From a virus: DNA of 64,000 nt. The stretch spans positions 15,800 to 79,799 of IMG/VR virus record IMGVR_UViG_3300019758_000009; one strand, written 5' to 3'. The notes below the pieces were generated by a model. The model was given only the letters and a program-made list of their open reading frames with translations, ran no database searches and had not been told where the DNA came from. Shown here in pieces: positions 1 to 64,000 of the stretch; positions within the stretch are counted from its first letter, which is position 1, and each line of letters begins with the position of its first letter. The position numbers were made by a program, and so were the translations under genes.

Positions 1-768
1 GATCTCGTAATCCTTATTCCATGAACTGTAAAGGCTATTCATTAGTTCGTCAGTTAAGTACTGAGCTCTAATGTAATACTGAGGGACATCAATAGCGTTG
101 ATTTTGTTTAGTTCATCCATCATAGTTCTGAAATCCCCCATTTCTAACTCATCAGAGTAATACCTGAAGTAGTCCACATGTTTCAATAATAAACTTGGGG
201 TATCATTATTAAGCAGGCCAAGAACAGTGCCTCTAAGGGTTTTATATTCTTTGCCATCGCGAGGATTGGTCTGGCCCTTCCAGTAAGTATCCCAGTTTGC
301 CCTGGAAATGATAAATTCTCCACCTGTAAATCTTAACGGGCCATTGTTTGGAGCGTTAATGATTTTTAAATGGTTATCGCTTCTTTGTCCTTCGTTCTCG
401 TCACCTCCCCTTGTAAAGGCGGCTCCAGTGATTGAGTCATCCAATAATGATCCCCCGTCAAATTTAGGTCCTATCGCGATATAATCTGTTTCTGACAGGT
501 TATTCTTCCTTAGCCACTCGCTTACCTCTTTGAGGGTCTTTAGCTTTTTAAGGCTACGCATTGGTATTGGTAGCTTTTGTTTTCGTTCTCCTCGAAATGT
601 AAATGGCTCAATATTTACGACGAAGGGGTGATTAGGGTGTTTTTCTGCGAATGCAACCTTATGTGCATCATACACTTCATCCGATATATCAGCTTCTCCG
701 GTTCTGTACGACTTATTCCACGCCTTAAGCTTGTCAAGTAACTCTTTGTCTTTTAATGTTAATTCCAT
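1..768 (-). CDS. ligA: NAD-dependent DNA ligase, N-terminal part (runs off the window start)
   Basis: Not in the ORF track. Manual translation from ATG 768: MELTLKDKELLDKLKAWNKSYRTGEADISDEVYD...PMRSLKK...GPKFDGGS...FTRGG...GGEF. It has the domain Ia ISDxxYD motif, PMxSL, the adenylation motif KxDG and TRG. Confidence 0.9.
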   Translation of the reverse strand, partial: MELTLKDKELLDKLKAWNKSYRTGEADISDEVYDAHKVAFAEKHPNHPFVVNIEPFTFRGERKQKLPIPMRSLKKLKTLKEVSEWLRKNNLSETDYIAIGPKFDGGSLLDDSITGAAFTRGGDENEGQRSDNHLKIINAPNNGPLRFTGGEFIISRANWDTYWKGQTNPRDGKEYKTLRGTVLGLLNNDTPSLLLKHVDYFRYYSDELEMGDFRTMMDELNKINAIDVPQYYIRAQYLTDELMNSLYSSWNKDYEI

Positions 769-871
769 ATGCTATACTTTAAATGGGTATTGGTAATTCA
801 GTGCGAAAATAATACTAATAATTGATAAAACCAAAAAATGAGGACAACTTTTTACGGCTGCCCTCATTTTT

Positions 872-1732
872 TTAGAAATTAAGATCTATTATTGATTTTA
901 TTTGATCAATATCTTTTTGCCTTCCCATATCTTTTTTAGCCTTAATGATATCAAAAACTGGCTGTATGCCAACCTCTTGTCCGGATAACGTGAATACAGA
1001 AACATTATACTCAGAAGCCCTGTTAACTGTGTCTATAAGAATATCTACCTTTTTACCGCCATGCTCTAATCCTATCACGATCTTATCCAAGGTTTCGATA
1101 TACTCGCTATCATTGAATTTATATACATTCAGATTGTGTAAAGCCTGTATAATGCTCATCTGTTCAGAGCTTGGTTGATAGATAATTATATCTACATCTT
1201 CAGGGGGATTAGGGAGTTTTAGCCCATGCATATCAAGAGCTACAGAGCCACCTATTCTAATGTTATCATGCCCGGACAAGCTATCGATTATACCTAAAAC
1301 AAAATCCGGTATGTAAGTATAAATGGATGACCTTTGCTTTGCATCTACATTAATTAATGTATCGATTGAAGTTACCGGTTTCGCCGCTGTTTTAGGTGTC
1401 CCCTTACTTTCTTCTTTTTGAGATGCATATAAATCTATAAAGCTCTCCATTGATATTGAGGTAAGAACGTCTCCGTTATCGTCTTTGCCGATAAAGGATA
1501 TACGAACATTACCTTGCGATGTTAACCAGATGTTAGCTGTAGCGGGATATGCGGCTCTTCCTCTTCCTGGGAGGCCGATTTCAACATTTGAGTCTCCGTA
1601 TAAAGATTTTAATCTAGATACTATAGTCTCCCAATCAGTCCTGCTGTAAGCTTCTACCAGCACTCCGTATTCACTTGCGTCAAAACGATTTCCACGCAAT
1701 TTATCCGTTAATTTACATTTTTGTAATTCCAT
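872..1732 (-). CDS. Two-domain protein with a C-terminal nucleotidyltransferase (Pol-beta superfamily) domain
   Basis: IGGSVALDMHG...PEDVDII matches the GG/GS + DxD NTase motif, and the C-terminus has GRQKD. The N-terminal ~130 aa are unrecognised. Confidence 0.6.
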   Translation of the reverse strand: MELQKCKLTDKLRGNRFDASEYGVLVEAYSRTDWETIVSRLKSLYGDSNVEIGLPGRGRAAYPATANIWLTSQGNVRISFIGKDDNGDVLTSISMESFIDLYASQKEESKGTPKTAAKPVTSIDTLINVDAKQRSSIYTYIPDFVLGIIDSLSGHDNIRIGGSVALDMHGLKLPNPPEDVDIIIYQPSSEQMSIIQALHNLNVYKFNDSEYIETLDKIVIGLEHGGKKVDILIDTVNRASEYNVSVFTLSGQEVGIQPVFDIIKAKKDMGRQKDIDQIKSIIDLNF

Positions 1733-1852
1733 ACGCTGTAATTTTTTAATTTAGGTCAAATGTAATACTAATAATTAACAAAAGCAAAAAAGAGAAGCAA
1801 CTTTTTACGGTTACTTCTCTTTTTATAAGTTATATTATTGCCTTTGTATATT

Positions 1853-2311
1853 TTACGATACACCGCTGTGACCAAAGCCCCCTGCACCCCTTTCGGTGTT
1901 ATCCAGGGTATCAGTAAGGTCAAAAGACGCCTTACATACTGGAGCGAATACCATTTGACATATCCTGTCTCCAGGTTGTATCCTAAAGTCATCTAGGCCT
2001 AGATTTTTCAAAATTACCTTAACCTCTCCCCTGTAGTCGGCATCTATAGTTCCCGGTGTGTTCAGCACGGTTATACTATGCTTGGCAGCTAGGCCACTTC
2101 TAGGCCTAATTTGCCCCTCATATCCTGGCGGGATAGCCATAAATAGCCCGGTAGGTATAATAATTGACTGCATCGGCTTGCAGTATAGCTCGTCAACACT
2201 GAAAGAGCTAAGGTCAGCCCTTAAATCCATTCCTGATGAATTTTCGGTAGAATATTCCGGTAACGGGTTGTTTGATTTGTTTACTATCTTAATTTTTAGA
2301 TCCATACTCAA
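1853..2311 (-). CDS. dut: dUTPase (trimeric)
   Basis: All five motifs are present: SGMDL, RPRSGLA, GTIDADYRGE, GDRICQ, RGAGGFGHSG. Confidence 0.97.
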   Translation of the reverse strand: MSMDLKIKIVNKSNNPLPEYSTENSSGMDLRADLSSFSVDELYCKPMQSIIIPTGLFMAIPPGYEGQIRPRSGLAAKHSITVLNTPGTIDADYRGEVKVILKNLGLDDFRIQPGDRICQMVFAPVCKASFDLTDTLDNTERGAGGFGHSGVS

Positions 2312-2639
2312 TAACTTTTGCGTTTTTTAATGATAGCGTTCTTTTACCTTTTATTTTTCGAGATGGTAAATATTCTCGGTCAATACCGCATAGCTTGTCG
2401 TACTCCTCAATTCTAAGTACGCCGATGTCGGATGTCTCGATTTCAACATCTGGATGCATATGCCTCCAATAAAACCCAGCAGCCGTATAAACTTTGCCGT
2501 TACATGTATTCGATATACCTTGAGGCATTGATGCTGTAAGTTCAGCAGCGGCCCTTACCGATTTAAATACACCAACAAGTATTCGAGCTGGGTTGAAAGC
2601 TAAGACTATTTTTGACTCTGGTAGGTTTAATCCAGTCAT
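2289..2639 (-). CDS. NUMOD1-like small DNA-binding protein
   Basis: FKSVRAAAELT...ISNTCNGKVYTAAGFYWR resembles the NUMOD1 HTH consensus. No nuclease domain is visible. Confidence 0.6.
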   Translation of the reverse strand: MTGLNLPESKIVLAFNPARILVGVFKSVRAAAELTASMPQGISNTCNGKVYTAAGFYWRHMHPDVEIETSDIGVLRIEEYDKLCGIDREYLPSRKIKGKRTLSLKNAKVIEYGSKN

Positions 2640-2678
2640 ATAATTTATTTTAAAGCAAAAGCCCCCGAAGGGGCTTGG

Positions 2679-3131
2679 TTATGCTTGGTTAACGTCTTCC
2701 TGTTTTGGTAAACGGGCATCAGATGCTTCTGACAAGTATCTGTCACTAACAGTGAATCCATTAATGAATACTTCATGCAATCTCTCGTAAGAGTAAAACA
2801 ACAGGCTAGGAACAGCCCAGCATGCGAAATCAAATCCAAGAATAGCGCTGATCATTGATGGCTGGCCTTCTAGTTTTAAATGGATATGCTTTTTGTCAAT
2901 CTCAAGTCTTTCACATACGAAATCAATCTGTTTCTCTCTTTCCTCAAGGTAACCTTGAACAGTTAGCCCCTTTCCGGCCTCACCTAGCGACTCAATGAAG
3001 TGTTCCGCATTGAACACTCGGTTGCTACCGATATTTGAAAAAAGTAACCCTGGAAGCTCTTTATAGGTGGCTTCACCCTCTTGTTTTACTTGCCCTAAAT
3101 CGCAAGCTTCTTCGTTTTCTTTCATAAGCAA
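2679..3131 (-). CDS. Hypothetical protein, possibly a degenerate KilA-N domain (start probably 3125)
   Basis: FNAEHF...LGFDFACWAVPSL resembles KilA-N 'NAT...A..FA.W.SP.F'. Confidence 0.4.
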   Translation of the reverse strand: MLMKENEEACDLGQVKQEGEATYKELPGLLFSNIGSNRVFNAEHFIESLGEAGKGLTVQGYLEEREKQIDFVCERLEIDKKHIHLKLEGQPSMISAILGFDFACWAVPSLLFYSYERLHEVFINGFTVSDRYLSEASDARLPKQEDVNQA

Positions 3132-3174
3132 ATATTATTATGCAAAGATATTAAAATAATTGAAATTTACAACA

Positions 3175-3741
3175 CTATGGATTAATTAATCCATTTCTCA
3201 CCAATATTTCATGGAGCTTCATCGGGTCATTAGCATAAACCCTTGTAGGGTTAGCTCCACTTCTAAGCTGGAAGTGTGGTGAATCTACAAATTTCTTCCA
3301 GTATCCTCCCACCTCTAAACCTAAGTCAGCGCCGCACTTCATCATGGTTTCCCATTCATACTTATGCTCCTTTAAAGTCCAAACTAAATCTAAATCTCCA
3401 TCATTGTCAAGGTCTAGTCTAGGAACTGCGTCGAACGCCTCCCCTAGATTATGGAACGACTCTGCTGGGCCGGCGTTGGTGACAATGTTGGGACCCGACT
3501 GTGGTCCTACGTTAATGAGGATGTCTGCAAGAAAATGATATCCTCTTTGGCGGTATTTATGGGCCTTTTCTTTCACCTGAAAGTAAGACCTTCCTTTTCT
3601 GTAAAGCTTCGCTTGCTCCTCAAGCGTTCTAGTTGTGCTGTAAATTAACACATCAAGACCTCTTGCTTTGGTTAGCTTCAGGAACTCATAAGCTTTATCC
3701 CTCATCTGAGGGACTAGTAAGTCAATCTTTTTATTCGACAT
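3175..3741 (-). CDS. M15-family peptidase (L-Ala-D-Glu peptidase-type endolysin)
   Basis: RTLEEQAKLY, SFHNLGEAFD and VDSPHFQ give the H/D/H zinc ligands. Confidence 0.85.
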   Translation of the reverse strand: MSNKKIDLLVPQMRDKAYEFLKLTKARGLDVLIYSTTRTLEEQAKLYRKGRSYFQVKEKAHKYRQRGYHFLADILINVGPQSGPNIVTNAGPAESFHNLGEAFDAVPRLDLDNDGDLDLVWTLKEHKYEWETMMKCGADLGLEVGGYWKKFVDSPHFQLRSGANPTRVYANDPMKLHEILVRNGLINP

Positions 3742-3752
3742 ATGACCCTGTA

Positions 3753-4304
3753 TTAGTTATCGTCTTCCTCTTCCTCTAAATTAATAGGTAGATTAGCTTT
3801 GGTAGCTAATGCTACGTGCGTTATCTTTGTAATGAGAGCAGAATAAAGGTCCGTTACTTTACCGTTCACAATTTTATATGTGAAAGTAACATTTTTCAAC
3901 TCATCCTCCAGCCTGATGATTGCATCTTTCTGCGATGATGCCGGCATGATGAATTTTTCCTTTACAACTTTTACCTTGTTTTTACCAGCTTCTTCCTCAA
4001 AAGCTACTGTTAACTCCCAGAACATATCCTCAAACTCGTAAGGAATATACTCCACGAATGAACCGGCCGTGTCCGGGGTATAGGCGATAACGTCGTTAAG
4101 ACTGACACCTGAAAATTGAACTCTTTCAATTTTATCGACAACTGTATTGTCTGTGTAGTTGGTTAGGGTGTTAAGGTAATCCTGAGCTACAACCTCAGCT
4201 TCCGTAAATGAAGAAACCTCCAATAATACAACGCGTTTTCTAACGCTTAACTCTCCTTCTGAGTTTTCAGCCGTGATACGGCCTGTGATTTTAAATAAAT
4301 TCAT
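3753..4304 (-). CDS. DUF4494-like protein (Bacteroidota family)
   Basis: N-terminal F.I...ENSEG...LLEVSSFTEAE and a second repeat FWELTVAFEEE..K.K..K...A.S match the family pattern as recalled. Confidence 0.6.
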   Translation of the reverse strand: MNLFKITGRITAENSEGELSVRKRVVLLEVSSFTEAEVVAQDYLNTLTNYTDNTVVDKIERVQFSGVSLNDVIAYTPDTAGSFVEYIPYEFEDMFWELTVAFEEEAGKNKVKVVKEKFIMPASSQKDAIIRLEDELKNVTFTYKIVNGKVTDLYSALITKITHVALATKANLPINLEEEEDDN

Positions 4305-4338
4305 ACGCTATAATTTTAAATTCGATGCAAAGGTAACA

Positions 4339-4725
4339 TTATTTTTTAATATACCAAAAAACATCTGGGTTTTCTTTAAATTTTCTTTCGTACCCATTGT
4401 TTTTCATGAGTTTTATAATCTCATCGGATTTCCATGTGTCTGTAATTTTCGAGAAGCCATCTATGGTGACATTCTGATTGCAGAGCAATTTAACCCTTTC
4501 CTTTTCTATAAGGAACTGAGCGCAGATCTCTTCAGCTTTGTTTTGCTCCAAGGTACATTTATACCTCCAGAAATGCTGAATGAAACCTCGTGGTGATTCG
4601 ATAGTGTGCTTACCATTCCATTCCCAGTAATCGTATTTTTCGCCGTGTGCCTTAGCAAAAGCAACAAGATCCGTGACTAAGAGCTTGTTTTTGCGTGCTA
4701 TTTCAGATATTAACTTTTGTGCCAT
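4339..4725 (-). CDS. Hypothetical protein
   Basis: 128 aa ORF in the co-oriented block, preceded by a TATATTTGCA promoter on the minus strand. Confidence 0.6.
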   Translation of the reverse strand: MAQKLISEIARKNKLLVTDLVAFAKAHGEKYDYWEWNGKHTIESPRGFIQHFWRYKCTLEQNKAEEICAQFLIEKERVKLLCNQNVTIDGFSKITDTWKSDEIIKLMKNNGYERKFKENPDVFWYIKK

Positions 4726-4804
4726 AATGCGCGTTTTAGATTCATAAGCGAGTAATTATTTATTAAGTGCAAATATAAAATAAATAATTGACATATGCAA
4801 GTTT

Positions 4805-5668
4805 TTACTTGACAAATTTAAATTCACCATCCCAGCTAGATAGCATCGGTAATTTCTCTGACTTGTATAAGCGGTAAATTTTCTCCATACCGATTTTAGT
4901 TAACGTTAGAACAGACTCTCTTCTGTAAAACCATTTACCTTGCCGCGTTTTAGCTACAGGTTCATCAGATTCAAGAAAATTAATCTGGAACCAATCTCTG
5001 GTGTAGCCAGTTGGTAAGTACCCAACCTGCTGGAAGAGTTGATCCCCAGACTCTACCCACACCTTTGAATGCATTTTAATCTTTTTCTTAGCAATCAAAT
5101 GAGACAATAACCCTTTCTGTTTAACGCCATTAAGCTGTAACACGGCTTGGGTGAGAGTTATTCCAGCTTTGAAGTTGTCTATCAAATCGTCTACGTGACT
5201 TTCTGATTTTGTCAACTTCTCTTGTAGCTGCCTATTTTCTTCGAGTTGCTTAGACATGAATAAAACTTCAGTTTCAGACAGACTGGGAAAGTATGTCTTT
5301 ATGAATTGAAGAGATGAGTTTTCCGCAACGAATCCACCAGTACGCCTGATTGTTGGTAGTACAAGATCAGTTATCCAATCTTGAAAGTCTTCTGCTGAAG
5401 GAGAATTAGACTTTATTGTTGCTCTATAAAGTTGCTTTTCTGATATGAAATCAGACTTATGTAAAGGTGGCGTTTCTGCCGCCTCGCTAACTTTCAGTGC
5501 TTTACGTAACTTATTCATATCTGGAAGCTTGTTCCCGCTCGTCGTAACTTTTGTCGGAGCCCACAATTTTAAAGCTACCTCACCAGCGTTAAACATTGGC
5601 TTTTCTGATGTTCCATACACGCTAAAATCACCAAACATACGATGTTTGAAATTCTTTAATTTTTCCAT
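4805..5668 (-). CDS. Bro-N domain antirepressor (KilAC-like C-terminus)
   Basis: FKHRMFG..., PMFNAGEVA, FISEKQLY, AEDFQDWITDLVLPTIRRTGGF, and C-terminal LTKIG. Confidence 0.85.
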   Translation of the reverse strand: MEKLKNFKHRMFGDFSVYGTSEKPMFNAGEVALKLWAPTKVTTSGNKLPDMNKLRKALKVSEAAETPPLHKSDFISEKQLYRATIKSNSPSAEDFQDWITDLVLPTIRRTGGFVAENSSLQFIKTYFPSLSETEVLFMSKQLEENRQLQEKLTKSESHVDDLIDNFKAGITLTQAVLQLNGVKQKGLLSHLIAKKKIKMHSKVWVESGDQLFQQVGYLPTGYTRDWFQINFLESDEPVAKTRQGKWFYRRESVLTLTKIGMEKIYRLYKSEKLPMLSSWDGEFKFVK

Positions 5669-5704
5669 AAGCTTTTATTTTAATTGTACATAATATAATT
5701 TATT

Positions 5705-5728
5705 CTCCCGCACGATATCGTGCGGGAG
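5705..5728. promoter_or_regulatory. Perfect 24-bp palindrome (operator or hairpin)
   Basis: CTCCCGCACGAT|ATCGTGCGGGAG lies 37 bp upstream of the antirepressor start. Confidence 0.5.
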
Positions 5729-5784
5729 CTAATGGACAGTGTGTTACGTTATTTATTTAAATTGCCCGTAAACATAACTGTTCA

Positions 5785-6543
5785 TCAAGAGGTTTTTATA
5801 ATTCGATCCCCTTCAAGCTTGAAGTCCCCAGCTTTCGGCTTTTGATATACTGGATAGTCGCCACGTTTACCTCCTAACATTTTGAATCTAGCCCAAATAT
5901 CATCCTCGTATTGCCATAAAGCATTTATAGCTGATAGATCTATGGAGATGCCATTATCATCTCGCATTTTGATGATATTAACAAACCCGCTATCTGGATT
6001 TGATAACTCGGACAGCCTCTTGTATGTTGCGCGTTTTGAGATACCTATCAACTCAAGATCCCCGGCTATTTTTGTAGAGGAATGGTATGTGCTGATTGTT
6101 TTTAGATCTCCATCGATGTAAAATATTTTCCATAACAGCGCTAGGAATAGCTTCTGGTAGACGGTAAGTACAGAGGTGGTAAGAATTACACTGGGGATTC
6201 GCTCAGCTTTTTCTTGTTTGCTTTCCAGTATATCTACTGTTATGTGTACTTTTTTACCGTCTTCGCTCATTTTTCTCATTACAGAAATAGCGTTCGCCTG
6301 CTCTAATTCAAGTAATGCTTTCTGGTAGGTGTTTGAGCTTATCGCGAACTTTTTCTTCATGAAGGTATAACTTGGGTCAAACCTCTTGTTTTCTGTTTCC
6401 AGAACCCCCTTTGTCCATCTGATGGCTAGGTACACAAATTTAGATGCTGGAGATATAGCGTCATTGCCTACGGTTCTTAATTTTCTAATTCTTTCTGGGA
6501 GTGGTGTCTCCCCTCCTTTAAACTCTATAAAGTTCTTCTTCAT
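5785..6543 (-). CDS. Tandem winged-helix protein, putative replication initiator
   Basis: Two HTH_36-like units (ISPASKFVYLAI..PS..ISSNTYQKALLELE and LTVYQKLFLALL..ISKRATYKRLSEL). Iteron-like repeats are adjacent. Confidence 0.55.
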   Translation of the reverse strand: MKKNFIEFKGGETPLPERIRKLRTVGNDAISPASKFVYLAIRWTKGVLETENKRFDPSYTFMKKKFAISSNTYQKALLELEQANAISVMRKMSEDGKKVHITVDILESKQEKAERIPSVILTTSVLTVYQKLFLALLWKIFYIDGDLKTISTYHSSTKIAGDLELIGISKRATYKRLSELSNPDSGFVNIIKMRDDNGISIDLSAINALWQYEDDIWARFKMLGGKRGDYPVYQKPKAGDFKLEGDRIIKTS

Positions 6544-6654
6544 AAGCTAGCTTGTTTGTTTATCGATTTTTACTTTATGGTGCAAATATATAAAAAAAAC
6601 TTTAAATAGCAAATAAAGCGCTCTTTATTTCTAATTTCACTGCATAAATAAACC

Positions 6655-6735
6655 ACTGCACAGAAAGAGTGGGTTTACTGCACAGAAAGAGTGGGTTTAC
6701 TGCACAGAAAGAGTGATCTACTGCACAGAAAGAGT
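6655..6735. repeat. Four iteron-like direct repeats (putative origin)
   Basis: Core ACTGCACAGAAAGAGT at 6655, 6677, 6699 and 6720 (spacing 22/22/21), followed by AAAAYCCAA-type repeats and AT-rich DNA. Confidence 0.85.
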
Positions 6736-6937
6736 ACAGTAAAAACCCAAGCGTAAAATCCAATAGTGAAAACCCAAGATAAAACCCTTTGTAAAAAAAA
6801 TGTTCGCTACGCTCACTGAATTTCGCTTCGCATTTTTAACACCTTTTTAAAAACACCCAAACAATTCCCCATACATCCAGATTAATTGCAATAACATTCT
6901 ACGCAATTGCAATTCGCGAATCAAGGATTGCAATTAA

Positions 6938-6964
6938 AACCAATAAAAGAACCTTCCAGCTATT
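6938..6964 (+). promoter_or_regulatory. Putative phage late promoter AACCA-N17-CTATT (first of several copies)
   Basis: The same motif and spacing occur at 10262, 15190, 15889, 58080 and 63685, with AACCT at 61875 and N16 variants at 10372 and 11079. Confidence 0.65.
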
Positions 6965-6999
6965 CTTAATTATGTAATCGATAATCAAAAAACAAGCAT

Positions 7000-8301
7000 A
7001 TGCCAGAAATAAAATCAAAAGACTTTTCTACCGCCGACAACCCAGTAGTCGGAATGGATGAGGCCACCCTGCATTCGGTGTACAAGACTTCAAAGAAAGT
7101 CATACAGGAGTATGTAAGGGAAATAGAACGACACAATAGATACAAAACGGCCAGAGCAGATTTTTCTACGAAGGTAATTATGGATAACCGCGCGGCCCTA
7201 ATCGATCTTTACGAGGCATGCATGCAGCAGGATGCCCATATGAAAAGCGTTATTGAGACATTAGAATCTCAGGTTCTCGGAGAGCGCTATATGATGGCCA
7301 GACAAACTCAAAGTGGCCAATATGTCAAAAATATTGACGAAACGAAGAAAATTCAAGGCACCCAGTTCATAAAAATAATTAAAGGCATCCTAGAGTCGAA
7401 GCTTTATGGTTATACGTTGATCGAGCTAGGAAGAGGCACTCATCCTATTACAGGGAAATTGACTGATGTAAAACTTGTTGAAAGGAGAAACGTGTTAGCG
7501 GACCAGCATTACGTTGTGAAACGCCAAGGTCAGTACTACCCAGGGTGGGATATAAATGAACCAGCTTATGTTGATGATTATGTTCTGGTAAAAAATGATG
7601 ATCTGGGTATGTTCTCAGCAACCACTCCGCTTATACTCGCGAAGAAATTCACATTCGCTAATTACGTTAGCTTTGCACAAACGTACGGCCAGCCAATAAT
7701 TCAAGGAAAAACAGCCGATGAGGGCACTACGGCCAGGCAACAATTGGCAAATGAAATTGCCACGGCCTCAGCTCAGCGGATAATTGTTACCGGCCTACAA
7801 GATGAGTTAAGTGTTCACGCTTTAGCTATGTCTAATTCAGAAAAGATATACACAAGTTTGGTGGATATGGTAAATGCTGAAGTTTCAAACTTAGTCTTAG
7901 GGTCAGAATCTATGGCTGGAGCTACACAGAGTTATGTTGGATCATCCAATGCCCATCAGGATATATTCAGAGATAGAATTGAGGTTTATCGTGAATACAT
8001 TGAGAACATAATGAATGAAGAGATAATTCCAAGACTTGTTAAGAAAGGCATGCTTGAGCCTGGCAATGAATTTAAATACGCCAACAAACTTGAGATGTCT
8101 AACGAGGACCGGATCAAACTTTACAACTTCATAACCGACAAATACAATGTTACTCCTGAAGAAATAGAAAAAGAATTTGGTATAGTCGTTGGTTCCCAGT
8201 TCAACGCGGCAATCGCTGCTGCTACTAACGAAAACCAAAAGCCAGCCACAACGAAATTGAAAAAAGTTGAGGCCAAGGTAAATTTTCTGACGAGGAAGTA
8301 G
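7000..8301 (+). CDS. Portal protein (Mu gp29/DUF935-like)
   Basis: R..LIDLYE...D.H..S; ILESKLYGYTLIEL; FAQTYGQP; NAEVS.LVLG; H...IMNEEIIPRL. It is the first gene of the head module. Confidence 0.85.
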   Translation: MPEIKSKDFSTADNPVVGMDEATLHSVYKTSKKVIQEYVREIERHNRYKTARADFSTKVIMDNRAALIDLYEACMQQDAHMKSVIETLESQVLGERYMMARQTQSGQYVKNIDETKKIQGTQFIKIIKGILESKLYGYTLIELGRGTHPITGKLTDVKLVERRNVLADQHYVVKRQGQYYPGWDINEPAYVDDYVLVKNDDLGMFSATTPLILAKKFTFANYVSFAQTYGQPIIQGKTADEGTTARQQLANEIATASAQRIIVTGLQDELSVHALAMSNSEKIYTSLVDMVNAEVSNLVLGSESMAGATQSYVGSSNAHQDIFRDRIEVYREYIENIMNEEIIPRLVKKGMLEPGNEFKYANKLEMSNEDRIKLYNFITDKYNVTPEEIEKEFGIVVGSQFNAAIAAATNENQKPATTKLKKVEAKVNFLTRK

Positions 8302-8320
8302 ACGGGTCTACTGCTTCCTC
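8280..8320 (+). other. Predicted -1 programmed ribosomal frameshift signal (portal to gpF-like)
   Basis: In-frame slippery heptamer A AAT TTT (8280-8286), a 5-nt spacer and a hairpin GAGGAAGTAGAC-GG-GTCTACTGCTTCCTC. The -1 frame is open into ORF 8361. Confidence 0.7.
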
Positions 8321-8360
8321 TATTGAATCGATCACAGCCAAGATCTCAGATTTTTACAAT

Positions 8361-9215
8361 GTGCAGGCTGAAGCATCGAAAAATGACCTTGATGGAATAA
8401 AGGACATCACAAACGACGAGTACGTTACCTTATTAGCTATTTTAAGAGGGTTTTTAGAGGATTTCTATAACAATCCATCTCTATATATGACCCATACAGA
8501 ATTAATGGAACAGAGGGCTGTATTCGCTCTTAATCATGCATTCAATGGTTACGGGTTATCTTTTGAGAGAGCTATGAACATCGTGAAGCTTGAAAATAAC
8601 GACGGTTTAACGGATATCCAAATCGAAGAACGGGACATGCTTATAGGCCTGATAGATAACATCATAAACTTCTCGGTTGCCGCTGAGCATCAAACGTTAA
8701 TGAGTATATCTGAAGACAGAGAAAAGTCTGTAGATATGGAAGAATTTATGATTACGGCCATCAATACATTTTCCAAATACAACAAGACTTACGCAGGTAT
8801 TGAGAATGAAGATATTTTCTTTGCATTAGGATTGGCAGCTGAATGGCTTAGGTTCGATGCTGAAACGATACTTCAATTCACAACTCAAGGCGATGAGAGA
8901 GTAAGGGATTCTCACAACGCCATAAATGGGCTAAGATACAGGAAGAAGGACTTCCCAGCTGCTTTGATACCCCCAATTGACCATGGGTGCAGGTGCTATT
9001 TGATTGATACAGGATCGACCGATGGTCGCAAGCTTACTAATAAGCCGAATGTATCAAAACTAATAGACGACGCTACAAACCCAGCCTTTAAATACAACGT
9101 GGCCACTTCTGGCCAAATGTTTGGTGAAGACCATCCGTATTTTGAGATTGGTAGCTCATATTTATCTATACTGGGAGCTACGGTGACCAAGATAAAAAGC
9201 AACTTAGGTTTATGA
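8361..9215 (+). CDS. Minor head protein, Mu gpF/SPP1 gp7-like (frame open from 8280)
   Basis: TQGDERVRDSH..NG...PPIDHGCRC and F..N...F...HPYF. Confidence 0.85.
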   Translation: MQAEASKNDLDGIKDITNDEYVTLLAILRGFLEDFYNNPSLYMTHTELMEQRAVFALNHAFNGYGLSFERAMNIVKLENNDGLTDIQIEERDMLIGLIDNIINFSVAAEHQTLMSISEDREKSVDMEEFMITAINTFSKYNKTYAGIENEDIFFALGLAAEWLRFDAETILQFTTQGDERVRDSHNAINGLRYRKKDFPAALIPPIDHGCRCYLIDTGSTDGRKLTNKPNVSKLIDDATNPAFKYNVATSGQMFGEDHPYFEIGSSYLSILGATVTKIKSNLGL

Positions 9216-9652
9216 GAATGTTAAAGCCTGACCAATTTCTGCGTGAGCTCCGGAATATGCAAAGTAAATTCGAAACAGAGCTATTCCGGGCCAGACAAGA
9301 AATCGGAACCTATGCCGTAAACCACTTCCAGTCATCCTTCAGTAAAGGAGGATTTGCTGGAGGAGGTAGTTCCTGGAGAGATAGAGAACATTCTTATTCT
9401 CATAAAATGCTAGACAAAACAGGAAGTATGAAAGAGGCTATTAATTTTAGAGCTTACAATACGTCTAACAATATTGTCGTATCAGCCACTAAGTCGTATG
9501 CAAGATTCCATAACGATCCGGATGGGTCATGGGCTAGAAATCAACACACAAGCAAGACCACACTGCAAAGGCAGTTTATAGGCAACTCAAGGCCTATGGA
9601 GCTGTGGATCAAAAGCAGATTGCAGGCGATGCTAACAAATACATTTAGATAA
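9212..9652 (+). CDS. Virion morphogenesis / neck protein (Mu gpG-like)
   Basis: F..GF...W...LDKTG.M...I; YARFHN; QRQFIGNS. Confidence 0.75.
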   Translation: MRMLKPDQFLRELRNMQSKFETELFRARQEIGTYAVNHFQSSFSKGGFAGGGSSWRDREHSYSHKMLDKTGSMKEAINFRAYNTSNNIVVSATKSYARFHNDPDGSWARNQHTSKTTLQRQFIGNSRPMELWIKSRLQAMLTNTFR

Positions 9653-10263
9653 TGAAGGAATTATATTTAGCGATAAAAGAAATCATCTTAAACATACCCG
9701 ATATATCGGACCCTACTCAAAAAATGTTTAAGACAGTAAAGATAGACAAAGGACAATTCCAGAGAGTGATCAGTAACGTGGAGAACGAAGAGATGGGCAT
9801 AATTTTCCCTGCTGTATTTATACATTTTGTAAATGTATCTTATCTTGTAAGTCAGAACCATATAGGGGAAGGCAGAGGTACAATGAGAGTTAGGTTTGTA
9901 CTAGATAGATTGAATGACCAGGAGGATGAATTCGAGACAGAAATCTTTGACTACGCAGCAATAATCAACGCTGCAATTCAGGATGCTAGGAACACCAACG
10001 CCCAACTAGGAGAAAGGTGTGACCTCCAATATTTCGACATGCCAGAATCAGTTTCCAGAGGACTACAACCATGCTGGCTTGATTACGGTGTTAATTTTAG
10101 AGATATGTCCGCGTTCACGTTCAGAGATTATATCAAAAAGACTATCGCAACACCAGCCCATACAAACTTCTCAGACATGACAGAGGAAAATAGAGACGGT
10201 AGAGTAGATGTGATAGTAGATATACCGACTCAATCAAAGATGAGAGACGAAATATCTGAATAA
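9652..10263 (+). CDS. Putative tail completion / neck protein
   Basis: MKELYLAIKE...FPAVFIHF, and its position after the gpG-like gene. Confidence 0.5.
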   Translation: MKELYLAIKEIILNIPDISDPTQKMFKTVKIDKGQFQRVISNVENEEMGIIFPAVFIHFVNVSYLVSQNHIGEGRGTMRVRFVLDRLNDQEDEFETEIFDYAAIINAAIQDARNTNAQLGERCDLQYFDMPESVSRGLQPCWLDYGVNFRDMSAFTFRDYIKKTIATPAHTNFSDMTEENRDGRVDVIVDIPTQSKMRDEISE

Positions 10264-10423
10264 CCATTTAGCCTATGGTGGCTCTATTATAAAGAAAGGG
10301 TTTTCCATACGCTATACAATAAATCCTAAAAATGCTCATCCATTGTCTTGGGTGGGCATTTTTACTTTGTAAACTATTTGCAATAAGCGTATCTATTATT
10401 AAATATAAAAACACTATAAATAT

Positions 10424-11749
10424 TTGCCGATGGATATAAAGAAATTCCAATTTATCGAAGGCAGTATCGCGACAGGTGAAGTAGCGACTATTAGATTTTT
10501 TGATTCTGTTGACGCATGGTCAGTAAGTTCGTTTGTTGACGAATTTCATTGGCTTGAGAATTATGTAAAACCTTCAAAAATTAAGATCCTAATCAATTCA
10601 GAGGGTGGGTCAGTTTTAAGAGGTATGGGGGCGTTCTCCGCTATCATAAACTCAGAGGTACCAACAGAAACAATTGTCGAGGGTCTTGCAGCATCTATGG
10701 GATCTGTCCTATTGGCAGCTGGTGGCGTAGCTAAAATGCGCGACTACGGTATTATTATGCTTCATAATCCATTTGGGGGTAATGACCCAAATGATCCAAT
10801 GGTCCTGGCTTTTAAAGACCAGTTGAAGGTAATCTATAAAAAACGATGGGGGTTCAGCGATGAACGTATCACTGAAATTATGGATGGCCCAGAGGATGCG
10901 GATGGGACATATATGAATGCTGAAGCTGCTGTCGAATATGGTATAATGCATCAGGACAATGTAATACAAACTCCACTACAGGATAAAGAGTCGATACTAG
11001 CTAAACTAGACACTTCAAACTCAACTGTTAATTACGGAGAGGTATTTTCATGCTCATGCCCTGTTAACTCAAACATTAAACCATCTCTTGATAATTTATC
11101 TAATATTAAGAGTGAAGGGAATACAGTTCCCAATGATAACAATAATAACCAACAAAATTCCAACACTATGGAAAACAATTTTGAAGCGGTAGTAGCTACT
11201 CTTGAATTAGCTAAGAATTCTACTCCAGCTGATGTTATGGCTAAAATTGTTGCTTTGAATAAAGTTGAAGCAAAAGTAGCAGCCTTAACTCAGGATAATG
11301 CAACCCTAACTCAGGATAATGCAGACCTTGTAATTGCTAAAACAGGATTACAAACAAGCCTAGAAACAGTAACTGGTCAGTTAACCGACAAAGAGACTGA
11401 GCTTACTTCGGTAAAAGCAGAATTGCAGGCTTTTCAAGATGAAAAGATCGCCAAAGTAAAAGCTGAGCAAGAGGCCGTTATTGACGACGCGATCAAAGCA
11501 GGTAAAATCAAAGCTGAATCCAAAGATCAGTGGGTATCTATGGCCAACATGAATTTCGACACTGTAAAATCTACCTTAGATTCTATGCCAGGTAAAACTG
11601 TTATTTCTCAAGAGATTGTAGCAGACGCTGGATCAACATTCGTAAGCGAGGGTGGGGTACAGCTAACAGACGAAGAGGTAAAAGCTAAAGAGCATGCCGA
11701 TAAAATCAAAGCAGTGGTTGGCGATATCACATACACAAAATTAGCTTAA
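10424..11749 (+). CDS. ClpP-type prohead protease fused to a C-terminal scaffold (start probably 10430)
   Basis: INSEGGSV, GLAASMGS (catalytic Ser), IMLHNP and YMNAEAAVEYG, then a coiled-coil tail with AIKAGKI. Confidence 0.88.
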   Translation: MPMDIKKFQFIEGSIATGEVATIRFFDSVDAWSVSSFVDEFHWLENYVKPSKIKILINSEGGSVLRGMGAFSAIINSEVPTETIVEGLAASMGSVLLAAGGVAKMRDYGIIMLHNPFGGNDPNDPMVLAFKDQLKVIYKKRWGFSDERITEIMDGPEDADGTYMNAEAAVEYGIMHQDNVIQTPLQDKESILAKLDTSNSTVNYGEVFSCSCPVNSNIKPSLDNLSNIKSEGNTVPNDNNNNQQNSNTMENNFEAVVATLELAKNSTPADVMAKIVALNKVEAKVAALTQDNATLTQDNADLVIAKTGLQTSLETVTGQLTDKETELTSVKAELQAFQDEKIAKVKAEQEAVIDDAIKAGKIKAESKDQWVSMANMNFDTVKSTLDSMPGKTVISQEIVADAGSTFVSEGGVQLTDEEVKAKEHADKIKAVVGDITYTKLA

Positions 11750-11768
11750 TCAATAAAAGAAACACGAT

Positions 11769-12779
11769 ATGGCAGTAAATTTTTCTACTAACACATACTC
11801 TGGTGAAGTTCTTGAGGATTTAATCTCTCACGCAGTACAAGGCAACGACACCATGAATGAAGGCTTGGTCCACGTTAAAAGTGGCATCCAGCACAAATAT
11901 GTCCTACCTACAATCAAATTAGGTGAAATCATCCAGGACAACGTAGCGACTCCGGTTAGTCCTACTAATTCCAAAGGTACATACACTTTAGGGGAACGTT
12001 ACCTAGAGCCTGAAGAGTTCATGGTATACCTTGAGTTTAACCCACGCGATTTCGAAGAGTACTGGAGACCTTTCCAGCCAACTGGAAACTTAGTGTTCCG
12101 CGAACTCGATCCTTTTGTACAAACTAAGATGTTACGCCTATTGATTGAGCGTAAAAACGAATACTTAGGAGAGTCAATCTGGATGTCAACAAAAGGTGGC
12201 GGCACAGCAGCTTACACTGGACCTGTTGGATTAAATGCATTAGGTACAGGAATGAACAAGTACCACCAAGGCTTCATGGCCCGTTTGTTAGATTCTATCA
12301 AATCTGGCGTAGGTACTGAAAAAGTAATTTCAGCAGGTACTACCGCTCTTGACACTGGAGCTAAAGTTGAAGCAGCTTTATACGCTATCTGGAAGCAATT
12401 TCCTAAGCAGTTACGCAAAAGCCGTAAGCTTAAGTTCGTTATGGACATGGAAATTTGGGATCTTTACGACGAATATTTGACAGCTAAGGATGTTAAATAC
12501 AAAGAGAACAAAGATGTTAATGAGCACAAATTCAAAGGTAAGCCAATTATCCCTATTAACGGAATGCCAGAACAAACTATTGTATTAGCTGAGCTAAGCA
12601 CTGGTGCTGATTCTAACTTCTGGATGGGTGTTGATTACGCTAATGATACTGAGGTTGTTAAAATCGACCAATTGCAATCAAATTCTGAGCTATACTTCTT
12701 CCAAATGAGAATGAAGATCGATGTTAACATCGTTAAGCCTGGCGAGATTGCAGTACACACCCCATGGGTACCAGTATAA
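11769..12779 (+). CDS. Major capsid protein
   Basis: 336 aa gene directly after the protease/scaffold and followed by a strong terminator. Confidence 0.75.
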   Translation: MAVNFSTNTYSGEVLEDLISHAVQGNDTMNEGLVHVKSGIQHKYVLPTIKLGEIIQDNVATPVSPTNSKGTYTLGERYLEPEEFMVYLEFNPRDFEEYWRPFQPTGNLVFRELDPFVQTKMLRLLIERKNEYLGESIWMSTKGGGTAAYTGPVGLNALGTGMNKYHQGFMARLLDSIKSGVGTEKVISAGTTALDTGAKVEAALYAIWKQFPKQLRKSRKLKFVMDMEIWDLYDEYLTAKDVKYKENKDVNEHKFKGKPIIPINGMPEQTIVLAELSTGADSNFWMGVDYANDTEVVKIDQLQSNSELYFFQMRMKIDVNIVKPGEIAVHTPWVPV

Positions 12780-12805
12780 TAGACAGATAATAACTGAAAC
12801 ATATA

Positions 12806-12841
12806 AGAGGAATGGGACCGATTCCATTCCTCTTTTTTTTT
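12806..12841 (+). terminator. Rho-independent terminator
   Basis: AGAGGAATGG/CCATTCCTCT stem plus a T-run. Confidence 0.8.
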
Positions 12842-12855
12842 AAAACTATTGTAGT

Positions 12856-13407
12856 ATGGTAAAAATAAAAGACAACACCAATATCGACAGCGCAAAAGCT
12901 GGAGAAACACCGCAGCAAAAAGCAGCGAAAACCAGAAAAGCTAATGCTAAAAAAGTAAACGCTGAGGTAAAGCCTGAAGTTAAAGCTGAAGAGGTAAAGC
13001 CTGAAGTTAAAGCTAAAGAGGTTGAAGTTGAAGAGGTAAAGCCTGAAGTTAAAGCTAAAGAGGTTGAAGTTGAAGAGGTAAAGCCTGAAGTTAAAGCTGA
13101 AGAGGTAAAGCCTGAAGTTAAAGCTAAAGAGGTTGAAGTTGAAGAGGTAAAGCCTGAAGAAGCGATCAATATAACCGTAACACCACCCGTGCAGCCACCA
13201 GCAGACGCGGACCTCAACGAAACAAAAGAAGAGACTCCAATCTTTCCAGAAGACGGGAACGGGAGAACCCACCAGGCATTAAAGCTTCATAGTGACACCG
13301 AAGAAGTGTACATCAATAAGGCTGGTAGCCTGTTCGAGGTTTCTACTTACTCAGAAAAGTTTTTCGGTAAAGCAGTAAAGTACAAGAATCCACACTTTAA
13401 AAAATAA
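12856..13407 (+). CDS. Small virion-module protein with K/E/V/P tandem repeats
   Basis: (E)VKPEVKA repeats. It lies between the capsid and sheath genes. Confidence 0.7.
   Translation: MVKIKDNTNIDSAKAGETPQQKAAKTRKANAKKVNAEVKPEVKAEEVKPEVKAKEVEVEEVKPEVKAKEVEVEEVKPEVKAEEVKPEVKAKEVEVEEVKPEEAINITVTPPVQPPADADLNETKEETPIFPEDGNGRTHQALKLHSDTEEVYINKAGSLFEVSTYSEKFFGKAVKYKNPHFKK
12964..13161 (+). repeat. Coding tandem repeat of 27-bp and 42-bp units (A-B-B-A-B)
   Basis: A = GAGGTAAAGCCTGAAGTTAAAGCTGAA; B = GAGGTAAAGCCTGAAGTTAAAGCTAAAGAGGTTGAAGTTGAA. The copies are identical. Confidence 0.95.
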
Positions 13408-13413
13408 AAATAT

Positions 13414-14685
13414 ATGGCATTATCAAAAATATCGTTTAGTAGAAAATACGGTAATCTATCTACCCCATTAGCGGGAGAGGACCATATCTCGGCGATGGTA
13501 TTCGACGTTACGAACTTTCCAGGCACTACAAGTGATGGAGATGTTCATGAAATATTCAGCTTAAACGACGCTGAAACGCTAGGAGTAACAGCATACGATG
13601 ACTCTGGCAGCGCAGCTAATTACGAGCTAGGTATCCCTCACTTGCATATTTCTGAGTTCTTCAGATTAAACCCTGGAGGTAGTTTATTTGTAGCTTTCGC
13701 TGACTGTTCAGCTAATTGGAATATCATTTCAGATATCCAGAGTTTAGCCCAAGGAAAAGTAAGACAAGCAGGTGTATGGACACGTCAAAAGTTACTACAA
13801 CCAGGAGCTGCTGTTTCCGACCCTTATGAATTAAGATTGGTGGCCGACTTACATTCAAAAGCTGATGAGTTAGCTAAAGTTAATCAACCTATTTCTGTGC
13901 TTTTATCAGCAAATCTGGTATCTATCGATGCCGCTGGCAACACAACAGGATTAACCCAATTGCCAGATATTAGTGGCAGCTCATACGATAGAGTGACAGC
14001 GTTAATTGGCCAAGGTAACTCACCTACTGTAAAGGCTATCCAATTAGCAGATGTGTCACATAACACAGTAGGATGTGTTGGGGCAGCGTTAGGCTTAGTG
14101 GCTAGATCGTCTGTCGGAGACTCAATTGCTCACGTAGCTCAGTTCGATATGTCTGGTGGCCACATGAACACCGTAGCATTAGGATTTGGCGATGTATCTA
14201 TAACAGATCTAAAGCTAACCAATACCTACGCCCTTGACACTATGACTCAAGCACAAAAAGACGGTATTGAATCAAAAGGTTACGTATTTCCAATGAAGTA
14301 CACAGGCTTAACAGGAACCTATATGAGCTCAAGTAAAACTGTATCTAACACAGATTACAGAACTATTGAGCGAAACAGGGTGATCGACAAATCAAGACGT
14401 AACATGAGAACTCGATTACTACCTTTCCTTAACGGAACTGTAGATATAGCCCCTTCCACTGGAACTATTTCTGTAGCCCAGATAAAGGTATACAAAGTAG
14501 CATGCGAAAGCGTTTTGCAAAACATGCAGGATGCCGGAGAGATCAGTGGATTTCAAGTTAGAATCGATCCAGCTCAAAATATATTATTAACGGATACATT
14601 AGCGATTAATTACATTATAGTTCCTAATGGTAAGTCTGCTAATATTACCGTTACCGAAGGATTCGCATTAACAACAACTGAATAA
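13414..14685 (+). CDS. Contractile tail sheath protein (DUF2586-like)
   Basis: HISEFFRLNPG, VGAALG, YRTIERNRVIDKSRR and GEISG...IDPAQN. Confidence 0.85.
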   Translation: MALSKISFSRKYGNLSTPLAGEDHISAMVFDVTNFPGTTSDGDVHEIFSLNDAETLGVTAYDDSGSAANYELGIPHLHISEFFRLNPGGSLFVAFADCSANWNIISDIQSLAQGKVRQAGVWTRQKLLQPGAAVSDPYELRLVADLHSKADELAKVNQPISVLLSANLVSIDAAGNTTGLTQLPDISGSSYDRVTALIGQGNSPTVKAIQLADVSHNTVGCVGAALGLVARSSVGDSIAHVAQFDMSGGHMNTVALGFGDVSITDLKLTNTYALDTMTQAQKDGIESKGYVFPMKYTGLTGTYMSSSKTVSNTDYRTIERNRVIDKSRRNMRTRLLPFLNGTVDIAPSTGTISVAQIKVYKVACESVLQNMQDAGEISGFQVRIDPAQNILLTDTLAINYIIVPNGKSANITVTEGFALTTTE

Positions 14686-14696
14686 ATTTACAGCAC

Positions 14697-15137
14697 ATGG
14701 CATTAATTAACGGTAGATCTTATGATTGGAGCATGATTCGCTTCAACTTTAGCAATATATCTGGAGAGGAGATTGCGGGTATTTCAGGTATCAAGTATAA
14801 CAGAGATAGAAAGATAGAAAACAAGTACGGAGTAGGCTCAAAACCTGTAAGCAGGGGCTTTGGCAACATTACCTTTACCGCTTCTATCACTATGGATATG
14901 AACGCCTCTGAACAGATTAAATCACTGGTGCCTTCTGGAGTTTTGGAAGACTTAGGTGAATTTGATTTAATTGTCTCTTACATCCACCCAGAATCAGGGG
15001 CGACTGTTATTGACACGATTAAGTCTTGCATTTTCTCAGAACAAGGAACAGATGCATCTCAGGATGATACAAGCCTTGAAAAAGAGTACAACCTTAATCC
15101 AGGAGATATTGAATTTGGTGATTCATCACTTATTTAA
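14697..15137 (+). CDS. Tail tube protein
   Basis: LINGRSYDWS, GI..I.Y, YG.G.KPVSRGFG; follows the sheath gene. Confidence 0.85.
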   Translation: MALINGRSYDWSMIRFNFSNISGEEIAGISGIKYNRDRKIENKYGVGSKPVSRGFGNITFTASITMDMNASEQIKSLVPSGVLEDLGEFDLIVSYIHPESGATVIDTIKSCIFSEQGTDASQDDTSLEKEYNLNPGDIEFGDSSLI

Positions 15138-15146
15138 TAGACATAC

Positions 15147-15179
15147 AAAAAAGGAGGTCATTATTGACCTCCTTTTTTT
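15147..15179 (+). terminator. Rho-independent terminator
   Basis: AAAAAAGGAGGTCA-TTAT-TGACCTCCTTTTTTT. Confidence 0.8.
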
Positions 15180-15254
15180 GTACCTTTTAAACCATATTTG
15201 TTCCGCTGTACCTATTATTAAGAAAAGGATTTATAATAACTTATACTTATTGTT

Positions 15255-15647
15255 ATGGCAGAATTTAATGAAGACCAAGAGCAGGAGCTATTGATTAGCG
15301 CCTCATTGCAAAAAGACATCAAAGCTAAAGTAGAAGAGCTACAAAAGGTAAAGAAAGTAAAAAAGGTATTCCCTATTGCCGTAGAAGGTGACGAGGATGA
15401 CGAGAAAGACCTTTACGTCGCGTACTTTAAAGAGCCTACGTTCGCAGATTTCTCGAAGTTCACAGCTATGGGAAAATCAAACGAAACTCAGGCCTTACGC
15501 CAATTAGGCCGTGACTGCTTGCTGGATGGCGACAAAGAATTACTTGATGACGACTCATTATTCCTATTTGGATTAATGCCTCAGTTATCATCTATTGTTA
15601 GATTCAGAAGAAGTCGAATCGTAAATTTATCAAAAGCTGGGAAGTAA
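15255..15647 (+). CDS. Tail assembly chaperone (G)
   Basis: Lies between tube and tape measure. It has YFKEP, DCLLDGD and a slippery site at the 3' end. Confidence 0.8.
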   Translation: MAEFNEDQEQELLISASLQKDIKAKVEELQKVKKVKKVFPIAVEGDEDDEKDLYVAYFKEPTFADFSKFTAMGKSNETQALRQLGRDCLLDGDKELLDDDSLFLFGLMPQLSSIVRFRRSRIVNLSKAGK

Positions 15648-15814
15648 AAAAGTGGCAGACACTTCGACAATATGAAGCGTATGTCAGGCATTTTTTTCCC
15701 GGCGTTGACCTCTCCAATATAAGCGATGAAGAATTCGCAAAACTGGCCCAAGACGCTGTATGGTTAAAAGCTGATTTGAACCCATTTGGTAAAATGGAAG
15801 GAGCTACCCAATAA
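15623..15814 (+). CDS. Tail assembly chaperone frameshift extension (GT), -1 frame
   Basis: A AAT TTA at 15623-15629. The -1 frame reads KFIKSWEVKKWQTLRQYEAYVRHFFPGVDLSNISDEEFAKLAQDAVWLKADLNPFGKMEGATQ* and has no usable start codon of its own. Confidence 0.8.
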   Translation, partial: KFIKSWEVKKWQTLRQYEAYVRHFFPGVDLSNISDEEFAKLAQDAVWLKADLNPFGKMEGATQ

Positions 15815-15842
15815 CACCATAGCGCTTGCACTAGTAAGTATA

Positions 15843-15872
15843 AAAGCCTCACAGTTCTGTGGGGCTTTTTTT
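15843..15872 (+). terminator. Rho-independent terminator
   Basis: AAAAGCCTCACAG-TT-CTGTGGGGCTTTTTTT directly after the GT extension. Confidence 0.75.
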
Positions 15873-15956
15873 GTATATATACGCAGACAACCAATGTCTT
15901 TTGTAATATCCTATTATTAAGTGTATACACAATATTCATTTAAATGAAATAAGCGC

Positions 15957-18887
15957 ATGAATTATGGAGTTAGCTATAAAATAGACATAAATGGCAGCGC
16001 TGCATCACGAGAGCTTACTAGCTTCTTAAAAACAGCAAACACCGTCATCCCAAAGGTGAATGGTAAGTTTGACAGTATGAATAAGAAGATTAGAAAGACA
16101 ATTGAAAATGTAGAAAAGCTGCAAAGAGAGCTAAAGGAACTTAGCAAAATAAAGATTGATCTGAACTCAAAGTCGGCAATTAGAGACATCAGGGAAATCA
16201 AAAGAGAGCTTGATAAGATTAGAAATAAAAGAGTAAGAGTAACCATTGATCAGAGAAATCAATCAGGGGGTAGATCTACTAGCTCAAGACCAAGAGGGGT
16301 ATCAGCTTCCAGGCCAACAGCTATGGGAAGAGCATTCTCTCCTACATCAATGATGTCCGCTGGAGGGATACCGTTCGCTACTACCATAGGAGCAGGTCTT
16401 ATCGGTATGGGATTACGTTCTGTAATATCAGAAGCTTCTCAGTTTCAACATACAATGGTAAGTGTTAACGCTATACTAAGAACAACAGATAAAGACGCCG
16501 CCACCTTTAACCAGAGATTTGAATCTATGTCCTCTAATATGAGGCAGTTAGGTGTAGATACAAAATTCTCAGCAGTGGAAATCGGCAACGCTTCCAGGTT
16601 CTTATCTATGGCAGGCATGGGCATCGCTCAAATCGATGGATCGATGAAGGCTATCACAAATATGGCGGCCATTGGAGACACCGACTTAGGGGCCATGGCT
16701 GATGTTGTGACAAACATAATGACCGGCTACGGTATAGGCCATGAAAGAATAAATGACGCCAGTGACTCTATGACCTCTATTACGTCACGAGCAAATGTAA
16801 ATATCATGGAAATGGGAGAGTCCATGAAGTACGCATCTAACTATATGCGTATGGCAGGTATAGATTTCAGTGAAGGAGCTGCAGCTGTAGGTGTTTTAGG
16901 TAATGCTGGTATGAAAGGAACTTTGGCTGGTACAGCACTTAGAGCTATGATAATCAGGTTAATAGCGCCAACCAAGAAAGCTCAGAAAGTAATCGACAGA
17001 TTAGGTGTATCCTTCACCAGAATGGTACCAGACGGCAAAGGAGGCATGAAAGAGGCAGTTAAACCGCTACATACAATATTTTCAGAGTTAAAAGGTGCTG
17101 GGGCATCTATGGAAGATCTGAAGTTAATATTTGACAAAATCGGTGGTGGTGGAGCTATGGCGCTTGTCAATAATCTAGACAAACTAAAAAGTCTTACCAC
17201 ATCCGCAAGCTTTGCTGGTGGAGAAGCTGATTTTCTAGCAGAAGAAAAAATGAAGACGGTAGTAGGTTTGAGTCAACAGATAAGATCTAAATTTTTGGAC
17301 TTAGGTCAAACGCTATTTGATAAATTATCACCTAAGCTGTCGCAAATGATGACAGACCTTCTTGGATGGCTAAAAGGAGATGATGCCAGTAAAATGTTCG
17401 ACTCTACAACAGAGGGGATAAGTGACTTGCTTGATGGACTCAAGAAAACCGCCATATTCGTAAAAGGTAATTGGCATTGGTTAAAATATGTTCTAGGCGG
17501 CATGGCCGTTAAAAGTATAGCTGGAAGAGTTATTGGCATGGGATCGTCTATGGTCGGAGGACTAAGGGGAACTGGCAGTATGCTGGGGTCTGTAGGCAGA
17601 TTCGCTTTAGGTAGATCAGGAGCTGCTGCAGGAGCAGGTATAGCTGGTAGAGGCTTAGGAATGCTAGGTGGATTAAGTTCAGCAGGAGGAGCAGCAGCGA
17701 CAAGTGTTGGGGCCATGGCAGCGTCTTTAACTGCCTTAGTTGCAGGAGGAGCTATTGTTGCAGGAGTAGGAGCTATAGCTTATGCTGTATGGGATGTACA
17801 TAAAGCTTCGCAGGCAGTACAAGAGTCAAGGTCTGCAGTAGCTGATTGGTCTATGAAAACAGTAGGGGCCAACACGGAGTCCTTAGACATCATCCAGCAA
17901 AAACTAAACGGTATATATTACACCCAGAATAAAATATCTGGAGAGAAAAAAACTACCACTAAATCGTTCGGACAGACCAAATGGGACCAGTCAATCAAAG
18001 GTTGGAGAAAAACCAATAAGTGGTCATGGTTACCATGGGCATCTGGGGATGAAAGGAACAAAGATTTAACTGGCACTGTTAAGGATTTAGCTATATCCGG
18101 CAAAAGGGGCGAGCAGATCCGCAATATCTGGAAAGACGCTATGACAGGTGGCCCTGGAGGTATCAACGCTAACATCCAGAGAATAATGTCACTGAGAGGA
18201 CAATATGCCTCTATGAGTCAAGGAAAAACTCCATTATCAAGTATGATGGAAACAGGTATATATGGCGGGGGAAAGGGATACAACCAAGTCCTCCAGTCTA
18301 GAGATGCCTATCAGTCATTAATTGGTTTTGCGGACACAATGATCGATCAACTACAAAGCATGAGCAATGCTCTAGGCTTTGAAGGGAAAGGTCAAAATAT
18401 ACATGTCTTAAAGTCACTAGACGCCTTACTTGGAGGCAAGATGAACTTAGGTGGCTTTATAGAGGATATGAAAACCGGCAGATATACAACTGGCGAGGAC
18501 ATAAAAAACAGACTTGGAGTCAACAAACTAAGTGTTTCTGGTATCAAAACGACTCTGGCCAGCATGGGTATAGGGTCAGGTATGATAGACACGATAATAC
18601 AAAAATCAGGCCTGCTACCATCCGTAAATACAAACATAAAGGGTGAGTCAGATATCAAAAAACTTACCAACGAAAGGGGCGTAGATGACCTGGATGGAGG
18701 CATAGGAGGTTTAAGTGGTACCGGAAGAACGGGTAACAAAACCGGCAAGATGCTTATAGTAAATATAGACAGCTTGATGAATGTTGAAAATGCCAACTTC
18801 GCGAACGAAGAAGACATGGACTCTATGAAGGAGAAAATGGCTCAAGCATTAATGGATGTAGTAAAAGATTTTGAAATAGGTTACTAA
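15957..18887 (+). CDS. Tape measure protein (TP901-type core)
   Basis: TKFSAVEI, LSMAG, MGESMKYA, LGNAGMKGTLAGTALR and a Gly/Ala-rich hydrophobic segment. Confidence 0.92.
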   Translation: MNYGVSYKIDINGSAASRELTSFLKTANTVIPKVNGKFDSMNKKIRKTIENVEKLQRELKELSKIKIDLNSKSAIRDIREIKRELDKIRNKRVRVTIDQRNQSGGRSTSSRPRGVSASRPTAMGRAFSPTSMMSAGGIPFATTIGAGLIGMGLRSVISEASQFQHTMVSVNAILRTTDKDAATFNQRFESMSSNMRQLGVDTKFSAVEIGNASRFLSMAGMGIAQIDGSMKAITNMAAIGDTDLGAMADVVTNIMTGYGIGHERINDASDSMTSITSRANVNIMEMGESMKYASNYMRMAGIDFSEGAAAVGVLGNAGMKGTLAGTALRAMIIRLIAPTKKAQKVIDRLGVSFTRMVPDGKGGMKEAVKPLHTIFSELKGAGASMEDLKLIFDKIGGGGAMALVNNLDKLKSLTTSASFAGGEADFLAEEKMKTVVGLSQQIRSKFLDLGQTLFDKLSPKLSQMMTDLLGWLKGDDASKMFDSTTEGISDLLDGLKKTAIFVKGNWHWLKYVLGGMAVKSIAGRVIGMGSSMVGGLRGTGSMLGSVGRFALGRSGAAAGAGIAGRGLGMLGGLSSAGGAAATSVGAMAASLTALVAGGAIVAGVGAIAYAVWDVHKASQAVQESRSAVADWSMKTVGANTESLDIIQQKLNGIYYTQNKISGEKKTTTKSFGQTKWDQSIKGWRKTNKWSWLPWASGDERNKDLTGTVKDLAISGKRGEQIRNIWKDAMTGGPGGINANIQRIMSLRGQYASMSQGKTPLSSMMETGIYGGGKGYNQVLQSRDAYQSLIGFADTMIDQLQSMSNALGFEGKGQNIHVLKSLDALLGGKMNLGGFIEDMKTGRYTTGEDIKNRLGVNKLSVSGIKTTLASMGIGSGMIDTIIQKSGLLPSVNTNIKGESDIKKLTNERGVDDLDGGIGGLSGTGRTGNKTGKMLIVNIDSLMNVENANFANEEDMDSMKEKMAQALMDVVKDFEIGY

Positions 18888-18897
18888 TAATTAACAT

Positions 18898-19770
18898 ATG
18901 GGAAGATTTAAAATTGATACCGCTAACCCTCTGTCTTTAAAGCAGGGGGTTAGACAAATAAAGCTTATAAAATCAGCTGGGCTAGGCTCTGTCAAATCGC
19001 AGGTACGGAAACTCGTATCTGGAGACATCTCCCCAGCTGATTTAATGGATCCAGGAAAGTATATATCTGACAAAAGTAAGATAGCTACCTTACTGGGTAG
19101 GTCAGACGAAAGACAGAGACCGAGGTATTTCACGCATTTTGGTGCTGGAGTCACAGATTATTTGGTTCTTAGCTTAAAATATGTAGTAGAAACAGTTACT
19201 GAGGTGCCTGTACAGAATGAACTGGTTATGGGTAGTGAAAACTTAGACCCAGACCCATTTCTTAGCGAGACAGAACAAACAGTTACAAAAACAGAAGGGA
19301 TAGATTCTTTTGTTGATTTATCGGCAACCGTAGCTATTTCTAAGAAGAAGAACGTACTCATGACAACAGTAGCGGGTAGGGATCGGTCCAGAAAAGAGTA
19401 TATATCATCAGGTGATTTTATTGTAGATATCGAAGGAGTGATAGCCAGCAAACTTCCAGAGCAGTATCCAGAGGATGAAGTGGAGATGTTGATCAAGATG
19501 CTAGAATCCAAAGAGACCCTATCTGTAGAGAATCCCCTGTTGAATAGATTCGGGATAAACGGATTGATAATTCTAGACTACAAAATACCGCAAGGTAGAG
19601 CTACAAAAAATACCCAAGTATACCAAATCAAAGCTGTTTATGAGCCACCTATTGAATTCTTAGAGGCTGAAGCCGTTGATAATTCAACTAAATTACAAAA
19701 AAGACTCAAAGCAATCAATGAGTGGGTAGCCCTGGATAACTTAACAACCGGAGCTGCATCTAGAATATAA
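18898..19770 (+). CDS. Tail/baseplate tube initiator (DUF6046-like)
   Basis: KNVLMTTVAGRDRSRKEYISSGD..I.G, YPEDEV and LNRFGI. Confidence 0.7.
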   Translation: MGRFKIDTANPLSLKQGVRQIKLIKSAGLGSVKSQVRKLVSGDISPADLMDPGKYISDKSKIATLLGRSDERQRPRYFTHFGAGVTDYLVLSLKYVVETVTEVPVQNELVMGSENLDPDPFLSETEQTVTKTEGIDSFVDLSATVAISKKKNVLMTTVAGRDRSRKEYISSGDFIVDIEGVIASKLPEQYPEDEVEMLIKMLESKETLSVENPLLNRFGINGLIILDYKIPQGRATKNTQVYQIKAVYEPPIEFLEAEAVDNSTKLQKRLKAINEWVALDNLTTGAASRI

Positions 19771-21086
19771 TGGAAGAAAATCAAGTTTTTAGCTACAATG
19801 TACTAACATGCAAAATTCAAATAGGGGATTTCGATTTGAATGCAGATAGGTACATCAACACAAAATATATCTTTACAGAACTTGTGAATGTAAAGATAAG
19901 GGACTCTTACGAGACATTGACAAATACAGCTGACATCACCCTCCCCAGAGATATACTTCTATCCCTGGGAGAGAAGTCAGACGATGGCTTCAGAGAGAAT
20001 TCAGTGCTGTATGACGCTTCTTCTATAATACAGAAAGGGCAGAGGATATCTATATTCTTAGGGTACGACGACAACGACAAACTAATGTTCGATGGCTTCG
20101 TAACATCGATAGAGGCTAAGTCTCCATTTGTTCTTCATTGCGAAGACTTTGGGTACAATCTAAAGAAAACATCCATACCAAGACTTGTGACATCTAAAAG
20201 TGGCACATATATTAACGATATCCTCCCAGATATCCTGGAACCGACAGGAGTTACGCTTCACCCTTCCACAGTAGATATGAATATCAAGATAGGTCAAGTA
20301 AATATAGAAAAAGCAAAATCGCTAAGCGAGATACTGGAGCAATGGAAAAGAAATTATGGGCTTATGTCTTTTATAAAATTCCACAATTCTAAACCATGCC
20401 TGGCTTTATCTAGAACGTATTTTTCTACGAATGAAGACAAAACACTGATAGATGGAGATTCAAGCATACCGTCACTTATAGACTTTCAAGACAATGTAGC
20501 TAATGACAAACTGAAGTTTTCATATCTTGATTATGATACATTGGCACTAGAAGCGACAACTCTATACCCAGAAAATAACAGTAGATTAAGACTTACTCTT
20601 ATCACGAATAAGTCATACGCAAAAGAAAAGGCTAAATGGGATAACCTAAGTGATTCAGAGAAGGCCGGCACTCCACCGCCTGATGAATATGAGATAGTCA
20701 ATGAAAGTACTATAAGTAAAAAAGAAGCAAAGAAGAACTTTAAGGCCGCCATGAGTATAAAGGATAACATTGCCAATGTAAAAAACATCCAAGATAGATT
20801 CAATCTTGCTGAATACAACGTGAGAACTTATCACGAGTTTAACGTTGACAGAGATACCCTTATAGCTAATGCAAAAGCTAAGTTTACAGAGATCTCGCAA
20901 ACAGGGATTGATGGCACCGTCACTATCTTTGGCGACTACGGCTTAAGGTCGTCATCTATGGTCAGACTTTACGACAGGAGATCACCAGAGAAAAATGGCG
21001 TGTATATATCAAGCGAGGTAATCACAACTTTCGGTACAAAAGGATACAGGCAAGAATTGAAAATACCGCATAAAAGAGGAGACTAA
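19770..21086 (+). CDS. Baseplate hub protein (gpD/gp44-like)
   Basis: LT.TA.I.LP, I.LGY...FDGFV, CED..Y.LK, G..T.FG and G.Y...V...FG..GYRQ. Confidence 0.75.
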   Translation: MEENQVFSYNVLTCKIQIGDFDLNADRYINTKYIFTELVNVKIRDSYETLTNTADITLPRDILLSLGEKSDDGFRENSVLYDASSIIQKGQRISIFLGYDDNDKLMFDGFVTSIEAKSPFVLHCEDFGYNLKKTSIPRLVTSKSGTYINDILPDILEPTGVTLHPSTVDMNIKIGQVNIEKAKSLSEILEQWKRNYGLMSFIKFHNSKPCLALSRTYFSTNEDKTLIDGDSSIPSLIDFQDNVANDKLKFSYLDYDTLALEATTLYPENNSRLRLTLITNKSYAKEKAKWDNLSDSEKAGTPPPDEYEIVNESTISKKEAKKNFKAAMSIKDNIANVKNIQDRFNLAEYNVRTYHEFNVDRDTLIANAKAKFTEISQTGIDGTVTIFGDYGLRSSSMVRLYDRRSPEKNGVYISSEVITTFGTKGYRQELKIPHKRGD

Positions 21087-21088
21087 AA

Positions 21089-21928
21089 ATGGACAATAAC
21101 GCTAAAATCAAACAGGCAATCAGAAAAATTTCAGCTGCTGGAGAGATAAAGGCCATTCAAATACTAACCGGATATGTTACCACAGTATATCCGGTTGGAG
21201 ATGAAAAATATGGCCTTGTTGACTTCGCTAGTCTGGATGGGTCTAGATATATAACAGGAGTATCATTATCATCAATTGATAATAACTCAAGAGGGGATAT
21301 AACCTTGCCAGCTGAAGATTCAGAGATCACTATTATGGTCTTGAATAATGTAGACGCTTACGTACTGTTATACACACATATAGACACTAGGCTGATAGAT
21401 GTAAATAGTTCATTTAAGGTCATAGCTACAGGTGTAAAACCGATGGATGACAACACAGACTATGACGAAGTAGAAGTCACTGGAGAGTCATCATTTACAG
21501 AGCATACGCCTACAGGTATATCGTCAAGCGTAATAGATGTTTCTGGAAGTAACGATAAAATAAATGCCAGCATAAAAACATCATCATCATCCAGTAATAC
21601 TGTAACCGACAACGGCACAGGCAAAAGTACAGCTATAACACAAACACCTGATGATGTAATGATAACGTCAGGCAATGTAACCTTTAAACAGACAGAGACA
21701 GGAACAGAAGTTGTAGCCCCTCAAATAAAGCTAGGGAATGGAAATGCATCAGAAAAAGCTGTTCTCGGGAATGTACTGAAAACAGTACTCGGGGATTTTA
21801 TTGATCAGGTAGCTCAAATAAAAACTACCACAGCAATAGGTCCTCAGCCAATACTTAATATTCCAACAGTTATGGCCTTGAAGAGTAGGCTAGATACAAT
21901 ATTATCACAAGTAAACCTAATCGAATAA
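21089..21928 (+). CDS. Baseplate central spike (gpV-like)
   Basis: OB-fold-like N-terminus, beta-rich repeats and C-terminal A.E.AVLG..L...TT..GP. Confidence 0.65.
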   Translation: MDNNAKIKQAIRKISAAGEIKAIQILTGYVTTVYPVGDEKYGLVDFASLDGSRYITGVSLSSIDNNSRGDITLPAEDSEITIMVLNNVDAYVLLYTHIDTRLIDVNSSFKVIATGVKPMDDNTDYDEVEVTGESSFTEHTPTGISSSVIDVSGSNDKINASIKTSSSSSNTVTDNGTGKSTAITQTPDDVMITSGNVTFKQTETGTEVVAPQIKLGNGNASEKAVLGNVLKTVLGDFIDQVAQIKTTTAIGPQPILNIPTVMALKSRLDTILSQVNLIE

Positions 21929-21929
21929 T

Positions 21930-23435
21930 ATGGCAACACTACAAGAGAACATAGATGCTATGGATTTAGCGTTTTCTACGCACATGAAGAATAAAAACCC
22001 TGGCGTAGATACAGCTACAATTCAAAATATTGAAGACTTCTCATTAGCCTACGCTACAGCCATAGCTAATGCCATTGGAGCCGGAAGCTCTGGGGATACA
22101 GGTGTCTCTGGTGATTACGTAAAAAAGACAGGAGGGGCTGACGGCGTTATGGCCGGCAGCCTAAGCGCTAACTTTGGATTCAAAGCCGGATGGAATGCCA
22201 CTAACCAGATAGACACAACTATAAATGGGTTAATGCTAAACGGAGCGATAGATCACCAGACAGGCGTATTTAAGGGGCACGGAAAAGAATTGATTGAACA
22301 CAGCTCATTATGGGTAAATATAAACGGTAACGACGAATTCACTTCCGGAGTTACATTAGGGGGCGCTGAGACAAAAGTAAAGACTAGGTTACTCGTAGGG
22401 CAATCCCCAAGCACGGGACTAGTCGCCGATGGCTCGATCTTAAACTATAAAAATTTCGCCATTTACCATGCTGGTAATTCCAATAAATCAGACGTAAACT
22501 GGAGTATGCGCGACGCCGTTGTGTCTGCCACCTTAAGTGTCTCTGGTATATCATCTTTTACAGGGGGTGTATCTGCCAATAGCGGTTTTAGCGCCGGTGT
22601 TTCGGGAGCGAAAAGCTTAGAGGTATTAGCTGATGGTGTAAATATCTACAACGATATCATACTTTCCAGCAACAAAGGTATAAAAAGCGGCTTTAATAAC
22701 GATTACATACTCAAAGACTTTAATGATGGCAATGTAGGGGTATCGGCCGCAGGGGAAAATATTATACTCGGCTATTCAAATACAAAGAAAATAACTCTAT
22801 CTACCGACATATACAATAACAACGGTTCAAGATTACTAATAGATAAGTTCGGGGTAGGTAGCTTCCTATGGGGATTTAATGCCGGATATGAGGGAAACAA
22901 ATGGTTTGAGACCACCCAGTTAGGAGCTCAAGTCAATGGTAAGTTGTTTTTCAATGACACTAACTCATACATACAAGAAGGAGCTGGTAATTCCATGAGA
23001 TTCAGTACTGCGCATGGGTATGTAGATATAGGACCCAAAAATACCGCGTATGCACACATAGAAACGGACAGAGGTAAATTCTTCTTTAACAAAAATACCG
23101 AGACTAATGGAACTGTAGGTATATACAATTCAGAAACCCATTTAGCTAACGGGAAGCTATTCTTAACTGCAAGCAATTACCTATTGAACACCACAGACGG
23201 CATAGCTCACTACGGTAATTCATACATCAAAGGAAGTATTGGGACATCCTCTTTTTCTACAGGATTTTCCGGTAACGGGTGGCAAATAACGCAAAACGCT
23301 GAAGCCACATTCACTGACCTTACAGTAAGAAATAAATTACATGTGTATGAATTCGAAGTACAGAAAATAACAGCCGTCAATGGATCATTCTGGGTATCAG
23401 CTAATTGCTCTGGATCTACAGTAACAAAACTTTAA
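21930..23435 (+). CDS. Tail fibre / baseplate-associated protein
   Basis: Gly/Asn/Ser-rich. It has YHAGN and GYVDIGPKN..YAH..TDR fibre motifs, and C-terminal F.G.GW...F..L.VR....YE. Confidence 0.65.
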   Translation: MATLQENIDAMDLAFSTHMKNKNPGVDTATIQNIEDFSLAYATAIANAIGAGSSGDTGVSGDYVKKTGGADGVMAGSLSANFGFKAGWNATNQIDTTINGLMLNGAIDHQTGVFKGHGKELIEHSSLWVNINGNDEFTSGVTLGGAETKVKTRLLVGQSPSTGLVADGSILNYKNFAIYHAGNSNKSDVNWSMRDAVVSATLSVSGISSFTGGVSANSGFSAGVSGAKSLEVLADGVNIYNDIILSSNKGIKSGFNNDYILKDFNDGNVGVSAAGENIILGYSNTKKITLSTDIYNNNGSRLLIDKFGVGSFLWGFNAGYEGNKWFETTQLGAQVNGKLFFNDTNSYIQEGAGNSMRFSTAHGYVDIGPKNTAYAHIETDRGKFFFNKNTETNGTVGIYNSETHLANGKLFLTASNYLLNTTDGIAHYGNSYIKGSIGTSSFSTGFSGNGWQITQNAEATFTDLTVRNKLHVYEFEVQKITAVNGSFWVSANCSGSTVTKL

Positions 23436-23444
23436 ATAAATTGT

Positions 23445-26400
23445 ATGGCACTAATAACATCAGACAGATTTAAAATAGCGATAGGCCCTGACTCTAACAA
23501 AGTTCAGGGCCTACACGTTGGCGATGTAGTATTGCGTAAATATTACAATAACACCACGCAATTCTATTCTTTATTAATAGTAGACGAGATCGGCACCAAC
23601 CCAACCGAAGGAGATTTCTTTATAGGTAAACTAATAGATGGCATGGAGCCTGGAGCTACTGGTACTGAGCTACTAGATTTTGTTAGAGTTACTAGCGTGA
23701 TGGATACAGATAGAATGGGGGCCCTGTATATGACGGGATCGGAATCTAATGCTCCATTTTTGGATGTAGTAGATAATCTTGGTAGAGACGCCTCTGTGTT
23801 CTGGCCAGAAGGAAAAGATGAAAATGTTGGCTATTTTATGCCGGATAACGCGTACGCTTCTAGCTACTACAACTCAACAGATAGGCACTTTTATATCATC
23901 AAAACATCAGCCACTCCAGATTCTAATTCGATTCAGGTAAAAATGAAACTTGAAGACAAACTATCTGTAGGTACAAAATATTTGATATCATACAAATATC
24001 TATGTACAACCCCAGCCAGTATTACATCAAGGATATCAAACAGCGACTCCAGTCAGCCAAGCGCTATGTGGACAGACGACTACATTAACGAATGGAAGTA
24101 TAAGGCAGAAGTCTTTGAATGTACATATGTAGGGGCTGATACGCATTTTATATTATCTACGGGAACAGCAGGCGTGGGTAGCAGACTATCGATATCAGAC
24201 TTTAATATCATACCAGTTGATTCATTGATTAACAGGAAGTCCGATTTAAAATCAAGAATAGGCAAGCTGTACGGCGTCAATGACAATGTGTTCGGGGAAA
24301 TACAAGGGTACGGCGGTTATTTTAAAAGATTATACGCTACTCAAGATGTAAATATAGCCGGCACACTAACGGCTGGCGATGCAAATGGTTTTGGTAACAC
24401 ATTTATGGCCGGTAGAATTAGAAAAAACTTACTAGCTAACAGCGAGACAGTGTTAGGGGCTGGAGTCAGAGCTGTTGGCGCTGTAATAAACACTAAAGCT
24501 CCCACAAAACTAACCGATAACGCAACCAGGTATACAATATCTACGGGAACGTCATCCCCACAGATAACAACCACCGCTGAAATACAGGCAGGAAAAACAT
24601 ACACTTTTTCAGTATGGATAAAGCCATCCTCTTCTTTAGGTGTAAGCTGTGATAGGTTTAAAGTTATATTTCACGCCCCACCCTTAAAAGGTCTTTACGA
24701 TTCTAATTACAAGATATCTAGTGGAGATTTAAAATTTGAAGAATGGTCCCGTATCTCCGTTACAGGAACATTCTCAGGAACAGGAATCCATCCAGCTCAA
24801 TGTATAATAGATATCGATAGATTAGCCGCGGAGAATGGAACCATAGATGTATGGGGTTGGCAAGTCGAAGAAGGTGACCTTGCTACGTCATACCAAAAAA
24901 CAGACAACGTTATATCATCAAGTGATGATTACGGAATGTGGGCCAACAGAGGTGGTTTTGGAGGTACCATGCAAAACCCGTTACTGAAGCTAAATAGTGA
25001 CGGAACAATAATTGGTGGTGATAATAAATTGATACTAAGGCCTGACGGGTCAGCCGAGTTTAATGGAGAGGTAGTTATAAAGGATTCTTTAGGTAATCCT
25101 ATGGATGTTGAGGCGGTCATGGATAGCAAGATATCGACGTATGATACTAGCCTTGGAGCTTTAGCCAAAAAGGATTCAGTAACAGAAGCTTTTATCGATA
25201 ACAATGCTATATCATTATCTAAATTGGGAGTCACTGTAATTTCCGGGGGCAAGATAAAAACAGACATCCTGAACGCAGTAGAAATCCAGACAGCTACAGT
25301 AACAGCCGCCAAAATAAATGGATTAACATGTACTTTTGGCCAAGGAACAATAGGAGGGTGGGATATATCTCCTACCAGCTTATCTAAGGGCAATATCGTT
25401 ATATCAAGTGATGGCGAAATAAGGAACACAACTGGGGCTTGGATGTTCAGGAATTTAGGCTCAGGAATTATCGCTAATGGTAATATATCATGGGACAACG
25501 CCGGCAATGTAACCTTTACGGATGCTGTAAAACTAAACTGGGCTAATTCAGCCAATGGTATAGAATTCAGATACATAAGAGATTGGCAGAATGGATCTAC
25601 AGTTAATACCGGTAACTACTGGTACAATGTAAGTGTATTTTCTGGCTCAGAAGACATAGCAATAGGGGCAACCATTATCGCTAGTGCCACGAGCGGTAAT
25701 CTGGAAAGAATAGTTGACGGAGTAACAGATGGGAGCACGGGGTACGGGGGTATGCCAGGAATAACTAAGCCGGAATACATCCAAATAGATTTAGGCTCTA
25801 TCCGCAAAGATATCGACTACATCCAGCTATATCCATACTTTAATGACGGCAGGACATTTCACGATACCAAAACTGAAGTATCTAAAGATGGCGTTACATG
25901 GGTGACTGTTTTAGATAGTAAAGTTAGCGGCACATGGGCTACATCACCTCTTGGCAAGCGCATATCTATAAATGATAATAGCAGATTAACTAAAATAACA
26001 AACGCAGGAATATATACTGGGTCAATCACAGCTGACCAAGTAAATGCAGCCAGAGTCACTGTGCTAGGTGATGTTACTGCAGGATCTTTTAATATTGGGA
26101 CAGGGAAGTTTTCTGTGACAAGCGAAGGAGCCTTAACGGCATCTGGCGCTGATATATCTGGAAAGATAACAGCATCAAGCGGTAAAATAGCTAATTGGAA
26201 TATCTTAGATAACGAACTAAGGTATGAGGATAACTCAGACGGTCTAGGGGTAAGGAGGATATCATTAAAAGCCGTACCTCCAGGCCAGCCAGTGTCCGGC
26301 ACGGGGGGCGCTGGGTTGTCGTTTTACAGTGGCGCACCAGCACCGGGTATGAGAGCTATGCAGGTAGGCCAGGTATGTAATAAGGGCACTTTTGGCAATT

Positions 26401-28436
26401 ATAGCAATAATGATTTTGGAATAAACATAACCGCTGTAACCGGATCTACTTTATTTAGAGCGGCTACAGACAGCGCTCTTATAGCTGGATGGGAATTTAA
26501 CACCGAAAAGATGTGGGGTGGGGCCGAATTTAGGTCTGGAGCAGGCGTGGAGATAAGTAACATCGATAAGCGTTTCATGACGTATAAAGATGCTAACAAT
26601 TACTCAAAGATGTACTACCAAGACCAGGATAACTGGGGTGTGCAGGGCGTGAATAATAACAGTGAGATATTCCATCTTGGAAGTAAAAATATAATAGGTG
26701 GATGGCTCTTTTCAGACACAAAACTATCTAAAACTCTTCCAGACGGCAACTCTATGGCGCTTGGTGAATCAATAAGTTCACCGCTATATCAGGGGCTAGA
26801 GCTAAAAACACCAACTGGTGACGGCATTATTTTAGCCATGATGAGTACAGGCGGTGACTTTATATTTTCCGTTAAGAAAAACGGGGAAAGTATAATGAAT
26901 ATAAGTCCGTTTGGAGCTAAAATAGCCGGATGGGATCTTAGTAGTTCAGGATTGTCATCCGGAGCCATAGAATTATCCAGCTCTGGCATGATAAGGCATG
27001 CGTTTGATGCATGGAGATTCAATTCAGATGGTTCAGGTGTGCTGGCCAGAGGTAATATATCATGGGATGCTAGCGGCAATGTATCTTTTTCTCCAAACGT
27101 AAAACTTGGATGGGGGCAAGTAGAAGATATGGGGATTAATAAGCCTATGATATTCAAAGATGACACCGTCAGAACGGTCCCAAAAGCTACAGATTTCGCC
27201 GGAGGTGTCAAATACACTATTACTACAAATACATCAGGTAAGGGGTTAATTAAGGTTCAATCGTCTGGAGATGGAGGTGAGATATTTGTAGGTCTTAATG
27301 GTTCTGAAGTAGGTATTATGAACGAAAATCTTGCCGATGAGACGAAATGGTACGGTTTTGAAGTAGACCTAGTGAAGGGCAGTAATTTAGTGTCTGTATG
27401 GACAAAGGATGTCTATAGTGGGGGTCAAGTTATATCTGTAAAAATTTATGGTGATGGCGATTCTAAATTCTTAACACAGATAGATAGTAACGGTATATAT
27501 ACAGGGACATTAACAGCTGACCAAGTAAACGCCGTTAGCATTAATGCTGACAGCATAAAAGCTGGAACTATATCAGCTAGCAGGATCGATACAGGAAGCA
27601 TAACCTCGTTGGGCAACATCACATCTGGATCTTTCAGCTTGGGAAGCGGTAAGTTTTCCGTCTCTGATGCTGGATTTTTAACAGCTAAAGAAGGAACAAT
27701 AGGGGGGTTCAGGATTACAAGCTGGGAAATTGCAACATCCAACTTTTACACAGGTGGAGCGGACAACAGAATGGGTCTCAACGCATCAAACGGAACTTTA
27801 TACATGCTAGATAGCGACAACAGGATGTCATCTGTCTCATCAGACGGTATACTAGCTAACAACGCAAAGATCCAGAACATATCAGGCACAAGCGGCATAA
27901 AACTTAGATCATCACTGTCAGGCAGGGGGTATTCTACAGCAACTGAAGTATGGGAAGGCAACTCTCATAAAGAGTACATAGCTGGTGTGTATTGCTCTAC
28001 AAATACACCGACTACTAACTCAGCTCCAGCTTACTCTATGTGGTCAGAAGGCACTTCAAGGCTTAATGGCGCTATAGTTAGTAGAGCTAGATTTTTGTCT
28101 GTCGCTAGCAATTCAAGTATCGATAAAGAGGATATAATGCGAAGTAATGTTATGGTAGTAAAATGTACCGGCACTACTGATCCATATCTGTACCTACCTT
28201 CATCTTCGCAGATGAACAGATGGTTCGGGACCAGCTTAGGAGATATAACGTACAGGTTAACTATTATCAGCGAGCATGACTCAACTAGAAACTTCAGGCC
28301 AGCTAGATATTACCACTGGAATGGGGCGTACAGCGCTAATGGTGAGTTTTGGTTAGCCCAAGGAGATAGTGCGGAGTTTATCTACATATCACAAGGCACT
28401 GGCGGCTATTGGCAATACATAAATCACAGATCATAA
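23445..28436 (+). CDS. Large tail fibre / receptor-binding protein with CBM-like and F5/8-like domains
   Basis: 1663 aa. It has KNLL.NS..YTFSVW..QVEEG..ATSY, a discoidin-like YIQIDLG..EVS.DG..W, and repeated IGGW/IAGW and ITADQV motifs. Confidence 0.8.
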   Translation: MALITSDRFKIAIGPDSNKVQGLHVGDVVLRKYYNNTTQFYSLLIVDEIGTNPTEGDFFIGKLIDGMEPGATGTELLDFVRVTSVMDTDRMGALYMTGSESNAPFLDVVDNLGRDASVFWPEGKDENVGYFMPDNAYASSYYNSTDRHFYIIKTSATPDSNSIQVKMKLEDKLSVGTKYLISYKYLCTTPASITSRISNSDSSQPSAMWTDDYINEWKYKAEVFECTYVGADTHFILSTGTAGVGSRLSISDFNIIPVDSLINRKSDLKSRIGKLYGVNDNVFGEIQGYGGYFKRLYATQDVNIAGTLTAGDANGFGNTFMAGRIRKNLLANSETVLGAGVRAVGAVINTKAPTKLTDNATRYTISTGTSSPQITTTAEIQAGKTYTFSVWIKPSSSLGVSCDRFKVIFHAPPLKGLYDSNYKISSGDLKFEEWSRISVTGTFSGTGIHPAQCIIDIDRLAAENGTIDVWGWQVEEGDLATSYQKTDNVISSSDDYGMWANRGGFGGTMQNPLLKLNSDGTIIGGDNKLILRPDGSAEFNGEVVIKDSLGNPMDVEAVMDSKISTYDTSLGALAKKDSVTEAFIDNNAISLSKLGVTVISGGKIKTDILNAVEIQTATVTAAKINGLTCTFGQGTIGGWDISPTSLSKGNIVISSDGEIRNTTGAWMFRNLGSGIIANGNISWDNAGNVTFTDAVKLNWANSANGIEFRYIRDWQNGSTVNTGNYWYNVSVFSGSEDIAIGATIIASATSGNLERIVDGVTDGSTGYGGMPGITKPEYIQIDLGSIRKDIDYIQLYPYFNDGRTFHDTKTEVSKDGVTWVTVLDSKVSGTWATSPLGKRISINDNSRLTKITNAGIYTGSITADQVNAARVTVLGDVTAGSFNIGTGKFSVTSEGALTASGADISGKITASSGKIANWNILDNELRYEDNSDGLGVRRISLKAVPPGQPVSGTGGAGLSFYSGAPAPGMRAMQVGQVCNKGTFGNYSNNDFGINITAVTGSTLFRAATDSALIAGWEFNTEKMWGGAEFRSGAGVEISNIDKRFMTYKDANNYSKMYYQDQDNWGVQGVNNNSEIFHLGSKNIIGGWLFSDTKLSKTLPDGNSMALGESISSPLYQGLELKTPTGDGIILAMMSTGGDFIFSVKKNGESIMNISPFGAKIAGWDLSSSGLSSGAIELSSSGMIRHAFDAWRFNSDGSGVLARGNISWDASGNVSFSPNVKLGWGQVEDMGINKPMIFKDDTVRTVPKATDFAGGVKYTITTNTSGKGLIKVQSSGDGGEIFVGLNGSEVGIMNENLADETKWYGFEVDLVKGSNLVSVWTKDVYSGGQVISVKIYGDGDSKFLTQIDSNGIYTGTLTADQVNAVSINADSIKAGTISASRIDTGSITSLGNITSGSFSLGSGKFSVSDAGFLTAKEGTIGGFRITSWEIATSNFYTGGADNRMGLNASNGTLYMLDSDNRMSSVSSDGILANNAKIQNISGTSGIKLRSSLSGRGYSTATEVWEGNSHKEYIAGVYCSTNTPTTNSAPAYSMWSEGTSRLNGAIVSRARFLSVASNSSIDKEDIMRSNVMVVKCTGTTDPYLYLPSSSQMNRWFGTSLGDITYRLTIISEHDSTRNFRPARYYHWNGAYSANGEFWLAQGDSAEFIYISQGTGGYWQYINHRS

Positions 28437-28448
28437 CAAAGCAAACAC

Positions 28449-28472
28449 AGGGGCGGGTAACTGCCCCTTTTT
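28449..28472 (+). terminator. Rho-independent terminator
   Basis: GGGGCGG-GTAA-CTGCCCCTTTTT. Confidence 0.75.
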
Positions 28473-28519
28473 GCGCTTTTTACCACTACTTATTATTATA
28501 ACAAAAACATACTTACAGC

Positions 28520-29155
28520 ATGAGAAAAGATATAGTAATGGACATCGATAACGGCGACATAGCCCTAAGAGACAAGCCTCCGGCTTACTCCACATCTTTA
28601 AAGTGGGTAAATGAGGATGATTTCTTTATATACGGCGACTGCACGCTTGAGGCGCCAGCAACACTCCAAAATCTAACAGGAGGGATCGGTGTTTATGTGC
28701 CACAAAAAGACTCACTGAAACCCATAAAAATAAAATTCACAACAGTATCAGGCAGAGGGGACGTGGAAAGCACAGGATATTTAAGTGTAAATAATTTAAA
28801 AAAAGAGACCATTACCGGAGCATCTATGGTAATAGTTTCCAATGATTTATTCTTCAGGGTCTACCTAACTCCTGGCAGCGAAGTGTTTACACTTACATCA
28901 GGATACCTGCATGATCTAACCGTAGACGAATCAATGATACAGAACGAGTATTTTTTACTAGTATCTGACCCATCTGCTCTTTATCAGTACCCCTTAACAG
29001 GAGTAGGGATAAGGAAATTTTTAAATGGTAACATCCGGCGATCTAGCTTACCACAGAAGATACAGTCTGAATTCACTCTAGATGGTATGAATGTAGAAAA
29101 AATACAATACAACGAAGAAACAGACGAGATAATAACCCAATCAACTGAGAACTAA
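28520..29155 (+). CDS. Putative baseplate wedge protein (gp25-like C-terminus)
   Basis: MRKDI..D...GD and YQYPLTGVGI..FL...F..DG..V. Confidence 0.55.
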   Translation: MRKDIVMDIDNGDIALRDKPPAYSTSLKWVNEDDFFIYGDCTLEAPATLQNLTGGIGVYVPQKDSLKPIKIKFTTVSGRGDVESTGYLSVNNLKKETITGASMVIVSNDLFFRVYLTPGSEVFTLTSGYLHDLTVDESMIQNEYFLLVSDPSALYQYPLTGVGIRKFLNGNIRRSSLPQKIQSEFTLDGMNVEKIQYNEETDEIITQSTEN

Positions 29156-31527
29156 TGGAAACATATGAAGTAAAATACGGACAAACAATATTTGACGTAG
29201 CACTCCAGGTTTATGGAGATATATCAGGGATTGGGGATTTGCTGAAAAATAACAAAACACTAAATTTCGGTTCAGTGTTAAGCGAAGGAGATAAGATCCT
29301 GTATGACGCCAACAACGCTATAAACTCTACAGTGGTTAAGTATTTCGATAAAAATAACCTTACTGTATCAAACGGTGAGGGCTATATTTATTTTAAAGAA
29401 ACAGAAGAAACTATTAGGGCGCTTGTATTTATCGATCAAGAACTAATGAGTATCAACTGGCAGCTATCAGGCACTGGAACTATACTATTTGACTGGGGAG
29501 ATGACACCGACATAGAGGCCATTCCTTTATCCAGCGCCCCAAAATACATCACTCACAGCATGAACTCTCTTGTGTCCGCGAATTACGATTTTAGAAAAAT
29601 TAGAATATACGGGAATTTTACACTGACTACATTCAACGCTGAAGGCAGCGGCATAGAAAAGTTATTCGCAATAAACGAATTCAGTACCGAACATATTGAC
29701 CTATCAAACAACAGCAAATGCACAAACATAGGGTTCGCCAGCATCGCTAAAGACGCGACAACTATTAAGCTATCAAGAATAAAAGTTGGCGACTTACTGC
29801 CTTTGGTATCTCAAGAAAAAATGTCTAATTTATGGATTGATAACGCAACAATAACGCAGGACACTTTAGATAATTACTTTATTGGATTGGTCAAAAATTA
29901 CCAATCTAGGCCAGCGTGCAATGTGAGGATGTGGGGCAATGCATCGCCATCCGGAATATATCAAAAGCCGGATGTGTTATATGACCCACAGACCGGACTT
30001 GAAGCCATGTGGGTCTTAGAAAACGAAAGGGGTTGGTCCATACAGGAAATAATTTCACCACCTAAAGAAGAAAGTATAAATAGAAGGCTAGATAGTAGAG
30101 TGGGTGCTAACATAATAGATAGTGCTGGAGGCCAAAACGCGCTATTATGCTTACCTGTCAGCAAATTCACCAGCTCACAACTAAGCGATGTGATTACAAA
30201 CATAAACGCAGCCACTATAAATCACATAAAGCTAAAAGTGATGATAGAGGCCTTGCCTGTGTCCAGAGGGACTATAATTGGAGCTTTAGATGACACGAAC
30301 GGCAGTTTCTTTTCTGTGGACATCTTACCTGATGGAAGAATAGAGTTCTCTCATGGCCCAGCTGTGTTCACCACTACAGCTTCAATACATGATGGCAGTG
30401 ATCATTTGATAGAAATAGACGCCTCAAGTGGAGAAGGCATGGTATGTTCTATAGACGAAGAGGTATTATCGCAGCTACCCCCTCAAGGGGATAACACGAA
30501 CTCATTCGTATCTATAGGATGCCTATATAGTTCATCAGGCACCAAAACTAAACATATTGACGCTTTGGTCTGGGATGTTGAATTATCATTTGGTAACTAC
30601 AAACTGCCATTACCTCACCTTATGTATGATGTGATGACAAAAACTAAGTACACCGCAAATGCAGTAACAGAAAGGATTATATCTCCAATTATAAGTGGAG
30701 TACCTAACAACGGTGGGAGCGAATACATGTTGCTTCACGGAGCTATAGCTAGGCGGCCTAACAGCTTACTTACTGGGTATTCGGAAAAAATTGGTGACGG
30801 TACACTTAATCCGTTCTGGAGTGAAGCTAATATTTCTGTAGTTAAACATGCTTCAAAAAAGATGTTATTAACAGGACTGATGAAGGTCACTCAAGCTGCC
30901 AAAGATATGGGCGCGTCAGCCGTAATTAGGTGCGAGTACTTCAACGCGGCCAACGTAAGTTTAGGTAGCAGTGAATTATTATCAACATCAACAAGTTACA
31001 GCAGGCATTCTACAGAGATACTGCTACCAGCCACTACTGATTATGTGACTCTAACGTCACATCATAATCCTGACATCATAACAGATGGGACAGCTTATGT
31101 AAAAGAAGTATCGCTGACGCCTGTAATTCCAGAGTTCATACCTAACTCCGTAGACGGAGAAATACTTATACCTCTACTTACAGGAGATACACCGATACCC
31201 GGCGGTGAATTTTTAAACTTGACACCATTAGATATAATTTTCGGGGAAGGAGCTAGTATACAGAACTACATATGGGATAAGTCCAGAACCGATATATGGT
31301 CAAACAACGTCAGAAGCTCAGAATGCTATGACCCCGCAGATAAAACGCGGTGGTGCATGCCTGAGTTAAGCCAGAAGTTCATATATAACAATATTGAAAC
31401 GTCATTCTTGTACATACCATGGATCAAGGTGTCGGGAGGGAAAATAGAAGATATATTCCAATACCCAGAGCCATTGACTGGAGACGATAAGAACCGATGC
31501 AACAGATACGTTCACTTAACAACATAA
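29155..31527 (+). CDS. LysM-domain baseplate protein extended with LRR-like and LamG/CBM-like regions
   Basis: YEVKYGQTIFDVALQVYGD (LysM), DWGD and a beta-sandwich-like middle region. Confidence 0.65.
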   Translation: METYEVKYGQTIFDVALQVYGDISGIGDLLKNNKTLNFGSVLSEGDKILYDANNAINSTVVKYFDKNNLTVSNGEGYIYFKETEETIRALVFIDQELMSINWQLSGTGTILFDWGDDTDIEAIPLSSAPKYITHSMNSLVSANYDFRKIRIYGNFTLTTFNAEGSGIEKLFAINEFSTEHIDLSNNSKCTNIGFASIAKDATTIKLSRIKVGDLLPLVSQEKMSNLWIDNATITQDTLDNYFIGLVKNYQSRPACNVRMWGNASPSGIYQKPDVLYDPQTGLEAMWVLENERGWSIQEIISPPKEESINRRLDSRVGANIIDSAGGQNALLCLPVSKFTSSQLSDVITNINAATINHIKLKVMIEALPVSRGTIIGALDDTNGSFFSVDILPDGRIEFSHGPAVFTTTASIHDGSDHLIEIDASSGEGMVCSIDEEVLSQLPPQGDNTNSFVSIGCLYSSSGTKTKHIDALVWDVELSFGNYKLPLPHLMYDVMTKTKYTANAVTERIISPIISGVPNNGGSEYMLLHGAIARRPNSLLTGYSEKIGDGTLNPFWSEANISVVKHASKKMLLTGLMKVTQAAKDMGASAVIRCEYFNAANVSLGSSELLSTSTSYSRHSTEILLPATTDYVTLTSHHNPDIITDGTAYVKEVSLTPVIPEFIPNSVDGEILIPLLTGDTPIPGGEFLNLTPLDIIFGEGASIQNYIWDKSRTDIWSNNVRSSECYDPADKTRWCMPELSQKFIYNNIETSFLYIPWIKVSGGKIEDIFQYPEPLTGDDKNRCNRYVHLTT

Positions 31528-31531
31528 AAAC

Positions 31532-31762
31532 ATGAAACAAACTTTAAAATCTTTACTTAGCAATAACCCCAACGTATCCAGCAAAAGAGTTGCTGGATTT
31601 GGTGGGTGGGTTATTTTTTGTGGTATTATCCTCGGGTCATTTATATTCAGTTTAAATATAAACGACAAACAGGAATCATTAATGGAAACATTAGCATATT
31701 CATCTGTAGTACTTATAGCTGGAGGGACTCTGGAAACTGTTTTTAGAAGAAAACAAAAGTAA
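31532..31762 (+). CDS. Small two-TM protein, putative holin
   Basis: VSSKR followed by two hydrophobic helices and a basic C-terminus. Confidence 0.5.
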   Translation: MKQTLKSLLSNNPNVSSKRVAGFGGWVIFCGIILGSFIFSLNINDKQESLMETLAYSSVVLIAGGTLETVFRRKQK

Positions 31763-31802
31763 CAATTAAATACTACTTTTAAATATAACAAAAACACTTT
31801 TT

Positions 31803-32687
31803 ATGGCAACACCAATCAAGACTATTCAAGATACAATAATCGCAGCAAAAAACTCCAAGCTTGAATTATCAGAAATAGAGAGCGATTCTAAGGTCTCTAT
31901 ATTCAACGCGTGGGCATATGCTGTGGCTGTAGCTATACACTCACTTGAGGTTATACTAGATCTATTTAAAAATGAGATAAATTCTATTCTTGATTCAAAA
32001 GAAATGGGCGTGCCTCAATATTACGTGAACAAAGCGTACTCTTTTCAGGATGGGGACACAATTGAAGTGTCTGCAGACGGGCTAACAGTAGCTTATCCCG
32101 TCGAAGACGTATCAAAGCAGATAATTACAAGAGCTTCGTACGAGGAAACAAACATATCTGCCCAGAACAACGATAAATTATTATTGCTTAAAGTAGCAAA
32201 GGGCGATGTAGGAGCTCTTGAGCCTCTTTCTTCAGAACAAATGGTAAGGTTCACAGCTTATATTAATGCTATGAAATTTGCAGGAACGAACATTCAGCCT
32301 GTAAGTAAAATAGGAGATATATTACTGCCGAGGTTCACAGTATATCATGACGGGACACTTCCAGACTCAGTTATTTTAGCAGGAGTGGAAGAAGCGATAC
32401 ATAACTTCTTGATAAATCTATCGTTTGATTCAGCAATGTACGTGTCTAAATTATTCGATGCAGTACAAGGAGTTAGTAATGTTACAGACGTGTATGTAGA
32501 CCAATCTGCAGTTCCGGCCCAAGGGGTGTTCTTAAGGGATTTCGATGATAATGGAGTAATGCAAGCAGAGAAAAAAATAGAAAGGTACACGCACCTCACT
32601 TCCGGATATATGAGGGAATCGACTAAAAAGGGCCAAGAGCTAACGGTCGGGAACTTCAGTGATTCATTAATCATAAAATCGGAATAA
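31803..32687 (+). CDS. Baseplate J-like protein
   Basis: SKVSIF..WAY, YY..KA..FQ.G, LKVAK, Y....KFAG and L.DA.Q.V..V.D. Confidence 0.7.
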   Translation: MATPIKTIQDTIIAAKNSKLELSEIESDSKVSIFNAWAYAVAVAIHSLEVILDLFKNEINSILDSKEMGVPQYYVNKAYSFQDGDTIEVSADGLTVAYPVEDVSKQIITRASYEETNISAQNNDKLLLLKVAKGDVGALEPLSSEQMVRFTAYINAMKFAGTNIQPVSKIGDILLPRFTVYHDGTLPDSVILAGVEEAIHNFLINLSFDSAMYVSKLFDAVQGVSNVTDVYVDQSAVPAQGVFLRDFDDNGVMQAEKKIERYTHLTSGYMRESTKKGQELTVGNFSDSLIIKSE

Positions 32688-33223
32688 TGAGCAGATTTAA
32701 ATTATATGTTGACAGGATTATCAATATGGTAACCCCGCCACCTATGAGAGGTAGGGACAATATACTCTGGATTCAGAGTATGGTGTCCCCCTTAAAGACT
32801 ATTAATGACGCCTTTCAAGTATTTGCCAGAGAAAAGAAGATAGAGGCCAGTGTAACTTCCGTGGTTATCCATTTCGAGTGGTATCTTAACTACAAATTTA
32901 GTAAGTACTTCACAAATCAGAATGACAAAATCACGCTTGCTCACTACGGGGATTTGGGGGTACCTGTTTTTGATGACGGAGAAACCGGAGAGATACCTGA
33001 TTTGGTATGGGGAGAGAACGAAGACTGGTCATTAGCTCCAGAGGATGAAAAACCGAACCCGTATTACGATGAATTTGAATCACTAGCAGCTATCGGGGCC
33101 TCCTTTAAGGTGCTAGTTCCTGAAGTATCTATACTGCATCACCAGTTTGACATTATGCTGAGAGCAGAAATAGACAAATACAGATTAAGCGGCAAGACTT
33201 ATAACATAGAACATAATTTATAA
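32687..33223 (+). CDS. Baseplate wedge protein (gpI-like)
   Basis: PP..R, V...EWYLN..F and F.V.VP...YRLSGK.Y.I; follows the J-like gene. Confidence 0.65.
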   Translation: MSRFKLYVDRIINMVTPPPMRGRDNILWIQSMVSPLKTINDAFQVFAREKKIEASVTSVVIHFEWYLNYKFSKYFTNQNDKITLAHYGDLGVPVFDDGETGEIPDLVWGENEDWSLAPEDEKPNPYYDEFESLAAIGASFKVLVPEVSILHHQFDIMLRAEIDKYRLSGKTYNIEHNL

Positions 33224-33232
33224 AATAAACAT

Positions 33233-35113
33233 ATGAAGGAATACGAAGCGCTGGTAGGCGGTAGGTTTACCTACAAACAAGACTGGAGGCATATCCAAGA
33301 CCTTGCTTTATCCATCTCACAGATATTTACAGATTGCGACAGCTTTATCGTATCAGGATGCGAGATAACTGGAGCCATTGGAAATAGATCCATAGCCCCA
33401 GGTTATATTTGGATGAATAAAAAAATAAGGTACTTCGAAGGTAAGGCCAATATAAATTTAGCTGACCCTAATTACCTCGTTGAAGACACAGTGGCTATAC
33501 CTATAAAATATAGCGGAGGAGGAACAAAGGTAGGTGGGTACGATCATAGAGTAATATGGTCTGACATTACCCCTGGAGCCGGCACCGAATTCATTCCAGT
33601 TCCAGTGGACGGGGCATTGCCTACGTTAAATGATAAGTTTTTTGGAAAGTACGCCATACTATCTAATACCTCATCTTCTCAGCAGACAATAGCTAAACTC
33701 TTAGTGTTACAGGATAGCTTAAGCGTAAAAGGGGCTGTAAACATAGGTAATGGGGCGATAGGTAAAGACTTAAGTGTTCACAGAACAGATTCAAGCGGGA
33801 AAGTATCTAAGATCGTAAACTCAATCAGTACCGATGGCGTTGGGGCTATCCAGGCTCACTATGATAATAAAAAAATAGGAGAGATGGCATTTAACCCAAC
33901 AGCCAAAGAGTATACGCTTAAGATAAATGACGTAAGCCAAATATCTGTAACAGAGTCAGCTATAGTGCTAAAATCCTTAACAAGTGAAGGAGTTATTAAA
34001 AACGCCGATATTTCCATAAGTGGGAATTCAATAAATAAAACTAGCGGCGACAATGACACCAGCGATCTAAGGTTAAATTACTCAGGATATAATGGCGGGG
34101 TAACTAGATTCAGAGATACATCGCTTTATGATGGTAAAAATGGCTTAATAGCCAAATTTTCTGGCTCTACAAAAACATTTACTCACTATGGCACTGTAGT
34201 TCAAGCCAGCAGTGATCAAATAGGGGTAAAGATACAGGAAAAAACAAAAATAAAAACTGACGCCAGCCTACTGAAGTCCATTGATTGGTACGATAAAGAT
34301 GATGCGGTAATGTTTAGGTTTGGGTATATCTCAAATTCAGATCAGAATATTACATTAGATAATTCTGGCGTTGGAGATATAGTTATCGCTCCTAAGCAAT
34401 ATCTAAAATCAACCACTCCAATTATGGAGCAGGGTGAGTTATTGTCCAATAGGTACGCGTCAAAAACTGACTTACCTACCAGTTTAGATACAAAGGTAGA
34501 TAAGGTGGCTGGGTACTCATTGACAAAAAACGATTTCACTGATACCCTTAAAGCCAAGCTCGATGACTTCAATTATGGAGCCGTAGGAATAGGTAATCCG
34601 GGATTAGTGACAGGAGGGCAGGTATCTAATGAAATTAGAAAAAGACTTGTTATAGCTGAAAATCTTAATGATATACCTGATAAGACCACAGCAAGAAACA
34701 ACTTGGATGTACCAAGAAAGGGGGACTCATACCTTAAAAGCCAGACATACTCAAAAGGGGAGACGTACTCACGCTCAGAAGCTGACACGAAATTCCAAAC
34801 AGCCTTAGTTGATACTGGATGGATAGATGCCGGAAACCCTGGAACCACCTCTGAGATGCATGTCAAAGTGAGGCAAATAGGGAACATTGTAAATATCACT
34901 GGAGTGAGTGGTTCAAATACTTTCGGGACAACATTATTCTCCATACCAGATGCAATTGCCCCTCCTCCATTTACGACAGGATTAAAATTAGGAAGCCCTA
35001 TATCTGGCTCAGAACTAACACTTGTATGCATAGCTAACGGTAGAAACTTCCAGGTCATGCAAGCAGGGTCATCTTTAGCAATACAATATATAAACATAAC
35101 TTACTTCGTATGA
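33233..35113 (+). CDS. Tail fibre protein
   Basis: N-terminal IVSGC..PG, KVDKV.G.SL..NDFT...K.KL, NLND.PDK..AR.NL and C-terminal DTGW..RQIGNIV. Confidence 0.8.
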   Translation: MKEYEALVGGRFTYKQDWRHIQDLALSISQIFTDCDSFIVSGCEITGAIGNRSIAPGYIWMNKKIRYFEGKANINLADPNYLVEDTVAIPIKYSGGGTKVGGYDHRVIWSDITPGAGTEFIPVPVDGALPTLNDKFFGKYAILSNTSSSQQTIAKLLVLQDSLSVKGAVNIGNGAIGKDLSVHRTDSSGKVSKIVNSISTDGVGAIQAHYDNKKIGEMAFNPTAKEYTLKINDVSQISVTESAIVLKSLTSEGVIKNADISISGNSINKTSGDNDTSDLRLNYSGYNGGVTRFRDTSLYDGKNGLIAKFSGSTKTFTHYGTVVQASSDQIGVKIQEKTKIKTDASLLKSIDWYDKDDAVMFRFGYISNSDQNITLDNSGVGDIVIAPKQYLKSTTPIMEQGELLSNRYASKTDLPTSLDTKVDKVAGYSLTKNDFTDTLKAKLDDFNYGAVGIGNPGLVTGGQVSNEIRKRLVIAENLNDIPDKTTARNNLDVPRKGDSYLKSQTYSKGETYSRSEADTKFQTALVDTGWIDAGNPGTTSEMHVKVRQIGNIVNITGVSGSNTFGTTLFSIPDAIAPPPFTTGLKLGSPISGSELTLVCIANGRNFQVMQAGSSLAIQYINITYFV

Positions 35114-35253
35114 GACATTTAGGAAATATCAGAAAACAAAACAAAAGCATAGAAAATGCCGACAAAGCCAAGCAAGCTGCAAGGAACGCGGACAACAAGC
35201 CCCGGGCTAAGAAAAAGCCAACTGAAGGGAAGGCCTCCGGGAACAAGGCTTAA
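35110..35253 (+). CDS. Small basic protein (47 aa) overlapping the next ORF
   Basis: ATGA overlap with the fibre stop. MRHLGNIRKQNKSIENADKAKQAARNADNKPRAKKKPTEGKASGNKA*. Confidence 0.35.
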   Translation: MRHLGNIRKQNKSIENADKAKQAARNADNKPRAKKKPTEGKASGNKA

Positions 35254-35581
35254 GAGGCAGTTCGAAGAAACAAGACTGGGGTTCATGCTAAAGTATGAGA
35301 CCCCACTTGAGTTCGAGCTAATCATGCAGGCAACAAAAAAGGCGGTTTTCAAAAAGCCAGATATTAACCTTATTGAGGCGGTATGCTCCGCATCTGACGA
35401 CATTTCATTTAATAAGGCTAAATTCAAAAAGTACCTACAAGAATACCGTGATCATGGTATCCATTGCGACAGACCAAAAGTCATAACTCCAGAACGAGAA
35501 AGGTATTACGAATTACTTCGTAGAAACAAAACGAAGGCGTATATGGTAGGAAAAAAGAAAATGTTAAAAAAATTACAATAA
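35156..35581 (+). CDS. Basic hypothetical protein (possible DNA-binding)
   Basis: KGRPPG AT-hook-like motif and high K/R content. Confidence 0.6.
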   Translation: MPTKPSKLQGTRTTSPGLRKSQLKGRPPGTRLKRQFEETRLGFMLKYETPLEFELIMQATKKAVFKKPDINLIEAVCSASDDISFNKAKFKKYLQEYRDHGIHCDRPKVITPERERYYELLRRNKTKAYMVGKKKMLKKLQ

Positions 35582-35584
35582 AAT

Positions 35585-35619
35585 AAGGAGCTCCCTATCA
35601 ATGGGTTGCTCCTTTTTTT
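35585..35619 (+). terminator. Terminator ending the structural operon
   Basis: AAGGAGC..CC-loop-GG..GCTCCTTTTTTT. Confidence 0.7.
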
Positions 35620-35694
35620 GTCAAAAACATTAAATTAGCTATTGTATATATGGATTTTTTATCTACTTTTGCACTACACAAAAACAAATAATAT

Positions 35695-36396
35695 ATGGAA
35701 AATTTTAGTATTGATATCACCAAGCATACAGACAGGTCACTAATGTTAGAGGCGGCAGAAGCCACCTTTGCTGGCAACAGCAATCAGACCCTTGCTTCGA
35801 TGTACAGGTCCGAGCACTCACCCGCAAGAACCCAGATGTTTATGATAAAGCTCGAAGATATCCCTCTGTATGTATCGACGCACCTACTTCGTCATCATGT
35901 AGGCTCCCAACCATTCGCCTTAACTCACCGTACAGACAGGAATGGTGGAGGCTTTGATTTACCTACACAGGTAAAGAGCCTTAAGTCTATGTTTAACGAA
36001 TACACTGAGCTATTGACGGCTGGAGAAGTGGGAACTGAGGTGCAGACGAGGATATTTGATGAATTAACGAGGATTTCCGATAAAGGGGGCCGTATGACGC
36101 CAACTAATCTGTCGTTATTTATCAACGCTCAATCGCTAATAGATATGGCGAGGCTTAGGATCTGTAACAAAGCATCGCTACATACTAGGGTTACGTTTAA
36201 CGCTATCAGGGAAGAACTTAAGAAGCATGATGCTGAACTGGTGCCGTTTTTAGTTAGAACGTGCGTGTACAGAAATGGCATCTGCAACGAGACCCCATGT
36301 GGCTTTACAAGAACAAAAGAATGGGATACGGAGATGTCTGAATACCTGAAGAATTTCACGAAGAAACAGCAACCCCCTAGCTCTGTACCTCTTTAA
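35695..36396 (+). CDS. thyX: Flavin-dependent thymidylate synthase-like protein (divergent ThyX)
   Basis: EHSP, V..HLLRHH...HR.DR (variant of RHRx7SxR), NA.SL...RLRIC..A..TR and P...R.C..RNG.C.E. Confidence 0.65.
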   Translation: MENFSIDITKHTDRSLMLEAAEATFAGNSNQTLASMYRSEHSPARTQMFMIKLEDIPLYVSTHLLRHHVGSQPFALTHRTDRNGGGFDLPTQVKSLKSMFNEYTELLTAGEVGTEVQTRIFDELTRISDKGGRMTPTNLSLFINAQSLIDMARLRICNKASLHTRVTFNAIREELKKHDAELVPFLVRTCVYRNGICNETPCGFTRTKEWDTEMSEYLKNFTKKQQPPSSVPL

Positions 36397-36854
36397 TGAA
36401 TTACTCTTACATTGGCGTGATGCTCGATGAAACGCCAAATGAAATAGCGCTAACATTTAAGATAACCGGGTGCCAATTGGCGTGTCCCGGCTGCCAGGCT
36501 GCGGAGTTCTGGGGAGAAGGAACAGGAGAGGTCTTAACTCAAGATATTTTCTTTCAAAATCTGAAAAAGTACAAAGGGTCAGCTTCTGCTGTTTTATTTA
36601 TGGGGGGAGAGTGGCACGAGGGTGAGCTCATAGGCAAGCTCAGAATTGCTAAATTGATGGGGTACAAAACAATACTTTACACAGGCCTAGAAAAAAAGAA
36701 CTTAAGCAGCGAGTTACTTGACGTATTAGATTACCTAAAGTACGGGCCATACAATGAAGAGGCGGGGCCAATAACTAGCAAGACAACAAATCAGGTGTAC
36801 GAGAACCTGCACACAGGAGAGAGCATGAATCATTATTTTATAAAATCTATTTAG
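36396..36854 (+). CDS. nrdG: Anaerobic RNR activase (radical SAM)
   Basis: GCQLACPGC, FMGGE, LYTG, YLKYGPY and TTNQ; adjacent to nrdD. Confidence 0.92.
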   Translation: MNYSYIGVMLDETPNEIALTFKITGCQLACPGCQAAEFWGEGTGEVLTQDIFFQNLKKYKGSASAVLFMGGEWHEGELIGKLRIAKLMGYKTILYTGLEKKNLSSELLDVLDYLKYGPYNEEAGPITSKTTNQVYENLHTGESMNHYFIKSI

Positions 36855-36862
36855 AGGGGCTT

Positions 36863-38641
36863 ATGATTGAATTAAGTGAAAAACAAATTGAACAAAAGAC
36901 AGATTTCATCAAGCAGTATATGGAAGCATTTAATCCTGCTGATGGGTCAAAATTAGATGCTAACGCTAATGTAACTCAAAAGAATCTAGTAACACTAGCC
37001 GGCGAACTACATAAAGGCGATAACATCCAGCTCAACAGAGCTATGATGATGCAAAGAATAAGCGAAATGTTCGGCCCATCGCTGGCTGACGAATACAAAA
37101 GACAGATTGAAGACCATGAGATATATATCCATGACGAAACAAGCCTGTTACCGTATTGCGTATCTATAAATATGTTCCCATTTCTATTGAACGGAATGAA
37201 GGATCTAGGAGGAGAGTCTATTGCCCCTAAACACTTATACACGTACGTAGGCCAATTCCAGAACTTGATGTTCGCCGTAGCCTCTCAATTCGCTGGAGCT
37301 GTAGCATCTGTTGAATGGTTAATGTATTTCGATTACTTCGCACGCAAGGATTTTGGCGACAATTACCTAGCTACTCATATGGACAGGGTTACCGAGCACT
37401 TTGAAAGTACGGTATATACACTCAATCAACCAGCAGCGGCCAGAAGCTACCAGTCAATTTTTTGGAACATAAGTTTATTTGACAGGGGTTATTTTGAGGG
37501 GATGTTCGGAGATTTTGTATTTCCAGACTTCTCAAAACCTAATTATGACTCAATATCAAAATTGCAAAACACCTTCATGGATTTCTTGCATAAGGAACGA
37601 AGGAGGGCGGTGCTTACATTTCCAATTGTTACAGCAAGCTACATCAACGATGGAGAAAGCCCGGTAGATAAAGATTTTGGTAACGATGTTGCTAAATGGA
37701 TGAATCGAGGAGACAGATTCTTTCAATACACGTCAGACACAGCTGATTCATTATCTAGTTGTTGCCGACTCAAGAATGATGTATCCGACAAACCAGACTT
37801 TTCCTTTACACTAGGAGCTGGAGGTGTGGCCACTGGTAGTATTAATGTGATCACTATCAATGCTAATAGATGGGAGCAGCTGGGGTTGTCATATGAAGAT
37901 AACATATCGAAGATACATAAGTATTTAGTGGCGTACAAGTCTATAATTTCAGACTTCATTGAAGCTAAAATGCTCCCTGTTTACGACGCCGGATATATCG
38001 ATATCGACAAGCAATTTTGCACCATCGGTATTAATGGCATGGTCGAGGCAGCAGAATGGCATCATATACACCCAGACAACAATCCAGAGTATATCGGCTT
38101 TTTATCCAACAGACTAAAAACCATATATGATCTCAATAGGCAGGCCAGCTTAGAGTACGAATGTAAATTCAATACAGAATTTGTCCCTGCTGAAAATTTA
38201 GCTATAAAAAACGCTAAATGGGACAAAGATGACAACTTATTTTCACCAAGAGATGCGTATAATTCATATTTCTACGCGGTGGAAGACGAGGTCATTAGCG
38301 TGATTGACAAACTTGAATTACATGGTGCGGAAACCACTAGGTTTTTAGATGGAGGGGCAGCTGTTCACCTAAATCTAACATCACACCCAACTCAGGATCA
38401 GGCAAAATATATTATGCATATAGCTATCAAGAAAGGGGTGCCGTTTTTCACCACGAACGTCTTAGAGACCAGCTGTAATAAGTGTGGATATATATCACCC
38501 GGTACTCATTTAAAATGCATAAATTGCGGATCAGAAGATATAGATCATTTGACCCGGATAATCGGGTACACCAAAAAGCTATCTAACTTCTCAGAAAAGA
38601 GAAGAATAGAAGCTAGCAGGAGATTTTACCACGAAAAATAA
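36863..38641 (+). CDS. nrdD: Anaerobic (class III) ribonucleotide reductase, no ATP cone
   Basis: IYIHD, PYC, TFP, SCCRL, TIGING, EFVPAE, CxxC..CxxC and the glycyl-radical motif RIIGY. Confidence 0.95.
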   Translation: MIELSEKQIEQKTDFIKQYMEAFNPADGSKLDANANVTQKNLVTLAGELHKGDNIQLNRAMMMQRISEMFGPSLADEYKRQIEDHEIYIHDETSLLPYCVSINMFPFLLNGMKDLGGESIAPKHLYTYVGQFQNLMFAVASQFAGAVASVEWLMYFDYFARKDFGDNYLATHMDRVTEHFESTVYTLNQPAAARSYQSIFWNISLFDRGYFEGMFGDFVFPDFSKPNYDSISKLQNTFMDFLHKERRRAVLTFPIVTASYINDGESPVDKDFGNDVAKWMNRGDRFFQYTSDTADSLSSCCRLKNDVSDKPDFSFTLGAGGVATGSINVITINANRWEQLGLSYEDNISKIHKYLVAYKSIISDFIEAKMLPVYDAGYIDIDKQFCTIGINGMVEAAEWHHIHPDNNPEYIGFLSNRLKTIYDLNRQASLEYECKFNTEFVPAENLAIKNAKWDKDDNLFSPRDAYNSYFYAVEDEVISVIDKLELHGAETTRFLDGGAAVHLNLTSHPTQDQAKYIMHIAIKKGVPFFTTNVLETSCNKCGYISPGTHLKCINCGSEDIDHLTRIIGYTKKLSNFSEKRRIEASRRFYHEK

Positions 38642-38646
38642 ATCAC

Positions 38647-38696
38647 TCCCATAACCAATTAGGGTGGCCTAGCCGGTTCGATTCCGGCTATGGGGC
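38647..38696 (+). ncRNA. Minimal tRNA-like element (acceptor stem plus T-arm)
   Basis: TCCCATA/TATGGGG 7-bp stem and GCCGG-TTCGATT-CCGGC T-arm, with only 18 nt in place of the D and anticodon arms. Confidence 0.45.
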
Positions 38697-39187
38697 AATT
38701 ATTATTAACTAATACAAATAGTATGGCGATAAAAATTAAGGAAAAGATTTTTGTAGACGACACAGGAAGGCTATCTTCCAGCCAATTTAAAATGTTTACA
38801 GATCAAACAGCTCAGCTTTTGCCTGGAGAGTACAGTTTTTATGTTTTAGATTCTAAAAAGAATCGATCATTACAGCAAGGAAAATATCTATTTGGTGTCG
38901 TTTTAAAAATGATTAGCACAGAAACCGGTTATGACGCCAAAGATCTGTATGAGATATTTGAAAAAATGTTCTGCCCAGTTAAAGTTGTCAATTTCAAAGG
39001 AGAGGAGCACATCATACAAGACATGAAGCGCTTAGATACCAAGGAAATGGGCATAGTTATTGAAAAAATAATTAGATGGGCAGATGTTGAGTTAGGTGTT
39101 ATTGTGCCTTCACAAGAGCAAACAAAGGACCCTTTGGCCGCCGACTTCTATGTTGATGCGTACAACGATTCATGGATAAAAAAGTAA
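38690..39187 (+). CDS. NinB-like protein (start probably at MAIKIK)
   Basis: RSLQQ.KYL.GVV...IS..TG....DL.E...L...EM...IE.I..WA. Confidence 0.55.
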   Translation: MGQLLLTNTNSMAIKIKEKIFVDDTGRLSSSQFKMFTDQTAQLLPGEYSFYVLDSKKNRSLQQGKYLFGVVLKMISTETGYDAKDLYEIFEKMFCPVKVVNFKGEEHIIQDMKRLDTKEMGIVIEKIIRWADVELGVIVPSQEQTKDPLAADFYVDAYNDSWIKK

Positions 39188-39191
39188 TAAA

Positions 39192-39300
39192 ATTTGGAAA
39201 TTAAAAAACTTTTATTACCTTTGTATTAGCAATTGAGATAGCAAATCTCAAAAATATATGCGACACTATTTGGAAATTAAAAAACTTTTATTACCTTTGT
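39192..39300 (+). promoter_or_regulatory. Tandem duplicated Bacteroidota sigma-A-type promoter
   Basis: An exact 33-bp repeat ATTTGGAAATTAAAAAACTTTTATTACCTTTGT at 39192-39224 and 39268-39300, containing TTTG and TAnnTTTG. Confidence 0.8.
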
Positions 39301-39344
39301 GTCGAAGAAAACAGAATAACAATTTAATAATTAAAATCAAGCGT

Positions 39345-40742
39345 ATGAGTACAGACACTAATTATTTGGATCAATTTGGAGGTGCTATTGAAACTTATGA
39401 AGAAGCATCAGAGAGAATGGCCGCAGAAGCAGCTTCGAAAGGTGGTTCAAAACTTAAAATGTTTAAAATACCTGAAGGCGAAAGCAAGCTGCGTTTAATC
39501 GTGCTCCACCCAGAGTCTCCGGTAAAAGGGTTTACTTATCCAGCGGCTCAATTTTTCATGCCTATTAATGTCCCTGGGCAAACAAAGCCTCGATACGTCA
39601 AGGTGTTAAGAGCTACAGACAATGGATTCGACAAAGACTTGATTCTTGAATTCAAGAAGTTAGCCAACGCAGCAGTAGAAGCTCAGATCGCAACAGCTAA
39701 GGGTGCGCGTAAAAAAGAGCTTGAAGCATTGAAGGATAATCTAAATAAAGGATCATACAATAACGACGATTCTTTACTGTATGACTTCAAGCAAGTGGCT
39801 TACGCTCTTGATCTTGAGAGCTCAAAAACAAGAAAAGAAGGCTGGCAGGTTGTTGAGTTCTCCAACAAGCAAGCGACAGACCTTAAGCTTGTTATTAAAA
39901 AGCTATGGGACAAACGAGCTAAGAAAGAATTAGCTTGGGCTGATGATAATGACAAGGACCCACGACAAGCTAACATGGTATGCCCAGCAACTCACCCTGG
40001 AGGTGCTTTTGTTACGGAGATAGACAAAGGAAAGGTAAACAACAAAACCGAATACAGATTCAGCATTGACAACGATGTAGATAACATCATTGAGTTAACA
40101 GAGGCTGAAATCAAATCTTTCTTTGACGGTGAGCCTTTGCATAAAGCTTATAAAGGATATAATCGCTATCACTACGGGGCCACTATTGCCTTCTTGGATC
40201 AATTCGATGCTCGCCTTAACTTGGGTGTATTTTCATCAGATGAATTCCAGGATATCGTTAAGGCATTCGAAGCACAGCTCGACCCTGCAGACACTCAAGA
40301 ATTTTCGCTTGAATCAAAGTCTAGCGATGACAGCTCAACAGAAGGAGAAGAAGCTGTAGATGGCTTGCTTCTTGATGATTTACTTGATGAATTCGATGAA
40401 TTGAGTGAATTCGATGAAGACTCAGAGGAGATTGAGGACTTCCGTAAAAAGCTACGCCTGTACATCGCTCAAGAAGGTCTTAAGGTTAAGATTGGTAGAA
40501 GAAAGTCTACAGAAGATGCAGTGCAAGAGATTGAGGAAGCTATCGACGAGAAAGGTGGAGAGAGAGGCGTTACTGACCGAGACGGTGGAGAGTCAACAGA
40601 AGCTGACACCAGCGGCGGCGCTCCAGAGCCAGAAGCTGAAACAGAAGCTGAAACAGAAGAAGAGGACAAACCAAGGGCTTCAAGATCCAGAAGAACAGGT
40701 AGTTCCAGAGCCGGCAGAACGAGTCGCGCTTCTAGATCGTAA
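39345..40742 (+). CDS. Putative single-stranded DNA-binding / recombination protein
   Basis: FKIPEGESKLRL N-terminus (gp32-like) and a very acidic C-terminal region. Start moved to AAGCGT-ATG 39345, downstream of the promoters. Confidence 0.5.
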   Translation: MSTDTNYLDQFGGAIETYEEASERMAAEAASKGGSKLKMFKIPEGESKLRLIVLHPESPVKGFTYPAAQFFMPINVPGQTKPRYVKVLRATDNGFDKDLILEFKKLANAAVEAQIATAKGARKKELEALKDNLNKGSYNNDDSLLYDFKQVAYALDLESSKTRKEGWQVVEFSNKQATDLKLVIKKLWDKRAKKELAWADDNDKDPRQANMVCPATHPGGAFVTEIDKGKVNNKTEYRFSIDNDVDNIIELTEAEIKSFFDGEPLHKAYKGYNRYHYGATIAFLDQFDARLNLGVFSSDEFQDIVKAFEAQLDPADTQEFSLESKSSDDSSTEGEEAVDGLLLDDLLDEFDELSEFDEDSEEIEDFRKKLRLYIAQEGLKVKIGRRKSTEDAVQEIEEAIDEKGGERGVTDRDGGESTEADTSGGAPEPEAETEAETEEEDKPRASRSRRTGSSRAGRTSRASRS

Positions 40743-40759
40743 TACGCAAATATAAATTA

Positions 40760-40781
40760 AGGGGGTTAAGGCCCCCTTTTT
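40760..40781 (+). terminator. Rho-independent terminator
   Basis: AGGGGGT-TAAG-GCCCCCTTTTT. Confidence 0.7.
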
Positions 40782-41006
40782 ATGAGCTATACGGTTAAAT
40801 TTCATTACGCAAGAGGGCAGAAGCCACTAGTGTTTGAGAATGTATCCAACGTCATCCCTCAAAAAGGAGATAATTCCGTGATGATGACACTTGAAAGATT
40901 CACTCAAGCCCAGGTTACTGTACCGTTAAATGGATGCTTGTATTATACAAAATTTAGAACAGGAGAACATGAAAAAGCCATATCCGATAGGACTTTGCCT
41001 GAATGA
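40782..41006 (+). CDS. Hypothetical protein
   Basis: 74 aa ORF overlapping the start of the SbcD-like gene. Confidence 0.45.
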   Translation: MSYTVKFHYARGQKPLVFENVSNVIPQKGDNSVMMTLERFTQAQVTVPLNGCLYYTKFRTGEHEKAISDRTLPE

Positions 41007-42012
41007 TGCTCATGTAGGTAAAGAAACTATCACAGATTTTGAACAAAACTGGTACGAGGCAGTCGATTACGCTGTTGAGTATGACGTAAAAACACTATTT
41101 GTTGGAGGAGATACGTTTTTAAGCAGAGTCGCTCAAACGCTTCCTATTTTGCTTACTGTTCAAAAATGCATAAAGTACGCCACAGAAAAAGGCATTGACG
41201 TTGTAACCGCAAACGGTAATCACGACAAAGTAAGCCTTGAAGATATCAGGGGGTATTGCCATGTATTTTCGGACATACCTGGATACAAAGTAGTGGATGA
41301 GTACGAGAATTTTGTATATGGCGATGTCGCTATACATATGATGCCGTACTTCCCAGAAACAGGGTCCTTTAAAAAGAGATTAAAGGAAGTAAATACTATT
41401 CCTGGCAAGAAAAATATCCTATACATCCATCAGGGGATAAACGGCGGGTTAGGTCGCTCTGATGATACCAATAACAAGGAATTACCAACGCATATATTCG
41501 AGGAGTTTGACACCGTTTTAGTGGCCCATTATCACAATAGGTTACATTTGAAAGGTACAAACATCCACTATGTTGGATCTTCCAGGCAACATAACTTCGG
41601 CGAAGATATGGCCAAGGGGTATACCTTAATACACAGCGATGGGTCTTTTTCCTTTTTAGAGAACAAAGTCAATACTAAATACAAAACGCTCACTGAGGAT
41701 TATGCTGAAATAGACAAAGACTTCTTCTCAGATATTCGAGATTATGCGGATGGTGGGTATAAGGTACGAGTGATCATTCATTGTAAATCTACCGAAAGAA
41801 AATCTATAAACAAGAGAGATTTCGTAGAGGCTGGAGCTTCTAAGGTTGAGATTATCGAAGAGAAAATTACAAAAGAAGGAGTGACTGTATCGTGCGGCAC
41901 ATCAAGGTATAACAAAGAAGGACTGAAGGATGCATATGTTGAATTTTTAACGAAAAAAGACGATGTAGATGCAGAGTTCGGGCTTAAGTATTTAGATTTA
42001 ATAAGAATGTAA
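40969..42012 (+). CDS. sbcD: SbcD/Mre11-like nuclease
   Basis: DAH, GGD, GNHD, HQ, AHYH and GS..Q.NFGE..KG motifs. Confidence 0.88.
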   Translation: MKKPYPIGLCLNDAHVGKETITDFEQNWYEAVDYAVEYDVKTLFVGGDTFLSRVAQTLPILLTVQKCIKYATEKGIDVVTANGNHDKVSLEDIRGYCHVFSDIPGYKVVDEYENFVYGDVAIHMMPYFPETGSFKKRLKEVNTIPGKKNILYIHQGINGGLGRSDDTNNKELPTHIFEEFDTVLVAHYHNRLHLKGTNIHYVGSSRQHNFGEDMAKGYTLIHSDGSFSFLENKVNTKYKTLTEDYAEIDKDFFSDIRDYADGGYKVRVIIHCKSTERKSINKRDFVEAGASKVEIIEEKITKEGVTVSCGTSRYNKEGLKDAYVEFLTKKDDVDAEFGLKYLDLIRM

Positions 42013-42023
42013 AACTATAGCGT

Positions 42024-44348
42024 ATGTATAGACCAGTGTCAATGGAATGCGATTACTTATTTTCATTCCAGAATTTAAAATATACATTCAATAATGGAGT
42101 AGCGGAGCTGGTGAATGGAGAAAACAGAGACAATAGCTCTCAAAAGTCCAACGGTTCAGGGAAATCTTCATTACTGGAGGTAATATCAATAGGCTTGACT
42201 GGCGCTCCTCTTCGGAAAGTAAAGCTGGAAGAGATCATCAACGACGATGCAGATGAAGGTGGTATGGTATTTGTGTTCGCTAACGATGTACTAAAAGAGC
42301 AGCTTGTCATCACCAGGAGATTTTTTAGAAAATCTGCTTCTACCGTATCAATGCAAATTTTCAGAGATAACGTAGCTGTAAAAGACCCATTACTGGAACA
42401 GTTATCTTCTGTAGACGAGTACAACAAAGCTATACTGGATCGAGTGGGTTTATCTAAGGTTGAAGTTTACAATAACTTCATATTATCTAGAACTAGGTTT
42501 AAAAACTTCCTAGATATGTCTGACAAGCTCAAGAAAGAAGCTATCAATAGATTTTCCAGAGGTAGCGCTGTTGACCAGGCTATAGCTGAATTATTGAAAG
42601 ATAAAAAATCCCCGCAGGCACAATTCGAAGTCGCGGAAAAGGTACTCGCTAAGCGTGTAGGACAACTTGAAATTATGGAAGCCCAGTTAGTTAAAGCCAA
42701 TGAAGAAAGTCGGGACAGAGCTTTAGCTATTGACGCTCAAATAGATGATGTAAAAACAAAAATAAAAAGCTCAAGAAAGTCTATTAGAGAGAACCTAAGC
42801 ACCATCAGTTCACTTGATGAGAGAGCTAATGAATTGGATTCGATTCTGGATGATATTGATGCCGTCATGGAAATAGAAGCCACGCCAGAAGATCACCTGA
42901 ACAAGCTTATTAAGCTTATTGAAGAGAAAAGCGTTGAATACACTCACTCTTTCAAAAAAGGTTTCGAAGACATAGCGGGAAGTGCAGATATTTACAACAC
43001 CAGTATCGCAAAACATACCACCTCCATTGCCGAGTTAACAAAAAACTTGAACGATGCCACCAAATCTTTAAAAGATATCGAGTCAGACCCGGAAGCAAAT
43101 GAGGATGAGCATATTAAAAAAACAGAAGGTATCGATAGTAAGGTTGAAAAGTTAAAGCTAACGGTCAAGAAGTTAAAATCTGATTTAAAAACAGCCAATG
43201 AAGATAGAGATACATTAGATCGTCAAATATCTACATTGTCCACAAAATTGGCAGGAACTATCGAGTGCCCTAAGTGTGGCCATAAATTTTTAGCTGCAGA
43301 AGAAGGTTTTGATGTACCTACAGCCAAGCTCGATATTGAAGCTTTGCGCAAAAAGTCCTCTAAATTTGATGAGTTGTCGATTAACGTTAACGAACAAATC
43401 AAGAAGTCAGAGAAAAACATCGGTTTAGCCGAGGATGAATTAGACGAGATAGAAGATAAGTTTGATAGCATTATTAAAAAAGCAGACGGTCTCGTTCTTG
43501 AAATGAAGAAGATAGATCTAGCTATTAAAGCTGAGAATGCAGCTATAACGGATAATTCACTTAAAATAAAGCAGATAGATTCGAAGATAGATGCCTATAT
43601 CGACTCATGCTTCGCCTCTTATTCAGATACTGTCACCTCTATGCTGGATGGTATAGAAGATAATATATCTGAATTAGAGCATGGCAACAAAAGAATAGAA
43701 GGTACCATCGAAGCTTTAAATTTAAGGCTTGAAGATATCGAAAAGAACAAAAACCTGGATAACACGACCTCTATATCTGAAGAGATCACCAAATTAAAGG
43801 CAGCTAAACGAAAAGCTGAAAAGGATCTAGTGAAGCGGAAGATAGAGCTTGACAAGTACACTGCCCAGGAAAAAGTATTTATCGATTTTAAGACTGAACT
43901 GGCTAACTCTAAGATAGAAGCTCTTGGCGATATTACCAATGATTTCCTTGAAAGTATCGGAAGCGATTTACGTATCGAGCTTTCCGGATATTCAAAAACA
44001 GCCAAGGGGGATATTAAAGAAAAGATATCTGTAAAACTTCTTCGAGATGGCATTGACGCCGGTTCATTCGGAAAGTTTTCGGCAGGAGAACAGGCTAGGA
44101 TCAATCTAGCTACTATTTTAGCTATGTCAAAACTGATAAATATCAACTGTGATGAAGGCAAAGGCCTTGATCTGTTGGTATTGGATGAAATTCTTGATTC
44201 AGTCGATGAGAGTGGGTTAGCTAATATGCTGTCCACATTAAATTATCTTAAGACTACATCACTTGTTGTTTCGCATGGCTTAATAGCCGAAGGGTATGAG
44301 CATAGACGTGTCGTGATTAAAGAAAATGGTTATTCAACTATAAATTAA
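42024..44348 (+). CDS. sbcC: SbcC/Rad50-like ATPase
   Basis: Walker A NGSGKSS, coiled coil with a CPKC zinc hook, FSAGE signature, LDE and VSH. Confidence 0.92.
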   Translation: MYRPVSMECDYLFSFQNLKYTFNNGVAELVNGENRDNSSQKSNGSGKSSLLEVISIGLTGAPLRKVKLEEIINDDADEGGMVFVFANDVLKEQLVITRRFFRKSASTVSMQIFRDNVAVKDPLLEQLSSVDEYNKAILDRVGLSKVEVYNNFILSRTRFKNFLDMSDKLKKEAINRFSRGSAVDQAIAELLKDKKSPQAQFEVAEKVLAKRVGQLEIMEAQLVKANEESRDRALAIDAQIDDVKTKIKSSRKSIRENLSTISSLDERANELDSILDDIDAVMEIEATPEDHLNKLIKLIEEKSVEYTHSFKKGFEDIAGSADIYNTSIAKHTTSIAELTKNLNDATKSLKDIESDPEANEDEHIKKTEGIDSKVEKLKLTVKKLKSDLKTANEDRDTLDRQISTLSTKLAGTIECPKCGHKFLAAEEGFDVPTAKLDIEALRKKSSKFDELSINVNEQIKKSEKNIGLAEDELDEIEDKFDSIIKKADGLVLEMKKIDLAIKAENAAITDNSLKIKQIDSKIDAYIDSCFASYSDTVTSMLDGIEDNISELEHGNKRIEGTIEALNLRLEDIEKNKNLDNTTSISEEITKLKAAKRKAEKDLVKRKIELDKYTAQEKVFIDFKTELANSKIEALGDITNDFLESIGSDLRIELSGYSKTAKGDIKEKISVKLLRDGIDAGSFGKFSAGEQARINLATILAMSKLININCDEGKGLDLLVLDEILDSVDESGLANMLSTLNYLKTTSLVVSHGLIAEGYEHRRVVIKENGYSTIN

Positions 44349-44352
44349 GCGT

Positions 44353-44844
44353 ATGGCAAAAAGAGTGAAAAAAATCCCAAAGGACCTCAAAAGAGAAGAG
44401 GTTCTTGGGCTGGATATCGCTGAACATTGCGGGTTCCATAGCATGTTAGATACCGGTACATGGGTATTAACTGAAAGTAAAAGTAGAAACGGGTTCAAGA
44501 AACATAAGCACTTCAGGGACACATTAGTTAATTTCATAAAAGAAAATAACATAAGAATGATCGCTGCCGAGGATGTTAATGTCAAAACTCACTTCAGAGC
44601 AGTGGTAAGCTTATCAGAGCTAAGAGGCGTACTTCTTGAGGTATGTGATGAGATGGATCTCCCAGAACCTGAATTTATGAACGTAAGCTCCTTAAAGTTA
44701 TTCGCCACCGGAAACGGTCGAGCATCTAAGGAAGAGATGGTCCAGACATGCACTACGCGGTATAACTTCACCCCCGTAGATGACAACAATGCCGACGCAT
44801 TTCATGTATTTAATTTCTTTTGTAGAAAATTTAATATCAAGTAA
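44353..44844 (+). CDS. ruvC: RuvC-like Holliday junction resolvase
   Basis: LGLD, AAED, LKLFATGNGRASKEEM and DDNNADA. Confidence 0.85.
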   Translation: MAKRVKKIPKDLKREEVLGLDIAEHCGFHSMLDTGTWVLTESKSRNGFKKHKHFRDTLVNFIKENNIRMIAAEDVNVKTHFRAVVSLSELRGVLLEVCDEMDLPEPEFMNVSSLKLFATGNGRASKEEMVQTCTTRYNFTPVDDNNADAFHVFNFFCRKFNIK

Positions 44845-44846
44845 GT

Positions 44847-45188
44847 ATGCCAGAAATAGAAGAACAAAAAGCAATAGAGACCACGAAACAGAGCCGTCAA
44901 AAGCTTTCAAGAAAAGACCGCAGAAAAACAGACGCTGTACAGGATAAATTCTTATCCATACTGGGAAGTTTTTATGGTACCATATCAAAAAAGGGGAAAC
45001 AGCTTACAGATGACGAGTTAAGGTCTGAGTTTTCAAAGCATAACACAGCCTGGGTAAAGGTTTGCGTTAACAATAAGTTAGATAAAAAAGCGAAAGCATT
45101 ATTTGCATTGGAAATTCAACAGACATGGGAAAAGAAAAAAGCGAAGTCAGAAGCTGCTCAGAAGGAAACTGCAGAAGCACCTCAATAA
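44847..45188 (+). CDS. Hypothetical protein
   Basis: 113 aa ORF within the operon. Confidence 0.55.
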   Translation: MPEIEEQKAIETTKQSRQKLSRKDRRKTDAVQDKFLSILGSFYGTISKKGKQLTDDELRSEFSKHNTAWVKVCVNNKLDKKAKALFALEIQQTWEKKKAKSEAAQKETAEAPQ

Positions 45189-45742
45189 CAGAAAAAGAAA
45201 GAAACGATTTATTCCTAAAGTACGTAATGCCTAATGAAGGGCTAATAAAGAAGATATGTCTAGAACTAACTAATAACCCAAGCAATGTTGACGATCACTT
45301 TCAAGAGTGCTTGGTTAATCTTTTTAGATATATCCACACTTATGATCCCGATAGAAAGCTGTTAACCTGGATATACATATGCACAAAGCGTCACGTTATC
45401 GAGCTCGAAAAGAAAGTAGCTCGGTACAAAGAGGACTTAATAGAACCCGCAAAGGTTCACAATAAGTTCACAATAATTGACGATGTCAGTAATGAGTTAA
45501 CTATGGAGAATTACACCAACGAGTTATCTGACGAGTGCATAGTGGCCCTTGACAGCATGCAGCCCATTTACAAGAATACATTCTTGATGAAATTGATGGG
45601 GTACAAACTGAAGGAAATAATGGATCATGAATACAAAAACGGCAATCTGAAGCACAGGAATATAGAAACTGTAAAAAGCAGATTATTCCTGGCCAGGAAA
45701 CACCTTCAGAGGCATTTATCTGAATTCTATGACAAAGGATGA
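45125..45742 (+). CDS. ECF-type RNA polymerase sigma factor
   Basis: Region 2 DDHFQECLVNLFRY..TYD..LLTWIY and region 4 GYKLKEI...ETVKSRLFLARK.L. Confidence 0.88.
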   Translation: MGKEKSEVRSCSEGNCRSTSITEKERNDLFLKYVMPNEGLIKKICLELTNNPSNVDDHFQECLVNLFRYIHTYDPDRKLLTWIYICTKRHVIELEKKVARYKEDLIEPAKVHNKFTIIDDVSNELTMENYTNELSDECIVALDSMQPIYKNTFLMKLMGYKLKEIMDHEYKNGNLKHRNIETVKSRLFLARKHLQRHLSEFYDKG

Positions 45743-46322
45743 GATTAAAAAGAAAACAGAGGAGGTTTTTACTTTCCTATACCGGAAGGGGGTTTCCCCT
45801 TCCTTTAGGTTCCCCAAGGGTTACGGTGCAAGCATAATAGATTCATTCGCTGATACTATACTTGAGAGAGAAAGAGGTATGGTTGGAGTTGGCATTATCG
45901 TCGATTACTGCATCCACCAGACCCACTTATGGAGGGATGCTGAAAGGTGGGATAGGTTTAATATTACATGGGCTTTTGGGCCGAAGGGTATTGATAGGTT
46001 TTACAACTCAAAAACAGGCACTAGATACTATCAGAACAGATGGTTAGATTACAACGATTGGGATCGAGACACTCTAAAATCTATGTTTACAGACATAAAG
46101 GATCACCCATTAAAGAAGTTTGTATACATAGAGGCTGAGGATACGACTAAGGCTAGGTTTGTAAGCACAGAAGCTGGGTTAGGCCTATGCATTATACTGA
46201 CAACACTGTACACCCCCCACTCTCCGGTATGTGGAAAATGTAAAAACAAAGATCAGTGCGAAGCGATTTTAAAAAAGAGAGACCCTGAACTGCTTAGGGT
46301 ACGTAACACTACAGAAATATAG
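45729..46322 (+). CDS. Hypothetical protein with a C-terminal Cys cluster
   Basis: C..CxxC...C, directly upstream of the helicase. Confidence 0.6.
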   Translation: MTKDEIKKKTEEVFTFLYRKGVSPSFRFPKGYGASIIDSFADTILERERGMVGVGIIVDYCIHQTHLWRDAERWDRFNITWAFGPKGIDRFYNSKTGTRYYQNRWLDYNDWDRDTLKSMFTDIKDHPLKKFVYIEAEDTTKARFVSTEAGLGLCIILTTLYTPHSPVCGKCKNKDQCEAILKKRDPELLRVRNTTEI

Positions 46323-46325
46323 CGT

Positions 46326-47711
46326 ATGGCAAGAAAAGAAGAATATAGCCCCTTAACGGCGGCGTTTTTATATGAATTATTCAATATGGCATTTAAAAAC
46401 ACATTAGTCGCCGGGATTGTGGCTACACACGTTAAAGAGCCATACTTACCATCAAAAGAATTTCAAGATATCCATAAAGCTATCGTGTCACACTTCAAAG
46501 CATACAAAGAAAACCCTTCTTATGGCAAGATGATGCAGAAGTTTAAAGATGACGAGGATATTGTTGATTTAGTAGCTGAAATTAGAGACACCGATTACGA
46601 AGGGACTGTAGACAGCTTGATAGATGATCTTGAAAAGTATGTAATAGACGTCTCATCTTCCCAGCTTTATGAAAAGTTCGGTTCCCTGTATGACAAAGGA
46701 GCTAAAGATTTAGCTCAGCAAGAAATGATCGAGCATGCAGAGTTCCTTAAATCATTCACACTTAAAGCTGAGTCATTTACTGAGGTTCTTTCAACATTCG
46801 AAGAAAGGCATACTGAGAACAAAATAAAAGCCCAAGCAGAAAGGGTCGCCGGAATAAGGCCTGTTACTCGATTTTATATTGATGACCTGGATGTCCTTAA
46901 TAATGGGAAGAACCTAAGAACGCAAGTAGCCTGTATACTCGCTAGCTCAGGAGTAGGTAAGTCACACGCTGCTAGGCACATAGGTAAAGCAGCTGCTGTT
47001 GATGGTCTTGATGTCCTACATCTACAGCTCGAAGGATCAAAAGACGAAGTTCTTGACGCGTACTCAGGCTCCTTGATCGAGGAAAATGCCAGCAGCTTTG
47101 AAAAGGCCCACATCACCAGCGGCCAAATGAAAGCCATCAAAGAACAACTTAAGGGGTATTCTGGAACAATCAGGGTCCGAGCTTTCCCAAGGTTTAACAA
47201 CCAGGTCAGCACAGTAGATGTTAGCAATGCTATTTCTGAGTACAGAAAATCAACTGGGAAGGTTCCAGATATACTTATTATTGACTCCATGGACCTATTG
47301 ACAGATGCATCTGGTAAGAACTGGAATGCTAGTGATGAACGCCATAAGCGCGTAGCAGTAGTTAACGACTTAAAAGATATCGCTGGCGATGAGAATTGCT
47401 TTATTGTAACAACCACACAGGCCAATATCAATGACAGGGAGTGGTTGAATGACCCTAAAAACGTTTTAACAGAATTTAACGCCGCCGAAGCTAAGGGTAT
47501 TGTAAGACCTTTAACGTGGCTTATTTCATTAAATCAAACAGCGGATGAGAGCAGTGGAGATAGCATGAGACTTCATGTAGCTAAGTCAAGATTTACAAAA
47601 AAAGGAGGTACATTCAAGATAGCTACAGATTTTGATCGAGAAATATTCTATGACAAAGTCAGAACGATAGACATTCAGCGCAGAAACGAACTAGCTGATC
47701 GAGAAAGGTAA
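46326..47711 (+). CDS. dnaB: DnaB-like replicative helicase
   Basis: ASSGVGKS, LQLE, IIDSMD, TTTQ.N and KSR. Confidence 0.88.
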   Translation: MARKEEYSPLTAAFLYELFNMAFKNTLVAGIVATHVKEPYLPSKEFQDIHKAIVSHFKAYKENPSYGKMMQKFKDDEDIVDLVAEIRDTDYEGTVDSLIDDLEKYVIDVSSSQLYEKFGSLYDKGAKDLAQQEMIEHAEFLKSFTLKAESFTEVLSTFEERHTENKIKAQAERVAGIRPVTRFYIDDLDVLNNGKNLRTQVACILASSGVGKSHAARHIGKAAAVDGLDVLHLQLEGSKDEVLDAYSGSLIEENASSFEKAHITSGQMKAIKEQLKGYSGTIRVRAFPRFNNQVSTVDVSNAISEYRKSTGKVPDILIIDSMDLLTDASGKNWNASDERHKRVAVVNDLKDIAGDENCFIVTTTQANINDREWLNDPKNVLTEFNAAEAKGIVRPLTWLISLNQTADESSGDSMRLHVAKSRFTKKGGTFKIATDFDREIFYDKVRTIDIQRRNELADRER

Positions 47712-47782
47712 AATTAATCCGGGGATCTACTTTGATTTCCGGATTTTTTGATTTATATTTGCATAAAATAAAAATGCAGCTT

Positions 47783-48841
47783 ATGAAGACATTAACAAAA
47801 GACGAGGAAGCAGTATTAATTCAAGAGCTAATTGTTGAGTTAAAGGGCAAAATAGATGGAGGGCACAAGAACATTGTATCGGCATGCCCTTATTGCGGTA
47901 AACCTGATAAGTTTGGCGTATTCATAGGTAAGGAGTATGCAAACAAAAAGAAATTTGCAGCCAACTGTTTTTCATGCGGTATGGGTGGTAGAGATTTAGC
48001 TAAATGGCTAAAAGATATAGACAGAGTAGACCTAATACCGGCAGCTACAACAGACATAGAAGCTCCTGTAACTCGCAAAAGTCTATTAACCAAAGAAGAT
48101 GATACCCTTGAAGTTGATGATGAGCTTTTTATAGCAGAACTTCCAGAGGGTTATAATCGGGTTTACAATTCTGATTACCTTGAAGAGAGAGGTTTTGAGG
48201 ATGATGATTACGACTTCTTTGAGGTAGGAGTATCCGATAACTTTAAGTTCAAGAACTATGTAATCTTTCCAGTTATTGACGAAGGCGATGTAGTTGGCTA
48301 TGTTTCGAGACATACATGGTCAAAAAAGAAGCTTGATCGATATAATAAAAGAGCAAAAAGAAATGATGAATTCCAGCTTTTAAGGTACAAGAACTCAACA
48401 GATAGCGTCGCTAATGACTTTGTAAAGCTCCTCTACAATATAGACAGCGTAATAAACGACGAAACAGACACAGTGGTGATAGTTGAGGGGATATTCGATG
48501 TAATCGCCCTAACAAGAACTCTTGATCTGTACGAAAACCCTCATATAGCTGTAGTGGCCACATTTGGTAAAAAAATATCAGACACTCAAATATACAAGCT
48601 TCAAGAAAAGGGTGTAAGAAATGTTGTAATTGGATATGATCCCGATGCTGTAAGCACAATAAAGGAGATATCACTAAAGCTAGATAAGTACTTCAACTGC
48701 CTAGTAGCAGACCTTAACGATGCCGATAAGGATTTTGATGACCTGGAGTTCTGGGAGGTGTTTGATATATTTTCCAACAACTTAATATCCCCTATTGATT
48801 ACAATATGACGAAAATTCAAAGAGGAAAGTTAAAGATATAG
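47783..48841 (+). CDS. DNA primase (zinc finger plus TOPRIM)
   Basis: CPYC..CFSC, YLEERG, VEGIFD and GYDPD. Start taken at CAGCTT-ATG 47783. Confidence 0.88.
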   Translation: MKTLTKDEEAVLIQELIVELKGKIDGGHKNIVSACPYCGKPDKFGVFIGKEYANKKKFAANCFSCGMGGRDLAKWLKDIDRVDLIPAATTDIEAPVTRKSLLTKEDDTLEVDDELFIAELPEGYNRVYNSDYLEERGFEDDDYDFFEVGVSDNFKFKNYVIFPVIDEGDVVGYVSRHTWSKKKLDRYNKRAKRNDEFQLLRYKNSTDSVANDFVKLLYNIDSVINDETDTVVIVEGIFDVIALTRTLDLYENPHIAVVATFGKKISDTQIYKLQEKGVRNVVIGYDPDAVSTIKEISLKLDKYFNCLVADLNDADKDFDDLEFWEVFDIFSNNLISPIDYNMTKIQRGKLKI

Positions 48842-48869
48842 TTGTGTATGTCATATATTATTTGTAAAA

Positions 48870-49415
48870 TTGTCAAAAATTAAATCTATGGAGCATAAAC
48901 TGAATATATTTATAAATAGCCAAGGAGGGGATGTGCTTGAGTCATATCGCCAACTAGACTCCATCCTCTCAGCGCCAGTCATAGGCCCCGTGGCCCTTAA
49001 CCCTCTGCCGGCATGGATGAATTATGGAACACCATCAGAAATTGACTTGGAGCTAACAGCCGTAAAGCTTTACCGACCAGCTGAAAGCGGGCCTCAATCA
49101 ATAATATCAAGATGGAAGCAAATGACTGGCTTTATATCGCCAGGACTTGTTGGTTCAACGTTCATTACACAGAAACATCCTACTATTACTATCCACCAAC
49201 CACCCCCTGGGCTTGATCACGGGGTGCGTGCGAGGGCTATGCTTCGAGATGAGGCCATCAAATTCAGCCTGAGAGAAAGTGACATTACTGATTTTAAGTA
49301 CGAAGAAAAAATCACATGTAACTCCACAAAAGGGGGATTTAATCACACATCTATACTGAAGCGAAGAACGAAAAACCGCACTGCTAAAGCTAGCCGCAAG
49401 CAAAATAGAAGATGA
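48870..49415 (+). CDS. Hypothetical protein
   Basis: ORF with a basic C-terminus ending KASRKQNRR. Confidence 0.5.
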   Translation: MSKIKSMEHKLNIFINSQGGDVLESYRQLDSILSAPVIGPVALNPLPAWMNYGTPSEIDLELTAVKLYRPAESGPQSIISRWKQMTGFISPGLVGSTFITQKHPTITIHQPPPGLDHGVRARAMLRDEAIKFSLRESDITDFKYEEKITCNSTKGGFNHTSILKRRTKNRTAKASRKQNRR

Positions 49416-49594
49416 TAGATGTAACTAAAAGACAACCATTTTGCAATAACTGTATTCATGCAAAAGAGATATCCTCAACAAGGAGAGGGGGTACTTCGTA
49501 TAAATGCAGTAAAATAGATTATAAGTTCAAGAGCTATTGGTTAAAGACAAGAGCTTCTGAGTGTAAACTTTTTAAAGACAAAAGAGATGAGTGA
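49412..49594 (+). CDS. Small Cys-rich protein
   Basis: CNNCIH...C...C, with ATGA-type overlaps to its neighbours. Confidence 0.5.
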   Translation: MIDVTKRQPFCNNCIHAKEISSTRRGGTSYKCSKIDYKFKSYWLKTRASECKLFKDKRDE

Positions 49595-51353
49595 TACTAT
49601 ACTAAGCTTTAAGGAAAAATTCGAAGCGTGGATGCTCGACAATATGATGGCTTACAAATTCGTGGAGGATGATATAATTGACATCCCTGAGTTTGGAAAG
49701 CTTTATTTTTTTGACAGCGAAGCGCAAGAAGGTGTATTTTCAGATAAAAACAAAAAAGGCGAAATGAATCTCGAACTACCTGTACCGGCAGGAGAGTTGA
49801 TTGACGATAATGTGTTTTACGCCATACTTAAATGGGGTAATGGGTTTTATTATACAGACCTGAGAGAAGATGTCACTCTTCAGCCCTTAAAGTATCTCGG
49901 TAAATGCGTTATCCCTAAGCCTAAGATTGACTATGTAAACCTCGGTATACATAGTCCATTTGAGCTTCTTGAAGGGTCATTTTTACCTAAAGAGTGGATA
50001 AAAAAAGCCAAATTCTTCGGCCACAACACCATTGGTATTTGCGATAAAAACACCATGGGAGGGACACTACCGCTTCAAAAGGCATGCAAGAAGGAGGATA
50101 TGGAATTTGTGTTTGGCTACTCCCTGGAAGTTAGGCTTCCAGAGCATGAAGAGCTGATGTTTGAGGGAAAGGTTTATTGCTCCACTGATGAGGGGTGGAG
50201 TAATATGCTGAGGATTCAAAAGGCCGTGATGGTTGATAACCACGAGGATCCCCATATATCTCTGGATGAATTACTGGACAGAGGTAAAGGAAATGTGTTT
50301 GTTTTTGATAAGTTATCATCAAAAGTAATAGATGACCACACTATAGAAAAGATCGAAAGAGCGTTCGATAAAATCTTCTACCAGCTTGACTTAACAGAGT
50401 ACAAGGCTGATAGGTTTGATAAAGAAGTTCTTGAGTCTATTGATGTTTATTTGAAAAAATGGAAAGATCAGATCCCCCCAGTTCTCATTTGTGATAACTA
50501 TTATCTTGACCACTCAGACGCTAAGAACAAGATAATATTAAACAAGATAGCCTCTGGGACAGCCAAAAAACAAAGTGACCAGCAGTACTATAAGCATATA
50601 TCTGAACATATATCCGTTATTAGGGATTTATTCAATGTTCATAATGGTGAAAATGCTGAACATATTGAGAATTATATGCTAGATTTGATCCACGAAAGTG
50701 CAAAAAACACATTTGTTATAGCCGATTTAGCTAAGGCTGAGATTGACACAGGAAGCATATACATGCCTGAGTATGAAATGAAACCCAGCGAAGTCACTAA
50801 GTATGGGGATAAGCACAGTATGTTTTTATCCTTATTAGACGAAGGTTTTGATAAGTTGGTGCCAAATGGCGTGGGTGATAAGTACACAGAACAGCTTGAC
50901 AGGGAGATATATATCATAGAATCAACTAACAATATTGACTACTTCTTAGTTACTTGGGATACCGTAAACTGGGCCAGGGAAAACGGCATTCAAATCGGTT
51001 CAGCCAGGGGGTCTGCTGGAGGGAGTTTAGTTTCATATTTGCTAGGTATCACAACTATTGACCCTATTACTTATGATCTGATATTTGAGCGATTCCTAAC
51101 TCCGGAGCGATGTGGTTTGCAGCCTCAGGATGTAACCATTGTAGGTGACGACGTAGAGGTTCTTAAAGGTGAAGACTATATATCCATAGAGACCGAAGAA
51201 GGTGTGCTGAATGTCCTCCCAGAGTCCGAGCTAATGATAAAGAGAGGAGATGAAACGATAGAAGTAAGGGCAGACGAGCTGGAAGAAGAGGATGAGATTG
51301 TTATCGACTCAAGAGATCAATTGTGGGAAATTAATAAGGTTATCATAAAATAA
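49587..51353 (+). CDS. dnaE: DNA polymerase III alpha, N-terminal subunit (PHP plus start of palm) ending in an intein-N-like segment
   Basis: HSPFELLEGS, YFLV.WD, GSARGSAGGSLVSYLLGIT.IDP and FERFLTPER. Confidence 0.92.
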   Translation: MSDTILSFKEKFEAWMLDNMMAYKFVEDDIIDIPEFGKLYFFDSEAQEGVFSDKNKKGEMNLELPVPAGELIDDNVFYAILKWGNGFYYTDLREDVTLQPLKYLGKCVIPKPKIDYVNLGIHSPFELLEGSFLPKEWIKKAKFFGHNTIGICDKNTMGGTLPLQKACKKEDMEFVFGYSLEVRLPEHEELMFEGKVYCSTDEGWSNMLRIQKAVMVDNHEDPHISLDELLDRGKGNVFVFDKLSSKVIDDHTIEKIERAFDKIFYQLDLTEYKADRFDKEVLESIDVYLKKWKDQIPPVLICDNYYLDHSDAKNKIILNKIASGTAKKQSDQQYYKHISEHISVIRDLFNVHNGENAEHIENYMLDLIHESAKNTFVIADLAKAEIDTGSIYMPEYEMKPSEVTKYGDKHSMFLSLLDEGFDKLVPNGVGDKYTEQLDREIYIIESTNNIDYFLVTWDTVNWARENGIQIGSARGSAGGSLVSYLLGITTIDPITYDLIFERFLTPERCGLQPQDVTIVGDDVEVLKGEDYISIETEEGVLNVLPESELMIKRGDETIEVRADELEEEDEIVIDSRDQLWEINKVIIK

Positions 51354-51360
51354 CAGTATC

Positions 51361-53562
51361 ATGAAAATAAAAACAGTAAAGAGAATTATAGCAAAAAAGC
51401 CTGTTGTTGTGACTGATATGTTAATAGACGAGGGGTTCCGGCCTGGAGGTCGAGTATCCCTTCCTGATATCGATATTGATTACGCATCAGATGGCAGATT
51501 AAAAGTCAAATCATACATAGAAGAAAGATACAACAGTGATGGCACTCAAAATGTCTTTTCTGCTGGAAACTTAACAACCTTGAAGATGAAAGCGGCCCTA
51601 AAAGATGTATGTAAGGTACATCGGGTACCGTATGCTTTAGCTAACTACACTACTGCAATGATCAAGGATGACGGTATGACATGGACAGGCTTATTTAAAG
51701 AGTGTATGGTTAACAAAAAAATGAAAAAGTTTGTTAATGACTACCCTAAGGCTATCGAGGATATTAGGTCCATCATGAACCAGCCAAGATCCACGTCTAT
51801 CCACGCTTCAGCTGTTATCGTAACACCTAAATTTAAAGATGGAAAACGAGTAGAATGTTTTGATTATCTGCCTTTAAGAATTATGGATGGATTGCTTGTT
51901 AGCGAGTTTGATGGTTATTCAGTGGAAGAGATTGGACTTCTAAAGAACGATGTATTGGCCACTAAAGAGCTAATGAAGATCAGAAATACTATTAATCTCG
52001 TAAATGAAAACTATCCATACAAAATCAAGGAAATGATGAGCCATGTAGAAGGAGAGGACATCCTAACTATGGAAGCTATACATACCAAGATGACAAACGA
52101 TAAAGGGGCGTTTTCGTTATTTAGTAACGGCTACACCCAGAACATCTTTCAGTTTTCAGGTAGAGGTATGACGAAATTTGTATCCGATATGGGGCTTGAT
52201 TCTATTGATGACATAACAGCAGCAAATGCCTTGTATAGGCCAGCAACTATTGATATAAAGGCCCACGAGGACTACATCAGGTATAAAAGAGGCGAAGCTA
52301 CACCTACCTATAACTGGGGGACGTATGATAGCACTTCAGAGACTCACGGTATTATGGCCTACCAAGAGCAGATGATGAGGATATCTCAAACAGTAGGGGG
52401 CTTTTCATTATCTAAAGCTGATGTATTAAGAAAGGCTATCGGTAAGAAGAATACCGAAATCATGGCATCACTAAAGCGGGATTTTATAGATGGAGCTGTA
52501 GCCAACCAGTGCCCTGTGGCAGAAGCTAAAGATATATGGCGCAAAATTGAATTGGCTGGAAGGTACTCTTTTAACAAGTCTCACGCAGCAGCGTACGGCC
52601 TAATCGCCTATGACGGGGCATGGCTGAAATCGAATTTCCCAACAGCATTTTATACTGTCGCCCTGCAATTTTGCAAGGATGAAGATATAAAGGTGCTTAT
52701 GGGAGAAATGAGTGAAATATCAAACTGTCAAATTGTGCCTCCAGACGTGAACGTTTCCGGTCTTGAGTTTTTCACAAACTATGACACGGATGAGATATTC
52801 TGGTCATTGTCTAGAATTAAGTTTGTCGGAGCTAAAGCCGTCAACTCCATAATTGAAGACAGAGTTGAGTTCGGTGCATTTACTAGCATTGAAGACTTTT
52901 ATATTCGAATGCAAGCTAGATCAGTAAGCGATAAGGCCGCCTCAATAAAAAACGGCGATAGGTACACAAATCCAGTGAACTCTAGGACTATAAAGAATAT
53001 GATACTAACTGGATGCTTTGATAATATCGAAAACACCAAAGAAGTTAGTGATAGGTTTTTTATTTTAGAGAAATTCTACACCTTAATAGGGGGAGAGATT
53101 GACACTGAAGACTTTCCAGGTGAAATGATAGACAAGCATTATTTCTGGTCTATGCTACAGGTTGAGCTCTCTGGATTAGGGTCTGTGGATTACCGAAGGA
53201 TATTCAACAACTCTAAATCGAGATTGGAAATGAAAAAGACCCCATATCTAAGCCTTAAGGATGCCCTAGATATGGAAAACGAAGGCAGGAGATGCGCTGT
53301 TTGTGCTACAGTTGTAGATATTTCTGAGAAGTCAGGAAAAACAAAGAAAGGAGACCCCTATTTATTTGGCAAGGTACAACTGCAGCAAAATAATGAAACT
53401 ATCGAATGCACTATTTGGAATGATACATGGATACAGAAAAAGCCATTACTAGCAGATGCTAAAGGTAAAGTGGTGGTAATAAATGGTAATTTGAAATATA
53501 ATTCATTCTCTAACGGCAACGCAATGACATGCGGGTCAAGTGTTGTTATTGAGATAATCTAA
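51361..53562 (+). CDS. dnaE: DNA polymerase III alpha, C-terminal subunit beginning with an intein-C-like segment
   Basis: SLPDIDID, SIHASAV, GLLKND.L, FQF, ALYRP, YQEQ.M, YSFNKSHA and a C-terminal OB fold. Confidence 0.93.
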   Translation: MKIKTVKRIIAKKPVVVTDMLIDEGFRPGGRVSLPDIDIDYASDGRLKVKSYIEERYNSDGTQNVFSAGNLTTLKMKAALKDVCKVHRVPYALANYTTAMIKDDGMTWTGLFKECMVNKKMKKFVNDYPKAIEDIRSIMNQPRSTSIHASAVIVTPKFKDGKRVECFDYLPLRIMDGLLVSEFDGYSVEEIGLLKNDVLATKELMKIRNTINLVNENYPYKIKEMMSHVEGEDILTMEAIHTKMTNDKGAFSLFSNGYTQNIFQFSGRGMTKFVSDMGLDSIDDITAANALYRPATIDIKAHEDYIRYKRGEATPTYNWGTYDSTSETHGIMAYQEQMMRISQTVGGFSLSKADVLRKAIGKKNTEIMASLKRDFIDGAVANQCPVAEAKDIWRKIELAGRYSFNKSHAAAYGLIAYDGAWLKSNFPTAFYTVALQFCKDEDIKVLMGEMSEISNCQIVPPDVNVSGLEFFTNYDTDEIFWSLSRIKFVGAKAVNSIIEDRVEFGAFTSIEDFYIRMQARSVSDKAASIKNGDRYTNPVNSRTIKNMILTGCFDNIENTKEVSDRFFILEKFYTLIGGEIDTEDFPGEMIDKHYFWSMLQVELSGLGSVDYRRIFNNSKSRLEMKKTPYLSLKDALDMENEGRRCAVCATVVDISEKSGKTKKGDPYLFGKVQLQQNNETIECTIWNDTWIQKKPLLADAKGKVVVINGNLKYNSFSNGNAMTCGSSVVIEII

Positions 53563-55328
53563 TGCGTATGGCAAAAAAAAGAAAGAATGCCACTACAGTA
53601 AGAAAACATCTATTTGAAGATGATATTGTAGTGTTGATGAGTATAAGGGGGATGGAGAGCAACACCTTTCCCCCTTTAAGCGGCACCGATCCAAAAGTAT
53701 ACAGACCAAGAACCACTCAGGCCGAATGGAAGAAAATCCTACAGGCCAGAAAGAAGGCGGTTAAAACGGAAGCAGAAGCCAAGGTTCCCGATGAAGCAGT
53801 AGAATTAATGCGGCGAGTTTTAAAAAACCAGTCATTAACTACCCAAAAGAAAGAACAGGTCTTAATTAAACATTTAGATGTGGACAGCGATACCCTGCAT
53901 AAATGGGCTGAAAAGCTAAAGCTACCAATGGCCAGTTCTGAGTTCGCCATCGCTAAATCACATCAGCTTAAAAAATCCAAGAGGTACATCATCTCTTCAG
54001 CTCAAAACGCATCGTCATGCAATGTGCCGTTTTTAAGAAACATAGAGGCGTATGCTAAGTTTATAAGTGCAGAGATCGGTATCATTGCTACCAGATACAA
54101 AAACCCAACATCCGTATGGCATAAACATGGGGAGTTTTGGGACAAAGAGGTTCATCCGTACTTAACGGCCAAAAGGCACACCCTACATAAACACCTGGAG
54201 TTACTAGCTGACCTTAAGGTTCAGGCTACAGCCCCTAACCCGACTAATGGGATAGAGTTGTTTGGCGATGAAAGATCATGCATTGTAGGGTCTCCAAGAA
54301 TAGAGATGAGATCACTGCCGGTGTTAGCTTCTGAACACCAGAAGTTTCTCTACTCTACAGGCACTGTCACTAGCCCGTCATTCACAGATACCGTTGCTGG
54401 AGGTAAAGCTAAAGAGCATCATACGTACGGTTTTATTGTAGTTGAGATTGAAAGCGATGAAATAATTCATATGAGATCGGTGTCGGCGCATTCAGATGGA
54501 TCCTTTCAGGATTTAACATTCAAAGTAGCTGATCAAAAAATATCTAGGTACAACGTAGATACCATGGTTCTTGGAGATATTCATTTCGCTCAAAAGGATG
54601 AGCGAGTTACTAATGCTAACCGCAAAATGATGCGAGATATGAGTATTAATACAGCTGTACTACACGACACCTGGGATAGTGAATCCATAAACGTTCACAA
54701 TGCTAATAACCCCGTTGTTCAGCACGAACTAGCTTTATCTGGCAAAGATGACCTACAGAAAGAAATCGACCAGCTATTCGATGAACTAAGCTGGTTTGGC
54801 CAGAATATAAAGAGAACCCTAGTTGTATCATCTAATCATGATGACATGCTGGATAGAGCTATGATTACCTATGACTGGAAAAGTAATATGAAAAACGCGA
54901 AGGTATTCGTGGAGCTTTTAGGCATAAAGCTATCAGGAGATGCAGAAGAGGGGTTGATACCATTCTTAATCAATGAATACTTTGATAATGTATACGCTTT
55001 AGGTAGAGAGGAATCGTACATGCTGCACGGCGTACAGGTTGGCCTACATGGGCACAGAGGGCCGAATGGAGCTAGAGGCAACATCAACGCCTTTTCCAGG
55101 TTACCAGTCAAGACGATAACCGGTCACTCGCATTCTCCAGCCATAAAATGGGGAGCCTATCAGGTTGGTATAGCATGCTCAATGAAGCATGGATACAATA
55201 TCGGACTATCAAGCTGGGCTTACGCAAATTGTTTGTTGAATGACCAAGGTAAGCGTCAAATGATCGTCTTAAACAAGGACACATTGACCTACACGACTCT
55301 TTTTAATCAATACCCTGAAAAGTTTTGA
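53562..55328 (+). CDS. Metallophosphoesterase-fold protein, T5 A1-like nuclease candidate
   Basis: GDIH, HD, SNHD, HGH and GHSH motifs, plus YIISSAQN. Confidence 0.6.
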   Translation: MRMAKKRKNATTVRKHLFEDDIVVLMSIRGMESNTFPPLSGTDPKVYRPRTTQAEWKKILQARKKAVKTEAEAKVPDEAVELMRRVLKNQSLTTQKKEQVLIKHLDVDSDTLHKWAEKLKLPMASSEFAIAKSHQLKKSKRYIISSAQNASSCNVPFLRNIEAYAKFISAEIGIIATRYKNPTSVWHKHGEFWDKEVHPYLTAKRHTLHKHLELLADLKVQATAPNPTNGIELFGDERSCIVGSPRIEMRSLPVLASEHQKFLYSTGTVTSPSFTDTVAGGKAKEHHTYGFIVVEIESDEIIHMRSVSAHSDGSFQDLTFKVADQKISRYNVDTMVLGDIHFAQKDERVTNANRKMMRDMSINTAVLHDTWDSESINVHNANNPVVQHELALSGKDDLQKEIDQLFDELSWFGQNIKRTLVVSSNHDDMLDRAMITYDWKSNMKNAKVFVELLGIKLSGDAEEGLIPFLINEYFDNVYALGREESYMLHGVQVGLHGHRGPNGARGNINAFSRLPVKTITGHSHSPAIKWGAYQVGIACSMKHGYNIGLSSWAYANCLLNDQGKRQMIVLNKDTLTYTTLFNQYPEKF

Positions 55329-55777
55329 TAATACGAAAAAAAGGACTTCAGAGACGCGCATGGGTCAATAAAAAGACTCGTGCGCAGTCCGAGAAGGAGA
55401 AATCTATGCATGATATGTATGACCACAAAGCCGTGGAAGACGAGGCATTCTGTACCGGATGTGGTCAGCTGCATAGTTTGACGCATTCACATATCATCTC
55501 CAGGAAAGAAAAGGAGCTTATGGATGACCCTAGAAACGTCACGTATCACTGTTCTACTATCTATGGCAGCAATGGCTGTTCAAACAGATGGGAAAACACC
55601 GGCGAGAGAGCCTTCCTTAATGATTATAAATCGAACATGCAATACATCCAAGAGGTAAGGCCCCGTCTGTTTGCGGATATGATTGTAAAAGATTATAGCT
55701 TCTTTAAAAAAAATCAGGATAAAGTTTGCCTAACTAAATTCTTTGATTATATTTGTACTGAATTTGAAAATTTGTAG
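55325..55777 (+). CDS. HNH-like / zinc-binding protein
   Basis: CTGC...HSHII...N...C...C. Confidence 0.5.
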   Translation: MIIRKKGLQRRAWVNKKTRAQSEKEKSMHDMYDHKAVEDEAFCTGCGQLHSLTHSHIISRKEKELMDDPRNVTYHCSTIYGSNGCSNRWENTGERAFLNDYKSNMQYIQEVRPRLFADMIVKDYSFFKKNQDKVCLTKFFDYICTEFENL

Positions 55778-55815
55778 AATTCGCCATATGGCTTACAAAT
55801 AAAAATAAATAACGT

Positions 55816-56415
55816 ATGAAAAAATTATCTAGACCAGAAGCGGCTGTAACCGCTTTTAAAATTGTTTTAGGGAAAGATATCAACGAAGATATCATAGGGG
55901 GTTATTACAATAATGTTGTAAACTCAAAGGCCATGTTTAATCATGTGTCTTCTTTTATAGATACCGATATCGTCACTCCAGACGCAATTATCGCAGCCGC
56001 TAACACCCTTATTCCCGTCATCATAGACCAAGACGCTAAACGCGTTGAAAAGGAAAAAATTGAAGCGCCATTCGCTCTACAGGTAGAGGAGACGGTCAAA
56101 ATGGTATTTGTAAAGAACACAGGCATCTCTACTGATGTAGTGTCTATATCAGGCTATCCTATAAGCCCATTACTTGAAGGAGTTTGGAGGAAAGTCCGGG
56201 AGATAGCTTCAAGCACCTCTGGAGTGCGACCTTCTAGCGTTTTCCTTCACAGCTCATTGTTTAGCGACTTAGGTATGGACAGCTTGGATTATGTTGAATT
56301 CTTAATGAACTGTGAGTCAGAATTCAGAGTGTCACTAGCTGCCCATGAGGAAGGTGATAATGTCCTTGCTGTATGCGAGGCAATATGTAGAGAACTTACA
56401 AACAAAAACAAATAG
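55816..56415 (+). CDS. Protein with a C-terminal acyl-carrier (phosphopantetheine-binding) domain
   Basis: VREI...LFSDLGMDSLDYVEFLMNCESEFRV. Confidence 0.75.
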   Translation: MKKLSRPEAAVTAFKIVLGKDINEDIIGGYYNNVVNSKAMFNHVSSFIDTDIVTPDAIIAAANTLIPVIIDQDAKRVEKEKIEAPFALQVEETVKMVFVKNTGISTDVVSISGYPISPLLEGVWRKVREIASSTSGVRPSSVFLHSSLFSDLGMDSLDYVEFLMNCESEFRVSLAAHEEGDNVLAVCEAICRELTNKNK

Positions 56416-56418
56416 CGT

Positions 56419-57030
56419 ATGAAAACTTTATCTGGAAGACCTTTAATTGTCGCCATCGTAGGCGAATCAGCATCCGGGAAGTCACGTATTAGTGATTACA
56501 TCGGTAAGCGATATCAGGTGCCATTAATTACTTCGCTTACGGACCGCGCTAAACGACCCAAAGAGATAGAAGATGAACGTAATGGGGTCATTTTAAATCA
56601 TTTATTTGTAACCCCTGAAGAGTTCGATGCTATACCTCCAGCAGACATGATAGCGTACACCAAGTTCGGTGATTACAGGTATTGCTGTAGAAAAGAAGAC
56701 GTCAACCCAGTGAACACTTATGTAATCGATGAAACGGGGCTAGAGATGCTTTTACAGAAATACGCCCTGGACTACGACATCGTTTCAGTGCGCATACAAT
56801 GTAACCTTTCCCAGAGAGCAAGACGCATCGCTGTTGACGGCGAAAACGTTATAAAAAGAATGTCCAGAGATATAGGTAAATTTAACCTACCTATTGACTG
56901 GTATGACTTTATTATCAATACAGATGACGGGGAGGAGCTTGCGAAACGTAGTGTAGATCGCCTAATGAGCGAATTACTTCTGGAATTTACTGACTGCAAC
57001 GCCATGGGAGACGAAACAGTTGAATATTAA
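56419..57030 (+). CDS. gmk: Guanylate kinase-like NMP kinase
   Basis: GESASGKS, S.T.R.KR..E, H.FV..EEF and YVID..G. Confidence 0.8.
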   Translation: MKTLSGRPLIVAIVGESASGKSRISDYIGKRYQVPLITSLTDRAKRPKEIEDERNGVILNHLFVTPEEFDAIPPADMIAYTKFGDYRYCCRKEDVNPVNTYVIDETGLEMLLQKYALDYDIVSVRIQCNLSQRARRIAVDGENVIKRMSRDIGKFNLPIDWYDFIINTDDGEELAKRSVDRLMSELLLEFTDCNAMGDETVEY

Positions 57031-57068
57031 CACCAAGGGGCCCCGCGCCCCTTTTTAACATTAAACTT

Positions 57069-57842
57069 ATGGCAGCACCAAAAGTAGATAAAATATACAC
57101 AGCGATAGTGCTGGATTTTGAGACAGGGGGTTTAGATTCTAAGTCTCACGGGGTCACTCAAGTAGCTATGAGCGCTGTACGCCTTGACACGTTCGAGGTT
57201 TTTGCTAATTATGACTCATACATTATACCGTACGATAAGGTAGATACCGGAGCCAAAAAGAAGGCTGTTAAGCGCAAAAAGAAAGTAGAAGCAGAACTTG
57301 CTCTGGAATTTGAAAGCAATCTTATGGATTACGACTGGAAGATGTCAACAGAGAAGATTGGTATATCAGAAAACATGTGCAAAACCCTGGGTAAGCCACT
57401 CGCTGAAGTTGTTGACGATATCATAGAGTTCGCTAAAAAGGCCAGACTTTCAACAGCTAAAGATGCCGTACCTATTATTGTGGGTCAAAACATATTGTTC
57501 GATATAGGTTTCTTGGCTCAGATGTTCGCTTTCACGGGCCAAAAAATGAAAGGAGTTTTTCATGGCAACGAAGGATTCATGGGTTTTATCCCATCAACTA
57601 TGGACACCATCAATTTGGGACGCATGTTACTGGCCCACGATAAACTTGTCAGCTCCTACAATCTTGAGACATTCGCAGAAGCTTTAGGTATCGACTTATT
57701 TGACGCTCACGATGCAGCAGCAGATGTTGAGGCCACATGCGATATTTATCGAGCATTTGCCGGTAAAATGAGGTCTGGGGATAGCGGCAACTTAAGCGGG
57801 ACAAAGAAAGTAAAAACAAGAGAACATTTTAGATTTTTGTAA
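57069..57842 (+). CDS. DEDDh 3'-5' exonuclease (DnaQ/epsilon-like)
   Basis: LDFETGGL, GQN..FD..FL, DT and AHDA..DV.AT. Confidence 0.88.
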   Translation: MAAPKVDKIYTAIVLDFETGGLDSKSHGVTQVAMSAVRLDTFEVFANYDSYIIPYDKVDTGAKKKAVKRKKKVEAELALEFESNLMDYDWKMSTEKIGISENMCKTLGKPLAEVVDDIIEFAKKARLSTAKDAVPIIVGQNILFDIGFLAQMFAFTGQKMKGVFHGNEGFMGFIPSTMDTINLGRMLLAHDKLVSSYNLETFAEALGIDLFDAHDAAADVEATCDIYRAFAGKMRSGDSGNLSGTKKVKTREHFRFL

Positions 57843-57844
57843 TC

Positions 57845-58078
57845 ATGCCAGAAGCAAAAGAAACAACCGTTCACTTTCAAGAGATGTCAGACCTCAGTAT
57901 TATCGGTGTAGTTCATCCCAAAACTCAAGAATCAATGGCTGAGATTACGGGCTATAATTTAGATGTAAAGTTCAACATGGCTCTTATCAACACCCCAGAA
58001 GATATAGATAATGTTGCTCAAGGTTTAGCAGATGCATTTAAGGAAATGTTGCTAGACAACTTAATCAATAAAGGGTAG
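57845..58078 (+). CDS. Hypothetical protein
   Basis: 77 aa ORF within the operon. Confidence 0.55.
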   Translation: MPEAKETTVHFQEMSDLSIIGVVHPKTQESMAEITGYNLDVKFNMALINTPEDIDNVAQGLADAFKEMLLDNLINKG

Positions 58079-58148
58079 TAACCATATGCGGTAAGTTACA
58101 TCTATTTTTAAATATGAAGAGACTAATGTAAACCACAAAACACACCGC

Positions 58149-58439
58149 ATGAATTATAAACAGGTAATGCTTATTTTAGGGATACTCACATGCATTGGCA
58201 CCCCGTTAGGGTTGTGGATAAAAATGAGAGTTAACAGCGCTGAGCACGCACTATTGATTGAAAGCAACACTAAAGATATTACTGAGCTTAGATTAGAGAA
58301 TGCGGCACTTAGAAAAGAGTTGAGCGAGACCAAGGTCTACTTTGAAGGCCAACTATCAGCTCTTGGAGACAAGGTAGACGAAGTACCTCAAAAAACACTA
58401 AATTTACTTAATAGCGTGAACGCTATAAGGGGAAATTAA
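58149..58439 (+). CDS. N-terminal TM plus coiled-coil protein (holin or lysis accessory candidate)
   Basis: Hydrophobic N-terminus, preceded by the late-promoter motif at 58080. Confidence 0.5.
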   Translation: MNYKQVMLILGILTCIGTPLGLWIKMRVNSAEHALLIESNTKDITELRLENAALRKELSETKVYFEGQLSALGDKVDEVPQKTLNLLNSVNAIRGN

Positions 58440-58492
58440 TTATTAGCCGGGTAGTTCCCGGCTTTTTTTGGATATAGCAAAAAATTAAACGT

Positions 58493-59131
58493 ATGGCAGA
58501 AGATAAAAAAAAGAAGCGTAAAATCACGCCTAAAGACAGAAAGCGTAGACGTGACCAAATAATAGAGGCTGGAATTAAACAAAACGCCTTGGTGAGGGAG
58601 CAGAAAGAAGCTGAAGAATTGGCGCTATCAAAGGAAATGCCTTTAAAACATAAGGCGTTTATAGACCTCTATGTATGGGGTGACTCCCAGCACCAAGGAA
58701 ACGCGGCCGCATGCTACTCAAAAGTCTTTAATGATACAAATATGGCTCAATGCAGTACTAATGGAAGGAAACTGCTTAAAAGAGATCATGTTTCCACATA
58801 TTTAGCTGAACAGATATCGGGTTTCGAGGATCTTATTAAAATAGAGAAGATAAAAAACATCAATACTCTCACAAAAATCAGAGACGAGATGGCCACAGCT
58901 AAATACACGAATAGATTCGGCGAAATTAATGGTGTACCAGCTTGCAGAAGCGTATCCATTAAAGCTGCTGAGACTGTCAATAAAATGATGGGGTTTGATA
59001 AGCCTAAAGAAATAAACGTAAATCACGGCTCCAATGAGCAGGGTGTTGTGTTTAACCTTATAGTCCCCCCCACTGTTTCTCCTGAAAGTCGGGACATTAC
59101 AATTGATATCACTCCACACGAAGATCTGTAA
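58493..59131 (+). CDS. Terminase small subunit-like protein
   Basis: HKAFIDLYV...NAAACY...GRKLLK..V..YL and KAAE...KMMG. Confidence 0.65.
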   Translation: MAEDKKKKRKITPKDRKRRRDQIIEAGIKQNALVREQKEAEELALSKEMPLKHKAFIDLYVWGDSQHQGNAAACYSKVFNDTNMAQCSTNGRKLLKRDHVSTYLAEQISGFEDLIKIEKIKNINTLTKIRDEMATAKYTNRFGEINGVPACRSVSIKAAETVNKMMGFDKPKEINVNHGSNEQGVVFNLIVPPTVSPESRDITIDITPHEDL

Positions 59132-59154
59132 TTTATAACACTTAAATATATGAT

Positions 59155-60174
59155 ATGTACTTTTTCTTAGAAACAAACAGGTGGGTGGTAAAGAAGGATT
59201 CACTTACACACGAAACCTACCCATCTCCAGGAGATTATTATTTAGGGGTATCTGGCGATACTGTTGATATATTGGCCGCTGCTAGAAATAAAAGAAACTT
59301 ACTCGTAGGACAGCGCGTTACCTCTATATATAAAAATAGACAACAAGAAACATACACCTCTATAGAGGAATTCGTTACTATTACGGCCTCGTTCTTTAAA
59401 GCCGATATATTTTCACTCCTAAGTTCAGATGGATTTATGGCTAAAGCAGCTCTTGGAAAGGTGTACGGAGTTAGCCATATATCTAAATTCGGAGAAAATC
59501 CAGACATAGGAATTACTTCCACGCCAGAAGATTTATGGAACCAAGGAGGAGTTTATACATATAGCAACACAGCCGACATTGACTCAGTATCTAGCGAATC
59601 CCCAGGGGATATTATAGATGTAGTCATAGAGGGCTTAGATGAAAATAACCTAGAAATATCTCAAACAGTTACATTAGATGGGAATAACAGAGTGCCGATA
59701 CCTATTCCTTTTATTATTGTCCATAGAGCATATTGTAAGGGTGAGGTACCTAATATTGGTACAGTATATATTTTTAAAAACACCCCACTGGCATTAGGGG
59801 TACCTATTGATAAGTCTACCATCAGAGGCGCATTTACTTCAGAATCCAGGCAAACTGAGATGGCTATATATAGGGTTCCCGCTGGAAAGACTGGACTGTA
59901 TTATGAGGGTTTTGTTGCTGTAAGCAGAGGTAGCGACGGCAATGCTGAAATGACTCTAAAAACAAGGCTTCCAGGAGGCGTTTTTCGGGTTAAGCGAAGA
60001 GTAGCGGTTAATAGCGGAGGAAGCTCACATTGGAGGGCTATATATTCTATCCCTAAAGTCATAACCGAGATGACTGACATTAAATTCACGTGTGAGTCAG
60101 TATCGGCCAATAAAACCGGGGTATCTGGAGGTTTCGAGATGTTGGTGTTAGACAATAGTTTTTGGGGCCTTTAA
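59155..60174 (+). CDS. Hypothetical virion-associated protein
   Basis: Beta-rich, with KFGENPD..EDLW, V.IEGLD.N and Y.VPAGKT. Confidence 0.5.
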   Translation: MYFFLETNRWVVKKDSLTHETYPSPGDYYLGVSGDTVDILAAARNKRNLLVGQRVTSIYKNRQQETYTSIEEFVTITASFFKADIFSLLSSDGFMAKAALGKVYGVSHISKFGENPDIGITSTPEDLWNQGGVYTYSNTADIDSVSSESPGDIIDVVIEGLDENNLEISQTVTLDGNNRVPIPIPFIIVHRAYCKGEVPNIGTVYIFKNTPLALGVPIDKSTIRGAFTSESRQTEMAIYRVPAGKTGLYYEGFVAVSRGSDGNAEMTLKTRLPGGVFRVKRRVAVNSGGSSHWRAIYSIPKVITEMTDIKFTCESVSANKTGVSGGFEMLVLDNSFWGL

Positions 60175-60258
60175 AAAAAATAACAAATGAGTTGCAGATC
60201 TAAGATATTATATTTAGATTTGCAGCTCATTCTTTTTATAACAGTAAAACTATAGCTT

Positions 60259-60873
60259 ATGACAAAATTAAAATTAATACTAACAGGCCTAATGTTGTTA
60301 AGTTTAACATTCAGTTATTTCGCAGCAAAAGAAGTTCTTTCTTTGCGTAAGGAAAATAAGCGATTAACTAACAACCAATCCATATTGGTGGAAGCAGGCA
60401 ATCAAGAACGCCAGCATTGGAAACAGCTGGAGTTAACAGTGAGTGAAATGCAGCAGGTCATCGATAATGACTTGACGCTCAAAACGGTCTTAGAAGACTC
60501 TCTCAGGGTTAAAGCGAAGAGAATTAAACACCTAACCCACGCCATAAGTCGTGCAGAACTCAATATACATGCGCCACTAAGAGATACTGTCGTACATGTA
60601 ATTGACTCAACTATGAAGGCTCCTGTAATGATGGAGGCTCAAACATTTTCATGGGAAAACCCCTATTATACAGCGCGTGGCATTGTTATGGAAAAAGATA
60701 TCGATATGCGTATTGTTAGTGTAGACACAATCTACTACATGACCGTCAATGAGAAGTATAGCAAGTGGTTTCTCCCTAAAATATTTGAGAAGCCAACACC
60801 TGTGACAAAAATATGGAATATGAACCCCGATCAATATATCGAGGTAATTAAAAGTATTAACGTAAACAAATAA
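60259..60873 (+). CDS. Spanin-like protein (DUF6549-like)
   Basis: N-terminal TM, E..RL..NQ..L coiled coil, L.VK.KRI and NP...I; directly upstream of the lysozyme. Confidence 0.55.
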   Translation: MTKLKLILTGLMLLSLTFSYFAAKEVLSLRKENKRLTNNQSILVEAGNQERQHWKQLELTVSEMQQVIDNDLTLKTVLEDSLRVKAKRIKHLTHAISRAELNIHAPLRDTVVHVIDSTMKAPVMMEAQTFSWENPYYTARGIVMEKDIDMRIVSVDTIYYMTVNEKYSKWFLPKIFEKPTPVTKIWNMNPDQYIEVIKSINVNK

Positions 60874-60874
60874 T

Positions 60875-61459
60875 ATGAGGAAAATAATATTAGGGCTTTT
60901 CATAATAAGCTCATCTTTCTTCCAGTCATTGAACTTGGAAGCTGTAACACCAGCTAATCTTAGCTATGTTATAACTAACGATTTTATCAAGCAAATACAC
61001 ACCGAAAGAGCTAATACAGCTATGTTTGAAGAGGCTGTGTTAGTTATTAAAAAGTACGAAACTATCCACGGCCCTGGGCACCACCCTTACATTGGGTATG
61101 GCCACATGTTAATTCCTGAAGACTCATTATTGACACTTCCAGTAACAGAAGCTCAGGCTGACTCGATTTTACGGGTAGACTTAAGGAAAAAGATGGCCTT
61201 TTTTAAAGGTGATTTTAAGACTAGGTTGTTGTTAGGTATGTTGAGCTATAACGTTGGCCAGTACCGCCTCATTAACACCAAAGGTAAACCTATTAGCAAT
61301 ATAGCCAGGATTATGCTTGCCGATAGCAATTCTGATAACGTAAACAGAGCTGCGGCCAGGCGAGAATATTCGAACTGGAGACGCTGGAATGGCAAGATAA
61401 TAAAGTCAATAGAAAGAAGAAGAGGTGAAGAGTTCGATATTATTTTTCCAAAAATATAA
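60875..61459 (+). CDS. GH24 lysozyme with N-terminal signal/anchor
   Basis: IKKYE...YIGYGH, TEAQADSILR.DL, LSYNVG and W.GK....RRR.EEF. Confidence 0.8.
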   Translation: MRKIILGLFIISSSFFQSLNLEAVTPANLSYVITNDFIKQIHTERANTAMFEEAVLVIKKYETIHGPGHHPYIGYGHMLIPEDSLLTLPVTEAQADSILRVDLRKKMAFFKGDFKTRLLLGMLSYNVGQYRLINTKGKPISNIARIMLADSNSDNVNRAAARREYSNWRRWNGKIIKSIERRRGEEFDIIFPKI

Positions 61460-61518
61460 AATAAAGTTTGGAATTACGAAATAAAGCATTACATTTGTAT
61501 CACAATAAAACGTAGCGT

Positions 61519-61857
61519 ATGATAACAGAAGCAACCGAAGGAACATCAGTAGTAATTACAGGGTCAAGTGATTTAGCAGAGGCAGGGTTAAACACCTTAA
61601 TTGGAAGAAAAGGTATTGTCATCGAGGCCCGAGTAGGCAAAGATGTTCGCCGTAACAATCGAGGCTACTGGGTTAAGATCTCTGGGGAAGGGTTTCAAGG
61701 TACCGATACATGGTTTATCCCGCGGGTGTCAGTAACTATTGAAAAGCCCAAAAAAGCAAAAGATGCAAATATTACCCGAGGCGATGCTGCTGAGCCGAAT
61801 ATTAAAATTACCTATGAAGAAGGTTCAGGGGTAGCGAATGTCGAGTCAGTGCGATAA
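61519..61857 (+). CDS. Hypothetical protein (SH3-like N-terminus)
   Basis: TAGCGT-ATG start, preceded by a TACATTTG promoter. Confidence 0.6.
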   Translation: MITEATEGTSVVITGSSDLAEAGLNTLIGRKGIVIEARVGKDVRRNNRGYWVKISGEGFQGTDTWFIPRVSVTIEKPKKAKDANITRGDAAEPNIKITYEEGSGVANVESVR

Positions 61858-62168
61858 TAAAAAGAAGTAAGCATAACCTTTTAATGTAAGGTTTTACTAT
61901 TATTAATTACATCGGGCGTAAAATGATGTTACTCTATTTCATGTTATATTCTTTAAAGAATTTTACGCCTATTGCACGTTCTCGCCCATGGCGTGTGATT
62001 ACTTGGAGGCTGAGATTGTAGATAGTTGGCATTACTTTGCCCGTTCCTGCAATCAAAACGCCTCAATGGGATGCCAAAAGAGTAGCTATACAGATAGCGA
62101 ACAACGAGGCGTCATTAGACATCCACGCCTACAACCCAGTTATGGGAGAGACTTTTGGGGGTGTTTTT

Positions 62169-62259
62169 GGAGGGGTGGCAGAGCCCGGTTTATTGCGGCG
62201 GTCTTGAAAACCGTTGGCCATGTAAAAGTGGTCCCTGGGTTCGAATCCCAGCCCCTCTT
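62169..62259 (+). tRNA. tRNA-Ser (TGA)
   Basis: GGAGGGG/CCCCTCT acceptor, GCGGT-CTTGAAA-ACCGT anticodon arm, long variable arm and GGTTCGAATCC. Confidence 0.92.
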
Positions 62260-62459
62260 CACCAAAACGGTACAGGTTCAATAAAATCTGAAATTCAGAT
62301 ACCTAAACGGGAGGCTGGTACCGTCTGTAATTAGTTAACAATGAATGTGGCCGCGTCTTGCGCAAGAGACTTGATTTCCGGCAGGGGTGATGGTATTAAA
62401 ATCAGTAGCATCCGTGTGCGACTCATGGAGGTTTTATCGCGCCACATTTTTAAAATATA

Positions 62460-62531
62460 TGTGGGGAGCGTGTTGGTTCGCTCGGGGGCTCATAACCCAC
62501 CAGTACGGAGGTTCGATTCCTCCTCCCGCTA
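62460..62531 (+). tRNA. tRNA-Met (CAT), initiator-like
   Basis: 1:72 mismatch (T/T), GGG-CTCATAA-CCC anticodon and T-arm GGAGG-TTCGATT-CCTCC. Confidence 0.85.
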
Positions 62532-62544
62532 CTATTGTTATTCT

Positions 62545-62803
62545 GTGATACCTTTATGGTACTTACTCAGGACCGGGGTTCGACTCCCCGCAGCTCCACT
62601 CGATGCCGATTAAAAGGTTACCCAAGATTGATTAATGATCGCTTGGGAAAATACTCGGGGCTGGCACTGGATTTTGACTGGTATGAGACTGGAAAGGAGG
62701 AGGGTAATGATTACCGCTATAACAGGCAAAACTATTACACACAACTTCACTCAGCTTAGAGCTGTAGCGTAGTTACGTACTGATCCCACGTAATAGGGAT
62801 CAA
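62545..62803 (+). ncRNA. ssrA: Circularly permuted (two-piece) tmRNA
   Basis: The 3' acceptor piece (T-arm 62574-62590, CAGCTCC-A 62591-62598) precedes the 5' piece GGGGCTG (62657). It has a G3-U70 pair and tag ORF 62725-62772 GKTITHNFTQLRAVA*. Confidence 0.85.
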
Positions 62804-62805
62804 AA

Positions 62806-62879
62806 CTGGAAGCGATCCAATGGCGCGGTTACCTCACTTGGACTGAGGGTTATTGTAGGTTCGATCCCTACCTTCCGGA
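62806..62879 (+). tRNA. tRNA-Pro (TGG)
   Basis: CTGGAAG/CTTCCGG acceptor, CCTCA-CTTGGAC-TGAGG anticodon arm and GTAGG-TTCGATC-CCTAC T-arm. Confidence 0.88.
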
Positions 62880-63160
62880 CTTTAATTTATCTGCCAGCAT
62901 AACCCATCAGAGAAAGTTTACCAGATGAAGCCGGTGTGTACAGCTGGTGGATGGTAAAGACATGTTGCGCGAAGACTCGCGCAGGGTCATTGGGTATAAA
63001 ACCTATTTCCCCGTTGAAATAAAGCGCGCTCGGGGTGGTAAGTTCCTTATGTTAATATTAAGGTAGCGAGCACAATGTCTCGGTAAATTGCGCAATGGTG
63101 AGTTATAGGATCTCATCGTAGTTATAGTTATCGTTAGGGTTGTGCTTATGGTAACTATCT

Positions 63161-63232
63161 GGTCCGCTCGTCTAATGGTTAGGACACTAGGTTTTCATCC
63201 TAGAAATAGGGGTTCAATTCCCCTGCGGACTT
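63161..63232 (+). tRNA. tRNA-Glu (TTC)
   Basis: GGTCCGC/GCGGACT acceptor, CTAGG-TTTTCAT-CCTAG anticodon arm and AGGGG-TTCAATT-CCCCT T-arm. Confidence 0.92.
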
Positions 63233-63346
63233 CAAATTCTTAGGGAGAACCATCGACTGTAATAGGCTGATGTTATATTGCACGAGAATGCTGTAGTGAG
63301 GTGTATGAGGGATGCCCATTTCCCCTATTAAGAAGCTATAACACAC

Positions 63347-63431
63347 AGAGAGGTGGCTGAGCGGTTTAAGGTTCCAGTTTGCTAAATTGGCGGTCGTAAT
63401 TGATCCACGGGTTCGAATCCCGTTCTCTCTT
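63347..63431 (+). tRNA. tRNA-Ser (GCT)
   Basis: AGAGAGG/TCTCTCT acceptor, CCAGT-TTGCTAA-ATTGG anticodon arm, long variable arm and GGTTCGAATCC. Confidence 0.9.
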
Positions 63432-63497
63432 CAGCTAGGTAGTAAAAAGTCGTGTAAGATAACCAGTTCTATGGCGACCGCCTAGCTATACAGTTCT

Positions 63498-63580
63498 GCG
63501 GGTATGGCGAAATCGGTAGACGCGCTGGGCTTAAACTCCAGTGCCTTTTTGGTGTGTGGGTTCGACTCCCTCTACCCGCA
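63498..63580 (+). tRNA. tRNA-Leu (TAA)
   Basis: GCGGGTA/TACCCGC acceptor, CTGGG-CTTAAAC-TCCAG anticodon arm, variable arm and GGTTCGACTCC. Confidence 0.92.
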
Positions 63581-63738
63581 CGAGGCCGCTATGTATGATT
63601 GCGGTAACGACTCCAGATATCCGTACTACTCTGGAAAGCAAAGGCTACATCTCTTAAATGAGGTGTGGCCTTTGTTGGTTTTCTAACCAAATAGTTACCT
63701 CATGTTCTATTTTCAGGTGTAACTAAAATAATAACTAT

Positions 63739-64000
63739 ATGGCAAAAATTGTATTTCAAGACGCGTTAAGTGGAGACACTTTTAACGGCCAAGAATTCGA
63801 GCTGCATGTCAACGATACCCCTGTTGATATTACTGGAGCAAGGATTGATTGCTGGATGCGCCAAGGCAGTACCATTGGAGGTATCAGAAAAAAATTGAGC
63901 ACAACTACCGGCAACATTAAGATCATTAATGCGCTATTAGGGCAGTTCGTTATAAGCTCATTCAGGGTTGACTTACCTCCAGACACATATTTTTTCGATA
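63739..64000 (+). CDS. BppU-like virion protein, partial (runs off the window end)
   Basis: MAKIVFQDALSGDTF...PVDITGARI..MR...G.I.I..A..GQF; preceded by the late-promoter motif at 63685. Confidence 0.6.
   Translation, partial: MAKIVFQDALSGDTFNGQEFELHVNDTPVDITGARIDCWMRQGSTIGGIRKKLSTTTGNIKIINALLGQFVISSFRVDLPPDTYFFD

Follow-up and report, generated by a model that had tools for sequence, protein, structure and literature searches.

In an uncultured phage, the last codons of a Mu-type portal gene contain a slippery heptamer which, together with the hairpin that follows it, very probably directs a functional programmed -1 ribosomal frameshift, by which the MuF head protein encoded immediately downstream is joined to the portal protein. 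When considered across related loci, this arrangement likely defines a large clade of phages and prophages of Bacteroidota in which the MuF start has been lost and MuF is made only as a frameshift extension of some portal subunits, giving a mixed ring whose composition is set by slippage; on the same reading, it would be the first recoding of a portal gene to be described, and the lineages appear to have switched layout at least twice. The DNA examined, referred to here as the window, is a 64-kb stretch (64,000 nucleotides, positions 15,800 to 79,799) of the IMG/VR virus record IMGVR_UViG_3300019758_000009, which is 79.8 kb long with an estimated completeness of 72%, and near-identical DNA occurs in microbial mat metagenomes. 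All coordinates below are those of the window.

The genes between 7000 and 12779 constitute a Mu-like head module, arranged in the order portal, MuF, a gpG-like virion morphogenesis gene, a 203-aa ORF (9652-10263), a protease-scaffold gene in which a ClpP-type protease is fused to a Mu I-like scaffold, and a putative capsid gene, which matches a PHROG virion structural protein and has no Pfam family. On the 3' side of this module are found the sheath, tube, chaperone, tape measure and baseplate genes. An exact AACCA-N17-CTATT motif is located 36 nt 5' of the portal ATG, and further copies precede the protease, chaperone and tape measure genes. The portal protein aligns with the PF06074 profile over positions 2-336 of 336 (E 2.9e-41; 142.4 bits against a cut-off of 23.9). 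The MuF gene lies directly downstream of the portal gene, and its product has a marginal match to PF04233 (Phage_Mu_F; 31.0 bits with a cut-off of 29.6), which covers the C-terminal part of the profile only and spans residues 200-245 of the MuF ORF product (window 8868-9005). In addition, MuF has PHROG matches to minor head protein families, its homolog in the cultured Bacteroides phage BS-TP1 is annotated as a Mu F-like domain protein, and the MuF alignment contains invariant D-E-R-V-R..H and C-R-C motifs. Searches against the PDB provided no structural hint to the function of MuF: Foldseek returned no match to the MuF model at E <= 0.001, and no usable hit came from sequence searches with either the MuF profile or the portal. 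A model of the portal monomer was set aside (mean pLDDT 54.9, with the C-terminus below 50).

Portal and MuF do not form one uninterrupted ORF in the window, since the portal gene ends with the zero-frame stop TAG at 8299-8301 and MuF is encoded in the -1 frame. The last portal codons read GTA AAT TTT CTG ACG AGG AAG TAG, and the in-frame A AAT TTT, the 5-nt spacer and the hairpin were all located at the positions proposed in an earlier, sequence-only reading of this DNA (Table 1). The hairpin consists of 10 bp closed by a 9-nt loop, with the portal stop codon inside its 5' arm. A TGA at 8268-8270 is the last upstream stop in the -1 frame, which then stays open from 8271 to 9215; as that reading had also described, it is free of stops for 27 codons and continues into the gpF-like ORF, with GTG 8361 as its first canonical start, and both the junction peptide and the fusion of about 740 aa that had been anticipated were correct, the predicted portal-MuF product comprising 429 + 309 = 738 aa. 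The site combines, in the canonical anatomy of a programmed -1 frameshift cassette, a heptamer, a structure 5-9 nt downstream, an open coding -1 frame and, as detailed below, conservation together with stem covariation. Between 7000 and 10262 the AACCA-N17-CTATT motif is absent, and there is no terminator-like site at the portal-MuF junction; as soft evidence, this fits a single transcript shared by portal and MuF.

Table 1. Features of the portal-MuF junction in the window
Feature	Coordinates	Strand	Basis or remark
Portal gene, Mu-type, 433 aa	7000..8301	+	PF06074 Portal_Mu; PHROG 113 portal
Slippery heptamer A_AAT_TTT, portal frame (P site Asn, A site Phe)	8280..8286	+	X_XXY_YYZ pattern
Spacer, 5 nt, heptamer to hairpin	8287..8291	+	Same spacing in aligned relatives
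Stimulatory hairpin (putative), 8292-8301 paired with 8311-8320	8292..8320	+	Folding and covariation
Linker, -1 frame after the shift; length variable among relatives	8286..8399	+	Low pLDDT; alignment
GTG, sole canonical MuF-frame start candidate before the folded domain	8361..8363	+	Not conserved
MuF / gp7-like head protein folded domain, -1 frame, stop 9213-9215	8400..9215	+	PF04233; model

Within the window, the combination of A_AAT_TTT and the hairpin exceeds chance. The 42 nt after the spacer fold with -14.9 kcal/mol, compared with -5.0 +/- 2.8 averaged over all remaining 42-nt windows of the two genes, portal and MuF, and none of these equals the hairpin, which is thus the most stable of all. 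This comparison with all windows of the same two genes was substituted for a shuffle test over a wider stretch of 71 nt, which was not significant on its own (z = -1.25). In-frame X_XXY_YYZ heptamers are themselves rare, occurring at only 54 of 14261 other codon positions of related portal genes.

A much broader basis is provided by the relatives. Eighty viral contigs were gathered via the portal and 46 loci from bacterial assemblies, mostly of Bacteroidales and with cultured strains among them, via alignment of MuF; the analysable set comprised 123 related loci (viral contigs, cultured phages and Bacteroidales genomes), which reduce to 72 distinct junctions. Since these loci are kin, the counts of junctions that follow do not represent independent events. 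Of the 72 junctions, 61 encode MuF in the -1 frame, and in all 61 this frame opens 5' of the portal stop. A_AAT_TTT is found in 58 of them, 19-25 nt 5' of the portal stop, and the remaining three carry G_AAT_TTT, A_TCT_TTT or G_TCT_TTT, with the A-site TTT and the hairpin kept. A stable hairpin with covarying arms is present in every one of the 61, and the position of the portal stop codon within the hairpin is fixed across all relatives. A_AAT_TTT is missing from all 11 junctions that encode MuF in another frame (Fisher p = 1e-10 for heptamer versus MuF frame, kinship ignored), and 10 of these possess an ATG of their own just 5' of the conserved MuF block. Mean folding energies, calculated in a fixed 48-nt window spanning the hairpin, are -18.4 kcal/mol for the -1 junctions and -5.4 kcal/mol for the other-frame junctions, which have no hairpin except for L026; this junction combines a strong hairpin with a degenerate heptamer and a MuF split over two frames, and therefore looks decayed. 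Conservation of heptamer, hairpin and frame offset in homologs, which the sequence-only reading had named as a check on its proposal, was thus borne out in 58 of the 61 -1 junctions, with the spacing preserved as well.

The cassette is identical in cultured phages and in lysogens; in BS-TP1 (L001) the heptamer is at 2932-2938, and Bacteroides oleiciplenus YIT 12058, Phocaeicola coprophilus DSM 18228 and Alistipes sp. i18-0019-D1 are among the lysogens. The nearest phage records are the cultured Bacteroides phage BS-TP1 and an unannotated gut phage scaffold, with MuF proteins only 33% identical to that of the window. Both have the same portal-frame heptamer, the same 5-nt spacer and MuF in the -1 frame, together with a hairpin of different sequence. 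A single uninterrupted ORF for portal and MuF occurs in none of the 123 loci, and a word-based protein search, a weak test for this purpose, retrieved no longer (fused) MuF relatives.

Conservation at the junction reaches beyond what the encoded amino acids require, as can be seen from codon choice in the viral and cultured-phage set, which comprises 32 distinct -1 junctions. The Asn codon of the heptamer is AAT in 31 of 31 cases, compared with 41% of Asn codons elsewhere in the same portal genes, and the Phe codon is TTT in 32 of 32, compared with 39% elsewhere. The codon preceding this Asn ends in A in 31 of 32 junctions, and does so across seven different codons, with third-position A amounting to 19% elsewhere. 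Asn-Phe at the portal C-terminus is conserved even in lineages that do not carry the signal, so part of the heptamer conservation stems from the amino acids; neither the codon choice nor the preceding A is explained in this way, and lineages with their own ATG spell the same two residues AAC TTT, AAT TTC or, often, AAC TTC.

The hairpin tells the same kind of story at the level of structure. Its arms vary by lineage and stay complementary, for instance GAGGAAG/CTTCCTC in the window, and GGGAGCGGAA/TTCCGCTCCC or GGGGAATGAAG/CTTCATTCCC in others. The 5' arm is, on the other hand, doubly coding, and its freedom to vary is accordingly limited. Across the alignment, 89% of stem cells are paired, as opposed to 41-63% in controls with the partner column slid; compensatory changes are seen in 8 of the 10 stem pairs, and the observed covariation score was reached by none of 500 shuffles. 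In 31 of 32 loci, the hairpin ranks among the most stable 5% of windows.

The protein encoded past the heptamer is best described as a variable stretch followed by a conserved one. When -1-frame translations are aligned from the heptamer, a linker of variable length and sequence is followed by a conserved block near a Glu-Tyr pair, situated 20-46 codons downstream. An AlphaFold model of the MuF frame starting from 8280, built on 20 homologs, gives pLDDT values of 44-59 for the first 40 residues and, from residue 41 onwards, mostly 85-96, with three 10-residue blocks at 75-78, and fits a flexible tether leading into a folded domain. Among close relatives, variable columns of the linker are distributed 15/9/36 over codon positions 1/2/3 of the -1 frame (chi-square p = 4e-5), indicating that the start-less linker is under coding selection in that frame.

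When the 32 distinct -1 junctions from viral contigs and cultured phages are inspected for starts, 19 turn out to have no ATG, GTG or TTG between the last upstream -1-frame stop and the Glu-Tyr block. The commonest type of junction (L002/L051) has no start codon before codon 83, which already lies well within the conserved domain. Furthermore, in the window, BS-TP1, L004, L029 and L046, a -1-frame stop lies 0-3 codons 5' of the heptamer, so that in these loci the MuF frame can be entered only at or after the heptamer. The sequence-only reading had taken GTG as the only candidate start of MuF; this is correct for the window, but the codon is absent from the window's nearest relatives, L004 and L005, where the first ATG, GTG or TTG is at codon 55. 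Because GTG 8361 is not conserved and many relatives lack any start before the MuF block, MuF of this clade is probably made only as a fusion, rather than as a free protein accompanied by a minority of fusion. In the window itself, some free MuF is possible, given that GTG 8361 lies upstream of the folded domain.

These observations also bear on the alternatives, none of which appears likely. The one that survives best, although still improbable, is independent translation of MuF, beginning at GTG 8361 in the window and at non-canonical or scattered codons in relatives; the heptamer and hairpin would then be either incidental or concerned with something else, such as mRNA stability or the pacing of translation at the portal stop. 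Such a start is conceivable in the window, where the GTG is placed 27 codons past the heptamer and ahead of the folded domain, and 13 of the 32 -1 junctions do contain some ATG, GTG or TTG in the linker. Bacteroidota, moreover, initiate translation without strong Shine-Dalgarno sites, which makes starts hard to exclude by sequence. However, the positions of these codons are not conserved (codons 7, 13, 15, 16, 19, 26 and 27), the other 19 junctions have none, and the nearest relatives do without the GTG. Independent initiation would also leave unexplained the fixed synonymous codons at the heptamer, the absence of heptamer and hairpin from those lineages that have their own ATG, and the coding-type evolution of the linker 5' of any start.

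Considerably less probable still is termination followed by reinitiation, in which ribosomes would halt at the portal TAG, which lies within the hairpin, and resume translation a short distance away in the frame of MuF. The fixed place of the stop codon in the hairpin across all relatives would suit such a mechanism, but many relatives offer no start codon within 55-83 codons past the portal stop, and reinitiation has no need for conserved slippery codons. Finally, there is next to no chance that the site is an artefact, either a chance heptamer or one continuous portal-MuF gene split by an assembly indel: indel errors do arise at homopolymer runs and single-ORF fusions do occur elsewhere (PMC7302621), but the run here is only A3T4. 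The same offset, with a zero-frame stop close by, is repeated in 61 distinct junctions; these come from many independent assemblies, among them two phage records and the complete genomes of cultured strains. A contig assembled independently from another sample has an identical junction without gaps.

How the two layouts relate to each other can be outlined from a quick portal tree, which is unrooted and in which several forks between own-ATG and -1 lineages are poorly supported. On this tree, the own-ATG lineages appear scattered among the -1 lineages, and its well-supported branches require at least two changes of layout. Frameshifting and an own ATG look like interchangeable solutions for the expression of MuF.

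The preferred reading, a programmed -1 frameshift at the end of the portal gene, would operate as follows. Most ribosomes would read the heptamer in the zero frame and stop four codons past the Phe codon, releasing the free 433-aa portal protein. A fraction of them would be held up on A_AAU_UUU by the hairpin 5 nt further on, which resists unwinding, whereupon tRNA-Asn and tRNA-Phe could slip in tandem by one base back, from AAU_UUU to AAA_UUU. The shifted ribosomes would then translate, in the -1 frame, about 40 residues of flexible linker and after it the SPP1 gp7-like MuF domain, yielding the 738-aa portal-MuF protein, the portal part of which would join the dodecameric ring. As this part would assemble in the ring, the fusion should bring a few copies of MuF into the procapsid, at a ratio set by the efficiency of the shift, and a fixed minority of portal subunits would carry the domain. 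In portal structures, the C-terminus of the portal protein faces the capsid interior. Together with SPP1 gp7 and the Microbacterium fusions, both of which are described below, this picture suggests that a small number of MuF domains, set by shift efficiency, is placed inside the head at the inner face of the ring.

At the textbook position, too, this phage has the same slippery context. Its tail chaperone gene (15255-15647), a short way 5' of the tape measure gene (15957-18887), contains an in-frame GTA AAT TTA at 15621-15629 (heptamer A_AAT_TTA at 15623-15629), past which the -1 frame is open to 15814; the sequence-only reading had pointed to this shared GTA AAT TTW context. The portal-MuF site is situated outside the tube-to-tape-measure gene pair, and so does not belong with the chaperone G/GT frameshifts.

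Portal vertices are usually treated as rings of 12 identical subunits, to which minor head proteins are recruited by binding. If the proposed mechanism is correct, MuF tethered to a subset of the subunits would represent a new way by which a phage counts and places an internal head or ejection protein, and the portal-MuF junction would constitute a second widespread class of phage frameshift beside that of the tail chaperone. There is also a practical side, in that gene callers give MuF arbitrary or truncated starts, and the signal would correct the annotation in many gut Bacteroidales phages and prophages. In BS-TP1, for instance, MuF is annotated from an ATG 38 codons past the portal stop, and the paper on this phage makes no mention of a portal-MuF frameshift. 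More generally, the literature searched, most subscription journals being outside its scope, contained no account of frameshifting either within a portal gene or from portal into MuF.

Among the closest known systems is the -1 frameshift that lambda, like most long-tailed phages, uses for its tail assembly chaperones G/GT (Xu, Hendrix and Duda 2004, as cited in PMC6316719 and PMC7302621). There, as is proposed here, a conserved slip on an X_XXY_YYZ sequence near the end of a structural gene gives rise to a short product and, in a fixed proportion, to one extended at its C-terminus. The portal site differs in the gene pair involved, in the strong conservation of its hairpin, and in the nature of the extension, which would amount to an entire folded protein, about 270 residues long and encoded by a gene of its own in other phages. 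Other virion genes are recoded as well: the major head protein of Lactobacillus phage A2 is subject to a -1 frameshift (Garcia et al. 2004, cited in PMC10885494), and gp17.1 of SPP1 is a recoded virion protein occurring in the two forms gp17.1 and gp17.1* (PMC6316719). In these phages, as would be the case here, recoding yields two forms of a protein and the particle incorporates both, but there it is a capsid or tail tube protein that gains a decoration-like domain, whereas here the portal would be joined to a separate, conserved head protein. Outside phages, retroviral Gag-Pol is also produced by a -1 frameshift. The likeness lies in a heptamer with a downstream structure, and would extend to an assembly protein that delivers a minor cargo domain to the particle in a proportion determined by shift efficiency; in contrast, Gag-Pol involves eukaryotic ribosomes, unrelated proteins and an enzymatic cargo.

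With regard to the proteins themselves, close counterparts are found in Microbacterium phages of subclusters EA3, EA5 and EA8 and of cluster EB, which encode portal and MuF as one gene (PMC7302621). Portal and MuF-like domains are united there in one polypeptide in the same order, but by means of a continuous ORF that would place MuF on every portal subunit, whereas the stop and the change of frame described here would restrict the fusion to the product of shifted ribosomes. In SPP1, a few copies of gp7, a member of the MuF family, are targeted to the procapsid through binding to the portal protein gp6 (PMC6316719). The link between gp6 and gp7 is non-covalent and formed by two separately translated proteins, while in the phages considered here it would be covalent and established by recoding. 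The recoding mechanism and portal-MuF fusions each have precedents, whereas none for their combination was present in the literature searched.

Among the loci related to the portal-MuF junction of the window, where an in-frame A_AAT_TTT heptamer and a hairpin are proposed to direct a -1 shift into the Phage_Mu_F/SPP1 gp7-like (MuF) frame, some carry other signals or other downstream modules. The related portals of L047 and L064 terminate with an in-frame A_AAA_AAC (at about 4240-4290 in these loci), and the following gene lies in the -1 frame, carries an ATG of its own 5 nt past the portal stop and bears no similarity to MuF; here, MuF is replaced by a different downstream module. A more distant portal, 27% identical, is found in the Winogradskyella phage Peternella_1 (L003, 2715-2850). 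It ends with two A_AAA_AAA runs, both in frame, and is followed by a MuF-like gene in the -1 frame, which is open from 2719 and has its annotated start at 2845; no clear hairpin was found at this junction, which may use another slippery site for a comparable shift. L026 (4230-5090), a further related locus, retains the hairpin but has a degenerate heptamer (G_GAT_TTT) and a MuF gene broken across two frames; it is probably in decay or misassembled.

The junctions of L121-L125, from assemblies of five species (Bacteroides propionicigenes, Alistipes sp., Phocaeicola coprophilus, Bacteroides gallinarum and Bacteroides ndongoniae), are near-identical, with four being identical in the stretch shown and one off by a single base. 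Comparison with viral contigs shows identity to the L051 type for four of the five junctions and a match to the L002 type for the remaining one; together they look like a single, very widely shared prophage. In GC-rich portal genes (L040, 3723-4298; L002, 2737-2904), the -1 frame overlapping the 3' part runs for as many as 192 codons with no ATG, GTG or TTG. This absence seems to follow merely from codon composition, the frame reading as Arg/Gly-rich.

Upstream of the window's portal, no terminase gene adjoins it (4805-6999), the neighboring genes being leftward (see the table), and the same break in gene order is present 5' of the portal of the cultured Bacteroides phage BS-TP1. The motif AACCA-N17-CTATT, a candidate late promoter, occurs in six exact copies, all on the + strand, with the copy at 6938 lying ahead of the portal gene, the one at 10262 ahead of the protease gene, and two more immediately 5' of the chaperone and tape measure genes; there is no exact copy from the portal start to 10262. 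When one mismatch is allowed, the count (11 vs 6.5 +/- 2.7 expected) is not above chance. Elsewhere, two adjoining polymerase-family ORFs, separated by 7 nt, look like a split DnaE.

Features of the window outside the portal-MuF junction
Feature	Position	Direction	Remark
BRO-N anti-repressor-like gene	4805-5668	leftward	
HTH replication-initiator-like gene	5785-6543	leftward	
Intergenic region			456 nt; upstream of portal, after leftward genes
AACCA-N17-CTATT	6938-6964, 10262-10288, 15190-15216, 15889-15915, 58080-58106, 63685-63711	+	exact match
Tail assembly chaperone gene	15255-15647		
A_AAT_TTA heptamer	15623-15629		in chaperone frame; GTA just before
Tape measure gene	start 15957		
ORF	49587-51353		PHROG DNA polymerase match
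ORF	51361-53562		Pfam DNA pol III alpha domains

At the tail chaperone gene, an open -1 frame spans 15602-15814. The site looks like a standard G/GT-type frameshift; its A_AAT_TTA heptamer is almost identical to the portal-site heptamer of the same phage.

Follow-up and report, generated by a model that had tools for sequence, protein, structure and literature searches.

The replicative polymerase DnaE of an uncultured Bacteroidota-type phage of ~80 kb (IMGVR_UViG_3300019758_000009) is encoded in two pieces, and the enzyme is probably a two-chain DnaE that keeps a docked, splicing-dead HINT module in its mature form, with no peptide bond made or broken. Translation shows two ORFs that lie 7 nt apart in different frames, and a search of the whole phage record found this split copy to be its sole DnaE. 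The window analyzed here is the 64,000-nt stretch covering positions 15,800 to 79,799 of that record, and coordinates are given relative to it (Table 1).

In the model that we favor, the only replicative polymerase of the phage would be made as two polypeptides, the break falling within a palm insertion of ~112 residues, 4 residues before the catalytic Asp pair. This insertion, an acidic 80-aa tail on the first chain plus a basic 32-aa head on the second, would be a HINT-fold module of reduced length whose most likely ancestor is a mini-intein or split intein, and all protein-splicing residues would have been lost from it. After translation, tail and head would dock as one beta-rich domain with the help of their opposite charge, as the halves of split inteins do, and the unspliced module would stay in the mature enzyme, bringing the two palm parts together. 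The parts of this model that we infer are that tail and head dock in vivo, that splicing does not occur, and that assembly or activity requires the module.

Table 1. Features of the two-gene DnaE locus (window coordinates)
Feature	Coordinates	Strand	Description
DnaE N-half gene (gene 1)	49587..51353	+	588 aa; PHP domain, first palm part, 80-aa tail
DnaE C-half gene (gene 2)	51361..53562	+	733 aa; rest of palm, fingers, HhH, OB region
FERFLTPER, last N-half extein motif	51084..51110	+	Equivalent to E. coli 388-396; aligned to solved Pol III alpha
Acidic 80-aa tail, larger part of HINT-like module	51111..51350	+	Cys509 to Lys588
Gene 1 TAA stop and 7-nt spacer	51351..51360	+	Direct sequence reading; spacer alone, 51354-51360
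Basic 32-aa head, smaller part of module, MKIK...GGRV	51361..51456	+	Start of gene 2
Palm catalytic motif SLPDIDIDY	51457..51483	+	phmmer alignment to 2hnh and 2hpi

A DnaE gene divided ahead of its catalytic aspartates

The initial annotation had described the motif FERFL.PER-VS.PDIDID as divided over two genes 7 nt apart, and the ORFs, their translations, and the Pfam matches all bear this out. Gene 2 reads in the +1 frame relative to gene 1. Gene 1 matches PHP (1.2e-09) and positions 4-100 of the pol III alpha palm profile DNA_pol3_alpha (PF07733; 1.6e-31), whereas gene 2 matches positions 93-260 of the same profile, together with DNA_pol3_finger and HHH_6. Across both ORFs, Pfam thus finds the parts of a C-family polymerase: PHP, a palm with its Asp pair, fingers, and HhH. 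PHROG 13169 spans gene 1 residues 119-571, the tail included. The two chains have predicted masses of about 68 and 84 kDa.

The alignment places the break between R396 and V397 of E. coli Pol III alpha, 4 residues ahead of D401 and D403, whose catalytic role is established. Gene 2 begins MKIKTVKRIIAKKPVVVTD, with RVSLPDIDIDY at residues 31-41, and its D36 and D38 correspond to D401 and D403 in phmmer alignments to 2hnh and 2hpi. On the other side of the break, F500, R502, F503, L504, P506, and R508 are invariant or almost so among 122 relatives. The FNKSH and YQEQ motifs of gene 2 are unbroken, in agreement with the earlier remark that the cyanobacterial split site FNKSH is whole here, and gene 2 contains no second intein.

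The division is not an assembly error: 407 protein clusters and 548 viral contigs share it, tail and head included. Two-gene DnaEs also occur in cultured phages, namely Bacteroides BS-TP1 and Cellulophaga phi13:1/phiST. In most relatives, the 0.5–2.5 kb between the halves holds other genes (helicase, methylase, or HNH), and in these phages the halves are therefore translated separately. Three relatives (L050, L080, and L082) have ORFs of 180-198 aa between the halves, which we judged by eye to be HNH/NUMOD-like. In the phage studied here, only 7 nt lie between the halves, with no endonuclease gene among them. The survey of homologs for intact, split, and degenerate states that had been proposed at the outset thus shows the split form to be widespread, and it also yielded a contiguous form with a dead insert. 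The profile of the search that found the contiguous form was the whole N-half (597 positions, four full-length rows included), and its matches are to be read as states of the split site, not as a search for the tail. In the literature searched, we found no description of a split DnaE with a dead intein-like module.

An intein-like module at the break

Tail and head are predicted to make a HINT-like fold. Such a resemblance to HINT halves had been proposed from the sequence, and it is upheld, as a prediction, by sequence profiles, an AlphaFold model, structural searches, and the ESM Atlas. The intein-profile check of the tail that accompanied that proposal gave weak intein matches. In a search of the PDB with a profile of the tails, inteins made up five of the six matches (E 0.018–0.17), a weak but specific signal. 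PF14890 matches 19 of 36 tails, the best at E 8.9e-05, still under its cut-off. Against the tail of this phage alone, it gives E 0.061 and 13.6 bits, below the threshold of 35.8, and nowhere else in the phage record does PF14890 give a signal.

The fold model comes from the relative L049, which is 45% identical and in which the chains are joined through the natural spacer by an in-frame read-through. In this AlphaFold model, tail and head fold together (pLDDT 93-98), the head forming a long hairpin beside the tail (pLDDT 96-97). A model of the module alone had a mean pLDDT of 64 (about 80 in the core), a middling confidence. Apart from Pol III, Foldseek matches to the L049 model are nearly all inteins or HINT domains, with probabilities of about 1.0 for the leading inteins. 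VIA-align, run against 48,161 PDB chains, placed HINT folds in all of the top 28 positions (Z 7.8-3.2, middling values), ahead of the first other fold at Z 3.1. The ESM Atlas gives PT-HINT/Intein clusters (TM 0.65-0.74) as structural neighbors of this phage's own tail. The smallest inteins have about 130 residues or more and the module ~110, so that its fold would be shortened at both ends.

Other comparisons carried less information. The L049 read-through module has no intein match in Pfam, and hhalign of the joined tail and head alignment against three mini-inteins of relatives was uninformative (probability 1.5%). The same hhalign run put the second half of the tail on the first half of the intein, possibly through the internal pseudo-symmetry of HINT domains. 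Of the alignments prepared, A3, A4, and A6 placed heads on tail columns and were left out, and A5 and A7 were checked before folding. A phmmer extension had hinted that the second half of the head duplicates the extein segment before the break; this idea was rejected, the hhalign score being 6.7 against 6.5 ± 1.7 for column-shuffled controls.

The ancestry of the module can also be read differently, as a small beta-rich insertion of the DnaE lineage that resembles HINT by chance and inside which the gene was later split. The intein signal indeed comes from the long type of tail: the short-type split tails (45–65 aa) and the inserts that contiguous DnaEs carry at the same site show no Pfam intein signal, and it is therefore the long type that speaks for an intein origin. 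The middling Z scores, the lack of any conserved catalytic residue throughout the family, and the alignment of Cys509 with an extein residue point the same way. Even so, we regard this origin as improbable. The 28 leading structural neighbors are HINT folds without exception, and sequence profiles independently select inteins. The site adjoins the active site, the break sits where natural split inteins and their endonucleases do, and some relatives have HNH genes between the halves. The near-random distribution of the insert described below, which fits a mobile element, also speaks against a lineage-specific insertion.

Absence of the splicing residues

The initial annotation had noted that block B TxxH, the block F His, and the terminal His-Asn are all missing, and we confirm that the canonical splicing residues are absent family-wide. 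In profile alignments to inteins, the block B TxxH is replaced by D-K-D-A in the family and by L-P-E-S in this phage, which also lacks the block F His. No terminal His-Asn precedes SLPD, and none of 50 distinct heads has Asn, Gln, or Asp at its last position; the head ends in G-G-R-V before S-L-P-D here and in G-x-G-G or G-G-H-S in relatives. Nor is the class 3 intein motif (block F Cys, Trp-Cys-Thr) present: with the register set by eye, the heads keep an invariant Asp at the block F position, followed by a variable C/T/S/M/L, here D-M.

Less holds of the suggestion that the Cys after PER is a relic of intein Cys1. Among relatives, C, A, S, G, and M all occur at this position (Ala in 43 of 57 distinct viral tails), and R-C-G-L of this phage aligns with R-[I/V/L]-G-K-S-L-P-D of unsplit relatives. 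Cys509 may thus belong to the extein and not be residue 1 of the intein.

These observations bear on whether the two chains are ever joined covalently, either through splicing by a novel chemistry or, in this phage, through a ribosomal hop or frameshift over the 7-nt gap, to give a product running ...FLTPER then (V)SLPDIDIDYASDGR. In favor of such joining, Cys509 is retained in 116 of 122 close relatives. Gene 1 ends ATA AAA TAA, and ATA AAA recurs in the +1 frame at codons 3-4 of gene 2; in some relatives, hop-like mini-inserts containing stops lie a few codons downstream. All the same, such joining is very improbable. Most viral contigs have Ala at the first residue, and TxxH and a C-terminal Asn, Gln, or Asp are lacking. 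In AT-rich DNA, a second ATA AAA would be expected by chance, and the end of the tail is not conserved. A ribosomal join is ruled out in most relatives because of the genes that separate the halves. The noncanonical splicing that the initial annotation had allowed for is likewise unlikely, since the equally dead insert of contiguous relatives must remain in their mature enzyme.

Constraint on tail and head

Charge and length are kept across the family. After FERFLTPER, the tail consists of Cys509 and 79 further residues, with 24 D/E against 7 K/R and a net charge of −17. The contrast between an acidic N-side tail and a basic C-side head, first noticed in this phage, proves to be family-wide: tails have a mean net charge of −11.5 and the first 16 head residues one of +2.9. 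The head is 32 aa long in 48 of 50 distinct relatives, and its Asp19 is invariant. Tail and head are under purifying selection, with dN/dS values of 0.07–0.15 and 0.2–0.47, respectively, compared with 0.02–0.05 for the extein. From the conservation and these ratios, we infer that the module holds the two DnaE chains together. The original idea of a domesticated, nonsplicing HINT pair is upheld in its predicted fold, its dead residues, and its charge pattern; the reading of Cys509 as a Cys1 relic is weakened, and the noncanonical splicing offered as an alternative is unlikely.

Conservation alone does not imply a clasp, as a split enzyme of another phage illustrates. In the split NrdA of Aeromonas phage Aeh1, activity depends on the tails, whereas formation of the heterodimer does not (Crona et al. 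2011, PMC3045599). By analogy, the DnaE insert could be a conserved structural element in an enzyme whose chains are held together chiefly by the interface of the palm itself. Tail and head would then be kept so that no half-domain lies exposed, to set the catalytic loop in place, or as a contact for another protein of the replisome. Two further observations would suit this arrangement: contiguous relatives retain a dead insert at the same site, where no clasp is needed, and the head evolves faster than the tail. Against it stand the opposite charges of tail and head throughout the family, the head length fixed at 32 aa, and the high-confidence docking of head on tail in the L049 model, and a break in the middle of a domain is one where extra affinity would help. 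We consider it unlikely, if less so than a chance resemblance to HINT, and retain the docked module as the better account.

Distribution and comparison with other broken genes

A full HMM search found contiguous DnaEs (P0132 and others) that bear the dead insert at the same site; a word-based search for longer fused tail proteins, limited in sensitivity, had found none. On the DnaE tree, presence and absence of the insert are almost random, with 42 changes against 49.5 for shuffled labels and 27 well-supported mixed clades, and this distribution, in which the shorter inserts are dispersed over the tree, fits a mobile element. One tentative extension of the model, which we hold to be possible but do not favor, is that a dead split intein is kept as an obligatory noncovalent assembly domain of the polymerase, and that the shorter relatives are a mobile gene-splitting cassette that spreads among phage DnaE genes, its cut offset by re-association instead of splicing.

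It is useful to contrast this arrangement with natural split inteins, such as those of cyanobacterial DnaE (Ssp/Npu) and of the "fractured genes" in marine phage metagenomes (Dassa et al. 2009, PMC2677866). As there, an essential replication gene is cut at a conserved site, DnaE being a known host (PMC2677866); a larger acidic N-part and a basic C-part of ~32–36 aa would form the HINT fold; and some relatives carry a free-standing endonuclease gene between the halves, as fractured genes do. The five splicing residues that Dassa et al. list (Cys1, block B Thr/His, terminal Asn, and +1 Cys; PMC2677866) are absent from the phage DnaE, if Cys509 is taken as an extein residue. Its module is also shorter, at about 110 aa, and no ligated product is expected. 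The break lies elsewhere than the site between FNK and SH, which is intact here, a comparison that concerns the cyanobacterial site only.

Canonical inteins do occur in relatives of the phage, at two sites elsewhere in DnaE, namely before YQEQ and between FNK and SH. The inteins of L004, L010, L013, L038, and L049 share with the module the host protein, the phage clade, and, in broad outline, the sequence pattern of the block B region and of block F. Unlike the module, these inteins, which are contiguous and in some cases include LAGLIDADG or HNH, have Cys1 and T-x-D/N-H and end in His-Asn or Cys-Asn, with Cys/Ser as the next residue; this phage has none of them.

Among nonsplicing systems, Aeh1 NrdA is the closest functional precedent. 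There, too, a mobile element breaks a phage gene, and a functional enzyme needs the new C- and N-terminal tails, without RNA or protein splicing (PMC3045599). Its tails differ in being short sequences from the mobE insertion, with no intein-like fold, and they acted on higher-order assembly (PMC3045599). It is also a single case, whereas the split DnaE arrangement occurs in hundreds of clusters. The yeast HO endonuclease is likewise intein-derived; it has ceased to splice and was retained for a different role (bioRxiv 10.1101/2020.01.20.913210). HO, however, is free-standing and kept the endonuclease function; the phage DnaE keeps the splicing domain, in two pieces, inside the host enzyme.

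Implications

Inteins are usually viewed as selfish elements, which destroy the host gene unless they splice. If our model is correct, a large and successful phage clade, cultured Bacteroides and Cellulophaga phages included, would exemplify a third outcome, in which a dead, split HINT module beside the active site of the only replicase has given up its splicing chemistry and still serves for association. Such a module would be a natural counterpart of engineered "dead split intein" dimerizers and a source of small, orthogonal acidic/basic heterodimerization pairs. Ideas on the origin and persistence of phage genes-in-pieces could be tested on it as well. Finally, the annotation of two-gene DnaEs would be affected; these are at present labeled inconsistently, as "DNA polymerase" or "PHP domain-containing protein," or left unannotated.

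Results

The DnaE of this phage is encoded by two adjoining genes that divide the palm. By Pfam, the first ORF carries PHP and positions 4–100 of the Pol III alpha palm model, and the second carries palm positions 93–260, fingers, and HhH. A six-frame scan of the whole source record (79.8 kb, IMG/VR; the window is record 15800–79799; CheckV completeness 72%) found no second DnaE. After FERFLTPER, the first ORF continues from Cys509 with an 80-residue acidic tail (24 D/E, 7 K/R). The second ORF opens with a 32-residue basic head (MKIKTVKRIIAKK...GGRV) before SLPDIDIDY. All elements described in the initial annotation were found at the coordinates it gives. Aligned to the solved E. coli Pol III alpha, the break maps between R396 and V397, four residues ahead of the catalytic D401/D403. 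The DnaE genes belong to a replication module that has a Toprim primase on the upstream side and an RNase_T-type exonuclease on the downstream side. This module also holds an ORF with an acyl-carrier-like domain, unusual in phage. Gene 1 ends ATA AAA TAA, and ATA AAA is repeated 22 nt further on, in the +1 frame, as codons 3–4 of gene 2. A ribosomal hop would fit this layout, but in AT-rich DNA the repeat is probably due to chance, because the tail end varies among relatives.

Coordinates and descriptions of features in the window and in relatives' loci (L numbers)
Feature	Locus	Position	Remarks
DnaE N-half ORF	Window	49587-51353 (+)	588 aa; ORF list and translation
DnaE C-half ORF	Window	51361-53562 (+)	733 aa; 7 nt after N-half, +1 frame
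Repeated ATA AAA	Window	51345-51372
Intein_splicing match on tail	Window	51186-51368	E 0.0027
Phosphopantetheine-attachment ORF	Window	55816-56415	199 aa; PF00550, E 6.4e-07
In-frame spacer	L049	6211-6249	36 nt
Canonical DnaE inteins	L004	~7930-9030
	L010	~8720-9120 and ~9330-9880
	L013	~8130-8965
	L038	~7206-7622
	L049	~7425-8260
Stop-led mini-inserts	L005	6330-6370	Same in L006, L007, L009
	L015	6024-6060
	L023	7879-7915
	L035	6345-6385
	L037	7609-7645
Dda-like P-loop helicase	L001, L008, L016, L017 and others (many loci)	Between halves	~440 aa
DPPY DNA methylase	L004, L013, L059, L067	Between halves	~251 aa
HNH/NUMOD-like ORFs	L050, L080, L082	Between halves	180-198 aa
Match without annotated CDS	L001 (BS-TP1, PQ571274.1)	7040-8668	tblastn

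The split is widespread. A search with residues 470–588 found the same tail in 407 clusters, with N-halves of ∼573–583 aa, and an IMG/VR scan found it in 548 contigs, 80 of which were fetched. Two-gene DnaEs occur in the cultured Bacteroides phage BS-TP1 (47% identity) and in Cellulophaga phages phi13:1, phiST, and phi19:2; in Chryseobacterium phage MA9V-3, DnaE is one unbroken gene that reads FERFLNEGRVGKSLPDID. Of 50 distinct relatives, 48 have a 32-aa head; the head consensus is MKVxSVKxxxSxxPVKV(L/I)D(C)FVDxGYLQGxGG followed by SLPDVD, the Asp being invariant. The gap from N-half stop to C-half start is a hot spot for insertions: among the loci fetched, the two halves either adjoin (overlap, or ≤38 nt gap) or lie 0.5–2.5 kb apart, separated by helicase, methylase, or HNH/NUMOD-like genes. 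These intervening genes imply that the halves are made by separate translation and that a ribosomal join is not a general solution. Covalent joining of the halves, by a ribosomal hop or by an unknown chemistry, is very improbable.

Several comparisons relate the tail to inteins. Against Pfam Intein_splicing, individual tails score below threshold (window E 0.061, BS-TP1 E 0.00096, profile positions 48–95); the model matches 19 of 36 tails at E<1 (best 8.9e-05), and its single match in the whole record falls on the tail. Of six PDB matches to a profile of the 36 tails, five are inteins (5o9j, 2lcj, 2jmz, 2cw7, 9hth; E 0.018–0.17), and all pair tail positions 17–66 with the block B region.

Tail and head were folded jointly for the relative L049, with its natural 13-residue linker taken from the spacer and TGA read as Gly. 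That spacer keeps the reading frame of both genes, and its only stops are two TGA. Stop-codon recoding occurs in some gut phages, and under a TGA-sense code the DnaE of L049 would be one chain, but the in-frame spacer is probably due to chance. The AlphaFold model, built on an alignment (A5) that keeps N and C parts in separate rows, gives pLDDT 93–98 to tail and head (52–61 to the linker), and the head forms a long hairpin beside the tail strands. Foldseek assigns the flanks to Pol III alpha and the remainder almost exclusively to inteins, hedgehog, and BIL domains; VIA-align gives Z 4–6.4 across model residues ∼115–236. A module-only model is weaker (mean pLDDT 64, core ∼80). Compared without bias with 48,161 PDB representatives, it places HINT domains in all top 28 positions (Z 7.8–3.2) and at 21 of 21 chains with Z≥5, the best non-HINT fold scoring Z 3.1. 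By a predictor independent of AlphaFold, the ESM Atlas model of the window's own residues 509–588 has PT-HINT, Hint_2, and Intein_splicing clusters as extra-family neighbors (TM by query 0.65–0.74). A HINT-like fold for tail plus head is well supported by a relative and by predicted structures, and by predicted structure the module is a member of the HINT superfamily. At ∼110 residues it is shorter than known mini-inteins, and structural alignments suggest a canonical fold trimmed at both termini.

By sequence, the module is not a splicing intein, because neither the block B motif nor the C-terminal Asn was found when tested. In the profile alignment, the family has D-K-D-A and the window has L-P-E-S at the T-x-x-H position, and no head compared has Asn, Gln, or Asp as its last residue; the window head ends in GGRV, others in GxGG or GGHS. 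The absence of TxxH and terminal His-Asn noted from the initial reading is thus borne out. Directly after PER, 116 of 122 close relatives have Cys, whereas 43 of 57 distinct viral tails have Ala; Ser, Gly, or Met occurs in others, and C and A lineages are interleaved on the tree. Cys509 and the invariant Gly-Leu may be extein residues, since unsplit DnaEs read R-(I/V/L)-G-K-S-L-P-D against R-C-G-L in the window gene. We regard Cys509 as a doubtful relic of intein Cys1: the position is variable and aligns with an extein hydrophobic residue.

Pairwise dN/dS across three divergence bins is 0.07–0.15 for the tail, 0.2–0.47 for the head, and 0.02–0.05 for the flanking extein, from pairs that are not independent and with a short head. 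Net charge averages −11.5 for tails (window −17) and +2.9 for the first 16 head residues (window +6). Together these data indicate that the module is kept by selection and is not in decay.

Searching 1.84 billion representatives in full with an HMM profile that spanned the whole N-half and not the tail alone yielded 154 representatives classed by state at the split site: no insert (68), split with a short tail of 45–65 aa (Cellulophaga type; 49), split with a long tail (window type; 19), contiguous insert of 43–94 aa without splicing residues (13), unclear (4), and truncated (1). The homolog survey suggested by the initial annotation thus recovers insert-free, split, and contiguous dead-insert states. 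Single-chain DnaEs with a dead palm-site insert include P0132, P0148, P0184, P0219, P0249, and P0136/P0137/P0140; P0132 is a 1257-aa chain with PERCGL, a window-like tail, and a shortened head. By Pfam, contiguous-insert proteins are complete DnaEs, so a dead insert here is compatible with an unspliced enzyme.

In a quick FastTree of the N-half from 50%-identity representatives, 17 of 19 long-type proteins, including all window-like ones, fall in one block with contiguous forms adjacent. Outside that block, 42 changes are needed to account for insert presence or absence (shuffled labels: 49.5, minimum 39), and 27 well-supported small clades contain both insert and no-insert states. Such scatter is the pattern expected of a mobile element. 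Short inserts give no Pfam intein match, so their kinship with long ones rests on the V-x-R...(A)-x-x-L-x-x-G-D motif and the common site. Descent of the module from an intein is probable; a HINT-like insertion domain of other origin, split later, is a doubtful alternative.

Discussion

We favor, with moderate confidence, a model in which DnaE would be made as two separate chains whose acidic tail and basic head dock, like split-intein halves, into one HINT-like domain. Neither cleavage nor ligation would follow, and the module would remain on the palm and help to rebuild it. The proposed path would resemble split inteins up to docking and the Aeh1 NrdA genes-in-pieces thereafter. The NrdA tails are essential for activity but dispensable for heterodimer formation (PMC3045599), which lends some weight to a less likely explanation: that the chains stay together through the palm interface, the module being retained for another purpose.

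In the literature searched, we found neither a dead split HINT reported for DnaE nor an account of the two-gene DnaEs of these phages. Three phage-like DnaE loci described by Dassa et al. (PMC2677866) have split inteins that are active, with an endonuclease lying between the halves; the window module, by contrast, lacks splicing residues. A different kind of domesticated, degenerate intein is HO endonuclease (bioRxiv 10.1101/2020.01.20.913210).

Two other DnaE sites, neither occupied in the window, hold canonical-looking inteins in relatives, all with Cys1, T-x-D/N-H, and terminal Asn. Those before YQEQ (Cys1, T-x-D-H, His-Asn|Cys) measure 134–139 aa, or 367 aa where the extra part is a probable LAGLIDADG-type insert; those at FNK|SH, the cyanobacterial split site, carry an HNH domain. 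Within the catalytic S-L-P-D-x-D motif, which is continuous in the window, five independent relatives carry a 7- to 12-nt insert that begins with a stop codon and disrupts the C-half frame, as in CTT CCG [TGAGCCG] GAT ATA GAT; excising those exact letters restores the motif in every case. In L005, the identical CCG codon flanks the insert, and the downstream frame has no start codon before the Asp pair. Possible explanations are that translation hops or shifts frame here, that the gene is broken a third time, or that the genomes are defective. Finally, the BS-TP1 GenBank record begins mid C-half gene, and its N-half is labeled merely "DNA polymerase."

What the first reader, a model, noticed from the sequence alone, without database searches (positions are those of the whole stretch)
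62545..62803. Circularly permuted, miniaturised two-piece tmRNA in a Bacteroidota-type phage
Seen: the tmRNA 3' end (GAC-CGGGG-TTCGACT-CCCCG-CAGCTCC-A, to 62598) lies upstream of the 5' end (GGGGCTG..CTGGATTTTGAC, from 62657). About 58 nt of intervening sequence with its own hairpin (CCCAAG/CTTGGG) separates them. The acceptor stem has the alanine G3-U70 pair. ATAACA precedes a GGC resume codon and tag GKTITHNFTQLRAVA*, followed by one hairpin (62781-62802). The two pieces total only about 200 nt, and the gene is wedged between tRNA-fMet and tRNA-Pro, whose processing could create its outer ends. Known: permuted tmRNAs are described in alphaproteobacteria, some betaproteobacteria and cyanobacteria, and some mitochondria, while Bacteroidota tmRNA is normally one-piece with a GENNYALAA-like tag. 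Inference: this is an independent permutation giving a phage ribosome-rescue RNA with a different degron, using host SmpB (no smpB in the window).
Basis: partly seen in the sequence, partly recalled or inferred. Interest (0 to 1): 0.88.

Follow-up and report, generated by a model that had tools for sequence, protein, structure and literature searches.

The report
Two-piece mini tmRNA in Bacteroidota phage
This phage carries a real, back-to-front and unusually small gene for tmRNA, the RNA that frees stalled ribosomes; it is a divergent member of a family already labelled in public records of other Bacteroidota phages, though I found no paper that analyses that family.

Summary
Rfam's permuted-tmRNA model passes its threshold (56.4 bits against 47).

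The gene is 62533-62805:
- acceptor piece, 62533-62598
- 58-nt spacer
- coding piece, 62657-62805

It sits in a tRNA array between an initiator-like tRNA-Met and tRNA-Pro, so tRNA-processing enzymes could make all four RNA ends. The mature RNA would be about 218 nt, against 350-400 nt in Bacteroidota bacteria. A small hairpin replaces pseudoknot 1, and one candidate pseudoknot follows the stop codon.

The phage is Bacteroidota-type by two proteins and by promoter motifs. No smpB was found in the record.

The novelty claim fails in part. Two-piece phage tmRNAs are published. Permuted tmRNAs of crAss-like phages are listed in a published supplementary table and annotated in GenBank, and Chryseobacterium phage MA9V-3 has one too. 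The window's tag resembles that of cr10_1 (GNNFVTDYTQLAVA), with only synonymous changes across the shared end.

The family looks derived from Bacteroidota one-piece tmRNA, so an independent permutation is plausible for the family but not for this gene alone.

This scan has reported the same family before, on other DNA.

The parts
61875..61901 (+). Candidate phage promoter motif AACCT-N17-CTATT, about 270 nt upstream of the RNA gene array
   Evidence: The motif AACCW-N17-CTATT occurs 8 times in the window against 0.59 expected. No shuffle of 100 reached 8, and seven of the eight are on the + strand. A second copy at 63685 follows the array's terminator. Promoter function is inferred.
62460..62532 (+). 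tRNA-Met (CAT), initiator-like. Its 3' processing would create the 5' end of the acceptor piece
   Evidence: ARAGORN. It has a 1:72 mismatch and three G-C pairs at the base of the anticodon stem. The D arm is weak, and Rfam does not list it at its threshold.
62533..62598 (+). Acceptor piece (the 3' part of a normal tmRNA): helix 2 strand at about 62543-62570, T arm 62574-62590, acceptor 3' strand 62591-62597, discriminator A62598. No CCA is encoded
   Evidence: Rfam RF04321 alignment, two-strand fold and the sequence itself. An HMM built from related phage acceptor pieces hits here (20 bits, E 1.5e-05).
62599..62656 (+). Intervening segment, removed on maturation, with a hairpin at 62621-26 / 62642-47
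   Evidence: It lies between the discriminator and G1 of the acceptor stem. Folded alone it gives -12.4 kcal/mol. In relatives the spacer varies from 18 to 214 nt. Excision is inferred from known two-piece tmRNAs.
62657..62805 (+). Coding piece: acceptor 5' strand 62657-63, D-loop analogue TGGATTTTGAC, helix 2 strand 62678-62697, and the tag reading frame with its 3' structure
   Evidence: ARAGORN and Rfam. An HMM of related phage coding pieces, built without the window, has its best hit in the 64 kb at 62667-62773 (E 5e-04).
62703..62715 (+). Small hairpin (GGTAA-TGA-TTACC) where pseudoknot 1 normally sits
   Evidence: Predicted in the two-strand fold. The 3-nt loop is too short to form a pseudoknot. 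In E. coli a stable hairpin can replace pseudoknot 1 (review PMC3968760).
62725..62772 (+). Tag reading frame: resume codon GGC, tag GKTITHNFTQLRAVA, stop TAG
   Evidence: ARAGORN. The context ATAACA|GGC matches relatives and Bacteroidota one-piece tmRNAs. Against cr10_1, the shared tag end T-Q-L-A-V-A differs by 4 synonymous changes and no replacement, apart from the window's one extra codon for R.
62774..62802 (+). Candidate H-type pseudoknot: stem 1 is 62774-78 with 62788-92, and stem 2 is 62781-87 with 62796-62802
   Evidence: In my own search under rough steric rules it scored 30, and no shuffle of 200 reached that (mean 17.5). Relatives L043, L005 and the crAss group show the same stem order and an ACG core. 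L042 against L052 shows one compensatory change in stem 2. Not proven.
62806..62880 (+). tRNA-Pro (TGG). RNase P cutting at its 5' end would create the 3' end of the coding piece
   Evidence: ARAGORN. Including the window, 25 of the 35 related genes have a tRNA or a T-arm module directly after the coding piece, and 5 have a run of six or more T instead.
63637..63676 (+). Strong terminator-like hairpin closing the RNA gene array
   Evidence: A 17-pair stem followed by GGTTTTCT. It lies after the last tRNA (Leu, 63498-63581).

Best explanation
This is a working phage gene for a two-piece tmRNA.

It is probably transcribed with six tRNAs as one unit, from a phage promoter near 61875 to the terminator at 63637-63676.

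Host tRNA-processing enzymes would then make four cuts:
1. 3' processing of tRNA-Met frees the 5' end of the acceptor piece.
2. A cut after A62598 followed by CCA addition makes its 3' end.
3. RNase P cuts before G62657.
4. RNase P cuts before tRNA-Pro at 62806.

The 58-nt spacer is lost.

The two pieces (about 69 and 149 nt) stay paired through the acceptor stem and an irregular helix 2.

Host alanyl-tRNA synthetase charges the RNA, using G3-U70 and A73. Host SmpB and EF-Tu bring it to stalled ribosomes. Translation resumes at GGC 62725, adds Ala plus GKTITHNFTQLRAVA, and stops at TAG.

The likely benefit is to keep ribosomes free late in infection, when broken messages pile up. The tag end (AVA rather than LAA) may change the fate of tagged proteins.

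The gene belongs to a family found in Bacteroidota phages that probably arose from the host phylum's one-piece tmRNA.

Shown here: the gene's anatomy, its family membership and the selection on the tag. Inferred: transcription, processing, charging, SmpB use and the benefit to the phage.
For: - Two detectors agree on the gene.
- The acceptor stem has 7 pairs with G3-U70 and A73, and the T arm and D analogue are intact.
- In 35 related phage genes the acceptor and T stems covary and stay paired. Helix 2a has the same form in the window and in many relatives: 3 pairs, a bulged U, then 3-6 pairs.
- The family HMM, built without the window, finds the coding piece as its best hit (E 5e-04), whereas the alpha-type coding HMM finds nothing there.
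- The tag end is conserved with cr10_1 through synonymous changes only, as expected for a translated tag.
- A tRNA or T-arm module follows the coding piece in 25 of 35 family members.
- None of the window's six tRNAs encodes CCA, and neither does the tmRNA.
- The complete genome of MA9V-3 has a family member but no SmpB, so reliance on host SmpB is normal for the family.
- Bacteroidota link: the resume codon is GGC in the same A/U-rich context as Bacteroidota one-piece genes. The window's T-arm type occurs in 85 of 401 sampled Bacteroidota genomes. One of these shares the acceptor stem and has the tag GNTSFAVAA.
- A second assembly supports the gene order.
Against: - There is no RNA evidence of any kind, so expression, cleavage and tagging are untested.
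- No close relative of this particular gene was found. The outer part of helix 2 and the pseudoknot therefore rest on one sequence. Two pairings compete for 62543-62550: with 62718-25, or with 62733-39.
- The nearest relatives of the phage lack the gene.
- The tag end AVA is not the canonical LAA, so its effect on proteolysis is unknown.
- The record is about 72% complete, so a phage smpB cannot be excluded.
- The acceptor-piece HMMs do not separate lineages (alpha-type 28.8 bits, family 20.0 bits).
Confidence: 0.8

Rival explanations
1. The gene is real, but it comes from the alphaproteobacterial two-piece lineage, like those of marine phages such as Melnitz. It was later adapted to a Bacteroidota host, so it does not come from a separate Bacteroidota-derived permutation.
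For: - The acceptor piece scores higher with an HMM of six alpha-type phage genes (28.8 bits) than with the family HMM (20.0 bits).
- Both types carry a CTGT(A/G/T)A motif near the 5' end of the acceptor piece.
- The RF04321 model that detects the gene was built from alpha, beta and cyano sequences.
Against: - The alpha-type coding-piece HMM has no hit on the window's coding piece.
- Alpha-type genes keep pseudoknot 1 and resume at GCA with ANDN-type tags. The window has neither feature.
- The resume codon GGC, its context and the tag match Bacteroidota-phage genes and Bacteroidota bacteria.
- No alpha, beta or cyano model reached its threshold.
- The CTGTNA motif resembles the ATGTAG motif of ordinary one-piece tmRNAs, seen by eye, so it may be ancestral.
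Confidence: 0.15
2. The RNA is made but does not tag proteins. It acts as a tRNA-like decoy that soaks up host SmpB or blocks host trans-translation, as proposed for the tRNA-like-domain-only RNA of mycobacteriophage DS6A.
For: - A DS6A-type molecule is reported to inhibit tmRNA strongly, perhaps by titrating SmpB (PMC4131195; PMC11915505).
- The window lacks pseudoknot 1, and its tag end is non-canonical.
Against: - The reading frame, the resume context and the stop codon are all kept.
- The tag end is conserved with cr10_1 through synonymous changes only. Across the family the DYT(R/Q)L core is kept with synonymous changes.
- A hairpin can replace pseudoknot 1 without loss of tagging in E. 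coli.
Confidence: 0.06
3. It is an artefact: a mis-assembled one-piece gene, an integration-site remnant of a host tmRNA 3' end next to a chance 5' look-alike, or a decaying pseudogene.
For: - Phages often integrate into host tmRNA genes and carry their 3' ends.
- The nearest relatives of the phage lack the gene.
Against: - A separate assembly spans the whole gene without any difference or joint.
- The two halves are exactly complementary in the acceptor stem and helix 2a.
- The same order of parts recurs in 35 distinct phage genes.
- The gene passes Rfam's threshold.
Confidence: 0.02

Closest known systems
Permuted tmRNA genes annotated in crAss-like phages of Suoliviridae: cr10_1 (MT774382.1, 26352-26737), cr50_1, cr125_1, cr60_1. 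These are listed as 'Permuted' in Table S1 of PMC9004378
   Same: - Permuted order of the parts, no encoded CCA, and no pseudoknot 1.
- Resume codon GGC after an A/U-rich leader.
- Similar tag: GNNFVTDYTQLAVA against GKTITHNFTQLRAVA.
- A candidate pseudoknot with the same stem order follows the stop codon in cr125_1 and other crAss-type contigs. The search did not support one in cr10_1 or cr50_1.
- A tRNA or tRNA-like module lies directly downstream.
   Different: - The window's spacer is shorter (58 nt against 99-214 nt) and has no T-arm module.
- The window has an extra hairpin before the resume codon and a different T stem.
- The window's downstream module is a full tRNA-Pro, and it also has a tRNA directly upstream.
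- The phage is not crAss-like.
- Sequence similarity is too low for BLAST.
tmRNA of Chryseobacterium phage MA9V-3 (PV245944.1, 22766-23124; PMC13120357)
   Same: - A cultured Bacteroidota phage with a DnaE-like polymerase related to the window's (33% identity).
- ARAGORN calls its tmRNA permuted and RF04321 scores 64.7 bits. The spacer is 60 nt and the tag starts with G.
- No SmpB in the complete genome.
   Different: - It ends in a terminator-like hairpin rather than a tRNA.
- Its tag is GNVIDINKYVAKLEVAA.
- Its T arm and helix 2a are of the commonest Bacteroidota type.
- The paper lists it only as 'tmRNA' and does not mention the permutation.
Alpha-type two-piece tmRNA: Caulobacter, SAR11, and marine phages such as Melnitz (PMC9004378)
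   Same: - Permuted gene, cut by tRNA-processing enzymes into two paired RNAs.
- Fewer pseudoknots than one-piece forms.
- Also carried by phages.
   Different: Alpha-type genes keep pseudoknot 1, resume at GCA, and have ANDN...LAA-type tags. Their coding-piece HMM does not detect the window's gene.
One-piece tmRNA of Bacteroidota bacteria (tags such as GENNYALAA and GNTSFAVAA)
   Same: - G3-U70 acceptor stem.
- The same T-arm types: 85 of 401 sampled genomes share the window's.
- Resume codon GGC in an AATAAC-like context, and tags that start with G.
   Different: - The 104 calls made here, about four-fifths of them from Bacteroidota, were all one-piece genes. The 22 measured were 351-403 nt.
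- They carry pseudoknot 1 and further pseudoknots.
- Their CCA appears to be encoded.
- Their tags are shorter (9 residues) and mostly end in LAA or MAA.

Membership tests
tmRNA (SsrA), any form | tRNA-like domain: 7-pair acceptor stem with G3-U70 and discriminator A73, plus a T arm with a TTCGANT-type loop | tested here: met
   Pairs 62657-63 with 62591-97, including G62659-T62595. The discriminator is A62598. The T arm is 62574-78 with 62586-90. The pairing holds with covariation in 34-35 of 35 relatives.
tmRNA (SsrA), any form | Internal reading frame with a resume codon, a short tag ending in small hydrophobic residues, and an in-frame stop | tested here: met
   62725-62772, GGC to TAG, tag GKTITHNFTQLRAVA. 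Only synonymous changes separate its end from that of cr10_1.
tmRNA (SsrA), any form | Pseudoknot 1 between helix 2 and the resume codon | tested here: not met
   Only a 5-pair hairpin with a 3-nt loop lies there (62703-15). This feature is dispensable in E. coli when a hairpin replaces it, so failing it does not exclude function.
tmRNA (SsrA), any form | Partner protein SmpB | tested here: not met
   There is no PF01668 match in the 79.8-kb record, which is about 72% complete. The host protein is presumed to serve. The complete MA9V-3 genome also lacks SmpB.
tmRNA (SsrA), any form | Alanylation, ribosome rescue and tagging | not testable with these tools
   This needs bench work.
Permuted (two-piece) tmRNA, Rfam RF04321 | The 3' tRNA-like half lies upstream of the 5' half, a spacer lies between them, and the score is above the curated threshold | tested here: met
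   56.4 bits against 47, over the full model 1-213. ARAGORN marks the call with its permuted flag.
Permuted (two-piece) tmRNA, Rfam RF04321 | The transcript is actually cut into two RNAs | not testable with these tools
   No run listed as holding this DNA is on record as RNA.
Alpha, beta or cyano two-piece lineages (RF01849, RF01850, RF01851) | A match to the lineage's own model, and for the alpha type pseudoknot 1 and an Ala resume codon | tested here: not met
   None of these models reached its threshold on the window. In the permissive search the best overlapping member of their clan was RF00023 at 29.5 bits. The alpha-type coding HMM has no hit.
Bacteroidota-phage mini two-piece tmRNA (crAss-like Suoliviridae, MA9V-3 and IMG/VR contigs). 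This is my working grouping, not a curated family | A GGN resume codon after an (A/T)TAA(A/C)N leader, no pseudoknot 1, a tag starting with G, no encoded CCA, and a tRNA-like module or terminator at the 3' end | tested here: met
   All of these are present. The family HMM built without the window hits the coding piece at E 5e-04. The tag aligns with that of cr10_1.

The most novel reading that the evidence does not exclude
The window's gene and its relatives form a fourth, independent lineage of permuted tmRNA.
- The lineage was born from the one-piece tmRNA of Bacteroidota and passed among unrelated Bacteroidota phages (crAss-like, MA9V-3-like, and this one) as a small RNA cassette.
- Its ends are set by flanking tRNA or tRNA-like modules.
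- It has no pseudoknot 1.
- At roughly 200-220 nt, by my estimate, it would be smaller than the 230-400 nt range quoted for tmRNA.
- It carries a phage-specific tag, with core (D/N)(Y/F)T(R/Q)L and variable last residues, which gives rescued proteins a fate different from the host's LAA tag.
Probability: 0.5. Interest if true: 0.6.

Novelty: new variant of a known kind. Interest (0 to 1): 0.45.

Why it matters
If these RNAs work, they are a natural experiment in how little of tmRNA is needed. They keep the tRNA-like domain, one helix, a hairpin, the tag and perhaps one pseudoknot.

They also suggest that phages of a major gut and environmental phylum bring their own ribosome-rescue RNA while relying on the host's SmpB. 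And they show how a stable RNA can borrow the tRNA-processing machinery for all of its ends.

The altered tag raises a testable question: does the phage want rescued proteins destroyed, spared or sent elsewhere?

For annotation, about half of the family members tested fall under Rfam's threshold, and ARAGORN missed the L003 group. The family is therefore likely under-counted.

Tried and rejected
- A search for relatives through the neighbouring 339-aa protein found none. The polymerase search gave three loci, none with the gene.
- Two metagenome scans found no close relative of this particular gene, so its own helix 2 and pseudoknot could not be tested by covariation.
- No run listed as holding this DNA is on record as RNA. 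Only contigs could be laid.
- BLAST of the gene against phage records finds only the generic T-arm region.
- The MAFFT alignment A2 puts the acceptor 5' strand out of register in several rows. I therefore did not use it for pair counts, and counted pairs by fixed positions in a script instead.
- The acceptor-piece HMMs proved uninformative about lineage.
- My first pseudoknot search missed the window's candidate because it did not trim stems. I corrected this.
- The ORFs 62341-62613 and 62535-62759 overlap the RNA genes and have no Pfam match, so I treated them as spurious.
- The alternative frame starting at GCA 62727 gives a tag ending in LEL and is not supported by relatives.
- I considered TAG recoding and rejected it. 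Long ORFs read normally under code 11, and no suppressor tRNA is present.
- I ran no control for the T-arm pattern in other phyla. The 85 of 401 figure shows compatibility only, not origin.

Full report
**What is there.** The window is the last 64 kb of a 79.8-kb IMG/VR virus record, estimated 72% complete. ARAGORN finds six tRNAs between 62169 and 63581. Among them it calls a permuted tmRNA with the tag GKTITHNFTQLRAVA. Rfam's permuted-tmRNA model RF04321 matches 62539-62772 at 56.4 bits (threshold 47), over the full model.

Read directly, the parts are these:
- The T arm is 62574-78 paired with 62586-90.
- The acceptor stem pairs 62591-97 with 62657-63 and includes G3-U70. The discriminator is A62598.
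- The next bases are CTC, so CCA is not encoded.
- A 58-nt spacer with a hairpin separates the two halves.
- The resume codon GGC is at 62725, after ATAACA, and the stop TAG is at 62770.

ARAGORN's limits (62509-62863) are too wide, because they run into both neighbouring tRNAs. The gene proper is 62533-62805.

**Not an artefact.** A contig from a separate assembly of the probable source sample, a microbial mat, spans 61654-62908 without any difference or joint. A run from another study holds two near-identical 151-nt contigs from just upstream of the gene. No run listed as holding this DNA is on record as RNA, so expression is untested.

**The host.** The DnaE-like polymerase (51361-53562) has its best phage hits in a human-faecal phage contig (51% identity), Bacteroides phage BS-TP1 (46%), Chryseobacterium phage MA9V-3, and Cellulophaga phages. 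The A1-like protein (53562-55328) hits Flavobacterium phages best. The motif TTTG-N17-23-TANNTTTG, which I recall as the Bacteroidota promoter consensus, occurs 11 times against 3.0 expected, and no shuffle of 100 reached 11. A Bacteroidota host is therefore well supported.

**Relatives of the gene.** The nearest relatives of the phage lack the gene and, in the stretches checked, any tRNA:
- The 103-kb contig L008 and the records MT835494 and BS-TP1 have no permuted tmRNA.
- L008 and MT835494 have no tRNA near the polymerase.

The array therefore looks like an accessory insertion. Other Bacteroidota phages do carry similar genes. Pattern scans of IMG/VR, followed by a script, gave 35 distinct genes of one type, counting the window's own, and 6 of the alpha type.

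In deposited genomes the following features are annotated as tmRNA:

| Phage | ARAGORN call | Tag |
|---|---|---|
| MA9V-3 | permuted | GNVIDINKYVAKLEVAA |
| cr10_1 | permuted | GNNFVTDYTQLAVA |
| cr50_1 | permuted | GNNFVTDYTAIGA |
| cr125_1 | permuted | GNFYVTDYTRIAA |
| cr60_1 | permuted | GNTSYVMDYTRLAA |

**Evidence that the window's gene belongs with them.**
1. An HMM of their coding pieces, built without the window, has its best hit in the 64 kb at 62667-62773 (E 5e-04). An HMM of alpha-type coding pieces has no hit there.
2. The tag aligns with that of cr10_1. Over the shared end T-Q-L-(R)-A-V-A the codons differ by four synonymous changes and no replacement (CAG/CAA, CTT/CTA, GCT/GCA, GTA/GTT). 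This also argues that the tag is translated.
3. The leader and resume codon fit the family pattern (A/T)TAA(A/C)N|GGN.
4. Including the window, 25 of the 35 genes have a tRNA or T-arm module directly after the coding piece.

**Structure.**
- Across the 35 genes, seven acceptor-stem variants and four T-stem variants occur, and nearly all stay paired.
- Helix 2a in the window is 3 pairs, a bulged U, then 3 pairs (62568-70 with 62678-80, and 62564-66 with 62681-83). This matches the Rfam model and many relatives.
- The two-strand fold adds CCTTT 62551-55 paired with AAAGG 62693-97.
- Further out the picture is uncertain. 62543-50 can pair either with 62718-25, just before the resume codon and overlapping its first base, or with 62733-39 inside the tag. 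With no close relative I cannot decide between them.
- Where pseudoknot 1 normally lies there is only a 5-pair hairpin (62703-15). A review states that tagging in E. coli survives replacement of pseudoknot 1 by a stable hairpin, and gives 230-400 nt as the size range of tmRNA. The window's roughly 218 nt is below that range.
No shuffle of 200 reached its score.
- The same stem order, with an ACG core, recurs in L043, L005 and the crAss group. L042 against L052 shows one compensatory change. I treat the pseudoknot as a candidate only. Earlier notes of this scan call the family pseudoknot-free.

**Transcription and processing (inferred).**
- The motif AACCW-N17-CTATT, proposed in another first-reader note as a phage promoter, is strongly enriched: 8 matches against 0.59 expected. 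One copy at 61875 precedes the array, and another at 63685 follows a 17-pair terminator at 63637-76. The array therefore looks like one transcription unit.
- tRNA-Met ends at 62532, about 10 nt before helix 2 begins. tRNA-Pro begins at 62806, three bases after the candidate pseudoknot.
- Known two-piece tmRNAs are cut by tRNA-processing enzymes.
- None of the six tRNAs encodes CCA, so a need for CCA addition is consistent across the array.

**Origin.**
- The commonest T arm and acceptor 3' strand of the family occur mostly in Bacteroidota. By their record titles, 66 of the 80 bacterial genomes listed are Bacteroidota.
- ARAGORN's tmRNA calls at these sites are all one-piece, and those measured were about 350-400 nt. 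Most, and nearly all from Bacteroidota, have tags that start with G, such as GENNYALAA.
- The window's own T-arm type occurs in 85 of 401 sampled Bacteroidota genomes. One of these shares the acceptor stem and has the tag GNTSFAVAA. That tag recalls both the crAss prefix GNTSY and the window's ending AVA.
- I ran no control in other phyla, and these parts are under host selection. This shows compatibility with a Bacteroidota origin rather than proof.
- The acceptor-piece HMMs do not separate lineages.
- I put an independent, Bacteroidota-derived permutation of the family at roughly 0.5-0.65.

**Compared with what is known.** Two-piece tmRNAs in phages are published. The Melnitz paper found 53 unique two-piece tmRNAs in phage genomes. 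Its Table S1 lists crAss phages cr10_1, cr50_1, cr114_1, cr115_1 and others as 'Permuted'. The 2025 tmRNA database counts a few permuted genes in Bacteroidota assemblies without comment. The MA9V-3 paper lists its tmRNA without noting the permutation. In the papers I could search, I found none that describes this family's build or origin.

This scan has reported the family several times on other DNA. Those notes gave me the leads to the crAss records and to Table S1, and I checked both here.

**Verdict.** This is a real gene and a divergent new member of a phage tmRNA family that is labelled in databases but not analysed in print.

Noticed in passing
window 62460-62532 and 62806-62880: tRNA-Met has initiator features (a 1:72 mismatch and three G-C pairs in the anticodon stem) but a very weak D arm. 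tRNA-Pro has a 3-pair D stem. ARAGORN calls both, yet Rfam lists neither at its threshold.
   Followed up: partly
window 62261-62459, 62881-63160 and 61902-62168: The spacers in and before the tRNA array are unusually long (199, 280 and about 267 nt). The permissive Rfam search covered 62300-63000 and found no family there. The 280-nt spacer is the subject of another first-reader note.
   Followed up: no
window, 8 sites including 6938, 10262, 15190, 15889, 58080, 61875 and 63685: The motif AACCW-N17-CTATT occurs 8 times against 0.59 expected, and 7 copies are on the + strand. It brackets the RNA array, which fits a phage-specific promoter.
   Followed up: partly
window, 11 sites including 61467-61497: The Bacteroidota-type promoter motif TTTG-N17-23-TANNTTTG occurs 11 times against 3.0 expected. 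One copy lies just upstream of ORF 61519-61857.
   Followed up: partly
window about 10487-10969 (G000:C1:26286-26768): A ClpP-family domain (69 bits) lies in a 446-aa frame among the head genes. It is most likely the prohead protease, not a protease for tagged proteins.
   Followed up: no
L020:859-1025, L021:126-304, L023:1286-1454, L024:39-196 and L024:1131-1232: RAGATH-9, RAGATH-20 and RAGATH-22 RNAs lie close to the tmRNA genes of crAss-like phages. In cr125_1 a RAGATH-9 ends about 20 nt before the acceptor piece.
   Followed up: no
Spacers of 12 of the 35 family genes, for example L021:1534-1632: The excised spacer of many family members contains its own T-arm-like module. The window's spacer does not.
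   Followed up: no
L003, L004, L006, L007: This group has a terminator in place of the 3' tRNA module and the tag GNVIEMYPQ(I/L)RATA. ARAGORN missed it or miscalled it, and it scores under or just over Rfam's threshold.
   Followed up: partly
Chryseobacterium phage MA9V-3 (PV245944.1), ORF 62: The MA9V-3 paper annotates a ClpX-like ATPase about 4 kb from its tmRNA gene. The window's record has no AAA_2 match.
   Followed up: partly
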